Shown here: piece after piece, positions 1-64,000 of the stretch
How the letters are laid out: every line of letters begins with the position of its first letter
Position numbering within the stretch: position 1 is the first letter of the stretch
Source: Podarcis muralis
Taxonomy: Eukaryota
Length of the DNA: 64,000 nucleotides
Assembly (NCBI RefSeq): GCF_964188315.1
Contig: NC_135666.1
Coordinates: 18,228,001-18,292,000, forward strand
Direction of reading: 5' to 3'
The notes under the pieces: model-generated
Databases searched by the model: none
The model's input: the letters and a program-made list of their open reading frames with translations, nothing else
Told to the model about the DNA's origin: nothing
Made by a program: the position numbers and the translations under genes

Positions 1-309
1 ACACAATAAAATGTCAGTAAGAGTTTAGCACTTCCGCATGTGGTCGATATGTATCATTTCAGGAAATGTTTATTGTTCTTCTATTTTTGTCACAAAGCTT
101 TTTAGTTCTAACCCATGAGATCTCTTGACTCATCGCCGGTCTTCCTTTTTTAACCTTGATTTTACTGCTCACTTTCCACTACAACGTTGTGCAGTTTCTC
201 CAAGGCGGTGAAGAGTTGGAAGGTGCGTGCATCTCATCGTGTGCTGCAATGATTTTTAAAATATATAAATTGCATTAATTTATGTTGCCCAATAGCTTCA
301 AAAACCTCT

Positions 310-480
310 CATTACTGAAGACATGCTGGATAAGGCAAAAGGTCTGTTGCTTCCAGCATCCTAAATCCCAGTGGCCAAAAAGATTCTGAGAGGAAGCACC
401 AAGGCAGAACATGACTGCAACTGCCCTCTCTTGCTCTTGTTATGCAGAAACTAGTATTTAGAGGCATGATGCGTTGTGAC
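310..480 (-). mobile_element. CR1-type LINE 3' UTR remnant (degenerate)
   Basis: Resembles the 'ctgctggatcaggcc...catctagtccagcatcctg' 3' UTR pieces at 8440-8905 (+), 11220, 42625 and 44713. Boundaries approximate. Confidence 0.45.
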
Positions 481-529
481 AGCTGTCCACTTATCCCTGC
501 TTTCTGCTTCCTGTTCTTCAGCTAGTCAC

Positions 530-2470
530 AAATCTATCATTTTTATTTATCCAGAATATATATTAAGCTAATTGGCCTGTAATAGCCTAGATCTCTTATC
601 AAAATTAGTGTTCCATTGGGCTGATTATAGTCCTCTGGAGCAGAGGCTGAACTTAGGGACATATTTTTGTCAAAGGTCACTAAGCATGATGTGTTCTTTC
701 CCCCCCTCCTTTTCTCATCCCCCTTTTTTGCCTCAGTTCTTCAGAGTCCCTTCCTGTGAAAGGTAGTTCAGGCGAAAAATTCATTCAGCTTCTCTGCAAT
801 CTTTTTTTCCCTCCTCAGCAAACCTTAAAGCTTTATTGATTATTGCTCAATAACCAGTTTCCTGCTTCTAATGTATTTAACGCTCCTTTTTATTGTTGGT
901 CTTTATGTCTTTAGTGATATGCTTCTCTTTTTATACCATACTGCCTGCTTACGTTTCTTTTGTTAAAGTTTGTGTTCCTTTTCATTCTCCTCATTTGGGC
1001 AAAGACTTCTCAATTCTTGAAGGAAGTCTGCTCATTAACCAAGCTGCCATCCTCTTGGCCTTAGTGGCACCTTTCTTGACATGTGGAATAGATTCTAGCT
1101 GAGCTTCTATTAATTGTGATTTTTTCAACCCATGAGGATTCCAGAGAGATGTGACCCGCTTCAAATTCTCTTTCAACTTCCTTTTAACCAATCCCCTCAT
1201 TTGGGAGAAATTTTCCTCTTCTGAAGTCAACTGTGATTGCAAGGACTTTCTTGGTGATTGTCCACTTACAGTGGTGCCTCGCAAGATAAAAATAATCTGT
1301 TCCGCGAGTCTCTTCGTCTAGCGGTTTTTTCGTCTTGCGAAGCAACCCTATTAGCGGCTTAGCGGATTAGCGCTATTAGCGGTTTAGCGGCTATTAAAGG
1401 CTTAGCGGCTTAGCGGCTAAAAGGCTATTAGCGGCTTAGCAGCTTAGAAAAATGGGGGGGGGGCGGAAAAAAATCGCAAGACTCGCAAGACGTTTTTGTC
1501 TTGCGAAGCAAGCCCATAGGGAAAATCGTCTTGTGAAGCAACTCAAAAACGGAAAACCCTTTCATCTAGTGGGTTTTTCGTCTTGCGGGGCACCACTGTA
1601 CGTATATGTTGAATGCAATTGCACTCTAGCCACTGTTTCCAACTGCATCCACAACATTCAGCCACCACTTAGCATTAAGTCTGGGGTTGCCTCTCTAGCT
1701 GACTCCATGTCCAACTGTTCTACAACAGTCACTTAGGGTGTCTGCATTTTACCTCTTTGTCATCACTAGAACACACTTTGACAATCTGCATGGGGGGAAT
1801 TGTTGTTGTGAACCATTAACAACAACACTTTCTCCTTTGAATGCCCATTTGATTCCGTTCTCCTCCTCAATATCACCCTGAAAATGTTGGTCCTCCATAC
1901 CCAATTACTATTGAGGTAAAGTTTTGCCACCTATAGCCAACCTGTGAAGTCTAACCCCTTGGGATTTCTAGCTCATTTGGCTCCATGCCCTCTTTGACAT
2001 ATGGAGAAACACCCGTACACTCTTCCCTGGTGTCCCAATGAAGTTTGTAACCATATCCTACTGGTTCTTTCCCTCAGGGGTGAGTTTAAAAGCTGCTCTA
2101 CCACTTGTTTTGATATTAAGCATAAGGAGACGGGTACCATTTTTGCTCTCTCTTTTGGTCCCCAATGCTCGAGAGGTCCAAAACCCCTCTCTTCACTTTC
2201 TCTTCCCCCACTGACATCCTCCTTCCCTAAGACCCTCATCATCCATGATGACAGAACAGGAGCTGCCAGTTTGGGGGGTGAGGTACTGCCATCACATCCC
2301 TAAAAGCCCCATCTGCAAGCCTCTAAGCTTCTCCAGGTCAGCAACCTTGAGCTTAACTTGCAACTGGAGAAGCCAGGAGCTCATTGCACCCAGCACATGC
2401 TGCAACTTATGTTCAAGTGGGCAGGTAGCCGTATATGTTATACACTGCAAGAGAGAGGATAGCTCACATA
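530..2470 (-). mobile_element. Old CR1 LINE with ORF1 and ORF2 remnants, internally deleted and interrupted by a MITE
   Basis: Minus-strand translations show CR1-like motifs in the expected order: ORF1-like CxxCNELL...KVADLEKLR (~2320-2410), endonuclease-like VVV(M)G and EQLxME...DLMLSG (~1650-1830), linker NFSQMRGLVKRKLK...EAQLESIP (ORF 991-1284) and RT-start-like YRPISL (~560-590). Family assigned from recalled motifs. Confidence 0.7.
1269..1598. mobile_element. Tc1/mariner (Tigger/pogo-like) MITE
   Basis: TIRs cagtggtgcctcgcaaga / tcttgcggggcaccactg (18 bp, 1 mismatch). TA on both sides (1267-1268, 1599-1600). Internal TTAGCGGC-type array at 1351-1447. Confidence 0.9.
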
Positions 2471-4587
2471 CCCCTGCCAGCTATCCACCTGCATAACTGT
2501 TATATATTGATATGAATATAAATTAGTCATGTTACGAAGAGAAGAAAATACTGCTTTTCTTTTTAGACCCCGCTCTCTGAGGCATCCCTCACTACCCCCA
2601 AGTCAGAGAGACAAGGAAATCCCTTATGCAGAAAGCGCACAGCTGTTCTAACATTCTGACATATTTTTTTCATCTATTTTGTGATTTGTACACTGCACAT
2701 ATTCTGAACACAATGCTTTTGATAATTACAAAACACCAACTGGAAAATAATTCCTTTGGCGGTGGCGGAGAGGGAAGCTTTCATCCCTATTCAACAGCAT
2801 GCGCTCTGAACAAGGGACAAATTAGTAGTATGCATACTGGCACATTTATGGCATTTGATAGTCCTTGGAAGCCAGCTGCTCTTCATCCATCAATAAAAGC
2901 AGACCCATGACAAATTTCATGTGACCAGTTGTAGGAAACATCATGGGATTTCTGCCATGAAGGCTATCTAGTTCTGCGGCTAGAACAAGCACTTTGCTTT
3001 TAGTTCCACATCACAACCACTTTGTTTCAACTGCACTATAAGGTCCCTTCCCCACTGCAATAGATAGAAGTCCTCAAGCTGAAGAGCACAGTCCGATAAA
3101 ACTTTTCAGTGGTCAAAAATTGAACCCACACAACTCACTGCTGCCCTCCCTCCTCTTCGCTGCCATTCTTCAACTCTTGCATCTTTACTTGCTCTTCAAC
3201 AAAACTTTTCATTTTCCCTCTACAGTCGTACCTCCCCCAACCAATCCTGTAGTCCTTGCAAGCTCCCACACATGGGCACCAGGGACTACTTTTTAAAAAT
3301 TCCTGTAACTATTCATTTTCTGCAAGTGCCCATGAGCGGCACTTTGAATGGCTCCCACGCACTCACTTCAGATGCATAATTTTGTCGGCGATTGGAACAC
3401 AGTTATAACACAGTTGATATCCTCATTAAATCCAGAAACAAAAACAGGGTCATTTTTTCTAGTATGGGACGTGCCTTTAAAGTCAGCATCTACCCAACTG
3501 AAGTAAGAACTCAAGGGGCGTTGTGAATCATCAGCCAACCGGTGCTGAGGAACATACCCCTTCAAATTTCACGCCAAAGTATTTAAAAATAATTATCGTC
3601 AGAATGCCTGTATTCTAGACTGTAAGTGCAACTCCAACAGATACACCAGGGAGCCTCCCGAAAACATTAAAAATATATCCTAATTCAGTGCCAAGAGATT
3701 TCAAATAGTAATGCACCCATAATGACATGCACAAGTAGCTCTATATGTATATTATTTACTGTGCATAACTAATTCTGCTTCTAAGACGCTGAGCTTTAAA
3801 ATAAAGAACTTGGAATTATCTGACTGTAAAAGTTGTGGACAAGAAGAGGGAATAATGAATAAAGTGAAGGAGGACAGAAACTGAGGATTCATGAGAAGTA
3901 GGGGCTAAATTTTGACACTCCCCATAACCAGACACCCCCAAAACAGCCGTGCCCCAAGGAGAGTTCTCAAATGCAGGCAGCTAAGTTGATCTATTATTAT
4001 ACACATGCAGACACAGCAGCACTTTATGCATGCCTGCAATCCTATGCATTTTCCCTGAGAGTAAGCTCCACTGAACATAATGATACTACTTATTTTTGAT
4101 TTGCATAGGTTCAGCTTGAAAACTCACTGAACTTTAATGAAGCATCTTCTGACAGCTGGGTACTTATCGCTTACTTACAAATGTAAGCAGTCCTGCAAAG
4201 AAATGTTGCCCTTTAAAGTACTAGGCCCATCAATTAACCTTGCTAAAGGAAAGTGGGGGAAATAAATAGCTTGCTTAATTGTTTTCTTCTTTCTCCAACT
4301 TCCTGAATGCTAATCTATCACAAACAAACTAGAAAGTCTCTGTTATAACATTATTCATTTGTCAGAGCCAGGGTGGTCTGTAAATTACCCCAACACAGAT
4401 GAAATTGTCACTCCTATTGTGGGAAAAAAACCCTGGTGCTGCACTTTGCTATCTTCCCCTCCACAACACCACTAGACAGTCGTTTTGAGAGGAAACAAGG
4501 AGAAAGACAGCCAGGCGAAGCGCCTAATGACTGCAAGACCCCCCCCCCCCATCCGATATTTTAAAGAAAGATAACATATTCATGATT

Positions 4588-4728
4588 CCAGTTACAGATA
4601 GGTAGCCGTGTTGGTCTGCCATAGTCAAATCAAAAAAAATTCCTTCCAGTAGCACCTTAAAGACCAACTAAGTTAGTTCTTGGTATGAGCTTTCGTGTGC
4701 ATGCACACTTCTTCAGATACACACAGAT
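4588..4728 (-). mobile_element. Short non-autonomous Penelope-like element (pLTR-derived) carrying a hammerhead ribozyme
   Basis: Perfect 12-bp direct repeat atattcatgatt at 4576-4587 and 4729-4740. Layout gtagccgtgttggtctg...agcaccttaaagaccaac...agctttcg...cttcttcagatac matches the reptile Penelope-like terminal repeat as I recall it. Related pieces at 42401, 45088 and 52633. Confidence 0.8.
4683..4720 (-). ncRNA. Minimal type I hammerhead ribozyme motif
   Basis: Minus strand reads GUAU-CUGAAGA-A-GUGUG(CAUG)CACAC-GAAA-GC-UC-AUAC: stem I GUAU/AUAC, core CUGANGA, stem II 5 bp, GAAA, minimal palindromic stem III (AGCU). Predicted cleavage after UC, between 4687 and 4686. Confidence 0.8.
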
Positions 4729-5984
4729 ATATTCATGATTGTAGTTCTATTTACTGAGCATAGAATTCTCAATATACTTAAGTTCCCAATGAAAAAAAAG
4801 GAATCCCTTAATGTACACAACTCTTTATCCAGCATTTCAGTACTAAACACTGAATGAATGTTCAGAATGAAGGAAATAGAATTAAGTTCTTCAATTTTTT
4901 GTTTATTCGTTTTTCCTTTGTTATGTTTTTTAAAGCTGGAGGCGAAGAAGGTAGACATCCATACAGAGAATGAAACAGAGGACAACCCTCCCATTTTAAA
5001 AAAATCAGTCACATATACGAATAGATCTTCGATTGCCCTACACTTATTTCAGTTCTGCCATGGGTCCATTTTTAGTGCAAGTTCTTCCTGTGGGACAGCT
5101 GTAGCATTTGAAGACCCACAACTATAAGCATGAGGCCAGTGATATGGGTGAGCTACAGAATCAGCAACTTCAATTCCAACAGGATACCAATTTCCTGTCA
5201 CATACCCACCCCACCAGCCTGTGGTTGTGGGTCTTGGAAAAATTGCAGCTGCACCACGGGAAAATCTGCTTCAAAGCAGTTCCTGTGACAGAGCTGTAGT
5301 GTGCAAAAGGAATCCACACCAGGAGGGTGCTAGTACCATGAGACTGATAAAATCAGTCAGTCCAACCCATGTGTTTTGGGGGCTTTAACTGGGATTGATG
5401 GGAGTTGTAGTCTCGACACCTGGAGGGCACCAGGTTAGCAAAGGCTGGGCTACAACACAACACCACACAACATATGCTACCTTAACTACGGGTGGGTGGG
5501 TGGGTGTGGAATCCTTCAATTAAGCACATTAAAGCAGTCATAATCAATAGAGGAACTGAATTCTGAAACCCAATATGCAGCACTCACTTTTTGATAAGAG
5601 GAAATACAGGACCAGTGGCTATCTTACTGAACCATGCCCCAGTAAACTACTTCATGTTTTGCTATCAACTCTGCAATGAGGAAGGAAAAACAGTCTTCCT
5701 GTTACTGACGAAAGCAAGTTTTCCAGGGGTAAAAAGGACAACAAACAAAAGGGGAAAGTTTTCTGAGAGCAAAAGCAGCAGAACAGAGATTAACTCCACA
5801 AGCATGATAACTGGAGAGTGTGGGGGAAAAGCTATTGCTTTTCGCAAACTTTTCCTGTATCACAGAATAGCATTCCATGCATACCTTGCACGCTCAGTGT
5901 TTCCAGCCCAACAAGAGTTCAGTGCGCTTATGCTCAGAGATTTCAGTGGGCTTTTGTTCCAAATTCTGTGATGGGTGGTGATTA

Positions 5985-6170
5985 ATACCAACTGCTTCTA
6001 CAATGGGCATAACTAGAAAGCAGCAAGTACATGTGCAGAGGGCGGCAGCAACAGAACGGGCCTTTTCTGTGGTGGCTCCCTGTTTGTGGAATGCTCTCCT
6101 CAGAGAGGCTTGCCTGGCGCCTTCATTACATATCATAGGCCCCTGTCAAAAGCATTCCTCTTCACCCAGG
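5985..6170 (+). mobile_element. L2-type LINE 3' ORF2 fragment
   Basis: Encodes ERAFSVVAPCLWNAL, the same C-terminal motif as the copy at 38416-38864. Confidence 0.7.
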
Positions 6171-6884
6171 CCTCTGCTTCATTAACCAATCAATGAGGCT
6201 GAAGTTACATGTTCAAATGCTCCCCCATGGCAGGGCGGGGAATGAACACAACACCCTACATGGAGAATGTGATCCTTGAAATCACATGAAGCTACTTCCA
6301 AAGTTCTCACCCCACTTCTGGGGGGGGACCTCTTCTATCTTTGGTCAACACAAATACCCTAGAGCAGAGGTAGCCAATATAGCGCCCTCTGGATATTGCT
6401 GGAGCCCCATCCAGCAGCATGCCAGACGTTTATGGCAAATGTTCAGGGATGTTGGGAGTTGTAGTCCAATAATATCAGAAGGGCAGAGAAAAGGCAAAGT
6501 GTGGAAGCTGAGCCACTTGAGCTTTGTACGCTTACCAGGATGGGAGAGTCCTCCAGCAAGGCAATCCTATATAGCAGTAATTCTGGTTGAGTTCAATAGG
6601 GCCTATTCCCAGGTACACATGCCAAGAGGACTACAGTCTGAATAACTCGGAGCCAGTGGTGGATGGTACCCATTGGGACTGGCAGGGCAGAAGGCAATGA
6701 GCCCAAACTGTAGGTGAAATCAGAGCCAGAATCCATGACAGGCAGTTCTTCCAGTCTGGTCCCCATCCTCTTCCTTTTTGAGTTCTACAAGGGACAACAC
6801 TGAGGCTAAGGAGGAGAGGGAAGCTTGATGGCCAGGGTTAGCCTCTAGGCTAAGTAAGAAAGTAGGCAGATAGCAACTAAGTTA

Positions 6885-7133
6885 GAGAGCCAGTGTGGTG
6901 TAGTGGTTAAGAGCGGTAGTCTCGTAATCTGGGGAACCGGGTTCGCGTCTCCGCTCCTCCACATGCAGCTGCTGGGTGACCTTGGGCCAGTCACACTTCT
7001 TTGAAGTCTCTCAGCCCCACTCACCTCACAGAGTGTTTGTTGTGGGGGAGGAAGGGAAAGGAGAATGTTAGCCGCTTTGAGACTCCTTAAAGGGAGTGAA
7101 AGGCGGGATATCAAATCCAAACTCTTCTTCTTC
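6885..7133 (+). mobile_element. tRNA-derived squamate SINE (~250 bp; probably Squam2/Anolis-SINE2-like)
   Basis: A-box-like tggtgtagtggtt, B-box-like gggttcgcgtc, body ending gctttgagactcc...ggcgggatat and a (CTT)n tail. Short flanking repeat ctaagt. Family name recalled and uncertain. Confidence 0.75.
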
Positions 7134-8439
7134 TAAGTGAGGACAGACTGAGGGTAGTGGATCCAATGGATCAGCTCCCACTGCTCAAACAATATTATTA
7201 TTGTTGTAATAAAGAAATAAATAATAGACTACTCTGGTGCTGCTGTTGACTTGTTTTAATATTGTGATGAGTATATACAGCTGCTACCTCCCCATTTCAA
7301 TTCTCTCAAATGAGGAATTGAAGACAAGGGTTTTACATGCTTCCGTTAAAAGTGAAATTAATTATTGTTGTGGGCATGGCAAGAAGCTTGCAGCACACAT
7401 GCAAAATAAGAAGGAAGCACAAACTGAAATGGGTGTGTGTGTCCTCTTGTAACTAAAACATATCCAAAGAGCCAATTGGACTTGGCCACCTTCCAGTCTG
7501 AAACCAGGAATGAGATGCCAGAACCAGTAAATGTGTTAAGTGAGAGACCATGTACAAGCAAGAACTATCCAGCAGACATTTCTCCTGCTAGCACAGCAGC
7601 AACAGAGTTAAAATTTATCCTGGAAAAGCAACAAAAAACCCTCAACTTCTAAAGTCTAGTGGCCCTCTTCAGAAATTCCGGCACACCCTAACGGACACTG
7701 CATATTTCTCCCTTTGAAAAGGGCATCAGACTGGCAGACGTCCTAAGTGCCTTTTGCACATCAATGATCACACATGAAATTTCCCAATGATGAAAGGAAA
7801 AACCCTAACACACAGCATAAAGAAAAAATGTGAACTTTATGCTTCCAAACCCAAATTTCAGCTTAAGTAAACATGTTCAAATATGCATTGTAAAGAGTGC
7901 ATTCTACAGTTGAGTAAGGTCATTTAGGTAATTTTCAAAGCACCATAAATATCCATCAACTTTATCTCCCTCTCTCCCACCTACCCCTAGAATGGGACTT
8001 ATCCCATTTTATCCTGTCCATTGGGTTCATAAGGGTGAGAGGTATGGCTGGCTCAAGGCTACCCAGGGAGCTAGATAGCAGTTTCAGACCAACCCTAAGA
8101 GACAATCCACTATATCACACTGTTTTTAATATGTTAGATTGTATGCTAGTAACCCCATGTTACTATAGGTAGTAAACCTCAAACCAGTATCAACAGCTTG
8201 CAAAACTGCTCACTTAAGCAACAAAACATTAGTTCTTTTGATTCCACATAATCACAAATTTTCAACTCGTTGTACTCAGCAAAAGGGGAGAAAAATCTCT
8301 TCCACAGATTTGGTTCTCAAAACTCTGGAAAGGGAAACAGCAGACAGATCAATTCTCAGCTCATCCCTTGCAGGAGTCATGCAAAAAGAAGGCTCTCTGA
8401 CATTACCACCGAGATGCACTTGTTCAGAGAATCGGAGAG

Positions 8440-8905
8440 CAAGACATGATGTGATAGGAGTTTATAAGATTATGCATGGCATGGAGCAAGTGGATAGAGA
8501 AAAGTTTTTCTCCCTTTCTCCTAACACTAAAACTCAGGGGCATCCAATGTAGCTGAAAATTCAAGACAGATGAAGTAGGTACTTCTTCAAACAGTGCAAA
8601 GTTAAACTGTGGAACTCACTCCCACAGGATGCAATCGTGGCCACTAACTTTGGGTGGCTTTAAAATTCATGGAAGAAGACAAGGCTATCAACACCTACGA
8701 ACCACAATGGCTATGTTCTAATTTCATTAGCAGAGTCATTACACCTCTGAATACCTGCTGCTGGGGGTCGCAGGTGGGCAGAGTGCTGTTGTGCTCATGG
8801 CCAGCTTGTGAGCTTCCAATAGGCAGCGGTCAGCCACTGTGAGTACAGGATGCTGGACCAGATGGAACACTGGCCTGATCCAGCAGGCTCACCTTATCTT
8901 CTTAT
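8440..8905 (+). mobile_element. CR1 LINE 3' end (end of ORF2 plus 3' UTR)
   Basis: Translation D(V)IGVYKIMHGMEQVDREKFFSLSPNTKTQGHPM is typical of the CR1 ORF2 C-terminus. It is followed by a 3' UTR ending gatccagcaggct...cttat. Confidence 0.85.
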
Positions 8906-8981
8906 ATCACACAGCCTTGAATGACTGCAGCTCCCTGCTTAGTCCATACCTGGATTTGCCACTATGTAATGTGCAAAGTAG

Positions 8982-9338
8982 GACGTGGGTGGCGCTGAGG
9001 TTTTACCCAGGACTTGCCGATTGCATGGTCGGCGGTTCGAATCCCCGCGGCGGGGTGAGCTCCCTTCGTTCGGTCCCAGCTCCTGCCCACCTAGCAGTTC
9101 GAAAGCACCCTTAAGTGCAAGTAGATAAATAGGTGCCGCTTTATAGCGGGAAGGTAAACGGCATTTCCGTGTGCTGCTCTGGTGCCGGTTCGCCAGAGCA
9201 GCTTCGTCACACTGGCCACGTGATCCAGAAGTGTCTCTGGACAGCGCTGGCTCCCGGCCTCTAGAGTGAGATGAGCGCACAACCCTAGAGTCTGTCAAGA
9301 CTGGCCCGTACGGGCAGTGGTACCTTTACCTTTACCTT
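8982..9338 (+). mobile_element. Sauria SINE, near full length, with a 12-bp microinversion in the head
   Basis: B box ggttcgaatccc, (ACCTTT)n tail, perfect 15-bp TSD taatgtgcaaagtag (8967-8981, 9339-9353). Confidence 0.93.
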
Positions 9339-9391
9339 TAATGTGCAAAGTAGTGCTCAGAGTTAATAGTGAATTGTTGAGCTGATAGTGA

Positions 9392-9443
<52 letters not shown>

Positions 9444-9690
9444 TTCTGGGCAGCTTCCAACATATATATAAACATAATAAAACATTACACATTAAAAAGC
9501 TTCCCTATACAGGGCTGCCTTCAGTTGTCTCCTGAAGGTAATCTAGTTATTCATCTCCTCAGCATCTGATGGGAGAGCGTTCCACCGGTGGGTGCCACTA
9601 CCAAGAAGGCCCTCTGCCTGGTTCCCTGTGGCTTCACTTTTTGCAGTGAGGGAACCGCCAGAAGGCCCCTAGTGCTGGATCTCAGCATGG
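9392..9690 (-). mobile_element. L2-type LINE 3' fragment with adjacent (TTA)n microsatellite (9392-9443)
   Basis: Shares cagggctgcctt...gaaggccctctgcctggttccctgt...gagggaaccgccagaaggccc with 38416-38864. Confidence 0.8.
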
Positions 9691-9718
9691 GGTGGGTGGG
9701 AAGAGGAGGAGTTTAGAA

Positions 9719-9855
9719 CAGGCTTCCCCAACCTCCGCCCTCCAGATGTTTTTTGGCCTACAACTCCCATGTTCCCTAGCTAGCAGGACCAGTGGTCAGG
9801 GATGATGGGAATTGTAGTCTCAGAACATCTGGAGGGCTGAGGTTGAGGAAGCCTG
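9719..9855. mobile_element. hAT-type palindromic MITE (137 bp)
   Basis: TIRs caggcttccccaacct / aggttgaggaagcctg within ~58-bp imperfect arms. Perfect 8-bp TSD gtttagaa (9711-9718, 9856-9863). Confidence 0.9.
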
Positions 9856-11219
9856 GTTTAGAACTTCAGTCTAAAATTTACTATTCCAAACCTTATAGAA
9901 AGAGATTGTCCATGCACTATGCTTTACTTAACACTCAAAAGTTTGCTTATCTTTCCAGAAGTTAGCATTTTTAATAGTTGTGCTGCCATCCCAATTTCAG
10001 TGCTTGTTACTTTTGACAGCCGGCCTGGAAATGGAAGCGTTCACCAACGAGCTTACGTGCTGCCATTCTGAATCAGCCACCAGAAACAAAACATGACATC
10101 ATTTCCTTCCCTCCAACTTACAAAGGCTGGGGTTTTATTCTTCAGTGATGAAATATGTGGCACAACATGCATGACTAAATCATTTGTTCAAAATTAACAT
10201 GTGCAGCGATTACTCTGCCTGCTTCCTCGTATCCTTCTCAGACTTGATGACTGTGCATCAGATGGTGGAAAGAAGTATCTGTAAACTCCATAAGCTATTC
10301 AGCATGGACACCAAGAAGTCCATAAAATCAGTTCTGTTTCACACAAGACCTTTTAAGTAATTTTTTTTTTTTTTTTTTGCCATGCATGAAAATCATCTAA
10401 GTAACTATGTAGACCCAATCATACACAGAGCATGGGGGCGGGGACGGGATGGGGGAAGTGAGGCAAATCCATCCTATGAAAGATTAAACTCATCTGTGCT
10501 TATCTATGAAATCAGCTGCTACTGTACACAAATTGATGGATTGGAAAGAAGCATAATGCAATCTTGGGGATTAAAGAATGTGTTTGAGCCTTTAAGAAGG
10601 ATGCTAACTTCCAGATAATTGATGGCATTAGCATTATTTATTGGGATTCCCAGAAAATTAGAGTGCTTGAAGTTCTAAAAACAGGGAATGAAGTAAACAA
10701 GGGATCAAGTATTTTTAGAGAGAGTCTGTCTGCAGAGCAGCTGGATTATGTAGCACAGCATACTTCCAACTCCCTAGGTTGCAGTGTGAATAAAGATGAA
10801 CCCGAGGATACAGGTTTATAGCATCCTCCAGTGAGGAGGCCATGACTAATTCAACCTGTACATATAACTTTGTTCCCCACACACCCAAATGTGCCAAATA
10901 TCATTCCTTTGATATTCAGCACACACACACAGTTTGTTCCCACATACTCTTCTTTTGGTTTTTTTGCACAGAACCATTAGGTAATGGAAATTCTTCTTGT
11001 AAGCTCAATGTCACACTGGTGATTTTTTTTAAAGCACGTCCATATGCCAAGAACGAAAAGTGCTTGTTCAGTAATATTTACTTGTTGCTCTCCCATGCCA
11101 GTTACAGCATGGTTTAAATTGAAGGTAAAAACCTGACGAATACATTCTCCACATATAACTGCATTACCAGCAGGTTTGCTGACCAAAGAAATGAAGCGAG
11201 GTGTGCTCTACCTGTGCAA

Positions 11220-11510
11220 CTCTTTGCTGGATCAGGCCGGTTGTCCATCTAGTTCAGCATCCTGTTCTCACAGTGGCCAAATGGGTTTTTGTGGGAACCC
11301 CAAAGCAGGGCCTGAGTGCTGAAGTTCTGTCCCTGCATATGATTCTTTGCAACTGGTATACAGAAACATGCTCCCACCAGCAATGGAGATACAACACAGC
11401 CATTATGGCAAGCGGCCACTGATAGCCCTATCTCCCCCGTGAATCTGTCTAATCCACTTATAATGCCATTCAGGTTGGTGGAATCTACTAGAGCTCGTGC
11501 GAGCAAATCC
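11220..11510 (-). mobile_element. CR1 LINE 3' UTR fragment
   Basis: Reverse-complement similarity to 8660-8905 (ctggatcaggcc...catctagttcagcatcctgttctcacagtggcc...gccactgatagcc). Confidence 0.75.
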
Positions 11511-11984
11511 CAAAAGTTCAGCTATATGTGCCTTGAACTACTTTCTTTGTCGGTCCTGAATCTGACAGGATTCCAGCTAAGGATAATTGCAAGAGAAGAT
11601 AAGAGGGCCAAACATTTGAGGCAGGGGGACAGGGGGACAGGCTCCAAGCAATGTTGTAATGGTGCCTAGGAATTCTGAAGTTTAGATGTGGTCAGGAATG
11701 GCTCCTAAAAGTTTCTTGGAATCCATATTATCTTGTGATGCCCTGCTTCTCCCATTCTTTGGACTGGAAAACCATGAACAAGTGGGAGGAACAGAGAACA
11801 CAGAGATGCAATATCACACTAAACAAGCTCTGTTTCCATGTTCTCCCTCACCTGGGATCAGATTTCTCTCCAGCTAATGATCTAGCAGCAAACCGTTGTT
11901 TCCCGTTGCAGTTGAATGGCAAACAACGTTTCACTACTAAATCAGAAGTGAAAGGGAAAATCATTTAGACATTAGCCGGATTAT

Positions 11985-12200
11985 TGTAAAAACTCACAGT
12001 TTCTAAAACATATATAAAATAGATGAGGAAAAGAATAAATAGAGTCAATTGGGATATGCAGAAGAAGAAAAAAGAGGATAAATTCACAGAACCACTGAAA
12101 GAGGCGGAAGGAAGTCAAGGTTTGAAATGTGAGAATTGTTTTTAAAAAATTGAAATGTTTGTTATAAATGAAAATTATAAATAAACTTATTTTTAAAAAA
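11985..12200 (+). mobile_element. L1-type LINE 3' end remnant
   Basis: A-rich sequence ending gtttgaaatg...ataaacttattttt aaaaaa, resembling the 3' ends of the L1 copies at 38201 and 49022. Confidence 0.4.
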
Positions 12201-12279
12201 GAAGTAGTAAAAGGGAAAATCAAAGACCACCTGAAAACAGTTCGGCATTATGTCTGAACCTATATATTTAAAAGGTGTA

Positions 12280-12469
12280 CAGTTACGTTTGCTTCACATT
12301 GCGGCTTTTCAGGTTACGAACGCGGCAAACCCTGAAGTGTTTACTTCCAGGTTCACTGCGAGCATACACACACAAGCGCTCTATCGTGCTTCGTGCATGC
12401 GCAGTAGCGGCACTCTACTTGCGGACTTTTCCCCAAAACGGATCGCATTCGTAAGTAGAGATACCACTG
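12280..12469. mobile_element. Degenerate Tc1/mariner (Tigger-like) MITE
   Basis: ta|cagttac ... gataccactg|ta ends. Internal ttcaggttacgaacgcggcaaacc...gtttacttcc is shared with 19049-19325. Confidence 0.6.
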
Positions 12470-12996
12470 TACACTAATAGATTTCTCAGTACCTTTCAAA
12501 CTACAAATCTTGGAATCATCGAAAGGAGGGAAAATTGCTTTTTCCAGTGCAGTTCATAGCACTACAGTCCTACACAACTTGTGAACCACCGAGGCGAACA
12601 GAGAACACCCCCATCCACCTCCTTTATGAAGTTTTCAAGACCCCCGTCATCCATGGCTGCTGAGCCGCACTCAGCTTGGTGAGTAATAAGTCATGTGCTC
12701 TATTTGGCAATAGTAGTAGAGATTTGAGAAAGTCCAGGTCAGGGCTCTCGCTTATGAGGTGACTGCGAGAATAAGATATATGCCAGGGGTGGGGAACTTC
12801 AGGCCTAGGGACCAAATATGGCCCCTACAGACCTCTCTATCCAGCCCTCAGAACTGTTTCCGGGCTGCACACTCTTCCAAGCCGCATCTCTTGCCAGCCC
12901 TGCTCTGCACCCTCCCTGCGTGTTCTGCCTTGCTGGAATGTGTCCTTGAACTCTAATAAGACTGCTTGCTTGTCTGGGTGGAGGATAAAGATAAGT

Positions 12997-12998
<2 letters not shown>

Positions 12999-13042
<44 letters not shown>
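12999..13042. repeat. (GT)22 microsatellite
   Basis: Direct reading. Confidence 0.95.
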
Positions 13043-13046
<4 letters not shown>

Positions 13047-15143
13047 CTAGGTTACTACTCCATGAACTTTTAAGGGGGAAAAACATGTAATTTCATCCAA
13101 TGACAGATTTATCTGCTAAACGAGTTGATTCATAATGGCATTAGCCTAACATTTTCATCTGCAGGAAATTCCCAGCCCTTAAAAGGTCTCCTGGGTCAAC
13201 ATTCCCCATGTTAAGATGAACAAAGCTATTCCTTCTGTCTTAACTGAAAACACCAAAGAAAAGTTCCCAACAGGCCACAGCTTTATTTGATATGCAAAAC
13301 AAGACTGCATTCTCTAACTTCTCATAAACATAGTGTTGTTCTTAGCATGCCAAGTTGTAGGAGAGAGTACAGGAGCGTGGTTTTATATTTGACCTCCTAA
13401 GATAAAAGGGTAGGATAACAATGCAGTGAACTAATAATAAAATACTCACAGGTATAGGAGGGTTTCAGCACATGCTCGTCTTGCTCAAATCAGATTCCTC
13501 CTGCCTTCTACACCAGGGGTTACCAAGCCACAGTCCACAAACCACCAGCGGTCTGCAAGCTTCACTCAGGGCGCCCTCAGGGCGCCTGTGAATGTGCAGC
13601 TGAAGATGGGAGGTGGCACATCCATTGCACAAAACATTCAGTTTGATTTTTACTTGGATTCTTATTTCTTCTTATATTTCTTATATTATATTAAGATTTT
13701 AATTGTGTGGAAATCGTACAGCATCTAACACGGCCCATTACAATTGCTACAACAGGCAGAAAAACAATGAAGTGGTCCAGCAAGAACATAAGCAATTTTC
13801 AAGCGGTCTTTGGGGGTGGGGTTTGGGGAACCACTGTTCTACATGATTGTAAAAGACAGTATTTTAAAACACAGATCTGCCACCTTCCTATCTAATTTGG
13901 ACCCAAATGAAACCCCAGCAACTCAGCTGACACCAAGTTGTCGCTTTTGCTAAAAGGCAGCGGCAACAAATAGGGTCATAAACCAACAAACCTACACATG
14001 CTGACTCAGAAGTACCCCTCTATTCAGAGTGATCTATGCACATGTAAGTGTACATAGAACTGCATCCTGGAAGATTTTATTTTTCCCTGTGTTATTTCTT
14101 CAACAACTGCTTCAGCAATATAAAAGCATTGCAATTTCCATTTCCAGAACTGACCAAGGCGGGAAGGAGTCAAAGAAGGTTCACACTTGTTTTATTTTTT
14201 GCAGCCAAGGCAATCTCCTGCTAGTTCATGCCAAGCGAAGGCAAAGCTATTCAGCAGCCTTTTACGCCATCATATCTTTCACCAGGTATTCCAAGCTAGC
14301 ACACTGTATTCCAACCAAGGCTGGATTAGCCCAGCATGATTTACACAGGGAGAGATGCTTGTCAGAATGACTGCTAGCAACAGGAATGCTCATAACAGCA
14401 GGTGAGGCTCAGGAAGCAGCTCAGGCAATTTGGGCAATTTCCCACAAAGGGCCTTGTTTCAACAATCATATGGAAGTTACCACTCTTAACACGTGCTGGG
14501 AGAAGCACACGGTGCAAAAGGAAGGAGGGAAAGCATGCTGCCATTTCCTGCAGATTATGTAGTTTAGTACTTTTCCTTCAGTTCAACGATCTCACAGAAA
14601 ACTAAAAAGAACATGTCAGCAGCAGAAGACAACAGAGGCCAAAGGCTGATCACAGTTTTGTGATGCCTTTGGAAGCCAAGCCCAACATTCTGGGTGCTTG
14701 CCCTTCCCTGCTGAAAGTGCCCCACCCCAACGCCAAAGCAGAAAAAGGGGGCCAGATCACCTCCGTAGCACAGTGGTCAAATCCCTCTCAGCCTTGTTTC
14801 CAACCATGGAGTGGGAAAGGGGTGGCGACGGCAGGACAGCTGCCAGAACAAATCCCACCCACTTCTCAGAAAGAAGGAAGGGGTTGTCCTGCTCACCAGA
14901 CAAGACAGTGGCACATAGCACATAGCGAGTGAAAAATGCCACAAAAGACCATTCATCAGGTTCCACAGCTGCAATTCTGTGGCGTTGCATCCCGAGGGTT
15001 GCTGGCCAGGAGGAAACAGTGGGTGTATCAAGCTGAAACATTTGCACCACGGCCCAGAACCTCCCGGTTTAGACAATCAGATGACACCAAACAGCCAATC
15101 CTGTGCCACTGAGTGATCAAAAGCTTACAGTTCTGTCCATTAC

Positions 15144-15762
15144 CCATGGAGGCAGTGAGCGATTTTACTTTCTTGGGCTCCATGATCACTGCAGAGGGTG
15201 ACAGCAGTCACGAAATTAAAAGACGCCTGCTTCTTGGGAGAAAAGCAATGACAAACCTAGACAGTATCTTAAAAAGCAAAGACATCGCCTTGCCAACAAA
15301 GGTCCATATAGTTAAAGCTATGGTTTTCCCAGTAGTGATGTATGGAAGTGAGAGCTGGACCATAAAGAAGGCTGATCGCCGAAGAATTGATGCTTTTGAA
15401 TTATGGTGCTGGAGGAGACTCTTGAGAGTCCCATGGACTGCAAGAAGATCAAACCTATCCATTCTGAAGGAAATCGGCCCTGAGTACTCACTGGAAGGAC
15501 AGGTCGTGAAACTGAGGCTCCAAGACTTTGGCCACCTCATGAGAAGAGAAGACTCCCTGGAAAAGACCCTGATGTTGGGAAAGATGGAGGGCACAAGGAG
15601 AAGGGGATGACAGAGGACGAGATGGCTGGACAGTGTTCTCGAAGCTACCAGCATGAGTTTGAACAAACTGCGGGAGGCCGTGGAAAACAGGAGGGCCTGG
15701 CGTGCTCTGGTCCATGGAGTCACGATGAGTCGGACACGACTAAACGACTAAACAACAACAAC
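15144..15762 (+). mobile_element. RTE/Bov-B LINE, 5'-truncated (RT C-terminus plus 3' UTR)
   Basis: ORF 15113-15610 gives DFTFLGSMITAEGDSSHEIKRRLLLGRKAMTNLDSILKSKDIALPTKVHIVKAMVFPVVMYGSESWTIKKADRRRIDAFELWCWRRLLRVPWTARRSN. The 3' end is gagtcggacacgactaaacgact with a (CAA)n tail. Confidence 0.95.
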
Positions 15763-15851
15763 ATGGGACATATCACCAAAGGAGACCACCAGCTTCTCCC
15801 TCTTTGAACAAGCTACTAACTTGTCTTCTTTTCTGCCTTTTCCAAATGCTG

Positions 15852-16035
15852 CTAATAATTCTTATTATTATTTCTTGTACTCCGCCCATATGACTGAGTT
15901 GCCCTGGCCACTCTGGGTGGCTTCCAACAGACTACAAAAAAAAACCTCCACAGCAAAACATCAAACATTAAAAGCTTCCTGAAACAGGGCTGCCTTCCGA
16001 TGTCGGCGAAAAGTCATATAAAATAATAATTTATC
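15852..16035 (-). mobile_element. L2-type LINE 3' end
   Basis: Contains tccgcccat...gccactctgggtggcttcc...cagggctgccttc, matching 38440-38560. Confidence 0.75.
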
Positions 16036-17466
16036 TCTGGCAATGTTATTTGCCTGCTTGTGGCGCTGAACACCTGACAACCATGTTCAGAAGTCAGAGG
16101 ATCTTTGATAGCGTGGAACAATCACAATTTTTGCACACCCCATGAAATTGTGCAGAATCTGAGGAGGGAGGCGCTTGTGGTGTGCCAAGAAGGAGCCCAA
16201 CAAATGTATCTCCAAGCAAAAGTTATGAACGGAGCTGTGCACCAACATCTCTCCATCTGGCACAACTCTCATAAATGTCAAAGGAGTTTTGCAAAGGAGG
16301 CATCCCTGATGGATTCTGTCCTAAGTGCACTGATGCAGGGCATCAAGAATCACACCTTGATTGGGTTCCTAAAATGCAAAACAAAAGCAACAACAACAAG
16401 GAAGTGTTTTAACTAATCAAAACCTCTTAACTGCAATCTAAAATTCAAGAGGAAAAATTCCTGGGGGTTTCTCTCAAGCTCATTTAGTATAATTGGTCAG
16501 TAAAGGGGTGGTGAATGTATATTGTTAGCTGATTTTTGTTTTAGAATTAACCACACACATAAACATCACTACAGTTCAAATACCTCTAAGGAAAAATTAC
16601 GACCAGCGGAGTGGATGGGGAGTCTCGTTGTTCAACTTGCCTCATTGACTGTAGGCATTAAAGGAGGTCAGTAAGTCATCTGTAGCAAGACTTGGAAGTT
16701 GTGTCGGCACACGCTGACTGAAGAGAGAAATCGCCGGGCAAGCTTCATTCAAACAAATGTGCTGCAGAACTATCTGGCAGGCACAGACAGGGCTCTTACA
16801 TGCAATGTCTAAATAACCATTTCCAAAATGACCATCAAAACAGTATGTAGCCTTGTAGAAGGCAGCTTGGCTTGCACAAAGCTATACTCAGCTTTCTGAA
16901 TGTGAATATTGTTTGTATTTTTTAAAAACACAGTGGTGGTGCAGGGAGGGTGGGGGGATAAGAATGAAAAGCCCCGGGTAGTGTCACCCTGGAGCAGAAG
17001 ACAAAATTATTCAGCTGATATGAACTCCTGTGAAATCTAAAATACACAATTCCTTGAATGGGCCCAGAAATACAGAGAGCCTTTTCTGCTGGATAGGAAC
17101 AATGCTCCTTAGTACCAAAGACGACAAATGGAGCTATATATTTATTTCAGCCCTGGCTTCCTACATTCAACCAAGAAACACTTTCATTTCCTTCCAAAAG
17201 CAACAAGCAAAAAGCTGAAAATGACCCTGGGTGGCAGAGGTGTTAAATCCAACACACCAACAAGCATTCTTGTTTCTATTCTAAATACCTGCGTACATTG
17301 TAGAAACGTTACCTTGTCCTCTGTCTACGACTCTATCTGTATTTTTTGGCTTTGAGGCCAATGCTCCTGCTGAATGCAAAGACCGTATGGTTTCCACCTA
17401 CAGGGTTTACAGAAGAAAATACACATGGAAGGAGAAAGGAATGTTCAGTGGTAGGTCCCTTTTGTC

Positions 17467-17715
17467 CAGGGGTCAACAAACTTTTTCAGCAGCGGGCCAG
17501 TCCACTGTCCCTTGGACTTTGTGGGGGGCCAGACTATATTTGGGGGGGGGGGTGAACAAATTTCTATGCCCCACAAATAACCTAGAGGTGCATTTTAAAT
17601 AAAAGGACACATTCTATTCATGTAAAAACACACTGATTCCCAGACCACCTGCGGGCCAGATTTAGAAGGCGATTGGGCCAGATCCGGCCCCCGGGCCTTA
17701 GTTTGCCTACCCATG
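17467..17715. mobile_element. hAT-type MITE (~250 bp)
   Basis: Ends caggggtcaacaaact / agtttgcctacccatg. 8-bp TSD cttttgtc / cttttgcc. Second copy at 48171-48444. Confidence 0.85.
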
Positions 17716-17724
17716 CTTTTGCCC

Positions 17725-17872
17725 ACAAATTTGATCCCCAGCATCTCCAGGCAGGGCAGGGAAAGACGCCCTTTCTGAAATCCTGAAGATCTGCTACCAG
17801 TCAGTTTAGATGATAATGACCAAGATAGACCCATTGTCTGACTTGGTATAAGACAGATTTCCTTGTTCCTAT
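17725..17872 (+). mobile_element. Old tRNA-derived SINE body fragment
   Basis: Resembles 36283-36465 (catctc...ctgccagtcag...tgacttgg...ttcctatg). Confidence 0.4.
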
Positions 17873-18022
17873 GCTATCCTTATGGGATGATAGGGATTCA
17901 TTGCAGAATACTAACTATGCGTACTAGGAAAGCAGCAGAAGTCATAGAAAAGGTAAGCCCAGAAAGGTCAGGTGAAGGGAGACTTTCTTAACAGGCCTTG
18001 CAATCATCTGATCTCTTGCCTA

Positions 18023-18372
18023 AAGGTAAAGGTAAATGGACCCCTGGCCGTTAGGTCCAGTCGTGGACGACTCTGGGGTTGCGGCGCTCATCTCGCTTTA
18101 CGGGCCAAGGGAGCTGGCATACAGCTTCTGGGTCATGAGGCCAGAATGACTAAGCCGCTTCTGGCAAACCAGAGCAGTGCATGGAAACACCGTTTACCTT
18201 CCCGCCGGAGTGGTACCTATTTATCTACTTGCACTACGTGCTTTCGAACTGCTAGGTTGGCAGAAGCAGGGACTGAGCAATGGGAGCTCACCCCGTCGTG
18301 GGGATTCGACGCCGACCTTCTGATCGGCAAGCCCTAAGCTCTGTGGTTTAACCCACAGCGCCACCCACGTCC
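18023..18372 (-). mobile_element. Sauria SINE (second subfamily)
   Basis: Reverse-complement head and (ACCTTT)n tail. 14-bp TSD tgat(c/a)tcttgccta (18009-18022, 18373-18386). Confidence 0.92.
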
Positions 18373-19048
18373 TGATATCTTGCCTACCTGTTTGGTATTT
18401 TCAGCTCACACTTAATGCTACTGTTTAGTTGAAGGCAGCACACGGTGCTGAGGGGTTTTTGTGTTTATTGTACACTCTGATCCACCCGGCCACTATCGGC
18501 CTCACCTCACCAAAAACTCAAGGCGCCATTTCTTGCCCCATAGAGACCGATGCAGGAGAGACATGTTTTGTTGCAGCCGGGGCAAACAAAGGTGTCTGGT
18601 TGTGCTGCTGCAGATGCACCATGGCGTTTCTTCTCTCTGCGCTCCTCCCAGAAATCATTCCTCCTCTGGACACTGCTATGAATCCTCTCTAAGGATTCTT
18701 AAAACCACATGTTTCTTGAAGGAAGAGGTCCCAAAGAAGGTAGTGTCAGGCTTACAGGAAAGAGCACAGCAGAAAGCAAGAGTAGGAGAAGGCAACCAAA
18801 AGGAGACTAAGGAGAGAGGATGCGGTTATCCAGACCATAACCAAGGCCTGATGCTGACACTGGGCTGTAGCCAACTAACTCCTACTCAGAGTAGCCCCCC
18901 CCCAAATGAATACACCTAAGTTCTCTGTGTTCATTAACTTCAATGGGTCTACTCTGAGTAGGACTAAGCATGGATACAACTCATTGTCCTCATAGTGGGG
19001 ATAGACCTGCATCCTCATTCTTTAACCTTTAGAAGGGACAATCACATA

Positions 19049-19325
19049 CAGTCATACCTCGGGTTACAGACGCTTCAGGTTGTGAGTTTTCGGGTTACGG
19101 ACGCGCCAAAACCCAGAAGTACTGGAATGGGTTACTTCCAGGTTTTGGCGCTCGCGCATGCGCACAAATACTAAATTGCGCTTTGTGCATGCACAGAAGC
19201 ACTGAACCGTGACCCGCGCATGCACAGACGCAGCACTGCGGGTCGCGAACGCTGCAGGTTGCGAACACTGCAGATTGCGAACGTGCCTCCCACACGGATC
19301 ATGTTCGCAACCCGAGCATCCACTG
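19049..19325. mobile_element. Tc1/mariner (Tigger-like) MITE
   Basis: TA at 19047-19048 and 19326-19327. Ends cagtcatacctcgggtt / aacccgagcatccactg. CpG-rich internal repeats explain ORFs 19064-19402. Confidence 0.8.
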
Positions 19326-20249
19326 TACTCTCGGCTGCAGCGCTCACTCCCAGCATTCACCAGTCAGTTCATACCCTTTCCTCTGTGAGCCCCAGAAGGT
19401 GAAACAATCACCAGGTTAAGGCAATTTCTTGGTGCCAGAACTACACACCCACCACTTAGCGCCAACAGCAGCTGCTCATTCATCTAAGTGCCAGCTATTT
19501 TCACTAACTAAGTAACGCGAAAATCAGTCTCGCAGTTTACTTGAGCAGGAGAAGAGGAAGGAGACATGTGACGCAATTATTAGACAGCCGCCATCAAGGG
19601 TGAGGGGGAAGTCACAAATCATGCCCCTGGCACAACCTGGCCCTCACAGTCGTCACATTCTCTAATGAAGAGAGAACTGGCAATTACTGTCAGGGCCAAA
19701 GGGTAGGTTGCTACTTTCAGCAAGTACACTGTCAAGGTATACTGGGCATGAAGCCTCAATTTCACTGTACATTTCCTGCTGGACATATCTGACAGAAATT
19801 CCTTCCTTGCTGGTACACAAAGATAGTACATTGCGATTTACGGCATATATTATTTTTCTGATTGCTCTGCAATGTTTATGAGGTAGGCTTCCAGGTGGGA
19901 ACTGGGAGGGTCTACCTTTCTGCGTGTGGATAAATGAAATGATATATATGATACAAATGTGATAAAGACCCCTTATAGTTATTTTTCCCCTCCATTCTCT
20001 TTTCTTTTCTCTCTCATTTCTTGGGTTTCTTAAAATGTTTGTTATTTGGTTTGATTTTTATTGTATTTATTGAAAACTTTCAATAAAATTGCTTATTTTA
20101 AAAATGAAGCGTTTGTGAACTACTACACATCACAGTATCATCAGTATAAAACAAGAGTGGTATACAATAATAAAAATAAAAAGCAAATACTGCCTGCGAG
20201 TAAACTCATTCTTCTGAGAAAGCCTGTGAAAATGGAAAATAAAAAGGTT

Positions 20250-20640
20250 TTAGCATCTGACAAAATGCATACAGTGTTGGAATCTAACTTCAACAGGCAC
20301 TCTGTTCCATAGGATAGCTGAAGGACCTTGTCCAAGCTGCCATGAAATGAACCTCTGGGGCATGCAGCTCCACAAGGATGACCCCTTGTAGATGACGGCA
20401 GCGGGCAGGAAGGTATATAGACATTGAGGTCATTCCTCAGATATCCTAGTCCCACATTGTTTAGGGCTTTATACGGCAACAGTAAAACCTTAAAACTTGG
20501 CTCGGTAGCGTAATAGCAGCCAGTGTAGTTCCCTCAGCACTGACGTGATGTGTTCACAGAAGACAACCCCAGCCATAAATGAGGGGCTCCCATACATCCT
20601 GCACGAGCTGCAGCTTCCGGACCAAACCTAAGGGCGCACA
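20250..20640 (-). mobile_element. L2-type LINE ORF2 C-terminal fragment
   Basis: Minus-strand translation ELHWLLLRYRAKFKVLLLPYKALNNVGLGYL (LHWLP-type motif). Confidence 0.8.
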
Positions 20641-21159
20641 TATTCACAAGACAGTGCGTAGTCACACATCAAAAAGCTTCTAAGGGAGGAAAAAAGAACA
20701 TGCTCATTTAGAACTCCCAAGCACAAGAAGCCACTGGGCACAGCCATATTTGTTTACACATGGAGGCCATTATTATTATTTTTTAAGGTTGAGCATAATT
20801 AGTACTGTAAGTATAGCGGCTGGACCTGGCACTGGGAAAGCAGTCAAGGAGTTGAGCCCAGTATACCAGCAGATGAACTGAGTGATGTTACTTCATGAAT
20901 ATGCACTCTCTGGTGTGAGCTCCCAAGTAGGGAGACTGTGTGCCATAGATCCCAGTTGAAAACAGAATGCTATAGCAGTACGTGAGTTAAGTTGGGTCTG
21001 TAAAGGAGAAGAAAGCAGAGGCTTCTCATGTAATCCTTATGACTGGAAATGAAAACGCACATTATGCATTATGCTAACTTTCTTGTAGAGATAATGAATT
21101 TAGGTAGATTTTTTTTAAAAGTTATAGAATGTTAATTCTCTTAATGAGGGCTTGCTAGG

Positions 21160-21695
21160 TAGTGACAGCAGTCATGAAATTAAAAGATGCCTGCTTCTTG
21201 GGAGAAAAGCAATGACAAACCTAGACAGCATCTTAAAAAGCAGAGACATCACCTTGCCAACAAAGGTCCGTATAGTTAAAGCTATGGTTTTCCCAGTAGT
21301 GATGTATGGAAGTGAGAGCTGGACCATAAAGAAGGCTGATCGCCGATGCTTTTGAATTATGGTGCTGGAGGAGACTCTTGAGAGTCCCATGGACTGCAAG
21401 AAGATCAAACCTATCCATTCTTAAGGAAATCAGCCCTGAGTGCTCACTGGAAGGACAGATCCTGAAGCTGAGACTCCAGTACTTTGGCCACCTCATGAGA
21501 AGAGAAAAGACCCTGATGTTGTGAAAGATTGAGGGCATAAGGAGAAGGGGATGACAGAGAACGAGATGGTTGGACAGTGTTCTAGAAGCTACCAGCATGA
21601 GTTTGACCAAACTGCAGGAGGCAGTGGAAGACAGGAGTGCCTGGCGTGCTCTGGTCCATGGGGTCACGAAGAGTCAGACATGACTAAACGGCAAC
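21160..21695 (+). mobile_element. RTE/Bov-B LINE fragment with small internal deletions
   Basis: High similarity to 15144-15762. Lacks agaatt near 21348 and gactccctgga near 21505. Confidence 0.93.
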
Positions 21696-24600
21696 GAAGG
21701 GTGGCAGAGGGGAATGACTGGGATAATGTGAGATAATAAATGTGCATCAGCAAAAAGGGGGACAGTGGGACATGTGGTGAGGAAAATTCCTTTAAAGTCA
21801 CTATCAAGACTGTAATGAAACCTTCAATGTTATGTCTGCCTCTACTAGCTCAGGTACAGGCGAGGAGGCTGAGAAAAGGGTCTGTCACTGGAGCTCCCAA
21901 TGGATTCTTATTCCTACTTAAAAATTTTAAAAAAACCACTACTCCAACATAAAGGAGGGAAGAAAGCACCAATTTTGCTTTCTTTACATTCTCAATGACC
22001 TTGCCCAGAGCAAAATGCAAAGTATCTACAGAGAAAGTGAATACATTTTAATCTGCGCATGCAAGTTCATGTACTAACAGAAATGAAGGAGAAATTTTTC
22101 CCTACCCATCCTTCAAAAAAAAAACGACAGGTAAGCAAAAGTCACTGTTAGGTCCTGCAACATAAAATGGATATAGCTAGAAAGGAAATTAGTAATTGAT
22201 TCCAAATCTAAATTGGCTTTCAAGCTACAGAGTCCTCTCTTGTTATCTTCCTCTAACTTAGCCAGAGAGCTCGATGCAATATGGCAGAATTGTGCGTTCA
22301 AACATCTACATTTACCCTAAAGATTTTCAGAACTCATGCAAAGGGGTAGAGACAGAGACACCACATATTCTGTTACTGATTATTTGGAAATTGTGAAGAG
22401 GTCACAGGAATGCAAGAACAATTTGCTAACAGACACCCATACCCATAAATTGCTGAATCAGTAATGCACAAGGGAAACTTCGCAGGGAAACAAACGAACT
22501 TTGATCTGGTTCCTTCACCCACTTCACTCTTCAACTTCCCTGTTCTCTCCACAATGACACTGCTGCACCTGGGAAAATGCAACTATATGCCATCATATAT
22601 AATCCTTTTTATGCAAACTACATAACGATGAACAGCGGCAGAGCACACTGAATAGCCACTTAAGTATTTGCTACTCACTCTTTCTGGCATACACCACGTA
22701 TCCTCATTAACTAACAAGACTAGCAAGGAGTTAATAATCCCTCTTTAAAAAGGAGCAGGTCTCTTCCGTTATACTTTGCTTTACTGCTGCATCCTCCAGG
22801 AATGAAAGCTGAGATTTAAGTTGGTGAAGGTCTTCGCTCTCAAAGCTATTGTTGTATGAGCAGCTTTACAACCACAGGGGCAGAACACTGCCTTTCTAGT
22901 GGCTTTCTAGTGCCTTCCTGCACTTGACATTTAAGTGGCAATGTATGCCAGAAACATTTCAATTTCTACACATTTACTCTTTACACAGTAGCAAGCTTCA
23001 AATATGTAATACAGCTGGTTTTTAAATGAAAAATGAATAAATTATGCATGTGATTTAAATTTACACCCGTACAATGTGCCATGAATTAAGACCACTTTCA
23101 CAGCTCAGTACAATCCAAGGCATAATTTTGTACTTTTTTATTATAAACCCATGGCAAATATGCATATACAAAAAATTTCCTTGGCCGTTTATCAAAGTGG
23201 AAAGAATGGCAAGGTCTTGGCAGCCAGCACCACTCTGCCACTGCAAGCACTGAATCCAGAATGGTTTAAAGAGACAAGAGTTTTTCATGAGATGTGCAAA
23301 CAGAAAAGTTTCTGGCCACCGTTACTACTAAGCTCCCACGGCAACATCTCATGTATGGCAAAACCAATAGGAGAAATTGTGCCATGGTTGCGGAATGACC
23401 ACACAAGCATATCACACAACATAGGTGGAGCACTCAGTTCAATATCAACTATAATATATAAATTTCAGCGATCACATCTGGATGGCATGGTAAGCCATAA
23501 ACCATGGTTTGCTGTGAATAAGCAGCTAGTGCATGCTGCCAAATGGTGCCAACCACAATCCTCCTCTGGTGTAACCAGGAACAACAAACCATTGGTTACT
23601 GGGACATCCAAATCAATCCTCAGAGCTGGTTTCTCTCCAAACCAATCATGATCTGCAAAGGCTTCCTTTGGTTTCCCCCTGGGAGAAACAACCACAATCA
23701 CTAGTCCAAATGCAATGCTAACCCAAGGCTTACGGTTTATTACCCTGCTTGCGCTAAGAAAGGAGTGCAGCAGGAGCACTCAGTAGCCAGAATTAGTATG
23801 GTACTCATTCCCATAGATAAGCCACATGGCTTCCCTTGTCATCCCAATACAGTCAATGTGCGATCCTTTTAACAAAGTATGATCACTTATACATTTTCAA
23901 GTATTCTTATGTGTAGTTATTAAAAATGACTGATATGCCAACTGCCTTACACCTTGTCTGCATATGCCTTGCCCAGACCTCTAACTGAAATAATACACTA
24001 GACATACAATTTATCAGAATTCATTCAATCGTCAACTGCAAGGAAATACAAAAAAAAGTATCAGCAACACTGAAAGGCTCACGTTCCAGATGATGAAATC
24101 ACTCTAGAGTTTGTGTGTACTATATATATAAGAGGAAGACTATATTGTAGCAATACTTTGAAAAACTATAAACATTTTGATTCCTTAACAATGCACTCCA
24201 TCCACAGACTCAATGGAGCTATATGGGTATGTGTCCTGAATATGTTGCAACCCAATCTAACTGAACGTTCCTTTTTATTACATTTTCTTTAAGCAAGCCA
24301 TGCAAAGACTGCAAAACAATCTGTCTGCTGCTCTGAACCCCTGAGTCTTTTGCATCCAGTTCGACAAACCTAAAAGCTCTTGTACAATTCTGCCTTTGAT
24401 CAAAAAGTTTCCCACATACTTGGTTAAAGAAAATAAACTGCCCCTGTCTAGCAAATAAATCATGTTGAAAAACAATCCCCAGTCAAGAGTTGTTCCACCA
24501 TGCACAGAAAATTTAACACGCGATTGACATGCCATTAAAAGGAGGCCTGAATGGATTTTATTAGTGGCCCAGTTATATGGGATGCAGATTTCTGATCCGG

Positions 24601-25084
24601 AATTGACAGTGCAAGATGTGATCTAGCAGTACTGTGTTAGTGCTTCATTCCAAGCATGAGGGAGGAAAACATTGCATCAGAGCTGAAATTATTACGCTAT
24701 TAATATTCAAACCCACCCCACAAACAGCATCTGGCATTGTTATATGGCTACAATATCCTGGATCAGCGTGTGACGTGAGTGGGAACATCACAGATAACGA
24801 CAGCATAGCAGTGCAGAAATCATGGCATCTAATCTTAAATGCTAATTTGCCAGTGCTTCAGCTAATCGGATCGTGTTGCAAGAGCATTTTAAGGATCAGA
24901 TGATGCTTTAGCCGGTTCTTAACAGCATTAATCCCCTAATTAATGGAATTTATAAAACAGTTGCTTTTAGCAAAAGGTAGAGAGGGCCTGCATTTGTTGA
25001 GTGTAACCAGTTGTTACACTCGCCACAAAAAGGTCTTAATGGTGGGAAATATCACTTAACAGCTAAAGCATGATTAATGTATTA

Positions 25085-25149
25085 TACATTTGATGTTAGC
25101 TGCTCTGAGCCCGGTTTTGGCTGGGGAGGGCGGGGGATAAATAATAATA

Positions 25150-25190
<41 letters not shown>
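25085..25190 (+). mobile_element. L2-type 3' terminus with (TAA)/(TTA)n tail
   Basis: gctctgagccc...ggagggcgggggataaataa followed by (TTA)n. Confidence 0.6.
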
Positions 25191-25191
<1 letters not shown>

Positions 25192-25516
25192 GAACCGGGG
25201 GCGGGCGGGTGTCATAAATTCAACATAAACTGAACCCTGAACATTATGGTCAAGAAGTAATCTTTTTCTTCAACAGCCAATGATAAAGAGTAACTTCAGT
25301 AAAAGGGCAAGGCCAGACAAATTCCTCCACTGTGAGAATGTGCGGGATTTTTGAAGTTTCAAGTTGTAAACAATTAAAGAGATACAAGAATTATGGTGTC
25401 GGTCTTTTCAAGAAATGGCATGAGAGAGAGGATTTGTTTTATTGCAAGCTGGAATCATCCTAGCCATCTCCAACTAGGAAATCTCCAATAGTTGTGACTG
25501 CAAAATTAAAGATAAA

Positions 25517-25873
25517 AAGGTAAAGGTACCCCTGCCCGTACGGGCCAGTCTTGACAGACTCTGGGGTTGTGCGCTCATCTCACTCAAGAGGCCGGGGGCC
25601 AGCGCTGTCCGGAGACACTTCCGGGTCACGTGGCCAGCGTGACAAAGCCGCATCTGGCGAGCCAGCGCAGCACACGGAACGCCGTTTACCTTCCCGCCAG
25701 TAAGTGGTCCCTATTTATCTACTTGCACCCGGGGGTGCTTTCGAACTGCTAGGTTGGCAGGCGCTGGGACCGAGCGACGGGAGCGCACCCCGCCGCGGGG
25801 ATTCGAACCACCGACCTTTCGATCGGCAAGCCCTAGGCGCTGAGGCTTTTACCCACAGCGCCACCCGCGTCCC
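25517..25873 (-). mobile_element. Sauria SINE, full length
   Basis: Near-identical in reverse complement to 54731-55094. No clear TSD seen. Confidence 0.93.
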
Positions 25874-28800
25874 ACAAGATACACAGTGCTATATGCCTGT
25901 TTGAGAGACAAAGATTTATTTCCCTTGCATCTTTTGATCCACACCAAACCTTGAGGTACTGAACCTGAAACAAGTTTGTTGGTATCCAATTCAGAGAAGC
26001 AATGCAAATAATTAACAAAAAAAGACACATGGTTATATATAATCTTATATATCAGAAAATATTTGTATATTGCTGAGCTATCAAAGTACAACAAATACCA
26101 ACATTTCTTTCGATTTATTTGACACATATTACATTGCTTATCTACTGGGGTTAATAGTCCCACATATAAACACACTTGAATAACTCATTAACTGAGTAGA
26201 GAGCTCAGGCTAGGCCACACCCTCACCTCTGCTTTCATTCAAAATGAACCCTGTGAACACACTGGCTTTCAGCCAGGGGTCAAATCAAGTCAAGTGTAGA
26301 TTATTTCGCAAAAAGAAATCTTACACAAAACAATTATTTTTTAGAACTGTCATTTTACCTTGAAAAGGTACAAAATAAATACCACACAGCACTCAGCACA
26401 TCTTGTCAGATGGTCAGATTTATTTTTTTTATTAGCGTGTCATAAAATTGCTAACCTGGCCAGTTCTGACGTTGCAACATAAGAATTAATCACTCTGAGG
26501 GCATTAGGAATGCTCATTAGTTACTCATCTGTGGCAAAAAAAGTCTAATAATAATAATAATAATAATGTGTTTTAATTGTCTCAACTTTAGCCAACATCC
26601 ACACACTATTAAGAAACAATAGTCTATCGATGCAATATTTCAAATCAAACCAATGCACATGGGGAAATAATGTGTTAAAATAAAATCTGGTGTATGAAAA
26701 AGTTGAAGCTACCAGTTTTCCTTTTTTTTTTTTAAGAGAAACACATGTGTGGATGGACGCACTTTTAAAAGAACTGACAAGATTCCAATTAACTAATGCA
26801 AAGGACACCCACTTGACTGGCAAGTCAGGATTTCCCAGACACTTTTCAAATAGCTCTCTGACTCTAGCACAAGTGTTATTAATCCATTATACCAATGTCT
26901 TGTCAACCCATGCAAGGGAAGGCATCAGTAAAGACTGCCACAGAAGAAACCTGCCCAGTATCTGTGACTGTCTACATTTCTCAGTGAAATTTAGCACAAA
27001 CCAGAACAATTATCCCATGATACTAATTCAGGTCTGATGGACCGCAGCTTGTTTCTGAAACTGAATATAGACAGATTCTCAAGGCTATGGTTTGTATCCA
27101 GCGCTAGTCATACTTAGAATAGACTCAGTTAATGAGTAGAAGCCAGAACAAAAGTTAACAAACATGAGTCCATTACTTTCAATGGGTCTACTCTTGAGTA
27201 GTTAGTTGGTCACAACCCTACCAATTTGATTGAACTTGGGAGGCCTGTATACTGCAAGAACCCATATATGTCCACAACATGTTGTGAAGCCCAAAAGGAT
27301 GGCATTCTTAAATATTACAGGCTTTCCCACAGATATACAGACTTGGGGGGGGGGGGGCGAGAACCCCATAAAAGGCAACACAAAAATGAGTGAAATTTGT
27401 CGCCTAGGAACACACTGCACCTTAAACAAAAAGTAACTATGGGATTTTGGGGGGGCGGGGGGGTTGAAAGGCTTTCCCTTCTAGAGTATGAGGAAAAATA
27501 CTGATGGGCTCCAACACATGACGGCCTCCAAAAAGTCATCCCCCAGAGCGGCATGATAACATCCAAAAGCTTCTTCCGTCAAAAGCAAGAGCAACATATG
27601 CTAGCATTTCCCACAACAGAATGACAGTGATGCTCACATGTGGATGGATGAACAGCATGAGGTAAAACAACAAAAACAAGAAAACCCCACAGTATTTTGA
27701 CGCTGCCACTTTCAAATGAAAGCGCCGGAGGCATGAGCTACACGAGAGGAAAAAATAAAATTTCAGTCAGTAATGAGATGGAGGGAGGAAAGGCACACTC
27801 CAGTCCCTTTCCTAGCCCACTAAAACAGTCTTCCCCAGCCTAGTGCCCTTCATCATCGGAGTTGTAGTCCAAAAACCAGCAAAGTGCACCAGGTTAAGGG
27901 ATAAATTAGGCTACCCTAGAAACACACCCTGAGAACCATCTCACAGTGTCCATGGGACCACAACAGTATTTTCAAGGTCGTCTTCAGTTTCTCTTCACAA
28001 AAAGGCGGTCAGGGAGGAAAAGACCTAGAGCTGCCCCTTCTCCTCCCTTCAAATACTGGCTATTTCTCTTAGTAACTCAAGGTCACACACATTCCTCTGT
28101 GAACTGGAGTTGGGAAACAACTGTTGGATATTCCCTTCCCTTCTTACACAAAACACTTGAGAAGATTGGGAAATGGGCAGAAATTACTGCATTGTCCCAA
28201 GACCTCTTGCTCACAGACTGGTTAGTTCTCTTCCCCCTTGGTATGGTGGCAGGGCAAAAACTGTGAGCCTCCAGATGTTTAGACTCCGATTCCCATCAGC
28301 CCATAGCTGTCAACTTTTCCCTTTTTTTAAGGGAAATTTCCTTATTCCGCATAGAAAAGGGGGAAGTTGACCACTATGCATCAGCCCCGTGCCAGTACCA
28401 TCAGCCCCTGCCAGTACGGTCAATGGTCAAACATGGTCGTAGCTGCAGTAAAGCTGCATCTATGGTGCATGGGGAAAGAATGTGCTTACCTTGTGCCACC
28501 CTAGAAGTTGTAGGTTTTGTTTATGAAGTAAGGTTGGCCTAGCACAATGTACCACAAAACTGCACCATCCAGTTCTGCGGTACAGTTCTGGCTAGGTCAG
28601 CCTAGCTTCCCCAAGAAAATGAGAAGGGCGAGGTGAGAGACATTTTCCCTTCGCAACTCTGCTGAAGAGACCAAGGGAAGTGACCTGGACCCCAGGCAAA
28701 TTGTGGGACCTGCTCCATGACAATTGCTTCAAGAAAGTCTTTGAGCACAGGCATGTCCTCCCCGCGCACAGCTATGTCCTCCCCGCGCACAGCTCTCAAC

Positions 28801-29786
28801 AAGAGAACATGGCTCCAGCGCTGACCCACACACAAAAAGCATGAGCAGCATGTGGAGACTCACTAGTAGCCCATGAGGAAATATTTTTTTTTAACCAAGG
28901 CATATTTCTTAGGTTGGAAGTTTGAAAAATGGTCCACACCTGTCATCAGGATTTCAGGAGCTAGAAGAGACATATTGCCCCAGATGGCCTATTCCACCAT
29001 GGCTGGGCCATTCTATCTACTACCAACTGCTCTGTGACAGGAAGGATCCTGGTTACTTTTTATATGTTGGTGCAGTTTACTGTGATTTTTAAAAACCCCC
29101 ACAAACCATCACAAGCTGCCTTGCAAGGCTTTGCATCCTGAATATAAATACATGCAATAAATAAACAGAACTAAAACGACGGGAAGGCCTCAAACCTCTA
29201 ACTCTTTGGTGGCCTCTGCTAAAGGATACTTGAGACACCCAGCAGTGTCCCAAATCAAGCCCTTTCCCCAAGGCTCTGTCATTAGGCAAGGGAGGCATAT
29301 TTTGCTACCTGAGGTGGGGGGAAGGTGGAGAAAAAATATCAAAATGCAATCCTCTTATGCAACAGACCATCTGCAACCCTTAATAGAACCCCCAAAATCT
29401 GACACCTCAGGTGGCTTTCTCCTCATCACGCTTAACGGCAGAGCCTGCCCGAAGAGCAATCAGCACATGCTCAGAGGCTACCCCTCGCTTAACACAGACA
29501 CACCCCCAAAACATGCTATGGGGCGCTCTTCCGCATTCCTTCTTCCGGGATGCCGATCTCTAGCTTGCAAAGAATCGAATTGCAAAGAAAGACCGCTCCA
29601 AGGCTCAAGTTTTTATTAAGCCGTCTTTGGAATGTTGCTTGTTGCTTGACGCGTGCAGGAAGGCTTTCCCACGTGCATGAAGGGGGGTAATCTCTCTCTC
29701 TCTCTTTTCCCACATGCACGCCGCAAAACCCCGGGTCTCGCGCGGTTGTGGGCGAGGGAGGGGGCGAACAGGGGGTCTCTCCTTAC

Positions 29787-29940
29787 CGTCGATGTTCTCC
29801 CTGTCGCTGATGTGCTGCAGGTTGCATCCCGTGTCCTCCCGGCTCAGCTCGGTGTCGGGGCGGTAGGACTCCAGCCGGGAATGGGCATTCCTCCGCAGCT
29901 TGGGGCTGGACGACACGCAGCATGAGGTCGTGTTCCCCAT
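29787..29940 (-). CDS. CCNY: Cyclin Y, coding exon 1 (154 nt)
   Basis: [51 protein letters not shown] matches the vertebrate CCNY N-terminus as I recall it, and differs from CCNYL1 (MGNTLTCC). Kozak context gcggagATGG, donor G|GTAAGG at 29786, Gly2 myristoylation and Cys7/Cys8 palmitoylation motif, and CREM-CCNY gene order as in other amniotes. Confidence 0.97.
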
Positions 29941-30247
29941 CTCCGCCGCCCGTGGAAAGAGGAGGAAGGAAGGAAGGAAAAAGAAGGGAAGGAAGGGTGA
30001 TGGTGGAGGAGGAGGAGGAGGGAGGCAGCAGTCACCAGCGACGTCGAGAAGCCATCAGCGTGCTGGGAAACGGCAAGCGCCGCTGCGGGGCAAGACGACG
30101 GTGGCGGCGGCAGCAAGCGAGGCTCCCGCCGGCCGCGTTCCCCGGCGGCTGCTGGGGTGCCCCGAGGCTCATGCAAGCCGCCTTGCCCCGCCGCGCGGCT
30201 CAGTCCTCGTGCCCAGGCAGGCGCTGCTGCAAAGCCGGGCTATGCCT

Positions 30248-30271
30248 CTGCTGCTGCTGCTGCTGCTGCTG
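30248..30271. repeat. (CTG)8 tract in the CCNY CpG island
   Basis: Direct reading. Shorter CAG/CTG runs near 30330, 30360, 30530 and 30588. Confidence 0.9.
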
Positions 30272-31483
30272 CAGAGCCGCAGCCCCATTGCCCTCCGCCG
30301 CTCCGCCGCCTCTTCTTCCTCTTCCCAGCAGCAGCGGCAGGAGGGGCGGGCTGGCGGCAGCAGCAGCAACACCGCAGCCTTTTCTCCCCCAGAAGCGGCA
30401 GCAGAAGCAGCAGCAGCGAACCCCGAGGCTGCCTTTTGCAAAAAGGGGAAAAAAGAAGCGGGGGGAAGCAAAGGGGGAAAACGGTTCCGGTTCAAGTGGG
30501 TGGGAACGCCGGGCTCGCTCGCTCTCGCTGCTGCTGCTGCTGCCAGACAAACAGGGCAGGCAGGAGGCAGGCGTCTGTTTCTTTAAGCAGCAGCAGCGCC
30601 TCTTCTGCTCGCTCCTCCCGTCGGGGGAAGCCCGGCCCGGCCGCAGCCGAGCGGGAGAGGGAGGGGATCCCAGCCGCGGGCGGAGGGAAAAGCCCCCTGC
30701 ACGGCAAGGAGCGAGAGAGCCGGCCGCGGCCAGAGACAGCACCGCCTTCCTCTTTTCTGCCGGCTGCCCTGGAAGGAATCGGGCCGGAGGCTCCTCCGCG
30801 GCCGGGATCCTCCTCTGCGTGGCTCCGCTGTGGGAGGTCTTCTGCTCTGCTTTCGCTTTCCTCCCCCCTCCCTGAGCTTCGTTTTGGAAGTGACAAGCTG
30901 AGGGGCTGGGATAACCCGCGCCCCTTCTGGTTTAGGGGTTAGGAGGGCCCGAGCCGAAAGACGCTGCTAAGGGAACAAGGTCTTGTGTTCGGGTCTCGGC
31001 ACCACCAGTGCCCCAAATGAATGTAAAGGCTGGCTTCCAGCGGGGGCGGGGGGGGGGGCGTTATTGGATACCTGAAAGTTTCCGGGCAGGGGAGCATCAA
31101 CACAAATCTGCAAATGCGCATTTATAGGATGCGGACTTGGCATGGCACGGAAGGCAAAGCCAATCCCTGTAAATACATTATTTAGTTTGAACCCCACCCT
31201 AGATCACCCCAAATCAGCTTCTCTTCAATTCATTTTACCCCCATTAATTTCTCTCTTTTGCAAATCAATTACCGGTACACTATCTCCCCCCAATTCATTA
31301 CCCCTGCAAAGTTAAGTAAATTGATTACCCAAAATTTATATCCTACCCAGTAACCAAGATCGCACGCACACAAATTCAGTTTCTCCCAAATTCATAACCC
31401 ACCCAGATATATTCAAGTGGGCACTCAGAAAGATGGGGGGGGTCATGCCCCATTTGGGTCCATGCCCACCCCAGGTATACCTC

Positions 31484-31491
31484 TGACGTCA
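31484..31491. promoter_or_regulatory. Perfect palindromic CRE (TGACGTCA) ~1.55 kb upstream of the CCNY ATG
   Basis: Exact motif seen; function untested. Confidence 0.4.
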
Positions 31492-31536
31492 AGCAATGGG
31501 GCCTCACCTGGATCACCTAGTCCTAGGAGAAAGCAT

Positions 31537-31888
31537 AAAGGTAAAGGTACCCCTGCCCATACGGGCCAGTCTTGCCAGACTCCAGGGTTGTGCGCCCATC
31601 TCACTCAAGAGGCCGGGGGCCAGCGCTGTCCGCAGACACTTCCGGGTCACGTGGCCAGTGTGACATCGCTGCTCTGGCGAGCCAGAGCCGCACACGGAAA
31701 CGCCGTTTACCTTCCCGCTGGTAAGCGGTCCCTATTTATCTACTTGCACCCGGGGTGCTTTCGAACTGCTAGGTTGGCAGGCGCTGGGACCGAGCAGCGG
31801 GAGCGCACCCCGCCGTGGGGATTCGAACCGCCGACCATGCGATCGGCAAGTCCTAGGCACTGAGGTTTTACCCACAGCGCCACCCGCG
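31537..31888 (-). mobile_element. Sauria SINE, lacking a few 5' bases
   Basis: Reverse complement of the head and (ACCTTT)n tail. Shares the gcatgg variant with the 8982 copy. Confidence 0.93.
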
Positions 31889-32803
31889 CATTCTCAAATA
31901 CAGGGCCATCCCTACCATAAAGCAGATTAAGACGGCTTCCTCAAGAGACAGATGCCAGGCATGTCAAAAGTTCCCTAATTCCCTTAAACTAGCCTGCTCT
32001 GCACATCCTAAGTCATCCCACTGCCTTCAGATACCTTGGAAGATGTTGTTCCACTGCCCATCTTGAAATAACATTCAGTGAGAAGGGGGCGAGATTTGAT
32101 TCAGCTTGTATTAAAGGCAAAGCTACCTAATGTCCACTTTCTGAAATAAAATGCAAACCGAAACATAGCCATGCTTCAAAACTCACTCTTCAGATTACAT
32201 ATACCAGGATAAAGGCTGTATAAGTTTGCATATATAAGTGAATCTAACATACAAAAATGCTTTATAGTAAGGAAAGTTACTTTGCAAAAAAATTGCCTGT
32301 TAGGGAATGAATTTTCAGGAGGACCTTTTTTAAAAAAAAATAAAAATAAAACGGTTGTGAAAATGCAGAAAATTTAAGACTGGAAAAATGAGAAAATGAA
32401 AGAAACGAAAACTGTTAGATTTGTCTGTCTTTAAATTCAGCTGCCACAGTGCAGTTAGATTCTGTATGCGGAGGTGGGGGTGCCATCCTGTCCTTAGCCT
32501 CTGGCACCAAAATGTATTGGGCTGGCCCTCTTCAAAAATGCAGTGCTTTTCTATTTGGATTGCATGTGTCACATCCTACCTTGGGAAGCAGGCTCTGTTG
32601 AGGCCTGGTTCAAATTATGCTTCTTCAGCATATAGCGCACGCATGCATACCCTTTGACCGCACATTATCTGGTTAGCAACCCTTTCAGGAGTTAGGAGAT
32701 CCTGAATCACAGCAATTGTTGGCAGTAATTTTCCTCTTCTTAGTGTGCAGCCAAAGCTTCCTGTGGCTGTTGTAGGATGTGGTTGTTTTGTATTTTTTAA
32801 ATG

Positions 32804-32805
<2 letters not shown>

Positions 32806-32837
<32 letters not shown>
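32806..32837. repeat. (GT)16 microsatellite
   Basis: Direct reading. Confidence 0.95.
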
Positions 32838-32839
<2 letters not shown>

Positions 32840-33377
32840 AAAAGGTTTTATTTCATTAGCTAGGGGGAAATCCCTTATTTCATTTGAAAGAGAGTTCCAT
32901 GCTGAGTTCTGGACACCACATCTGAAGAACAGTGCTAACAAACTGCATTGTGTCAAGAAGAAAGGGAAGCAGGATTATCTGGAAACTTAAGTCTTTTGAA
33001 GATTGGTTGGACAAGTTGAGCATGTTTAGCCTGGAGAAGATCAGATTAAAGGGTAGTCTCTCTGAAGGGTGGTCACCCTGCAAATGGAGCAGGTTTGTTG
33101 TTTGAGGGCAGGAATAGGCCCAGTGAGTGGAAAACTGCAGGCGTTCAGTGAAACATCTTAACAGCACAGGCTATTTGAGGGTGAAGCAAATGGCATTGGG
33201 AGGTGGAGGGCTCTCCTTCACTCTTTGATCTTGCAGCCATAGTAGCTCCAGAACTTCTGACTGGTTGCCAAGGGGACACATCCACCAGCACTGAAGAAAC
33301 GTGGAACTTTCTCTTGTTGGTGTGCAAGTCATAGTTCCTACATGCACAAATGGGTGGGGTGTTTCTTGTTATTGTTA

Positions 33378-33995
33378 ATGTTGTTGTTGTTTAGTCATGT
33401 CCAACTCTTCGTGACCCCATGGACCAGAGCACACCAGGCACTCCTGTCTTCCACGGCTCCTGCAGCTTGGTCAAACTCATGTTAGTAGCTTCGAAAACAC
33501 TGTCCAACCATCTCGTCCTCTGTCGTCCCCTTCTCCTTGTCGTCCCCTTCTCCTTTCCCAACATCAGGGTCTTTTCCAGGGAGTCTTCTCTTCTCATGAG
33601 GTGGCCAAAGTATTGCAGCCTCAGCTTCAGGATCTGTCCAGTGAGCACTCAGGGCTGATTTCCTTCAGAATGGAGAGGTTTGATCTTCTTGCAGCCCATG
33701 AGACTCTCAAGAGTCTCCTCCAGCACCATAATTCAAAAGCATCAATTCTTTGGCGATCAGCCTTCTTTATGGTCCAGCTCTCACTTCCATACATCACTAC
33801 TGGGAAAACCATAGCTTTAACTGTACGGACCTTTGTCGGCAAGGTGATGTCTCTGCTTTTTAAGATGCTGTCTAGGTATGTCATCGCTTTTCTCCCAAGA
33901 AGCAGGCATCTTTTAATTTTGTGACTGCTGTCACCATCTGCAGTGATCGTGCAACCCAAGAAAGTAAAATCTCTCACTGCCTTCATTTCTTCCCC
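33378..33995 (-). mobile_element. RTE/Bov-B LINE, 5'-truncated
   Basis: ORF 33627-33986 gives DFTFLGCTITADGDSSHKIKRCLLLGRKAM...ELWCWRRLLRV. (TTG)n tail at 33378-33390. Confidence 0.94.
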
Positions 33996-35744
33996 TTATA
34001 CTGGCTACCAATTCTGGACTCCATTAAAAGTGCTAGTTTTGGCCTCTAAAGACCTTCAGAGCCTGGTACTGAAGGACTAGTGCTGTAGTTAGTAATTATA
34101 GAGTCTAATGGAAGAGGACTATTTAGACTGTGATGTGTTTACTCATCTTATTTCAAACTGTGATACAAGTTAACCCTCTTGCCTTTGGAAGCCCCTCCTG
34201 TGAATTCTGCTGAATGGGGCACTGCACTTCTGCCTAAAGTCCTGCCTTTACAGTGTCAAGAGGAAGGATCACCTCTCACAGCTGAAACTTGTGTCAGCAA
34301 CCAGTTGTTTAAATTAAGGACAAGGTGGGGATTTTGTGGCCCTCCAGATATTGGACTCCAACTCCCATCAGCCCCAGCCAGTATGAGCAATGGATTGTGG
34401 GAACTGTAGTACAATGACATCTGGAGGGCCACTGGTTCCCAATCCCTGATTTAGGGTCTGATGCTTGTTTCCGTATTTATTTGTGTTTTTTTGTTGCTGT
34501 TTGGCTTTCATCTGGTCATATGATTTGTGTGCCACTTTGAGATTTCCAAAAGCAGTTTATAATCTCTAAAATCAATCTGCCAGCAAATGCATTTCTGCCA
34601 ACACAAGTCAACACAAAAGAATGTTCAATAAAAAGGGGATTAGTTGTCACCTTATGTCTTTGAAAGCAAATGTCACACACCTCTGCTGCTGCTACTGATT
34701 TTAACAGCTGACCCAAATAAATGTGGGAATTAAATGTCAGAAAGGCATGCTCCAGCTTTGGTGGTGATAAATTAATTCATTTCAGCCAAACCAAAAAAGT
34801 GGGATGCTTCTGTAAAAATGGTCATCATGTGAGCCACTGTCAAACAAAGCCTCTTCACTGTGCCATGGTTGGCTTGCTTAAAGGGTTATTGAATGGCGAT
34901 ATTGTTTGGCGCATTTCGTTCAGTTAGAGACCACTTACTATATAGATTGCTGCTTACGTGCATGAGCATCCCTATTCTCCGAAGAGCTCTCTGCAGAAAA
35001 ACGGGAGCATCACAGAAGTCCAGAGGCTGCAGGGTGGCCCACAGGCTGTATTCACATGAACAAAAAAAAGAATTGTATTCAAACTAAATGGAGAATTGTA
35101 TTTAACCTTTCTTCCCCTAAACCACACTGGAACAGAGCCCAGACCATTACTTTGGAAGTCTTAAATGAAAACGAACAGGGACAAGCCTTAGAAATGCAAG
35201 TTACTAGTCCAGAATAAGGGTATATCGAGGAAGACTGAAGTGGTGGTATATTCACTGCCGCAAATCATAAGCATGTCAAGCAGCTGGTAAGCAGCGCCAG
35301 GATGGAAACCTGTTGCTTTTGAAGGAGCTGTGATTTACGGTAATCTCCTCCCATTCACTGGCCTGATTCTGCAGATCAACAGAGTTCAGCAGGCTACATC
35401 TGTGAGAGAGGGTGGACAGCCTTGCAGAATATAGCATCCTGCCAGTACTCAAACTGCAGTAGGTACATTTAGAAAAGTACCGTATTTGACAGCATGAAGC
35501 TGGATAGTGTGACAGTAAGAGAACAGATGTGTGTATGTTGCGGGGGGCGGGGTGTAATAATAATAATAACTATGCTTTTTCATTATATCTCCTTCAATAT
35601 CCCGTCAACATTCTAGCAAATCCATTTCTAAATGTTTCTCTTTTTAAAATTCCTGCAGGTGTAATTCTTTTAGTCTATTTCTTCTAGTATTAACATGAGT
35701 AGTCAACATTTATCGATAAGTTAAAGTCATCATCCCATGCATAG

Positions 35745-36078
35745 TAAAGGTAAAGGGACCCCTGACCATTAGGTCCAGTCGTGGCGCTCATCTCGCTTTA
35801 TTGGCCGAGGGAGCCGATGTACAGCTTCCGGGTCATGTGGCCAGCATGACTAAGCCGCTTCTGCTGAACCAGAGCAGCACACAGAAACGCCGTTTACCTT
35901 CCCGCCGGAGCGGTACCTATTTATCTACTTGCACTTTGACGTGCTTTCGAACTGCTAGGTTGGCAGGAGCAGGGACCGAGCTACCGGAGCTCACCCTGCC
36001 GCGGGGATTCGAACCACGGACCTTCTGATCAGCAAGTCCTAGGCTCTGTGGTTTAACCCACAGCGCCACCCGTGTCTC
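35745..36078 (-). mobile_element. Sauria SINE (same subfamily as 18023) with an internal deletion
   Basis: 14-bp TSD catc(c/g)catgcatag (35731-35744, 36079-36092). Confidence 0.92.
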
Positions 36079-36282
36079 CATCGCATGCATAGAATCTAAG
36101 AATTGCAGAGTTGGAAGGGACCCTGTGGGTCATGTAGCCCCACCTCAATTTCAGAATCTCGAACTAAAGCATCCCTAACAGAGGGCCATCCAGTTATATT
36201 AATATCAGTTATATTAATCACTCCCAGACAAATCAGCCTTTGCTGAAAGGGTTCTGAGTAACGCATAAACATAGGAGACTGT

Positions 36283-36465
36283 GGGAGGGCCACTGCTCAG
36301 TAGCAGAACATCTGCTATAAATGCAGAAGGTTCCAGGTTTAATCACTGACATCTCTAAGTAGAGCTAGAAAAAGACTCCCTGTCTACAGCTCTGGAGAGC
36401 CTCTGCCAGTCAGTGTCGATAGATGTACAAATGGTCTGACTTGGCAGATATTGCGATATTCCTAT
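36283..36465 (+). mobile_element. Old tRNA-derived SINE
   Basis: Head gctcagtagcagaacatctgct...gcagaaggttccaggtttaatc. Similar heads near 37935, 39846 and 48940 (minus). Confidence 0.45.
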
Positions 36466-36504
36466 GTAAGCTTGCTTCTGCCAGGTCAGACGATTTGTAC
36501 ATTT

Positions 36505-36613
36505 GTTTAGGGAAGCTTTTAATGTTTGATGCGTTACTCTATTTTAATATTGTGTTGGAAGCCCCCCAGAGTGGCTGGGGAAACCCAGCCAGATGGGCGG
36601 GGTATAAATAATA

Positions 36614-36655
<42 letters not shown>
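36505..36655 (+). mobile_element. L2-type LINE 3' end with (TTA)n tail
   Basis: ggaagccccccagagtggctggggaaacccagccagatgggcggggtataaataa is near-identical to the reverse complement of 38430-38490. Confidence 0.85.
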
Positions 36656-36658
<3 letters not shown>

Positions 36659-38200
36659 TCAGAACTACCTACTTTGACTCGCAGCAGCTCCCTAGGCCCT
36701 TGGACAAAGGTATTTTTACATTACCTGTGCTACCTGTTCCTTTTAACTGAATAGCCCAGGGACTGAACCTTGGACCTTACACTGCATACAGTGGATGTGA
36801 GTGATCTGCGGTCACAGTCATTAAATCAATAGGGGTTTTTTTTTTGTTTTTTTAAAAAAAGATTATTCTCTGTTGTTTTTTAAGTCCCCAAAATAAAAAG
36901 GATCTTTCTGAAGGATGCATGGGAGGCAGATACGAGGAAAATGTAATTACGTGGCAATTAGAAATGTAATCTCATTCTCTTGCCTGTCTGGTTTATGAAG
37001 ACACTTCATTTACTTAGGAACCAGCATGTTTCATCGGTACTTAATCATGTCCCACTGCGAGGGGTTGCATGATGGATGCGAAACAGCATGCTGAGAATTT
37101 TTAAAAGAGCCGAGTATCCCTGAGGTTTAGTGGTTTAAGAGCTACCTGTTGACTATCACAGAGGTTGGGGGAAAGGGGGAAATTCCAATTTAAGAGATTG
37201 CGGTGGAAGGAAACAGACAAAAAGTAAGAGTTTGAAAGTTGCCACTTGGCAACCTTCATCTAATTACAAGCTGATGAACTAAGAAAAAATACTGGTTTTA
37301 GGTAGATTTTGCATGCATACCCCCTCTGCTGGGGAAACAGTTGCTTGTTAAGGCTTCAGAGCCACCTGTTCCCGTCGTCTCCATATGATTTCCCTAAAAC
37401 ACATCTATATCATAATAACATAGTGTCCTTGTATTTCCTTCCATTTTACTTCTATCTCAGCTTACACAATCTATTTTTTCCTTCACCATATGGTGCTCCT
37501 TGATCTACTTTTGTTCTTTTCAGTGATTACTTTTTTTTTACGCTCCGTGGAGTGTAGCCAGTAAGATCCAGTAGGATGGGTTTTTAGGTCAGGGACTATT
37601 TTTTTTTCCAGGCTCACATTATAAGCTCGGGTGATTTATCCATGCTCTATTTATAGTGAAAAGATGGCAAGTCTCATAACTTTTAGAACCGTGGCATTGC
37701 AGTGCTCACCTTGGCGTTCCAGTCTCCTGTTGATGGATTCTTCCCACCTGCTTAGGTGATGAAGCTGTGGCTTGGTTCCTGAATAAGGGTGGTTTTGTGG
37801 GCCCCTGCGTTGTGCTGTAATTGAGATGTACAACAGGGGGGAAAACAGCTGATCCATGTTCTCATAAACAGTGTGTGCTACTCCCAGGACTGTGCCACTT
37901 CAGAATGCAGGCAAAGGTGTGTGTGTTTGGGGAAAGGCCATAGCTCAGTGGTAGAGGCCCTGCTGGGTGTGCAGAGCTCCCAGGCGTCTCCAGGTAAGGC
38001 TGAGAAAGGGTCAATCATGAAATCCTACCATCAGTGTAGACAACACTGCACCCTTTCCTCCATGATCAAACAGTCTCAGGGAGTTGTGTACCTTGTCCTT
38101 CTCATGGACATTCACATTTTTGTGTGTTTATGCACATAGAACATAGAGAGTGTCCTGCTGGATGAGGCCCAAGGCCCATCTACTCCAACATCCTGTTTTC

Positions 38201-39270
38201 TTTCTTTTCTTTTTGTGTATAATTTTTATTACCTTTTCTGTTTTACAATTTAAAATATTCCTTTAATCAACCTTAAAATGTCAATGACTTCCCTTCTTCT
38301 CTTTCCATGGTTCATTTTTCATATCATAAATCCCTGCATATTTTACAAAACCATTCAGTATTCCAGTATTACATCCATCAAAACTTCTTTACACTGTTGA
38401 ATTTATCTTAATGCTATAATAATAATAATAATTTATTATTTATACCCCGCCCATCTGGCTGGGCCTCCCCAGCCACTCTGGGCGGCTTCCATAAAAACCA
38501 CAAATACAATAAAATATCACACGTTAAAAACTTCCCTGAACAGGGCTGCCTTAAGATGTCTTCTGAATGTCAGGTAGTTGTTTATCGCTTTGACATCTGC
38601 TGGAAGGGCGTTCCACAGGGCGGGCGCCACTACCGAGAAGGCCCTCTGCCTGGTTCCCTGTAGCTTTGCTTCTCGCAATGAGGGAACCGCCAGAAGGCCC
38701 TCGGCGTTGGACCGCAGCGTCCGGGCAGAATGATGGGGGTGGAGACGCTCCTTCAGGTATACTGGACCGAGGCCGTTTAGGGCTTTAAAGGTCAGCACCA
38801 ACACTTTGAATTGTGCTCGGAAACGTACTGGGAGCCAATGTAGGTCCTTCAAGACCGGTGTTATATGCTGTCAACGTTTTCAAGTGTACACAGTTCCCCC
38901 CCTCCCATATATTCAATAAACATTTTCCAATCTTCTTTAAACGTATGTTCTTCTTGTTCTCTTATTCTATATGTTCGGTCTGCAAGCTGCACATACTCCA
39001 TCATTTTAAGTTGCCATTCTTCTTTAGTTGGGACCTCGCTCGCTTTCCATTTGGGGGCTAACAAAACATGGGCTGCAGGAGTGGCATACATAAATAACCT
39101 TTGTTGACACCTGGGAATTTCCATCTGTATTATCCTCAACAAAAAGGACTCTGGGGTGGGTTTTTTTGGAAAAGAATTTTTAAACATTTTTTTCAATTCA
39201 TTGTGAATTATTTCCCAATACTCTTACCCTTTTACAGGTCCACCATATGTGAAAGAATGTAACTTCCAGT
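38201..39270 (-). mobile_element. L1-type LINE 3' fragment, interrupted by an L2 and inserted into a CR1 3' UTR
   Basis: TFFHIWWTCK zinc-knuckle motif near 39230-39260, ORF 38861-39196 (EWQLKMMEY...DWKMFIEY), and an 11-bp TSD atcctgttttc at 38190-38200 and 39271-39281. Confidence 0.85.
38416..38864 (-). mobile_element. L2-type LINE 3' fragment with an intact C-terminal reading frame
   Basis: ORF 38517-38852 gives LHWLPVRFRAQFKVLVLTFKALNGLGP...RAFSVVAPALWNALP...FRRHLKAALF. (TAA)n tail; short flanking repeat atgct. Confidence 0.9.
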
Positions 39271-41408
39271 ATCCTGTTTTCACAGAGACCAACCAGATGC
39301 CCATGTAAAACCCACAAACGGAGCCTGAGCACAACAGCACACCTGTGATTCCCAGCGATGGGTATTCAGCGGAGGGAGTGGATCATGCGTCACTGTGATC
39401 CAGGCTAAATCTGTGGGTGAGAGGAAGAGGACCTTTCTCTCCATCCTGAATACCAGCAACACTAACTTCATGTTTGTTTTGAAGTGTGGCCAGAGACACG
39501 TGGGAATATCGCAGGGCAGCTCAATGACCCTGAAACTTCCAGCTTAACTTTTGTCACTGAAACACGGCTAGTGATAGCAGAAATGTACAATATTTTCTGT
39601 TTACAGTAGCTATGCACTGTTTTGGCTATAGCTGCAAATGAATGGCGATTCCAAAAGGCGTGCAGATTTTCCCTTCTCCCACTTGATCTTCCTATAATTT
39701 TAACAGTCAAGAAAGCATGACTTCAAAACAGAAACCTTGAAGCGGCATAAAGCTCGTTGCTCACTCTATTGCCTTGCTTGAAGCCACGTGATTTGGGCAC
39801 AAGAGATGAGGAACATTGTCACACAGTAACAAAGACTCTTTGGGCAAGGACTGTAGCTCAAGGGCAGAGTTCCTGCTATGCATGCAGAAGGTCCCAGGTT
39901 CAGTCCTCAGGAAGGTGAAACCTGAAAGATTTGGCTGCTGCAGTTCCCCAAGTGTCCTTATTTTCCAGGGACAGTCTGGGATTTACAGAAGCCATCCTGG
40001 TTTCTGACTTGATCCTGGAATGTTCTGAGCTAAACAGCCCTGGGGTCTGTATCGGCATAAGATAGCCTCCTCTGTTCTGTGGCTTATACCAAGTCAGACC
40101 ATTGGCTCATTTAGCTCAGTGTCTTTCATACAGCCAACCTTTCCTAACAGTTGGGAGGATGAAGAACTGGAAGATGAGCTGCAAGCTGCTGGATTCTCCT
40201 TGAGAGGCTCCAGATATGATGTGTTTTCTAAAATGATCCCGTAACCAGCAGACAAGCCACATCTTCAGGGGCAATGAGTATTGTAGTTACCGGTACATAT
40301 TCTTGGCCACAGCTCTGTAGCACAACAGTTGGAAATGGCAAATGCACGTATGGTTACCATATTTTTTTCAATGAATCCGGGGGCCCTTTTTTTTTCATAT
40401 GTTGTTGTTGTTTTGAAGCTGAGTAGGAACAGGGGGTCAGTAGTGAGGATGGTGAGGCAAAAGACCCTGGGCCCAAGCACACATGCATATTGTATAAAGG
40501 TGCAAAGCCCTTCTTTCACAACCTGTGAAACATAAGTGTGGAGAGTTTTTTTAAAAAACTGGGCAATGGCTGCCTGTCTGTGGCTCCCGAGCCTCCCCCG
40601 ATCTGTCAAACCAAAGGGGTCAGGAGATCAGGGGAGGCCTGGGAGTCATGGGCAGGCAGTACAGCACAGGGTGCGAAAGAAGGGCTTTGCACCTTGCCCA
40701 GCAGAGAAACCATGTGCCTTGCATCCCTCCTGGGCAACGTCCGCCCGCCCACAACTCCCATCAGTCAAAACAAAGGGGGAAGGGGGCAGAAGATCTGTTC
40801 CGCCGGACGTCCCCAGTTCCCCTTTGGTAGTAGCAGTGGCAGTCAACAGCCCAGAGCCAGCCAGAGCCAACTGTGCTACCAGGCTGGCTCTGGGCTGCTG
40901 AGGCTGCCACTGCCACATTTCCTGGGGACAGATTTACAAATCTGGGGACATTCCGGAGACAGAATTTGTCCGGGGATGGAATTTGCAAATCTGGGGGACT
41001 GTCTGGTAACCCTAAGCCTGGCCCAAAGTCTGGGTTCCATTTTTCAAGAGGTGACCTCATCCTTTCTCTGCATAAAATGCAGATACTTATTATTTATGAT
41101 AATGTTGCAATCCATTTCTTGACCAAAGGGGTGGGGTGGGGTGTCCTTTGTTCCCCTGTAGATGCAAGAGGATCCATACAGAATACCCAGACGAAAAATT
41201 TTTGTAAATCTCTGTTATTTATCTGCGTAATGCAATTCCTTTGGCACCAAATCTGTGTTTTCTTGTTGCAGTGTGATTTGCTCCTCTATTTTTTATTTTA
41301 TTTTTTTAAGCATGAATAATTTTGAGGTGTTTTTTAGCAAGACTAAAATGGTGGGGTTGAGACAGTTGCACTGAATGTGGATGCTGCATTAAGTTAAATA
41401 ATCCTTCT

Positions 41409-41409
<1 letters not shown>

Positions 41410-41448
<39 letters not shown>

Positions 41449-41460
41449 TGATGATGATGA
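41410..41460. repeat. Compound (AAT)n(GAT)n microsatellite
   Basis: Direct reading. Confidence 0.9.
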
Positions 41461-42400
41461 ATCGGGCCTTTTAGCTTTGACAGATGAAACAGGCAAGGAG
41501 GTCTGGAACAGAACAGCCTGACACTTGTATGTCACGCAAGCACTCCAGATGGGAAACTGTTTAATGGCAGCACAGCTTGTTTTTGTGCCTCGGTTTGGTT
41601 TCTTACATTTCCCTTTTGAAAGTGCTTTTATTGTTCTCATGGGGGTAGGGAGGCAGGAGCTCCCACCATTTTAAATAAACACTAAAGCCTACTATGACTG
41701 GATAATTATAGCTATGAAAACGTCAAGTCATCAGGACGGAAGAAGGCAGCGATCTCAGTGCCAAACACACACACACTGCAAACACTGGCACAAGGCGGCT
41801 AGAGTGTAAGAGAAGGATGAGAGAGAGTGGAGGCTGGCTGTGTCAGGTTAAAGCAGGAATGGAGGCCCTCTAGATTTGACCAATAGTCAGGGACGATGGG
41901 ACTTGTAGTCCAACAGCATCTGGAGGTCTATAGGTTCCCCACTTCTGGGATACAGCAAAAGTAGGACTTCTCCCTCACTTACAGCTTTTTACCAGGTAGC
42001 AAGAGTCCCAAGCACAGTTAAATGTCGATGTGAGGGTTGTCAAATGTGGTGCAATGTGGACTACAACAGCTGGGCAGCTGTTTTATTTATTAAATTTGTA
42101 TACCGCCCTATACCCGTAGATCTCGGGACGATTCACAGCGTAAATTTCACAATATAAAAAACACAAAATGATAAAAATGGGAACAAAACTAACTAGACAT
42201 TCCCCCTTCCCCAACACATTTGAGAGGGCATCATTCCTGACCGTTGACTATCTTGGCTGTGGCTGATGGGAGTTGTAGTCCAAATGTCTGGAGTGCCCCA
42301 TGTTGCCTACGCCTGAATTAAAAGCATTCACCATCAGTACTTGCTGACAATGCTCATAGCTCAAAAGGGGGGGGGGAGGAGAAAGAGTCTCATTCATGGG

Positions 42401-42468
42401 ACCTTAGAGGCTAATAGATTTGTTGTAGCATAAGCCTTTTTGAACTGGATACCACTTCATCAGATATT
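42401..42468 (-). mobile_element. Decayed Penelope-like hammerhead terminus
   Basis: Minus strand reads ctgatgaagtgg...aaaaaggcttatgctacaacaaatctattagcctctaagg. CUGAUGA is intact; stem II and GAAA are degenerate. Confidence 0.55.
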
Positions 42469-42624
42469 AACTAATCTTGCAAAGATTATCAAGTTTGGCT
42501 CCCCTTTTCATGCTTCATACTGTCAACCAGTCCCATCAGCAGGAGATGAACCAAGGGTGCATGAGTCACCCTGGGGTCAGTAAAGTGCTAAATCAAGACA
42601 TGAGATGCTCCCAAGGAATAAACT

Positions 42625-42850
42625 GGAAGAATATCAGGACAGCCCTTCTGGATTAGACCAAAGGTCCATGTAGTCCAGCACCCAGTTTCCATTGCTGGCC
42701 AGTCTCGGAGATGCTTACAAGACAGACATGCAGGTAACAGTCTTCCCCTTGGTTTGTTCTTAGTGCTAGGTATTCATAGATACATTGCTTCTGAATTCTG
42801 AAGTTCCATTTTGTTACCATGCTACATGGATGTTGATAAACCTCCTCTCA
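42625..42850 (-). mobile_element. CR1 3' UTR remnant
   Basis: cttctggattagaccaaaggtccatgtagtccagcaccc resembles the other CR1 3' UTR copies. Confidence 0.55.
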
Positions 42851-43389
42851 ATCTCTGTTCATCAAAGGGAGATGTTCACTCTCTCCTTGTAGCAAGATTG
42901 GGGAATGTATGGCCCTCCAGGCATTGTTGGACTCCAGCTCCCATCAGCCTCTTACAGTATTGCCAATGGTTAGGGAATGATGGAAGTTGTAGTCCAGCAA
43001 CATCTGAAAGATGATAGGTACACAACACTCAGGCACACAACACTCCTAGCACTTTTTGTCTCTTTTTAGATGAGGAATTGGGAAACTGTGTCTCTCCATA
43101 TGTGGATTAAATACAACTCCCATCGTATCTGACCACTGGCCCTGAAGACTGGGACTGATGGGAGTTGAAACCCAACATCTAGAGAACTACAAGTTTCCCA
43201 TCCCTAGTTTAGATGCTTTCTTCCTCTATTTGCCCCTTTTGGTCAAAACATGGGAAGGGTTGTGCTGCATCATATAGGGTTGTGCTGCATCATATCAAAA
43301 GCTTTTCTAGTCCAGCATCCCTTTCACAGAGTGGCAAACCAGACACCTTCACGAAGCTTCCAAGCAGGACACTGATATTCAGAGACATA

Positions 43390-43633
43390 CAGTGGTACCT
43401 TGGGTTACAGACGCTTCAGGTTACAGACGCTTCAGGTTGCATAAACTCCGCTAACCCAGAAGTAGTACCTCGGGTTAAGAACTTTGCTTCAGAAAGAGAA
43501 CAGAAATTGTGCTCCGGCGGCGTGGCGGCAGCGGGAGGCCCCATTAGCTAAAGTGGTGCTTCAGGTTAAGAACAGTTTCAGGTTAAGAACAGACCTCCAG
43601 AACTAATTAAGTTCTTAACCCGAGGTACCTCTG
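43390..43633. mobile_element. Tc1/mariner (Tigger-like) MITE
   Basis: TA at 43388-43389 and 43634-43635. TIRs cagtggtaccttgggtta / taacccgaggtacctctg. Internal ttcaggtta repeats. Confidence 0.88.
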
Positions 43634-44320
43634 TACTGGCTCTGACACTTGAGGCAGCAGCCATTGATAGCTTCGTCCTCCGTGGGTTTATCTAAACCAC
43701 ATTTAAAGCCATCCAAGTTACTCATGGCTGTAGCTGCCTGTTTGGCACTAGTGTAGACATCGTTTGGAGTAATCCCGCCAGTATTAGTGTGTGATTAAGT
43801 CCTAAATTTGCTGCAAGTTAAAACCAGAAGATTTGCATTTAATTAATCAAGTGAATTGAGAGAACGTTGGCAAATGTCGATTAGCAAAGAAGACTTCCGA
43901 AACAGGCAGTAATCTCATATTATCTTAGCCAAACATAACATGAAGCTCAGGGGGACTATTAAACATGGTTTTAGTGCCCTGCCAGAAAATGACTGAAACC
44001 TCTTAGTCAACACAAAACATTCTGGCCAGAGGGTTTATACCACCCACATAACTCACTATTCTGCCTTGCCCTGATGTATAATTAAAATCATTTAGTAAGG
44101 GGGGAGGGGAATTGTTTCTCGCATCAATAAAATCAAATGAACTGGCACGCTAAAGGAATCCACCAGGGTTAACCTGGAAAAGATGCTGCAGTAGCTTCCT
44201 TCAGTAACATCAGACAGGTAAAGAGGATGTTCCTTGGCAGAGTACCATTATTACCTGTATGTTGATGTGAGAAGCTGCAATTTGGTTGGACAAAAACTGT
44301 GCTTCTTTAATGGGAGCTCT

Positions 44321-44693
44321 TGATGCTTTTGAATTCTGGTGCTGGAGGAGACTCTTGAGAGTCCCATGGACTGCAAGAAGATCAAACGTATCCATTCTTA
44401 AGGAAATCAGCCCTGAGTGCTCACTGGAAGGACAGATCGTGAAGCTGAGGCTCCAATACTTTGGCCACCTCATGAGAAGAGAAGACTCCCTGGAAAAGAC
44501 CCTGATGTTGGGAAAGATGGAGGGCACAAGGAGAAGGGGATGACAGAGGATGAGATGGTTGGACAGTGTTCTCAAAGCTACCAGCATGAGTTTGACCAAA
44601 CTGCGGGGGGCAGTGGAAGACAGGAGTGCCTGGCGTGCTCTGGTCCATGGGGTCACGAAGAGTCGGACACGACTAAACGACTAAACAACAACA
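44321..44693 (+). mobile_element. RTE/Bov-B LINE, 5'-truncated
   Basis: Perfect 12-bp TSD aatgggagctct (44309-44320, 44694-44705) and (CAA)n tail. Confidence 0.95.
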
Positions 44694-44712
44694 AATGGGA
44701 GCTCTCAGCGGT

Positions 44713-44845
44713 GAAGAACATAAGGACCTGCTGGATCAGGCCAATGACCCATCTAGTCCAGCTTCCTGTTCTCAAAGTGGCTGCAAAACCCACAAGCAAG
44801 ACCTGAACACAAAAGCACTATCCCCTTCTGAAGTTTCCAGCAAGT
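44713..44845 (-). mobile_element. CR1 3' UTR fragment
   Basis: gaacataag...ctgctggatcaggccaatgacccatctagtccagc. Confidence 0.7.
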
Positions 44846-45087
44846 GGAATTGCCCAAGTAACCAATGATGGAAACTCAGTATCAGCCTTAGTAACATACT
44901 GAAGCTAGTTTGCAGGGTTGGGGCAGGTCAGAAATGAATTAGAACCTTGTATTAATATTAGAAATGCCAGAGTACAGCCCGTATATGTGTTTTATATTTC
45001 AGGATTTAACAACATTACAAAATGAACTATGGAAAACAAGGCATTAAGGATTATTTCTACTTAAACTCTAGTTTTCACAAAGGTGAC

Positions 45088-45206
45088 AGCATACATCTAA
45101 TGATGTGGATTCACAAAAGTTTATGCCACAATCAATGTGTTAGTCCTTGAAGGGGCAACAGGACTCGTTTTTTACTGCAAGAGACTAAAACAGCCACCCC
45201 TCTGGA
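45088..45206 (+). mobile_element. Decayed Penelope-like element with an inactivated hammerhead
   Basis: gcata...ctAatga-t-gtg(gatt)cac-Aaaa-gtt-tatgc, then gttagtccttgaaggggcaacaggactc...agactaaaacagccaccc. Same module order as 4588-4728. Confidence 0.6.
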
Positions 45207-47256
45207 AATCTTCATTTTGTCACTCACATGCCCACCGCGTTGCCAAACTTTCTTTAAAATAAAAGTTAGGAAGTCCATGGTTCTCAGAAAAGATCCATGG
45301 GTTTTAAGGGCTGCAGAGGTGGGTGGAATGGTTTAGCAAATGCATTTGTCCACATCTCAGAACTTTGTGTGGTTGAGATTCACATTTAGGCAACTTACCT
45401 GTCAACTGGGTAGGGTACCTGTCATACGCGGATGGAGCCGACAGAGGGATTATGTCAACATCACTTTCTGTTATAGTTTGGAATGGACTTTGGACCCAGT
45501 AATTGTAATGTACACAGCAACCTGCTTTCATCATGCATGGAAGAACAACTCTCTTTCCTTCTTACTTTTGATCGGTAAACTGTATGAGCATTACACAGCT
45601 AATGCTATAGACCAGTCATGCGTTCAGTAACTCTATTAGGTGCAAAGACAGATTGATGTAAGAACCAGAGAAGTCACAGAGTTATGAACCAAGTGCTCCA
45701 TTTTTTATTGCAATGCTATAAATCAAAATCACCACAAATAAATAAAGCAGGAAAATCTCCAGCTAGGGTTGCCTCTGGCTGTTGCAGTTGTGCTGTTTGA
45801 TGAAGGTGCTTGCATGAATTACGGTATTATTATTTTACTTAAAGCATTAAACAATAGAAAACAAATAGCTTTATTACTTTTACAAGCTTTATTGGAGAGT
45901 TCACAAATAATCACTGTAAATATATTTACACGCCACCTCCAATCTTTGTTGAAAGGTAACAAGATCCCAGGGGGTTTCAGGAGCTCTCTTCTCTTTTGGA
46001 AATGAGGCACAGTAGAGACTGCAGTGTCTTTAAGATATATGGTTTATTTTTGCATCAGAGTCTACTGCGGAGAGAGAGTTCAGAGCATTCACATCTCAGG
46101 AGGGGCTTGCATTCTACAAAAAACGCAGCACTGGATTTAAAGATAGCCAGAATGCCATCTCTGTGTCTCTGCTTTATGGCTTCTTCTCTTCAGCCCTGGA
46201 TGGTGTTCAGCCAACTTCCTCCTTCTTCCCAGAACCACTTGCAGAAACAACTTCTCCCCTTTCCACAGAAACCTTCTGCTCCATGCAAGGCAGAGTGTCT
46301 TACATTTGTGGCTAGCTACCATTATCAAACAAACCAAGCCTTTTGTGTCTTCAGCAACCCACCCACAGTGAGCCATCACCAGGCTGTTATTTCCAGCCTT
46401 TGCTAAATTCATGAATTTATGAGTTTGCTCAAATTCTAACCTTTGACTGCACCTGGAGGTTTGTCCCACCCCCACAAAAAACCCCAGCATATAACAATAT
46501 GAAGATTCTAGATGACCTGGAAGGTGTAGAAAAGTTTAATTTCCCAGTTATATATTTGGCCTTAATTTGTATTTTCTGCCCTTATTATAGCTATATTTTG
46601 CTCTCATGTGGAGTTCCTGGTGGTGTCCCAGACTGATGGTCAGGCCCTCACCTGCTTATGCTCACAGCATTGCGGAGGCTGCATTTGCACCATGCATTTA
46701 AAGTATATTTAAACCTGTAGGCATTTAAGCAGGTGAGTTGAAAGGGGTCTTGATGCAGGAAATCAAGAACTAGAGCACCTTCAACAGATGGTTGTTCTTC
46801 GCTGAAGACTTTTAAGACAAGCAAAGATTGGAGTGCTCAGCCCTTTTGTTCCGTTGTCAAACCTCTTTTGTCACAAAGAAGTTCAATGGAGGTCTAACTT
46901 TCTGTAACTTCAGCCCTTTAGACCATCTGTTCCCTTCACCAAACTATAATTCCCAGAGTGGTTTTTACAGTCAATCCCTCTTCCCAGGGAACTCTGGGAA
47001 TTGGAACTCTGTGAGGGGAACAGGGGTGCTGCAGACAGTTATTCAGAGGCCCCTAACAAACTACAGCTCCCAGGATTCTTTGCGGGAAGCGAAGCCACGA
47101 CTGTTTAAAAGTGGGCTAATACTGCTTTAAATGTGTAATGCAGATGGGGCCCTTAAAACTGAAGCACTGAGAACTGGACACAGTGCTGCAGATGAGGCAT
47201 GGCTACCATAGAATAAAGAGGAACTATTGTCAGTATGTAGTTCCTCTTTATTGATG

Positions 47257-47769
47257 CCTAGACAGCATCTTAAAAAGCAGGGATATCACCTTGCCAACAA
47301 AGGTCCATATAGGTAAAGCTATGGTTTTCCCAGTAGTGATGTATGGAAGTGAAAGCTGGACCACAAAGAAGACTGATCGCCGAAGAATTGATGCTTTTGA
47401 ATATGGTGCTGGAGGAGACTCTTGAGAGTCCCATGGACTGCAAGAAGATCAAAGCTATCCATTCTGAAGGAAATCAGCCCTGAGTGCTCACTGGAAGGAC
47501 AGATCCTGAAGCTGAGGCTGCAATACTTTGGCCACCTCATGAGAAGAGAAGACTCCCTGGAAAAGACATTAATGTTGGGAAAGATTGAGGGCACAAGGAG
47601 AAGGGGACGGCAGAGGACAAGATGGTTGGACAGTGTTCTTGAAGCTACCAGCATCAGTTTGACCAAACTGCGGGAAGCAGTGGAAGACAGGAGTACCTGG
47701 CATGCTCTGGTCCATGGGGGTCACGAAGAGTCAGACACAACTAAACAACTAACCAACAACAACAACAAC
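47257..47769 (+). mobile_element. RTE/Bov-B LINE, 5'-truncated, with a templated 5'-junction insertion
   Basis: Bov-B RT and 3' UTR sequence, (CAA)n tail, 10-bp TSD attgtcagta (47226-47235, 47770-47779). Confidence 0.94.
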
Positions 47770-48170
47770 ATTGTCAGTAGTGCTACAGCATCTGTGCTCC
47801 CAAATCATTCACTGCTCACACCCAAAGTTATTTTCATAAGTCCTTTTCCAAAATCAGTTTATGTTCTCCAGATATTATTCAACTACAATTGTCACCATCC
47901 CCATCCATCTTAGCCAATGGTCAGGGATGATGTAGTCCCAAGTACAACTGGTGTGCCAAGGTTGAATAGTTCTAATCTCAGGGCCACCTTCCCCATTAGC
48001 AAAACCAGGTTTGACACCAAGTGTCTACTGAAAAGGAGTTAAGCTCCATGAAACGTGGGCTGCATGATAGTACTGCAAGCATTTGTTTGCTGCATTCACA
48101 GTGCACAGGAAAAGATGTTGGCTCTCACAATACAGGTAGGAAAGCAATTTTACACAAAAGTTATTTTGCC

Positions 48171-48444
48171 CAGGGGTCAGCAAACTTTTTTGGGGGGTGG
48201 GGGGGTGGGACAAACGAATTCCTATGCCCCACAAATAACCCAGAGATGCATTTTAAATAAAAGCACACATTCAGCTCATGTAAAAACACTAGCCAGGCCC
48301 CACAAATAACCCAGAGATGCATTTTAAATAAAAGGACACATTCTACTCATGTAAAAACACACTGATTCCTGGACCATCCGCGGGCTGAATTTAGAAGGTG
48401 ATTGGGCCAGATCCTGCCCCCAGGCCTTAGTTTGCCTACCAATG
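48171..48444. mobile_element. hAT-type MITE with an internal ~70-bp tandem duplication
   Basis: Perfect 8-bp TSD attttgcc (48163-48170, 48445-48452). Same family as 17467-17715. Confidence 0.9.
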
Positions 48445-49021
48445 ATTTTGCCAATAAACTGAAGATGAAGCAATCAGAAGCTGAAGCAGTTTTACCAGCG
48501 CTAACACACCCAAATCATTCATGTGCTGCTTAAAAGTCTTAAACGTCTGTCTGAGAGATACAGAGGACAGCAGTTCTTTTCCCAGATTCAGAATAAGTTT
48601 GGCTCCCTCTGGTGGCTTTAACCTGGAATATCATTCTGTGTTCAGTCGCCACACAGATTGCTGTTCGCACATGACCGTTGCAGCTTGACAGTTCATTGTT
48701 TTTTAAGGCACTGATTATAAACAGCAAGTCATGCAAATTCAGCAGAGAGCACAAATAAGCATTGGTGATGGTGCACATTCACATGAGTGTGTGGAGAACG
48801 TACACAAAAAAGGGACAGGTATCTGCATTATATTGAATCAGGCCATTGTTACATCTAGCTCAGTAATGTCAACACTGACTGGCAGCAGTTCCTCTGGGTT
48901 TCAGTTAGGCGTCTTTCCCAGCTGACATGGCAATGCAAGGGACTGAACCCAGAACATTTTGCATGCAGAACAAGTGCTCAGCTATGACCCTGCCCCTACT
49001 TTTCTTGGTTTACTTGCATTC

Positions 49022-50416
49022 TTTTTTTAAAAAAAAAACATTTTTATTAAATTTTACATAACAGATTTCAATATAAACACATTTAGGATTCTCAGAATCC
49101 CTTGACTTTTCCTCGCCCTTCTCTGGTTTTCATTCTCAATCCCTTTTTCTTCAGCTTATCCTCCCCCCCCCCAAATTTGTTATATCTATTATTAACTTTT
49201 CCATTATATTTTGTCTTTTACAAATATTACTCTAATCCTGCCAAAAATTTTAGCTGTTTAAAATGTTCTCTTAAATAGACTAATTTTTCCCCATTCCTTC
49301 CTAAACTTCTTCTCATCCTGGTCTCTGATTCTCCCGGTTAATTTCGCCATTTCGGCATTGTCCATCATTTTCATCAGCCACTCCTCTCTGGTTGGAACTT
49401 TTTATTCTTTTCATCTCTGAGCATTCTTGCTGCTGTCACTGCATACATAAAATGTATTTTCTGCTCTCTCGGAATCTCTGTACCTAAAACACCTAATAAA
49501 AAACCTCTGGTTTTTTCACAAATGTTATTTTAATCATTTTCTTCAATTCATTATATATCATTTCCCAGACTGCTTTTGTTACCTTGCACGTCCACCACAT
49601 ATGGTAGAATGTGCCTTGTTTTTATTTACATTTCCAAAATACATTAGAAGCAGTTCTACACACCTTTGCTGATTTTACTGTTAAATACCATCGGTACATC
49701 ATTTTCACAGTTTTCCTTCAACGAACAGCACACTGTAAATTTTAGATTTTCCTTCCATAGTTTTTCCCAAGACTCAAGTTGAATATTATGCCCTATATCT
49801 TGTGCCCATTTTATCATTACTGATTTGACTTCTTCATCTTTCGTATGCCACTCTAGTAACAAATTATACATTCTAGATAATAGTTTCTCATTATTTTCCA
49901 GTAATTTCTTTTCAAACCTTGAAAATTCTGTACTAAATCCTCTTTTCTTATCTGCTTTAACCACATCATTTACTTGATGATATTGCAACCAATTTGTAAC
50001 AAAATGTCTTATATCTTCCATGCTTTTTAATTTCAAGATAACTCTTTATAAGTTGCCCATTCAGCTTTTGAGTTAACCCGTTTTAAGGATATCACTTCTA
50101 TTGGAGAAAGCCACCATGGTGTTTTCTGTTCCAACAAATCTTTATACTTTCCCCATACACCATAGATTGCTTTTCTTATTACATGATTTAAAAAACCTTT
50201 ATGCACTTTGGTCTTTGCATACCACAAATATGAATGCCATCCATATCTGTTGACATGACCTTCAAGGTCTAATATCTCTGTGTTTTTTAAAGTTATCCAT
50301 TCCTTTACCCAGCAGAGACAAGACACCTCATAATACAATTTTAGATCTGGCAGAGAGAAGCCCCCTCTTTCTTTATCATCTGTTAATAGTTTATATTTAA
50401 TCCTTGGTTTCTGCAA
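49022..50416 (-). mobile_element. L1-type LINE, 5'-truncated ORF2 3' part (frameshifted)
   Basis: ORFs 50033-50545 (KERGGFSLPDLKLYY...WVKEW) and 49656-50036 (WEKLWK), zinc knuckle GTFYHMWWTCK near 49580-49620, poly(A) signal and tail near 49022-49050, TSD core ttacttgcat (49010-49019, 50437-50446). Confidence 0.9.
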
Positions 50417-52632
50417 GCAAGTAAGAAGACCAAGAATTACTTGCATACTTTCTAAGGCAGGGGTTAGGCACCTTCTTGTTCCAGGGAGACAGATCTTTGT
50501 CTCCATACTGTGGGGCAACCTTGACAGGTCAGTGGTACAACCCACCTGTCAACCATCTAATATCCTAATAACACCTGATGATTGGTGGGTTGTCCCACCT
50601 ACCTGCCAATTTTTTTGTTGAAACTGTTGCTAAAATGGAGCTTTCTCCTTTATTTTAGCAGTGGTTTCAATGCAAACGACTACCAAATGCAAACCAATAT
50701 CTGGAAGGCCAGAGGTTGACGCAGAGCACAATTTAGTCAAAGTTAAGTGTATTTAAGACAAAACACTTTCAGAACTGCAGCTAAGCACATGCTTAAATGC
50801 ATCCCATGAAATCAGCAGAACTTAAAAATGCTTAACTTTAGCTGGAGCATGCCCTGAACAGATTCACCGCGCAACCCTATCTGCATCTGCTCAGAACCAA
50901 GCCCCATTGTTTAATGGGATTTACTCCCAGGTGTATAGGACTGCAACCTCAGTTACTTCTGTGCAAGCTGCAATCATAGAGCCTAGTAATTCCAGCAGTT
51001 CACTTCACATTATTGTGCAGGGGATTCCCTAGTTACCAATTATTCTGGTTCCATCTCCATGGGGAAGAGGTAAAACTTGCTGAGTCACTTCCTATCAGCG
51101 TTATAGGAACACTTGAGCCTAAATGGCTGAATAGCAGGCCAGTGGCTTTCTGATGTTACAAATCTGGCCTTCAGCCATTTCCCTAAAAACCCTTTTTCCT
51201 AATGTATGGAGGTATTACTGCTCTCAGGCCATATTGGTATATAGCACTTCAGAGTTCATTACTCATTATTTCAATTCTGACAACTATCAGCAGTGGATAA
51301 TTTGTTATCACACATTCATGCCAACACTGACCCATACTTACATGGTTAACTGGAAAGAACATCACCACGAACAATTGCATATGCCTAGAAATTCTCATGC
51401 ACACAAAATTATGCACAGATACAATACCCTTCATTTTCTTTATCAGGAAGCATTCAGTGTCAAAATAACGGGAACCATTTTTAAAAGATGATGACACTTA
51501 CCAACATGGTGTTGCTGTTTTGGTCTTTACCTTGAGTCATTTTAACTCTAGTGATCTTCTTGAGATAAATCTGTTGGCAAATGCTAATTTTTGCTAAATG
51601 TTTTTCTATTAGGCTGCAAACTTTGGTTTCATAAATAAATTAACAAAAATGATGATTCATTAGCAGAGGCTAGTTTTAATCACTAAAGTAAATGTTTGTC
51701 AGTGGAGCTGAGAATTAAAGACACAGATTCTTTTTTTAAAGTTAGTTTGGGCCTAGATGTGTTATTGCAACAGGAAATGAAAGAGATGTTATTAAAGATG
51801 GGCATTAAATTGCAAGTTATCATACACTTCCTTCATTGCTTTGAGAAGCCATGTACATAGAGGTTTTTAATATGCAATCTTATTTGATACTTTTAATTGG
51901 GTAGTAGATTGGAGATTATGTGCCAGTAAATGTTTTTCAATGCTAAGGTGAATCATGTGGCATTATAAACATAAAGTCAACTTTTACTTTGATCTCTTAA
52001 ATCAGGGTTGGTTCATTTGTGGTCTTAACCACAACTCCCATCATCCCTTGCTATTGGTCATGCTGACATGCTGGAAGTTGGAGTTCAACAACATTGGGAG
52101 GACTAGAGGTTCTCCTTCCCTGCTACGAACCCGTAAAAATTGACTTGTTTCAATGGCATTTAGATAAAACCATGTTCCGGCCTCTGCCACCAGCAATGGG
52201 AAGACCAGGCTAGCCTTATCCATCAGCCAGAAAAGTAGCAGATACAGAGAGCTTGCTTCCCCAATTCTCTGCTAAAAAGAGCTCTCTACTTCAACTGCTA
52301 CTTGTGAGGGTATACATAACAGAAGGGAATCAGGATGCTCTGACCCCATCAATCAAGAAGAAGATTGGGTTGTGCAAGCTTGGGAGGGAGCCCAGTATTA
52401 ATGCAACCTGTTGCAAACTGCCTTAATAATTATTCAGGGATAAGGCACACCATAAATCTCCAAAATTGTTAATTTTTAGCCTGTGTGGACTTAGGCCAAA
52501 TTAAACCCAAATATCCATTGCAAATTCAGAAATATTATTAAACAAAGAATCCTATTACTGAGGGAGAACAGCGCATACATTTAGGTATAGAAAGAAATTA
52601 AGGAAACAGCATATTCTCACAGCTAAAAAGCA

Positions 52633-52719
52633 ACAAAGTTTGTTCTGGTCTCTAAGGTGCTACTGGACAATTTTTTAATTTCTTTCGACTGCGTCAGACC
52701 AACACGGCTACCTACCTGA
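52633..52719 (+). mobile_element. 87-bp Penelope-like fragment lacking the hammerhead
   Basis: ggtctctaaggtgctactgg...cagaccaacacggctaccta matches the minus strand of 4588-4680. Perfect 12-bp TSD agctaaaaagca (52621-52632, 52720-52731). Confidence 0.82.
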
Positions 52720-53511
52720 AGCTAAAAAGCAGGATGAAACAGAAACTGTCCCTTTAGCAGGATTCTGGAGAACCAAGTGCTTTTCTACTTTTGCCAAAGC
52801 TAAGTGCTTCCAACACACTGTGGTATGTCTATGGAAACAGCAAAATGCAACCAAGTATTTCCAACAAGGAAACATCCTTATATGGAAAAGGGATTATTAT
52901 TTCATTTGGTGCCATGCCCTTTTATGGTGTGTAGCTGATGAGGAGCAGTTATCATGCTCTCTAGCTAAAAGGAATTTTACGGTAATTAATATACCGGAAC
53001 ATAAAGGGTGGGAAAGCAGGCAATTTGGAATTGGATTATGTGCCGGATCCTGTTTCTAATAAATACTTGCATACTTGGTAAGCAGTATGAGATAACTGGG
53101 TCATAGATACAATGGGTGTATCACATTTCAAACTAGCTGCCTTCGCTCCACAACATCCTAGGCTAATGCTTGTTCAACAGAGAACGTGGAAAGTTAGATG
53201 CCCAATTGCCTCCAGGGCAGCAACTGGAATTCCAGTCAAGCAGATTTCTTGTATTTATTTAATACAAGTAAATTTCTTTATCTGCATCACAAAACATATG
53301 CATGCACACGAGAGTAAGAGTGTGCATGTGATGTATGTTTGGGTACAGTTGCCGTTGCTTCTTTTAGTACAATGTCTCTGTTAAATTTGACAACACAGTC
53401 CTGGGATCAAAAGTCTTACCTATTCTCAATATACAGCTACCACTTTCAGAGATTTAAGGAAGTACACCCTGACATTTACATTTTTGACCTCTTAATTCTA
53501 CACCTGTACAC

Positions 53512-53647
53512 CAGTGATGGCCAAACTTGGCCCGCCAGCTGTTTGGGAACTACAACTCCCATCATCCCTAGCTAACAGGACCAGTGGTCAGGGATGATGG
53601 GAACTGTAGTCCCAAAACAGCTGGAGGGCCAAGTTTGGCCATCACTG
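53512..53647. mobile_element. hAT-type palindromic MITE (136 bp)
   Basis: Perfect 22-bp TIR cagtgatggccaaacttggccc. 8-bp TSD ctgta(c/t)ac. Confidence 0.92.
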
Positions 53648-54730
53648 CTGTATACTTTTATCTATATTTTAGGCTCCTTGTGTCCACAAGATGGCATTGT
53701 ACAACTAATATTGAAAGTTTCACAAGGCATTGTCAGAGAATTGTGAAAGAACATCAGAGATAAAAATGCTATTGGTTTAGCAGACCGTGGTGTATCAGAG
53801 GATGAAAAAATGATGTGTCAACAGCAGGAGCTGTTCGCTTCACTTCAGTCTTAAAATATGTGGACAAGTCAGAGGTTGAAGTAAATTAAATAGTTATTCT
53901 TGAAGAGCCCTTAAAATTTCAACTACCAGCAACTGAATTTGAAGGGCGTCTGACATAACTTTTTCAGACACTCATCTTAAGACCCATTTCTTCATACAAA
54001 TGGATAACCATTCAACAGTTATTGCCAGGAATACCAACTAGTGGGGATGTTTTAAAACTCATCTAATTAACGCTTCTTTGCAAAGAAGGGCATTTTAGAC
54101 TAAAATCATTTTAAAATGCTGATCGCTGGTATCTTTAATACCTTTTACTGGAATTTCTGGGAGAGAATATAAGCTTTTTGCATGTCTGAGAGCATCTTCT
54201 TCCAGAATAGAGAAGCAAAATTGATTTTCAGGGAAGCTGAAGAAGTTTCTGTCATTGCATACAAACCAAATTCATTAACACGTGAAATATTTGTAACTTC
54301 GTATCAATATTGTATTTATAATAAACACCCCTGCTGTTATATAGCCTGATGGCTGTTGCTGTAATCCCAGGAATCTCATCCCCCAATAAAGCACATTGGG
54401 TGTGGGTGGGGGAGTCTTAGCCCTTCTGGCCACAGAGAAATCCTTAAACAGGCCACAGCAAAACACTTCAGTTGATGTCCACATTTGCCTCTCCCTGTTT
54501 CAGCACATAATGCAGTTGCAGCCAATAATTTAACATGTATTAAATTGTGTGAACCCAGGATAAAAACCCAGGACTGGAAATACAGCGAGCGCATAGTAAC
54601 CAGAAGTGTGAACACTGTTGAAGTCGAGATTCTGTAAAAACTTTCACTAAACCATGCTGAAGCTCTCCTCTCAGGCATGTGAAGAGGATCACATGAGCCA
54701 AACATTTGCCTCAAGGTAGTTTTTTGCTGA

Positions 54731-55094
54731 GGGACGCGGGTGGCGCTGTGGGTAAAAGCCTCAGTGCCTAGGGCTTGCCGATCGAAAGGTTGGCGGTTCG
54801 AATCCCCGCGACGGGGTGCGCTCCCGCTGCTCGGTTCCAGCGCCTGCCAACCTAGCAGTTCGAAAGCACCCCCGGGTGCAAGTAGATAAATAGGGACCGC
54901 TTATTGGCGGGAAGGTAAACGGCGTTCCGTGTGCTGCGCTGGCTCGCCAGATGCAGCTTTGTCACGCTGGCCACGTGACCCGGAAGTGTCTGCGGACAGC
55001 GCTGGCCCCTGGCCTCTTAAGTGAGATGGGCGCACAACCCTAGAGTCTGTCAAGACTGGCCCGTACGGGCAGGGGTACCTTTACCTTTACCTTT
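54731..55094 (+). mobile_element. Sauria SINE, full length
   Basis: Head gggacgcgggtggcgctgtgg, B box ggttcgaatccc, (ACCTTT)n tail, TSD tagttttt(t)gctgag. Confidence 0.95.
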
Positions 55095-55909
55095 AGTTTT
55101 TGCTGAGAATTTCCATTCCACCTTAAGGAGCAGACATGGGATTGTTACATGTCACATGTCTGTTTACATTCCAGCACAGTATGCTGGGAACTTCCGTTTG
55201 TGTATAGCTTTTGCTTTTCTCTGTCTCTCTGAGGAGAAGAAAGGGAGATGACATGTTTTCTTTATCCTGATTTATGCTTAATAAATCTTTAGTTGTTAGT
55301 ATGTTTCCACAAACCTCATGCCTGTTCTGTTTGTGCAGTATGCTCTGCTAATATAGCGTGCTCAGGCTTTTGAAGTCTGGGTCACTGATTTACGTCACAC
55401 CAGAGATCGGGGGATCGTCATGGCTGGAAGGGTATGATCCAGCTAGGGGCTAGCCAGCTGGCATCTCAACCCCCGAAGGATGCCGAGAACAGTTTTGTCC
55501 ACATATTACTAAACCATGGTTTAGCACTGCATGCTGACACAGTTGCTGAGAACAGACGCTGGGAGCGTACTCTTGCTTTCATGCTCAGTTTGTGGGCTTC
55601 CCAGAGGCTGGTGCCTGTGAAAAAAGGTTCTGGTCCATATGGACCTTTTTAACTAACCCAGCTGGGTTCTTAGGTTTTTATGTATGCAGTTCTAACTAGC
55701 AAAGGCAATGATGTAGAAGTGGCCTTTATCAAGTGACCCAAATCACACTGACCCAACTTTATTTATGTTTGTGGGATTGATTTAAGATCCCAGCCACACA
55801 GAATCCTTAAATATCTTGAAATTCTCTGGCCTGAAAACTTAATCTTACTTTGAGTAATCCACAGCATTTTGACTACATAAAAGTCACTATGGTTACTAAT
55901 GCCACTGGG

Positions 55910-56260
55910 CTGGAGGAGACTCTTGAGAGTCCCATGGACTGCAAGAAGATCAAACCGATCCATTCTTAAGGAAATCAGCCCTGAGTGCTCACTGGAAGGA
56001 CAGATCCTGAAGCTGAGGTTCCAATACTTTGGCCACCTCATGAGAAGAGAAGACTCCCTGGAAAAGATCCTGATGCTGGGAAAGATGGAGGGCACAAGGA
56101 GAAGGGGATGACAGAGGACAAGATGGTTGGACAGTGTTCTTGAAGCTACCAGCATGAGTTTGACCAAACTGCAGGAGGCAGTGGAAGACAGGAGTGCCTG
56201 GCGTGCTCTGGTCCAGGGGGTCACGAAGAGCCAGACACGACTAAATGACCAAACAACAAC
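55910..56260 (+). mobile_element. RTE/Bov-B LINE, 5'-truncated
   Basis: Perfect 12-bp TSD aatgccactggg (55898-55909, 56261-56272). Confidence 0.95.
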
Positions 56261-57626
56261 AATGCCACTGGGACATTCGGAAGAAGTACAAAATTATAAC
56301 ATGTGCACTATCTACTCTTCCAAAGTTAGTAGAACACCCCTCCCACGTCATACACTTCTCTCCCCAACTCAGGCTGGTTTTTAACAAGTGTCACGAATAC
56401 ATCTGCCAATGCTTCTTGATCCAGCATCATAAACCTGCCCATATTTCAGAAGGTGAGCCTCAAAATGTGGCTGCAGCTGCCACCGCAAACTTTTAAACAA
56501 CAGATCACAGAGAAATTACAAGCCCTCAAACTGCAATGAACCGCATGCCAAAACAACATCTTGGCTGGAAAAACAAAGATGTAAGAATGACATCAATATC
56601 CAAACCAACATTGTGTTGGGCTACCCACATCAAACACAATCAGCAGTCATTAAAAGGGCAGGAAAAACCTCAGTGGGTAACAGCATTTCCTTTCCCTTGT
56701 TGTTGCCACCGATTTTAAAGAGCCTTCAAGATGCAGTTAACGTGATTTAGAGCCCTCTCTGTTAAATCTACATGAGTCATATTTCCTAGTGCCAGCAGCT
56801 GTGTTAGTCATCGGTGACCAAAGATGTGTGATGTGCAATGGCAAGAACATGTTGGGAATGAGTAGGAAACACCCAGGATCGAAACCCTATACACTAGGAG
56901 CTGCAATCCTGCTACAACAGAATGCTGATGAGGACAGACCCGGCAGCTTCAGAACCAGAATCAAGCAGTCACCTATACAGGATACACCTACTTCCTCTCA
57001 CTGGCGAAATCAAATTACACGTAGCATTTAGAACATTAGACTGAAATCAGATGGCTTTGGATAAGTTACCAACTTGCAGCTGGTGATGTTTCTTGGTAAA
57101 ATAAAACCAGGAAAAAAGGAGTTATGACTTACCTCACAGGATCATCGGGATGCTGGAGGAGGTTAAAGAACAGAGCACATATGGGGACAAACATTTCTAT
57201 AAAAATGGAGAACTGGAATCCTCCTTGCGTGTGCTTTTACTAAAATGTAAGGCGTCTGACCTCTAGGAGCACCTGTTAGTAAAACTGTAGGTAAAAATAG
57301 TGTGGAAACAGACAAAATCCTTTATTATTTACTATGAATATCTTTATCAATCTCACTGAGACTATAACAAAAGCTACTGACCAATTCTATAAGCTTTTGC
57401 AAGAATTACGTACTCATTAGACCTTTAGTACCCTATTTCTAAGCAAGTATTTTGTTCTTCTCTAACAACAGTGTGTGCTTTATTTTATTGAAGGTTAACT
57501 GCCACATCTCTTGCCTGCTGTTTTGTCTGGCTAGAGCTGTGAACTTGAAATGATAAGGCATTCCTTCCAATAAACTTCTAGAACAACTACATGTACCAAC
57601 AATTTGCTGATGGCCAGTTAACTCCA

Positions 57627-57777
57627 AGGATAGCGCCGTTGGTTAGAGCATGGTGCTGATAATGCCAAGGTTGCAGGTTCAATCCCATATGGGGAAATTG
57701 CATTTTCCTACATTGCAGGGGATCGGACTAGATGATCCTCAGGGTCCCTTCCAGTTCTACAGTTCTGGGATTCTATG
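57627..57777 (+). mobile_element. tRNA-derived SINE with a CR1-type tail (Squam3-like)
   Basis: tRNA-Ile-like head (tggtg-ctGATaa-tgcca anticodon arm, B box ggttcaatccc) fused to ggactagatgatcctcagggtcccttccagttcta...ttctatg. Confidence 0.8.
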
Positions 57778-58164
57778 GCACATAAAACATTTATCAACTC
57801 CTTCTGCTTTGGAGCAGCCTGTAGTAACATGTTAGCAAAAGACAGGAGTTCCAGGGTCTCCTTGCAAGTTTCCATTGACTAGGCCTGGACACACTGCAAT
57901 TTCTCAGCTTCAAGTTTACCATTTGTAAAGTGGAAGCAACAAGCACCTACCTCACCGTGACATATTTATTGCACTTCACATATGCTTTAAAAGAACTGAA
58001 ACACTGGTCTTTTTTTGCCAAATGCGATGAGCTGAAGATTTGAGAAGTGCTCCAGATATTTATTTTCCACTGTCTTCTGAAAAGCAAATGGCAGCCAACT
58101 AGAGGAATTTCTTCTAGCAGATCCATCATCAAATCGGTAGAATTGGTACTCGTCGTTTACTGCT

Positions 58165-59831
58165 TTTATTTCATTTTTTTAAAAACAGAAGAATAAACTG
58201 CAATTCATTTTAATTACAGCACATATCCACAGTTCATCATCTAAGAAGGTGCTTGGAATGAATCTGTTCTAGTATTTGTTTTCAAAATATTTGTTTGCAA
58301 AGTCTTTTGTGATTTTACTCTATCCGGTTTAACTGCAGGCATTAAAAAGGCCCAAGGATGCTATCACAGGGAAAGGAAGCACGGGTATATTCACACAAAA
58401 GGAAATCCCCCCCTAGCTCCTGTTTGTGACAGCAATTGTGACTGCATACACATCTCATGTTTAAAGCATATCTTGATAAACTGTAGTTTACCCCTCATAG
58501 AATTACATTCCCCAGCACCCTCAACAAGTCACAGTTCTCAAGATTCTGTTTTGGGGGGTGGGGAGGAAATGTGCTTTAAATGTGTGGCGTGTACACAGTT
58601 CCTGAAGAGTTGCTGGATGTCCCTACGTGCTTTCTCTTTTCAGAGCTCCAGATCAGCAGGAAACACTGCTTCAGCTAAGCAGGGGTGGGAATGTAGGCCA
58701 GGAGGAAACATAAGAGAGACTGGCGTCACACAACTGCAAAGCAATATAGCCAAATGAATATAGCACGGAGGATGGCGGTGGAGAGAAACACTTTGCACTT
58801 CTATTGATTAAATGGACAAGAAATAAATCACCTTCAGCAAATGTGGTTTACATCCACAGCACATTTCAAACAGTAAAAATCACCTCCTACTTGGGGTATT
58901 TAATAAGATTTTGACAGGCAACAGCCACTGAGTAGAGCTGACTAACCATGGTTGTGCACGTTGTGTGAAATACCCTTTAAACAAGATTGCTTAGCCTGGA
59001 AGATGACGACAAGGGAATCATTGGTATGACACAGACCTTTAAAAATACCAACGCCAGTATTATTTACAAGTAGCCTTTGTGCAAACAGTGGGTGCGAGCA
59101 TGAGCAGATTTTAAATCCCTGCATTACAATTCTGGTGGTGGCTTATGAAATATAAGACACACCGTAAATATATGTCTGCTAAAATTACTTCATAATGTGC
59201 AGCATAAATTTTAAAATTTCTTAGCTGGGCCAGATGTTCAAATAAACACCAAACACTACAAAGTTTAACCAACATGGTTCTATTTAAAAACTAGTTTCAA
59301 CCATGGCACTCAGTGACAGCAATACAATACTTTCTTCACAAAGTGATGAATATAAAAATATGCCATAAATTCATTTGTAAACTAGTATTCTAATACATGT
59401 ATGTCATTACAACATACCTTTATATATATATTTATATATATAACTCTTTCCTGAGATACTTAGGGTGGTTTTCATTTTATTGTGTTGGATGCATTATCTT
59501 TGATCACTTTAAAATACTGGTGCAAGTGGGAACAACCAAAATTATACATTTAAAGTAATTAATGCAAAGATAGGGCAGAGGAACAGCTCTTACACATGTT
59601 GCATTTTGAAAAGATGGAACAGACACTGCCTTAACCATTTGACTCTTTCTGGATCAGAAAGACACCTGAAGTTTCAATTAAGAATCTACAAAAATGCAGC
59701 GTTTCAGGAATGTTAGAGGCTGGAGTAGAAGACAAATGATACAAAGGAAAAGTCATAATTCTTGTTGACTAGACATTGCCTGCAGAAGCATCTGTACATG
59801 CTGTAGCCAGTTCACAGTTTCAATATTGATA
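58165..59831 (-). other. CREM: CREM 3' UTR (distal end uncertain)
   Basis: AT-rich, repeat-poor sequence after the bZIP-II stop. Minus-strand AATAAA at 59476-59481 and 58165-58170, with more at 57965, 57479 and 57321. Confidence 0.6.
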
Positions 59832-59976
59832 CTAGTCTGTCTTGGAAGAGCAAATGTCTTTTAAGGTTTCTAGCTCTTCTATAAGTTTCTTGTTTTGAAC
59901 TTCTAACATCGCAACACGACTCTCCAGACATTTCACATATTCTTTCTTCCGCCGTCGACATTCTTTTGCAGCCTCC
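59832..59976 (-). CDS. CREM: CREM alternative terminal bZIP exon (DBD II / Ib)
   Basis: Acceptor cttctgcttttttcag|G, then EAAKECRRRKKEYVKCLESRVAMLEVQNKKLIEELETLKDICSSKTD*. 145 nt; phase matches exon H. Confidence 0.96.
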
Positions 59977-60280
59977 CTGAAAAAAGCAGAAGTAAAAAGG
60001 GCAAACAAAAACGCTTTTTGGCATGCTACTGGAGTGGCGGGAGCAGGGAGGGGGCAGGGAAACGCAGTGATGATGGTCAATATAATATGGACACCATTAT
60101 GCTTTCCAAAATTTAGAACAACTCTTCAAAAACACCTAAGGACAACTGGGATTGCAAGGGCAACACACTGTCCCTTCCTCAAGGGCCACATGGCAATCTG
60201 TAGAATTGCTTCATCTCATGCCTTGATTAGCATTTTTAGCAAAAAAATAAAATAAAAAAAGGTCCATTGCCCATTGCCAG

Positions 60281-60425
60281 TTACTCTGTTTTATGGCAAT
60301 AAAGATCTTTGAGGGCCTTGAGTTCCTCAATGAGAGTCTTGTTTTGGTTCTCAAGCACAGCCACGCGATTTTCAAGACATTTGACATACTCCTTCTTCTT
60401 CCTGCGACACTCACGAGCAGCTTCC
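60281..60425 (-). CDS. CREM: CREM terminal bZIP exon (DBD I / Ia)
   Basis: Acceptor ttgtgttggttccag|G, then EAARECRRKKKEYVKCLENRVAVLENQNKTLIEELKALKDLYCHKTE*. Two tandem bZIP exons distinguish CREM from CREB1 and ATF1. Confidence 0.96.
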
Positions 60426-61775
60426 CTGGAACCAACACAAGGCAAATGACTATAGGAAAAGGCACAGCACAATGACAACCTGGATAAAAAAAAAAGAACC
60501 TCCAGCACCAGAAAAGCTGAAATCAGCAAGTGCCAAATTGGTAAACTGTACAACAGTCACACCACCAATTCTACAGACAATGCAGAGCAGCGGGAGAAGC
60601 TTGATAGTAAACACAGGAACAGCGTCAACGTGGCATATTCAGAGTGAGAAAATTGCAACACAGATGGATGGACAGCGTTCTATTCAGATGTTAACAAAGC
60701 ACCGCTCGCTACATCAAAACTCACATTAGAACAAAAAGCACAGGACTGACAAACATCCCACCTCATCTGTTTCCATAATTCGCCATATTCGCATGCATAA
60801 ACAGGGGGCTGAAGCATCAAAGCCTACGTCTGCCAAAATGTTATCAACTAAACTGTCTGCAAAGATCAATGTCATGCTTTCTCTTCAGACTGAAGTCTAG
60901 ATACCAGACTGAAATTTTGACCCTCAAAATCCTGTTTTGGGCAAAAGGTCAAATCAGTTATAAAGGCATTAAAAGGAACCTGAATGGGTTTGCACTATGG
61001 ATTTTAAGTTTAAAATAACTATTATAGCTTATCTCTTAAGTGTCCAAAGGACTGTGTGATATGCTGCATCTTAGCTCTACCCGCAACTCACTGTACTGAA
61101 AAAGCATGGCTTGCCTGACTCCCTAGTAAGTTCATGGCTGAGCAGACCAGCTGGAGGTGTACTAGCTACAGTTCCAATTATAAGCCACTTTACTATACCA
61201 GCTATGGCTAAATGACAGGAACAGCATTTAAACAAACGTGTTGTGCTCTTTACAAAGGAAGGGAAAGTCCATCCCTTCCATCGATGGTGTATACAATAAG
61301 ATCCAGCTCTTCTTTAGGTAAATATGGGAACCTTCTATCTTGGATTTGCTGTTATGGGCACATTTTTTCATACTATTTTGGGAACTCGGTTAACAATCTG
61401 AAGTGTCTTCTCTCCTCCTCTGAAACTCAAAACAGCTTAACTGAAGCATGTTTGAAAGTCACCTATGTGAACAGCTCTGAGAAGATTTTTGTTGTTGTTG
61501 AAAAGCAGTATATAAATATTGTAAATAAGCCCAAACAAGCAACAGTGTGAAGCTTTCAGCCATGCCATCAGCGCCTCAGTTTCTGTTAACTCACCTAAAA
61601 GCTAGGGAGATTTTATGGGGTGGGATCCACCCTCTTTTTTGTAGGGTTCACAAACAAAAGGCACTTCTGCTTGCACGAGGGGGTGGGCAAGATTTCCCCC
61701 TAGAAACATCTGCACACTCAAGCTGGGATCCTACTAGCTACCATATTTATTTATTTATACAGAAAGAAAGTACAC

Positions 61776-61834
61776 CTTAAGAAAAACTGGTGCGTGTTGC
61801 ACATGTGTTACTGATGGCAGACACAAGGCTAAAC
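61776..61834 (-). CDS. Candidate alternative CREM exon truncating the bZIP (R-FSLVSAISNTCATRTSFS*)
   Basis: Long pyrimidine tract plus ccag|G acceptor, phase compatible with exon H, in-frame TAA, possible donor G|GTGTAC and tandem AATAAA at 61746-61755. Prediction only. Confidence 0.4.
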
Positions 61835-62424
61835 CTGGTAAGAGAATGAAAGAGAAAAAGAGAGCACAAACATCTGGAATCTAAGGCATGAATTTTTATG
61901 GATGAGCAATTTAAGACAAAGGGCATGAGAAAAAGCAATACCATGGATGCAGTGAGCAATGGCAGGGTTAGTTACAACTGAGACGACTTTTTCCTACAAA
62001 GCGCATGCCAACAGCAGACATTAATAGCAGAGGTCATGCACTGACACCAAAAACAAGACACACAAATAAGCTGACCACCACCACAAAAGGGGGGAGGGGA
62101 GACATCCAAATTGCAAATTACAGCAAATTTGTTTTGCTGTAACAGACACGAAATCAGTTGTTGGGAAGTTAACAAATTAAGCAAAACACTTCCACCCTTC
62201 CTTTATAAAAGCAGATGCTACATTGAAATTGCCTGCCTCAAATTCATATCCCAAACACTGGCAATAAGAGAAATGCATAAATATAACCTCTCACCACATC
62301 TACACCATATATAATTGTATAATATATGAAAATACTGAATATAGCATTTCATAAGCTATAGATCTTAAGGGGGAGAACTCTACAAAACACCCAATAATAT
62401 GCATTGCCAAAAGCCACCAGTGTG

Positions 62425-62600
62425 TGCCACCTCCGAGGGAGGTCCAGAGGGTGACAAAGACAGAACGGGCCTTCTCTGTCGTAGCCCCTTGTTTATGGAA
62501 TGCTCTCCCCGTGTTCATACAATTCTGTTATTTTATATTTTACTTGGTTGTAAATCGCTTCAGGACTTCTTCAGCGGGGAGCAATGCATAAATTCAATAA
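62425..62600 (+). mobile_element. L2-type fragment in a CREM intron
   Basis: gaacgggccttctctgtcgtagccccttgtttatggaatgctctccc (RAFSVVAP motif). Confidence 0.65.
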
Positions 62601-62890
62601 CCTAACCTCACTTTAACTTCCTATCTCCCCCTCAGGAACTATAAAGCAAAAGTAATCTAAGTTTTCCATGATCTCATAAGGAACTTCAGGAGGTTTGTTA
62701 CCATTTATATCCCCATAGCAAGTGAATAAATTGTGTTTCTTTTCTATTTGGATAGTTGGCAGGTTGGTGAACTTAGAAACCTGCACAGACTAGGCTGACT
62801 CTTGTCCCAAACAGCCACAGCCTGTTTCAAATCCGCTACCACATGAAGTGGTGGAAGTTTGGCTGTTCGGCCTTTGGAGTTGTTCTAAAG

Positions 62891-63028
62891 CAGCTTTTTT
62901 GAACTTGGGGTCCTCCAAATTTGTTGGACTACAACTCTCACGATCCCCAGCCAGCATGGCCATGCTTGCTAGAGCTGATGGGAGTTGTAGGCCAAACATC
63001 TGGGGAGGCACCAGATTGAGGAATCCTG
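62891..63028. mobile_element. Degenerate palindromic hAT-type MITE
   Basis: ggactacaactc...gggagttgtaggcc arms. Flanks ttctaaag / ctttaaag. Confidence 0.65.
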
Positions 63029-63288
63029 CTTTAAAGGCCACAAAGATTCAGTAATGCAACTGTATAGTATTCAACGGCACTTTAAGTGCCAGGGCAAAGG
63101 TCATCTGCAGTCAAGAGAGAAGGCACTGCTCTCTTCTCCCCAGTAAATTACGTGGGGAAACCCACTGGCCAATTTTATCTTTGGGAAAATGTTCCTTAGC
63201 AACTATACTGATTTACCACCCCGATCTTTCCTGTCATCATCTCTTGAAAGTAAATTCAACTCATTGCTTTTTCTTGAAATAGCAATAC

Positions 63289-63445
63289 CTATTTTTCATG
63301 AGCCTTAGCTCTCTTTTGCGCGTTGCTTCTTCTGCGAGCTGCTGTGGGCTATGCAACGTTCCTGGGGATGCTGCCATGACTACCCCTTGAGGTAAGGCTG
63401 TGGTTGGAGTTCGGATCTGGTAAGTTGGCATGTCACCTGTAGCAG
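63289..63445 (-). CDS. CREM: CREM exon H (157 nt; leads into the basic region)
   Basis: Acceptor ttttgttgcag|CT, then AATGDMPTYQIRTPTTALPQGVVMAASPGTLHSPQQLAEEATRKRELRLMKNR, donor AG|GTATTG. Confidence 0.96.
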
Positions 63446-63559
63446 CTGCAACAAAAGAAGAAAATGACACAAAAGAAATGTCACACAGCTCCATGATCTA
63501 AAACGTTGGTTAGCATGTTGGTTTCGAATACCAGGAAGAACTTAATTCACATTCTGTGA

Positions 63560-63880
63560 CCAGTTCCTTAGATTTGAGGAGGTTCTCCCATTGCGCCACC
63601 ACTGCGGTGTCACAGATAGGGCCTTCTCAGTTGTTGGCACCCCAGTTACGGAATGCCTTTCCCCAGGCACCAAAAGTTTTGAAATTTCAGCACCTGGCTA
63701 AGATCTGCTTTTTTGCCCAAGCAGCTTGGGGATATTAGTCTGCTGCTGAAGTTCATTTTGGTAGTTTTAACATGGTATTTTTACCTGATCTTTATTTACT
63801 TAATATGGATGTGGTGGTTGTATTATTTTAAAGTTATACAATCCACCCTGAGATCTGTGGATGATGGGCAGCCTAAAAAT
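63560..63880 (+). mobile_element. Old L2-type 3' fragment in a CREM intron
   Basis: gggccttctcagttgttggcacccc...ggaatgcc...gctttttgcccaagc...gatgggcagcct. Confidence 0.55.
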
Positions 63881-64000
63881 ATTCAAATAGATGAATTAAA
63901 TAAGATCCAGACGAGAATGTTCTCCATCTATTCAAGTGCAAACAGAACAAAAAGTGCATTGTTTACTGTAGAGAAAACCAGCAACACAGAAATGTTCAAA

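What the first reader, a model, noticed from the sequence alone, without database searches (positions are those of the whole stretch)
4576..4740. Intact hammerhead ribozyme in a 141-bp mobile unit, on the CCNY pre-mRNA strand
Seen: the minus strand of 4720-4683 folds as a minimal type I hammerhead with all conserved core bases (CUGAAGA, GAAA, U-C cleavage site), a 4-bp stem I, a perfectly palindromic stem II (GUGUGCAUGCACAC) and a palindromic AGCU in place of stem III. The unit has a perfect 12-bp TSD and no ORF. Known: Penelope-like elements encode minimal hammerheads whose palindromic stem III supports dimeric cleavage, and an extra A after A9 is tolerated in a viroid hammerhead (CChMVd). 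Inference: this belongs to a family of very small non-autonomous ribozyme-bearing retroposons. It is sense to CCNY intron 1, so it could cut nascent RNA if two copies pair, or release a small RNA with a defined 5' end.
Basis: partly seen in the sequence, partly recalled or inferred. Interest (0 to 1): 0.85.

Follow-up and report, generated by a model that had tools for sequence, protein, structure and literature searches.

The report
Truncated Penelope retroelement with minimal hammerhead
The hammerhead ribozyme motif is real, but it sits in one young, not-yet-fixed, 5'-truncated copy of an extremely abundant Penelope-like retroelement, a known kind of ribozyme-bearing repeat, and nothing shows that it cuts the CCNY transcript.

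Summary
The minus strand of 4720-4683 carries a complete minimal type I hammerhead, inside a 141-bp insert (4588-4728) flanked by a perfect 12-bp target-site duplication. It lies sense in CCNY intron 1. A full stem-plus-core descriptor hits once in the window and never in 300 shuffles.

Every unusual trait of the motif is a published hallmark of Penelope-like-element (PLE) minimal hammerheads: the extra base after A9, G10.1-C11.1, 4-bp helix I, and GC palindrome in place of helix III.

Reads from the same species show:
- The unit belongs to a hugely abundant family: 7,655 and 8,781 contigs per DNA run, with summed depth about 10^5 times the flanks.
- Many copies continue upstream into one conserved sequence where this copy stops.
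- A second copy in the window shares the 3' part but starts elsewhere and lacks the ribozyme.
- The insertion is polymorphic; a precise empty site exists in two individuals.
- RNA reads show no ends piling up at the cleavage site and no reads from this locus.

So this is an ordinary 5'-truncated PLE 3' end. The scan has noted such motifs repeatedly in this genome.

The parts
4576..4587 (.). Left copy of the 12-bp target-site duplication ATATTCATGATT
   Evidence: The empty-site joint 4575->4729 has 12 letters that fit both sides (table 5).
4588..4728 (-). Inserted DNA, 141 bp. It is absent, together with one duplication copy (153 bp), from alleles in two other individuals.
   Evidence: X13 record 9 (735 nt) joins 4575 directly to 4729. 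X1 contigs join the same way with a 30-letter overlap.
4588..4722 (-). The part homologous to the abundant family: the 3'-terminal 135 nt of a Penelope-type element. The shared 3' terminus lies at 4588-4591.
   Evidence: Depth on 4588-4722 is 0.3-2.1 million against 9-18 in the flanks. Loose ends before 4586-4591 have random continuations (agreement 0.38-0.59), which marks a true terminus. Loose ends behind 4722 continue into one conserved sequence (agreement 0.87-0.91 in RNA).
4723..4728 (-). Six bases (AUCUGU on the element strand) at the 5' junction that match neither the family nor the target. They are probably junction filler from truncated reverse transcription.
   Evidence: The family consensus behind 4722 is TGAAAC..., while the window has ACAGAT. 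The empty site shows these bases belong to the insert.
4683..4720 (-). Minimal type I hammerhead motif. Helix I is 4720-4717 paired with 4686-4683. The rest is CUGAAGA 4716-4710, unpaired A 4709, helix II 4708-4695, GAAA 4694-4691, GC 4690-4689, U16.1 4688 and C17 4687. The predicted cut lies between 4687 and 4686.
   Evidence: The traits match the PLE min-HHR description in PMC4209133.
4610..4668 (-). 3' region hairpin with 8-bp arms, GUUGGUCU (4668-4661) and AGACCAAC (4617-4610). Six of the pairs are kept in the second copy. It is a candidate recognition structure for the element's reverse transcriptase (inference).
   Evidence: Fold of the whole unit and alignment of the two copies.
4729..4740 (.). 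Right copy of the 12-bp target-site duplication
52633..52719 (+). Second, shorter copy of the same family (87 bp). It has the same 3' region and lacks the hammerhead. Its own perfect 12-bp duplication AGCTAAAAAGCA lies at 52621-52632 and 52720-52731.
   Evidence: blastn 81% identity over 75 bp, E = 4e-14; sequence; alignment.
29787..29940 (-). CCNY exon 1 coding part ([17 protein letters not shown]...ENID). It places the finding about 25 kb into intron 1, in sense orientation.
   Evidence: Six-frame search, CpG-rich 30001-32000, and no exon-2 motif further down.

Best explanation
This is a recent, still polymorphic, 5'-truncated insertion of the 3' end of a Penelope-like retroelement (PLE). 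Earlier scan notes call the genome a lizard's. The inferred mechanism follows published PLE biology. The element's GIY-YIG endonuclease made a staggered cut, giving the 12-bp duplication. Its reverse transcriptase started at the family's usual 3' terminus (4588-4591), copied about 135 nt through the hammerhead, and then stopped. That left six filler bases at the 5' junction. The hammerhead is the family's normal minimal ribozyme. Each such copy carries it because it lies about 100 nt from the 3' end. In this isolated monomer it is a passenger and most likely inactive. Shown here: the motif, the duplication, the empty site, the abundance, the shared 3' end with variable 5' ends, and the absence of a cleavage signature in RNA. 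Inferred: the PLE enzymology and the inactivity at this locus.
For: Motif and duplication. All four emergent traits of PLE min-HHRs named in PMC4209133 are present: a base between 9 and 10.1, G10.1-C11.1, palindromic 15.2-16.2, and a short open helix I. Poseidon_Ac of Anolis has the same architecture with a different sequence: CUGAGGA-U-helix II-GAAA-CG-UC. supplies the read evidence. 7,655 and 8,781 DNA contigs lie on 4588-4722, with summed depth about 10^5 times the flanks. There is a precise empty site (153 bp skipped, 12 letters shared) in two individuals from two studies. Continuations at the 3' end are random, while the continuation beyond 4722 is conserved. Opposite-strand joints typical of PLE inverted copies are seen. 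No place shows many molecules beginning or ending. RNA depth in the flanks is zero. A second copy with a different 5' end and its own 12-bp duplication is shown. The literature reports heavy 5' truncation, pLTRs carrying HHRs and inverted copies as PLE hallmarks (PMC8557442). It also reports internal RT initiation defining the genomic 3' ends, an HHR dispensable for insertion, and no RNA-seq ends at the HHR site (PMC11167929).
Against: No RT or GIY-YIG ORF was seen by me. The window has none (only 10 of the 24 ORFs of at least 120 aa were scanned). I could not fetch a full-length copy. The PLE assignment therefore rests on ribozyme architecture, insertion style and unchecked scan notes. The 30-nt upstream consensus is open in two frames, so it does not prove an ORF end. 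Contig depth is not a true copy number. Contig and read alignments necessarily stop at this copy's own 5' edge, so the distribution of 5' ends across the family was not measured.
Confidence: 0.88

Rival explanations
1. This is a dedicated, very short non-autonomous retroposon: a retrozyme-like monomer derived from a PLE pLTR, about 135-141 nt, that is mobilised in trans as a unit.
For: Non-LTR retrozymes derived from PLE pLTRs exist in reptiles, with a mean consensus of 176 bp and dispersed monomers (bioRxiv 10.64898/2026.07.22.740005). DNA depth stays at 87% of its maximum through 4684-4707, so most alignable copies include the ribozyme. About 60 contigs per run leave the reference at 4720 with heterogeneous continuations.
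Against: Many copies continue beyond 4722 into one conserved sequence. The second window copy has a different 5' end. There is no tandem array or second unit here. No go-back (circular) joint is among the listed joints. The break at 4720/4722 is forced by the reference copy's own edge, so it says nothing about other copies' ends.
Confidence: 0.07
2. The ribozyme is active at this locus. It cleaves CCNY intron-1 RNA or releases a small RNA with a defined 5' end, giving the insertion allele a regulatory effect.
For: The motif is in sense orientation in the intron. The core is intact, including the CpG at C11.1/G12 that has decayed in about 10% of family depth. Conserved intronic hammerheads exist in amniotes (general knowledge; cited in PMC4209133).
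Against: The insertion is polymorphic and recent, not conserved. It is the only such motif in 64 kb, so no partner lies nearby for the dimer. No read-end pile-up is seen at family level at a depth of about 700-830. Minimal HHRs cleave poorly even as dimers (PMC4209133). The Anolis PLE HHR needs the element's protein (PMC11167929). Family RNA carries an A-to-I editing signature, which suggests long duplexes rather than ribozyme folds.
Confidence: 0.03
3. The match to the hammerhead consensus is a chance match in unrelated DNA.
For: Rfam models do not detect it. The fold energy is not unusual.
Against: 0 of 300 shuffles give any descriptor hit. The motif lies in a family with thousands of copies in which no core position listed varies in 10% or more of depth, apart from CpG decay at G12 and C17U.
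Confidence: 0.01

Closest known systems
Minimal hammerhead ribozymes (min-HHRs) of metazoan Penelope-like elements (Cervera & de la Pena 2014, PMC4209133)
   Same: It has the CUGANGA and GAAA boxes, an unpaired base between A9 and G10.1, G10.1-C11.1 and a 4-bp open helix I. Helix III is absent and replaced by a palindromic 15.2/16.2 (GC). It occurs mostly as single motifs in truncated copies spread through the genome. The paper reports these motifs in reptiles (turtle, snakes).
   Different: Helix II is 5 bp plus a tetraloop here, against 6-8 bp in the Schistosoma and Drosophila examples. This particular sequence family was not found in the texts I could read.
Poseidon_Ac (PAc) of Anolis carolinensis, the PLE studied in vitro (Frangieh et al. 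2024, PMC11167929)
   Same: It is a squamate PLE with a min-HHR of the same architecture. Its genomic 3' ends lie a fixed distance downstream of the HHR, set by internal RT initiation. Its HHR overlaps the ORF start, and here the loop-II AUG is in frame for 9 codons. Position 4675 removes the stop in 38-55% of family depth. In both cases no RNA-seq ends are seen at the cut site.
   Different: The sequences are unrelated outside the core. In PAc the cut site is 26 nt after the start codon, here 16 nt after the loop AUG. No ORF of the present family was seen by me.
Non-LTR retrozymes of animals (Cervera & de la Pena 2020, PMC7229834; Li et al. 2026 preprint)
   Same: They are short, non-coding, hammerhead-bearing repeats related to PLE pLTRs. 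Dispersed monomers exist, and reptile consensus lengths are about 176 bp.
   Different: Retrozymes are defined by tandem units with canonical type I HHRs and by circular RNAs. Here there is a single unit, a minimal HHR and no circular joint.
CChMVd plus-strand hammerhead with an extra A between A9 and G10.1 (De la Pena & Flores 2001, as cited in PMC4209133)
   Same: An extra unpaired base at the same core position is tolerated.
   Different: That one is a viroid ribozyme with full helices I-III and loop-loop contacts. It has no relation by descent.

Membership tests
PLE minimal hammerhead (min-HHR) | Conserved core: C3U4G5A6N7G8A9, G12A13A14, A15.1-U16.1, H17 | tested here: met
   CUGAAGA 4716-4710, GAAA 4694-4691, U 4688, C 4687.
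PLE minimal hammerhead (min-HHR) | Unpaired nucleotide between 9 and 10.1, and a G10.1-C11.1 pair | tested here: met
   A 4709; G 4708 pairs with C 4695. The feature is listed in PMC4209133.
PLE minimal hammerhead (min-HHR) | No helix III; palindromic 15.2-16.2 that allows a dimeric helix III | tested here: met
   AGCU at 4691-4688. However, ViennaRNA cofold pairs the helix II palindromes in trans rather than AGCU.
PLE minimal hammerhead (min-HHR) | Short (4-5 bp) open helix I | tested here: met
   GUAU paired with AUAC, 4 bp; the next pair, U-C, fails.
PLE minimal hammerhead (min-HHR) | Self-cleavage at H17 | not testable with these tools
   This needs a bench assay. Indirectly, no read-end pile-up is seen at 4687/4686 at a family depth of about 700-830 (table 6).
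Penelope-like element insertion | Shared 3' terminus with variable 5' truncation | tested here: met
   Two window copies have the same 3' region and different 5' ends. Flanks at 4586-4591 are random, while the continuation beyond 4722 is conserved.
Penelope-like element insertion | Target-site duplication; insertion by an endonuclease | tested here: met
   Perfect 12-bp duplications flank both copies. The empty site is confirmed in reads.
Penelope-like element insertion | Autonomous relatives encode a telomerase-like RT plus a GIY-YIG endonuclease next to the same HHR/pLTR | tested here: inconclusive
   No Pfam hit in 10 of the 24 window ORFs of at least 120 aa. Collection scans found no copies. 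Only unchecked scan notes report such ORFs in this genome.
Penelope-like element insertion | Partial tandem (pLTR) or inverted arrangements | tested here: inconclusive
   Not present at this locus. Opposite-strand joints within the unit occur in other copies in DNA and RNA (table 5).
Canonical type I hammerhead (Rfam Hammerhead_1 and relatives) | Scores against the Rfam covariance models | tested here: not met
   No hammerhead family at the gathering score, nor at E<=10 on 4500-4800.
Non-LTR retrozyme | Tandem units, each with an HHR, and circular RNA | tested here: not met
   No tandem repeat in 3500-6000. One descriptor hit in 64 kb. No go-back joint is listed (five joints were not shown).
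SINE | Pol III head derived from tRNA, 5S or 7SL | tested here: not met
   ARAGORN finds nothing in 4300-5000. Rfam finds nothing.

The most novel reading that the evidence does not exclude
The 135-141-nt form is a distinct, currently mobile mini-element. It would consist of the hammerhead plus the RT-recognition tail, trans-mobilised by an active PLE, and its ribozyme would be switched on only when the PLE protein binds. Intronic sense copies such as this CCNY allele could then be cut in cells that express the element.
Probability: 0.05. Interest if true: 0.45.

Novelty: new member of a known kind. Interest (0 to 1): 0.12.

Why it matters
It matters little for ribozyme biology. Minimal hammerheads in Penelope-like elements, including those of reptiles, have been known since 2014, and this copy is one of a very large number. 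Two modest points remain. First, the insertion is polymorphic, so the family is or was very recently mobile in this species. That makes it a usable marker and a natural test case, comparing carriers with non-carriers, for whether an intronic sense min-HHR has any effect. Second, family transcripts of both orientations carry an A-to-I editing signature. These fragments may therefore be a source of double-stranded RNA in this animal.

Tried and rejected
- Rfam at the gathering score and at E<=10 gave no hammerhead, only a chance snoR126 hit at E = 7.
- The monomer fold is not more stable than shuffles.
- Exact scans of viral and metagenome contigs for the 29-nt ribozyme found nothing.
- The conserved 18-mer CAGACYAACACGGCTACC hit 22 microbial or viral contigs. 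Similarity never extended beyond 18-24 nt, so these are chance matches.
- A full-text search for two 11-mers of the unit returned only unrelated primer sequences.
- Pfam on ten window ORFs found no family, and so no RT or GIY-YIG.
- The Poseidon_Ac consensus shares architecture but not sequence with this unit.
- I considered using the break at 4720/4722 as evidence for a defined 5' end. I rejected it because every alignment must stop at the reference copy's own edge.
- I considered reading the upstream consensus as the ORF end. Two frames are open: one stops at the UGA of the CUGA box, the other runs through the ribozyme to TAA at 4675-4673. It is therefore only compatible with that reading.
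Full report
**Observation**

The sequence is as described. On the minus strand the motif reads as follows:

| Element | Bases | Coordinates |
|---|---|---|
| Helix I, 5' strand | GUAU | 4720-4717 |
| Core box | CUGAAGA | 4716-4710 |
| Unpaired base | A | 4709 |
| Helix II with loop | GUGUG-CAUG-CACAC | 4708-4695 |
| Core box | GAAA | 4694-4691 |
| Positions 15.2/16.2 | GC | 4690-4689 |
| U16.1 | U | 4688 |
| C17 | C | 4687 |
| Helix I, 3' strand | AUAC | 4686-4683 |

- The 14-mer of helix II is palindromic only because a 5-bp stem closes a self-complementary tetraloop.
- ATATTCATGATT stands at 4576-4587 and 4729-4740, around 141 bp.
- I wrote a descriptor requiring both core boxes, an optional extra base, helix II of at least 4 bp, a palindromic 15.2/16.2, U-H and helix I of at least 4 bp. 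It finds exactly this site on both strands of the window and nothing in 300 first-order Markov shuffles.
- The simpler pattern CTGANGA-N(8-30)-GAAAGCT gives 1 hit against 0.07 expected.
- Core boxes alone are not above chance by much, with 10 hits against 5.0 expected. None of the other nine has the stems.
- Rfam does not see the motif at the gathering score or at E<=10.
- The monomer fold is unremarkable, at -10.3 kcal/mol and z = -0.12. Both results are expected for a hammerhead without helix III.

**Host gene**

A six-frame search finds [51 protein letters not shown] on the minus strand from 29940, next to a CpG-rich stretch at 30001-32000. No exon-2-type motif lies on that strand between 29787 and the start of the window.

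**What the unit is**

A second copy lies in the window on the plus strand at 52633-52719.
- It is 81% identical over the 3' part (E = 4e-14).
- It has its own perfect 12-bp duplication, AGCTAAAAAGCA, at 52621-52632 and 52720-52731.
- It ends with the same ...CAGACCAACACGGCTACCTA.CTG... sequence.
- It begins downstream of the ribozyme and lacks it altogether.

I laid two stranded RNA runs (raw reads) and two DNA runs (contigs) of the same species on 4300-5000 at 85% likeness. This gave five results.

1. *Abundance.* The flanks have contig depth 9-18. Positions 4588-4722 carry 7,655 and 8,781 contigs, with summed depth of 0.3-2.1 million. The tool warns that this is not a copy number, but the family is plainly very abundant.
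2. *A precise empty site.*
   - A joint from 4575 to 4729 skips 153 bp (141 + 12), with 12 letters fitting both sides.
   - In run X13, one 735-nt contig spans both flanks without the unit.
   - In X1, the two flank contigs overlap by 30 letters across the empty junction.
   - The insertion is therefore real, its duplication is exactly 12 bp, and it is not fixed in the species.
3. *Shared 3' end, conserved upstream continuation.*
   - At the element's 3' end (4586-4591), other copies go on with unrelated letters (agreement 0.38-0.59). This is the family's true terminus.
   - Beyond 4722, many copies go on with one sequence (agreement 0.87-0.91 in RNA, 0.48-0.59 in DNA).
   - This copy has six unrelated bases there (4723-4728).
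   - Longer relatives exist, and this copy is cut short at its 5' side.
4. *Passive transcription and no sign of cleavage.*
   - RNA depth is zero in both flanks.
   - About 1,400 reads per run lie on the unit alone, and 97% of them run on into unlike sequence, so they come from other copies.
   - Both orientations are about equally deep in a library that is clearly stranded (see point 5). This speaks for passive transcription inside host transcripts.
   - No position qualifies as a place where many molecules begin or end, at a depth of about 700-830 over 4684-4707. Cleavage of a fifth or more of family transcripts at 4687/4686 is not seen.
5. *An A-to-I editing signature.*
   - T>C changes appear only in first-mate-on-plus reads (4657, 4658, 4669, 4684; 16-48%).
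   - A>G changes appear only in first-mate-on-minus reads (4670, 4671, 4685; 7-19%).
   - The same changes make up about 0.1% of DNA depth.
   - This is the pattern of A-to-I editing of duplexes formed by sense and antisense copies.

**Comparison with what is known**

*Cervera and de la Pena 2014* (PMC4209133) defined minimal hammerheads in the flanking repeats of Penelope-like elements.
[quoted passage not shown] All are met here.
- They note that most motifs occur singly in truncated copies.
- They found such motifs in turtle and snakes.
- They report that single motifs do not cleave in vitro and that dimers cleave weakly.

*Craig et al. 2021* (PMC8557442) list heavy 5' truncation, partial tandems (pLTRs), adjacent inverted copies and HHRs inside pLTRs as PLE hallmarks. 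The opposite-strand joints fit the inverted copies.

*Frangieh et al. 2024* (PMC11167929) studied Poseidon of Anolis carolinensis.
- Reverse transcription starts at internal sites that define the genomic 3' ends.
- The hammerhead overlaps the ORF start.
- It cleaves only when the element's protein is added.
- Ribozyme mutants still insert.
- RNA-seq shows no ends at the cut site.

The published Poseidon_Ac consensus has the same ribozyme architecture (CUGAGGA, U, helix II, GAAA, CG, UC) but no sequence similarity to this unit, so this is a different family.

*A 2026 preprint* (10.64898/2026.07.22.740005) derives animal non-LTR retrozymes, including short reptile ones, from PLE pLTRs. This unit lacks that category's defining tandem units.

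**Mechanism**

- *Shown:* the staggered 12-bp target duplication, the fixed 3' end, the variable 5' end and the recent insertion.
- *Inferred from PLE biology:* GIY-YIG cleavage of the target; target-primed reverse transcription starting at the family's 3' terminus (4588-4591) and copying about 135 nt through the hammerhead; then premature termination with six filler bases.

The ribozyme lies about 100 nt from the 3' end. Any copy longer than that carries it, which explains why intact-looking hammerheads are scattered through the genome. The CpG at C11.1/G12 (4695/4694) is still intact here but has changed to give G12A in about 10% of family depth. This fits a young copy.

As a lone monomer with a 4-bp AGCU as the only possible helix III, and with no partner in 64 kb, it is most likely inactive. 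ViennaRNA cofold of two copies pairs the helix II palindromes in trans rather than AGCU. That neither supports nor excludes the dimer model.

**Limits**

- I did not see an RT or GIY-YIG ORF of this family. Ten of the 24 window ORFs of at least 120 aa have no Pfam hit.
- Scans of viral and metagenome contigs gave nothing usable.
- The PLE label rests on ribozyme architecture, insertion style and the literature.
- Earlier notes of this scan describe Penelope ORFs ending or starting in the same kind of hammerhead in this genome, and call the genome a lizard's. I could not check either point.
- The 30-nt upstream consensus is open in two frames. One stops at the UGA inside CUGA. The other runs through the ribozyme, includes the loop-II AUG and stops at TAA 4675-4673. 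That stop is AAA in 38-55% of family depth.
- The RNA libraries are ordinary RNA-seq, only about 12% of each run was read, and 5'-OH ends were not specifically captured.

**Verdict**

The element is an ordinary, young, 5'-truncated PLE fragment with the family's known minimal hammerhead. No function in CCNY is indicated. The scan has flagged the same kind of motif many times on other DNA of this genome.

Noticed in passing
window 4657-4685 (family level): Strand-specific RNA-DNA differences on the Penelope-type fragment. T>C appears only in first-mate-on-plus reads (4657, 4658, 4669, 4684; 16-48%). A>G appears only in first-mate-on-minus reads (4670, 4671, 4685; 7-19%). Both are about 0.1% of depth in DNA runs. 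This is the pattern of A-to-I editing of sense/antisense duplexes formed by copies of this repeat. The DNA and RNA come from different individuals.
   Followed up: partly
window 52621-52731: Second copy of the same retroelement family (87 bp, plus strand), without the hammerhead and with its own perfect 12-bp target-site duplication. Both copies in the window have 12-bp duplications.
   Followed up: yes
window 4673-4702, minus strand: The AUG in the hammerhead's loop II (4702-4700) opens a 9-codon frame closed by TAA at 4675-4673. Position 4675 differs in 38-55% of family DNA depth, which turns the stop into AAA. Master copies may start their ORF inside the ribozyme, as published for Poseidon_Ac.
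   Followed up: partly
window 4620-4724 (family level): Several opposite-strand joints within the unit occur in DNA contigs and RNA reads of other copies. These are head-to-head or fold-back arrangements of the kind described for PLEs (table 5).
   Followed up: no
window 4539-4552: The poly-C run next to the insertion differs in length by 2-3 bases between sequenced individuals, with small substitutions nearby (tables 3 and 4).
   Followed up: no
window 29787-32000: CCNY exon 1 (minus strand, ATG at 29940) with a CpG-rich promoter region at 30001-32000.
   Followed up: partly
window 4627-4633 (family level): Many family copies diverge from this one in the 3'-terminal ~45 nt, around the A-run at 4632-4639. 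Loose ends before 4627 and 4633 and indels at 4631-4632 indicate subfamilies with different tails. One continuation (TAAGTGATGTGCTG...) is over-represented in RNA.
   Followed up: no

Follow-up and report, generated by a model that had tools for sequence, protein, structure and literature searches.

Zipper-less products of CREM and CREB1

CREM and ICER are textbook transcription factors with an activity determined by alternative promoters and splicing, and to our knowledge all named CREM isoforms retain one of the two bZIP exons, Ia or Ib. In the paralogous gene CREB1, the testis exons W and Y reportedly insert stops that leave CREB without its bZIP region and nuclear signal. CREM exon X, which belongs to a cardiac repressor isoform, is located further upstream. 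A full-text search of the CREM literature found no description of an exon between exons H and Ia, and PMC4729809, on the cardiac repressor form of CREM that carries exon X, gives no exon details.

A truncating third 3' exon is already present in mammalian catalogues, almost unnoticed. Zipper-less CREM/ICER proteins are represented by human RefSeq isoforms 29 (NP_001254497.1) and 30 (NP_001254498.1) and by predicted forms from gorilla, bonobo, colobus, walrus, monk seal and sea otter, and the mammalian products end in KN-SLVRVSSLPCTSSPC or KN-SLVNISSLLCISSPC. The initial annotation of the lizard locus took no such exon to be among the named CREM exons, though it allowed for an existing annotation; for mammals this was wrong, as human isoforms 29 and 30 are of that type.

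The lizard locus lies in a 64,000-nt stretch of Podarcis muralis DNA, referred to as a whole as the window, and contains a candidate exon within the intron that separates exon H from the bZIP exons. On balance, sequence comparison leads us to favor its assignment as a real alternative 3' splice site of considerable evolutionary age, followed by a short exon. The lizard candidate is probably an ancient truncating alternative exon and thus one more case of an exon type already known. It resembles CREB1 exons W and Y, likewise short, stop-bearing alternative exons that truncate the product before the DNA-binding domain. The CREB1 exons differ in lying further upstream and in allowing re-initiation to inhibitory bZIP-only proteins, and nothing similar is indicated in lizard CREM.

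Anatomy of the candidate exon

CREM occupies the minus strand of the window, and all features described here are on that strand. Exon H (63289..63445), which encodes the first half of the basic region, ends in ...LMKN plus AG, and its peptide is identical to Podarcis muralis CREM isoform X4 (P0003). The codon begun by this final AG is completed by the first base of the next exon. The coding part of bZIP exon Ia, with its stop, spans 60281..60425 (EAARECRRKKK...CHKTE, starting at 60425), and that of Ib spans 59832..59976 (EAAKECRRRKK...SSKTD, starting at 59976). The candidate is placed between exon H and this pair, ~0.51 along the 2863-nt intron that separates H from Ia.

The acceptor AG at 61835..61836 (CAG/G, the slash marking the exon boundary) is the top acceptor-like site of the intron and is preceded by a polypyrimidine tract at 61837..61864 in which 26 of 28 bases are pyrimidines. 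The upstream context reads ...gctctctttttctctttcattctcttaccAG/G, with the exon starting at 61834. The candidate exon itself (61776..61834) is 59 nt long; its first base completes an Arg codon, the codons TTT AGC CTT ... TTT TCT then encode FSLVSAISNTCATRTSFS, and a TAA stop follows at 61777..61779. One nucleotide beyond the stop, after a G at 61776, is a possible donor GT (61774..61775, AAG/GTGTAC) that is weak by consensus, having no G at +5; the real donor of exon H, AG/GTATTG, is equally non-consensus. Two overlapping AATAAA hexamers (61746..61755, individually 61755-61750 and 61751-61746) begin 22 and 26 nt past the stop. Acceptor, first base, frame, stop, GT and both hexamers are located, base for base, where the initial annotation had placed them. 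Further downstream, a GU-rich stretch, TTGAGTGTGCAGATGTTTCT (61702..61721), is so classed by composition only (G+T of 0.65–0.75 in 20-nt windows) and is positioned, at 61721-61702, as a downstream poly(A) element would be. A second in-frame AG (61829..61830, gtttAG/CCTTGTG) lies 6 nt downstream of the first, and an exon starting there, at 61828, would give KN-S-LVSAISNTCATRTSFS. Neither this second AG nor the GU-rich stretch features in the initial annotation.

The tract had been described as longer than that of either bZIP acceptor. This holds for the longest uninterrupted pyrimidine run, which is 17 nt at the candidate, 12 at exon H, 9 at Ia and 8 at Ib; when pyrimidines are counted over the 20 nt that precede position -3, the candidate (18) exceeds Ia (14) and ties with Ib (18). 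Upstream of the tract, the lizard sequence also carries a 10–12-nt insertion that brings in two additional AGs. Inspected by eye, it offers no good branch-point A where one would normally lie relative to the first AG.

Conservation in birds and reptiles

The comparison set consisted of contig L001, from a bird or non-squamate reptile, and six songbird-like contigs (L004 and L010–L014), chosen as single-ORF contigs over exon H. One of these, L013, derives from sequencing run SRR29089750, and a songbird paper (PMC12068868) mentions that run. When the lizard intron was compared with the bird and mammal contigs by ordinary blastn, the exon drew no hit, and signal emerged only via local alignment and lax blastn. 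Between lizard and L001, conservation within the 2863-nt intron is limited to two islands, namely the 65 nt immediately preceding Ia and a segment upstream of the candidate acceptor (61904..62008; blastn E 3e-7). Within the latter is a 23-nt core block, ATGGTATTGCTTTTTCTCATGCC (61944-61922), ~110 nt upstream of the acceptor, which recurs with 0–2 differences in all seven bird and reptile contigs.

The acceptor keeps a defined position relative to this block. The acceptor-like site that ranks first in its intron, alone or jointly (17–19/20 pyrimidines plus CAG), occurs 96–110 nt past the block in lizard, in L001 and in five of the six bird contigs, and the block-to-acceptor distance is 96–101 nt in 6/7 bird/reptile contigs. 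The aligned CAG (position 2595 in L004) is kept in seven of eight sequences and is CAT in L013, for which the tract score, 15/20, is given at the second AG. Each bird contig retains at least one of the two in-frame AGs, the first being gone in L013 and the second in L011 and L012; the second AG is 12 nt past the first in birds, as compared with 6 nt in lizard.

Conservation across lineages, which the initial annotation had proposed as a check, was borne out in birds and reptiles for the acceptor and upstream block. It failed for the remainder of the unit (body of the exon, donor, poly(A) signal, peptide) and for mammalian DNA. The exon body does not align between lizard, birds, L001 or mammal, and alignment of body and 3' flank between birds and lizard is not above that of shuffled sequences. 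Candidate donor, poly(A) signal and tail peptide are likewise not conserved among lizard, birds, L001 and mammal; L001 has ATTAAA, and the bird contigs are without a poly(A) signal save for a single distant ATTAAA.

Conservation halts at the AG, with nothing conserved downstream, and the block and tract could instead constitute an intronic cis-element that does not serve as an exon, acting for example as a transcriptional enhancer or as a platform for pyrimidine-tract- or YGCY-binding splicing factors that steers the choice between Ia and Ib, with the lizard AG, stop and AATAAA being incidental. By our reading, the block contains UGCU and CUCUC motifs, and L001 and birds can be loosely aligned across the 3' half of the intron up to Ia, as would fit a wider regulatory region. 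Catalogued proteins, against which the translation of each exon was searched separately, point the same way: no catalogued bird or reptile isoform uses the candidate site, in that the protein matches to exon H include no short bird isoform with a corresponding tail and the lizard tail has no word matches in catalogued proteins of 35–112 aa. We consider this alternative possible though on the unlikely side. A CAG at a fixed 96–110 nt from the block, behind the top tract, has the shape of a 3' splice site in lizard, L001 and 5/6 birds, one of the two in-frame AGs is retained in birds, and mammals demonstrably possess an exon in the H-Ia intron. Were the acceptor unused, the block would still stand alone as a deeply conserved element within the intron, and a different explanation for it would be needed.

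Chance expectation

The set of motifs is present in the lizard sequence, yet alone it is not beyond chance. On the minus strand of the window, 15 of 4351 AGs reach 18/20 pyrimidines, such that ~0.7 would be expected in a 2863-nt intron. YAG sites with at least 17/20 number 27 on the same strand, and three of them have an AATAAA within 120 nt, corresponding to ~0.1 expected per intron. The hexamer occurs 55 times on that strand, giving an ~5% chance of one within 60 nt.

Counts of this kind are what a chance pseudo-exon would predict, given that strong-looking acceptors, short frames and AATAAA are common in AT-rich introns; the nearby block would then be unrelated. An open run of 16–21 codons is also expected by chance ((61/64)^16 is ~0.46), and the weakness of the donor accords with such an origin. 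It is nonetheless improbable as an account of the locus, as the site was picked blind to conservation, yet lies 70 nt away from the one island that is conserved in the interior of the intron, and the aligned sites are also the strongest acceptors in L001 and five of six bird contigs. Only one or two acceptor-like sites of that strength are present in each of the introns that share the block-to-acceptor placement, lizard included, which makes chance a very unlikely source of it. A 22/24 match between two introns of such sizes has a probability of ~4e-5 by our own estimate.

Comparison with the mammalian exon

Five mammalian contigs (L005–L009) were available, taken as non-human because their exon H peptides differ from that of the human isoform; for human CREM, the comparison covered the names and tails of the proteins. 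The mammalian exon maps to 6489-6594 of L005, begins at tatAG/CCTTGT and is inside the H-Ia intron (3889 to 8460). Several of its properties match the lizard candidate. Both are on the gene strand of the same intron, 0.57 along its length in L005 and 0.51 in lizard; both are in the splice phase set by the AG of exon H, with the first base completing the codon; and both add a short tail before a stop (15 codons in mammals, 17–19 in lizard). The second AG of the lizard candidate matches the start of the mammalian exon, tAG/CCTTGT with a KN-SLV tail. The outcome is also common to the two, namely loss of half of the basic region together with the zipper.

The remainder of the unit differs. Past its start the tail diverges, with 5/15 of its residues matching by our own count. 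The mammalian exon resembles a 106-nt cassette with a well-conserved donor (CAG/GTGTTT), a stop 60 nt before that donor and no nearby poly(A) signal, whereas the lizard unit is 59 nt long, has its stop a single nucleotide short of a weak donor, and is followed by AATAAA at 22 nt past the stop. The upstream block of birds and reptiles was not found in the mammal contigs, and local alignments of mammal with bird/reptile DNA around the exon are no better than shuffles (z -1.0 to -0.4). Shared bases between mammal and lizard are confined to tAG/CCTTGT plus a CATGT at equal offset. In one mammal contig, L007, the AG and the stop are both lost.

From position, phase and eight shared bases we infer that the mammalian and lizard exons may be orthologous. 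A more inclusive proposal would treat the exon in lizard, the acceptor aligned with it in birds and the exon of mammalian isoforms 29/30 as one orthologous truncating exon of CREM, ~300 million years old, in which the acceptor and upstream block are selected while the peptide drifts. By ending transcripts early or splicing them unproductively, this exon would be a regulated switch that adjusts the amount of bZIP-competent CREM/ICER. This full proposal is tentative, and we regard it as doubtful in its entirety.

Proposed mechanism and significance

In the favored assignment of the candidate as an alternative 3' splice site and short exon, exon H (63289) would splice onto 61834 or 61828, the frame would stay open for 17–19 further codons, and translation would stop at 61779-61777. 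The product would end past the first half of the basic region, without the rest of the basic region or the leucine zipper. Since an AATAAA pair and a GU-rich element follow, a lizard transcript could end at the candidate exon. Use of the weak donor at 61776 for onward splicing to Ia or Ib appears less likely. In that case, the stop would fall 1 nt short of the last junction, too near for nonsense-mediated decay (NMD), as Ia and Ib behave as a single terminal unit, conserved over alignments of 687–702 nt; the reasoning of the initial annotation on NMD escape is therefore sound.

The more specific functions suggested for the product, such as a co-activator sink, are unsupported, given that tail peptide, donor and poly(A) signal are not conserved. 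The nuclear localization signal of CREB (RRKKKEY) sits in the part encoded by Ia/Ib. A truncated protein would lose this signal, which weakens the idea of a nuclear sink. The acceptor and the upstream intronic control block seem to have been kept by selection, and the peptide not, which suggests that the likely role of the exon is to draw part of the CREM/ICER pre-mRNA off from forms that encode the bZIP, as a switch for truncation or early termination. The candidate would then correspond, in birds and reptiles, to the exon from which human RefSeq isoforms 29 and 30 arise.

Should conservation of the acceptor hold between lizards and birds, and perhaps extend to mammals, truncation would probably be a regulatory outlet of the gene under selection and not splicing noise. 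Such a switch would add a layer of cAMP-response control that is not discussed in the CREM literature, as far as this was searched. Studies of how cAMP controls genes in testis, pineal and immune cells would gain a concrete element to test, namely the 23-nt block together with the tract.

Other identities and related truncated forms

Among known arrangements, an alternative last exon produced by intronic polyadenylation resembles the candidate in its strong acceptor, early stop, AATAAA and GU-rich element within an intron. It differs in that the poly(A) signal at which a lizard transcript would be cleaved is not conserved in birds. A poison cassette acting through NMD was rejected, as it needs a stop more than 50–55 nt upstream of the last junction, and the lizard stop is 1 nt before the donor (60 nt in the mammal contig); the conservation of the exon body is also absent, the body being unalignable between lizard, birds and L001. 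A recursive splice site was rejected because the lizard sequence CAG/GTTTAG is CAG/TT in birds and L001, such that AG/GT is not conserved.

A shared motif, GCCTTGTGT, raised the possibility that the candidate is a third and now decayed copy of exon Ia or its acceptor, which was rejected in five species (p 0.13 to 1.0). The region is single-copy within the window, and origin from a repeat or transposon was set aside. A hosted structured RNA was likewise rejected, with no Rfam match at E up to 1, as was a conserved RNA fold, for which the consensus energy is -6 kcal/mol, the covariation term is positive (1.38) and a compensatory change is seen in just 1/20 pairs.

Read on the plus strand, the lizard site is ...AAACCTG/GTAAGAGAATG, and the reverse complement of cttaccag, CTG/GTAAG, would be a strong donor for an antisense transcript. 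We judge this reading very improbable: birds and L001 have tcttcag, the reverse complement of which is without GT, so that the donor reading is restricted to lizard and the acceptor reading is the conserved one, and the open reading frames on the plus strand are short and unremarkable.

Zipper-less CREM proteins catalogued outside mammals, namely those of turkey (A0A803XMS9) and peacock (A0A8C9FP73) and a 78-aa form from Xenopus tropicalis, likewise end shortly past exon H. The tails of the two galliform proteins map 100–200 nt past exon H in the bird contigs, away from the conserved acceptor, and the Xenopus tropicalis tail corresponds to the Ia region in another reading frame.

Anatomy of the candidate exon

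The window carries the 3' end of CREM on its minus strand, where exon H (63445-63289) encodes ...ATGDMPTYQIRTPTTALPQGVVMAASPGTLHSPQQLAEEATRKRELRLMKN, then AG, and bZIP exons Ia (starting at 60425) and Ib (starting at 59976) encode EAARECRRKKKEYVKCLENRVAVLENQNKTLIEELKALKDLYCHKTE and EAAKECRRRKKEYVKCLESRVAMLEVQNKKLIEELETLKDICSSKTD, respectively, each followed by a stop. Podarcis muralis CREM isoform X4 (P0003) has identical exon H and Ia peptides. An initial annotation had placed a candidate third, truncating 3' exon in the 2863-nt H-Ia intron, and every element that it listed there is present on the minus strand: the acceptor, gctctctttttctctttcattctcttaccAG/G, with an exon start at 61834; a frame reading (R)FSLVSAISNTCATRTSFS from that position; an in-frame TAA (61779-61777), followed by a possible donor GT (61775-61774); and two AATAAA poly(A) signals within 61755-61746. 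A second in-frame AG six bases past the first (gtttAG/CCTTGTG, exon start 61828) and a GU-rich stretch (61721-61702), both also on the minus strand, extend that list. The anatomy of the candidate is established by these features, and the stretch is single-copy within the window. The closest consensus-like branch-point A (ttcAt, 61847) precedes the first AG by only 12 nt and the second by 18 nt, a spacing that might favor the second AG, which mimics the mammalian exon start. A 10-12-nt insertion with two extra AGs upstream of the pyrimidine tract in the lizard counts as a lizard-specific doubt.

The candidate motifs by themselves are in no excess over chance. Of the 4351 minus-strand AGs in the window, 15 have at least 18/20 pyrimidines, corresponding to ~0.7 expected per intron of 2863 nt; YAG with at least 17/20 pyrimidines occurs 27 times, with AATAAA at ≤120 nt in 3 of the 27 (~0.1 per intron), and an open run of 16-21 codons is unremarkable. 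The reverse complement of the lizard acceptor (window 61835-61845, plus strand) reads CTG/GTAAGAG, a strong donor-like and lizard-specific sequence. It is this good donor, CTG/GTAAG, that would recommend an antisense feature at the site, a reading that we consider very improbable given that the motif is not conserved in birds or contig L001 and that plus-strand ORFs are trivial. A recursive splice site was excluded because AG/GT is found in the lizard only. The common GCCTTGTGT raised the possibility that the candidate is a degenerate duplicate of sequence around the Ia acceptor; alignment significance was nil in five species.

Conservation of the acceptor in birds and reptiles

Contigs with ORFs over exon H were fetched for comparison. 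Lax blastn of the lizard intron against L001 recovers no more than two islands of intronic similarity: 62008-61904 (minus strand; E 3e-7), which lies shortly before the candidate acceptor, and the last 65 nt before Ia (minus strand). By sequence, L001 is a bird or non-squamate reptile, its Ia-Ib block being 92% identical to that of birds and 81% to that of the lizard. Within the first island, the core block ATGGTATTGCTTT(G)CTCTCATGCC (window 61944-61922) shows 0-2 differences in L001 and six further contigs (L004, L010-L014) that are assigned to birds by matches of their exon H peptides to named bird CREM proteins; the source run of L013, SRR29089750, is named in a songbird paper (PMC12068868). 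The only squamate contig compared, from a viper (run named in PMC12377087), ends before the candidate part of the intron.

The intron's strongest or joint-strongest acceptor-like site (17-19/20 pyrimidines plus CAG) is found 96-110 nt past the core block in the lizard, L001, and all but one of the six bird contigs. Sites that strong number only one or two per intron, in introns of 1.7-2.9 kb, so their common placement is not plausibly fortuitous. A chance feature, the reading to which the unexceptional motif frequencies would point, is thus improbable. Each bird sequence retains at least one of two in-frame AGs spaced 12 nt apart: the first has been lost once, in L013, and the second once, in L011/L012. 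This deep conservation of block and acceptor over the lizard-bird distance, as read from the alignments, is the main new result.

Conservation stops past the acceptor AG, and the exon bodies of lizard, birds, and L001 give no alignment. The predicted tails read RFSLVSAISNTCATRTSFS in the lizard, SFKTSAYAIAHNLQEC in birds, and SCNTRATTLLCTACRKFDANL in L001. A donor-like AAG/GTG is found in the lizard and most birds and is absent in L001; the poly(A) hexamer is AATAAA in the lizard and ATTAAA in L001, with none near the exon in most birds. As a tentative alternative account of this pattern, the block would be a conserved control element within the intron and the acceptor would go unused. The region has no Rfam family match and no conserved RNA fold.

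Mammalian counterparts

The stop-free stretch spanning exon H, used as query in a protein word search, retrieved the expected CREM/ICER proteins along with several that lack a bZIP domain. Human RefSeq isoforms 29 and 30 (NP_001254497.1 and NP_001254498.1) are ICER-type and end ...LMKN-SLVRVSSLPCTSSPC; predicted gorilla, bonobo, and colobus isoforms carry a tail of the same kind, and walrus, monk seal, and sea otter forms end ...LMKN-SLVNISSLLCISSPC. Zipper-less CREM made with a third 3' exon is therefore already present in mammalian catalogues, and the type of the lizard exon is to that extent known, although the candidate itself is absent from the CREM literature as far as this could be searched. 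The second lizard AG would give ...LMKN-S-LVSAISNTCATRTSFS, with the first three residues as in the mammalian tail. In a second such search, no protein of 35-112 aa had words in common with the 64-residue stop-free stretch that contains the lizard tail, indicating that no short lizard isoform of this type and size is catalogued.

The mammalian tail SLVNFSSLPCISSPC was placed at 6489 onward in a non-human mammal contig (L005), within the H-Ia intron, where the exon is preceded by tttttatttctttatAG/CCTTGT, contains a TGA (6532-6534), and has a donor-like CAG/GTGTTT after 6594. A catalogued mammalian exon thus matches the candidate in intron, phase, and effect. The two agree in relative intron position (0.57 for the mammal, 0.51 for the lizard), in phase, and in the bases AG/CCTTGT, whereas local alignment of the exon and flanks is no better than shuffled controls, making orthology of the two exons plausible and no more. 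In a second mammal (L007, ~7060-7110 versus L005 6480-6540), the acceptor AG is lost (TACAA), 5 nt are gained, and TGA has become TGG; nonetheless, over the 75 nt that lead up to the donor-like CAG/GTGTTT and beyond it, the two mammals differ by a single mismatch. The 3' half of the mammalian zipper-less exon may, from this near-identity, have a function of its own.

Predicted consequences of exon inclusion

Use of the candidate acceptor in the lizard would end the protein after ...RKRELRLMKN(R/S) plus 17-18 residues, with loss of the rest of the basic region, the zipper, and presumably, by analogy with CREB, the nuclear signal. The transcript would most likely end at the AATAAA pair. Splicing on from the weak donor would still be expected to avoid NMD, because 1 nt separates the stop from the junction and Ia-Ib behaves as one conserved terminal unit: the stretch between the Ia acceptor and the Ib stop, including the Ia stop, the spacer, and Ib (59804-60493, minus strand), forms a single DNA alignment block of 687-702 nt, 76-78% identical to birds, L001, and a mammal, so that the spacer is as conserved as the exons, fitting such a unit.

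Because the peptide drifts and the acceptor is kept, diversion of transcripts away from bZIP-coding forms is more likely to be the selected function than any activity of the tail. The suggestion in the initial annotation of a co-activator sink is neither supported nor contradicted, and the expected loss of the nuclear signal makes a nuclear role for long truncated forms less likely. The interpretation offered there finds partial support. The truncating-exon reading as a whole gains from block and acceptor conservation and the mammalian counterpart and loses from the unconserved tail; we regard a real, used, and ancient truncating exon as moderately probable.

Other routes to altered CREM products

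Retention of the intron after exon H (63264-63288, minus strand) would add only YCYFKKKQ before a stop, another trivial truncation and a confounder to be separated from the candidate exon in RNA data. Turkey and peacock zipper-less tails (P0071, P0085; ...WSYPHGFL) map 100-200 nt past exon H in bird contigs (L004 1857-1957, L010 1749-1886), where they are interrupted by stops in these songbirds, and by position represent a separate galliform feature, an alternative exon or read-through closer to exon H. The tail ALHCFQGSCPGVPEKEKGIREMS of Xenopus tropicalis P0101 (78 aa) corresponds to the Ia acceptor region and Ia in another frame, a predicted third route to a zipper-less product; the lizard equivalent (window 60426-60450 region) would read ALCWFQGSCS, then stop.

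Even lizard and mammal share 76-84% identity over the final 65 nt of the H-Ia intron. This segment includes a second acceptor-like TAG 24 nt upstream of the Ia acceptor (60426-60454, minus strand; cctaTAG/TCATTTGCCTTGTGTTGGTTCCAG/GGAAGC), almost invariant in the lizard, birds, L001, and a mammal (L001, L004, L010, and L005 aligned), and splicing to it would add eight in-frame residues (S-HLPCVGS-R) to the basic region. At the other end of the protein, residues 1-31 of P0003 (131 aa, predicted; MKDCFFSFRQPACSCVDCAHFSHVIGLPSLT) are unlike the usual ICER start (MAVTGDET) and then join exon H, of which only 555 nt of upstream sequence lie within the window; this odd start points to the wall lizard using an alternative first exon.
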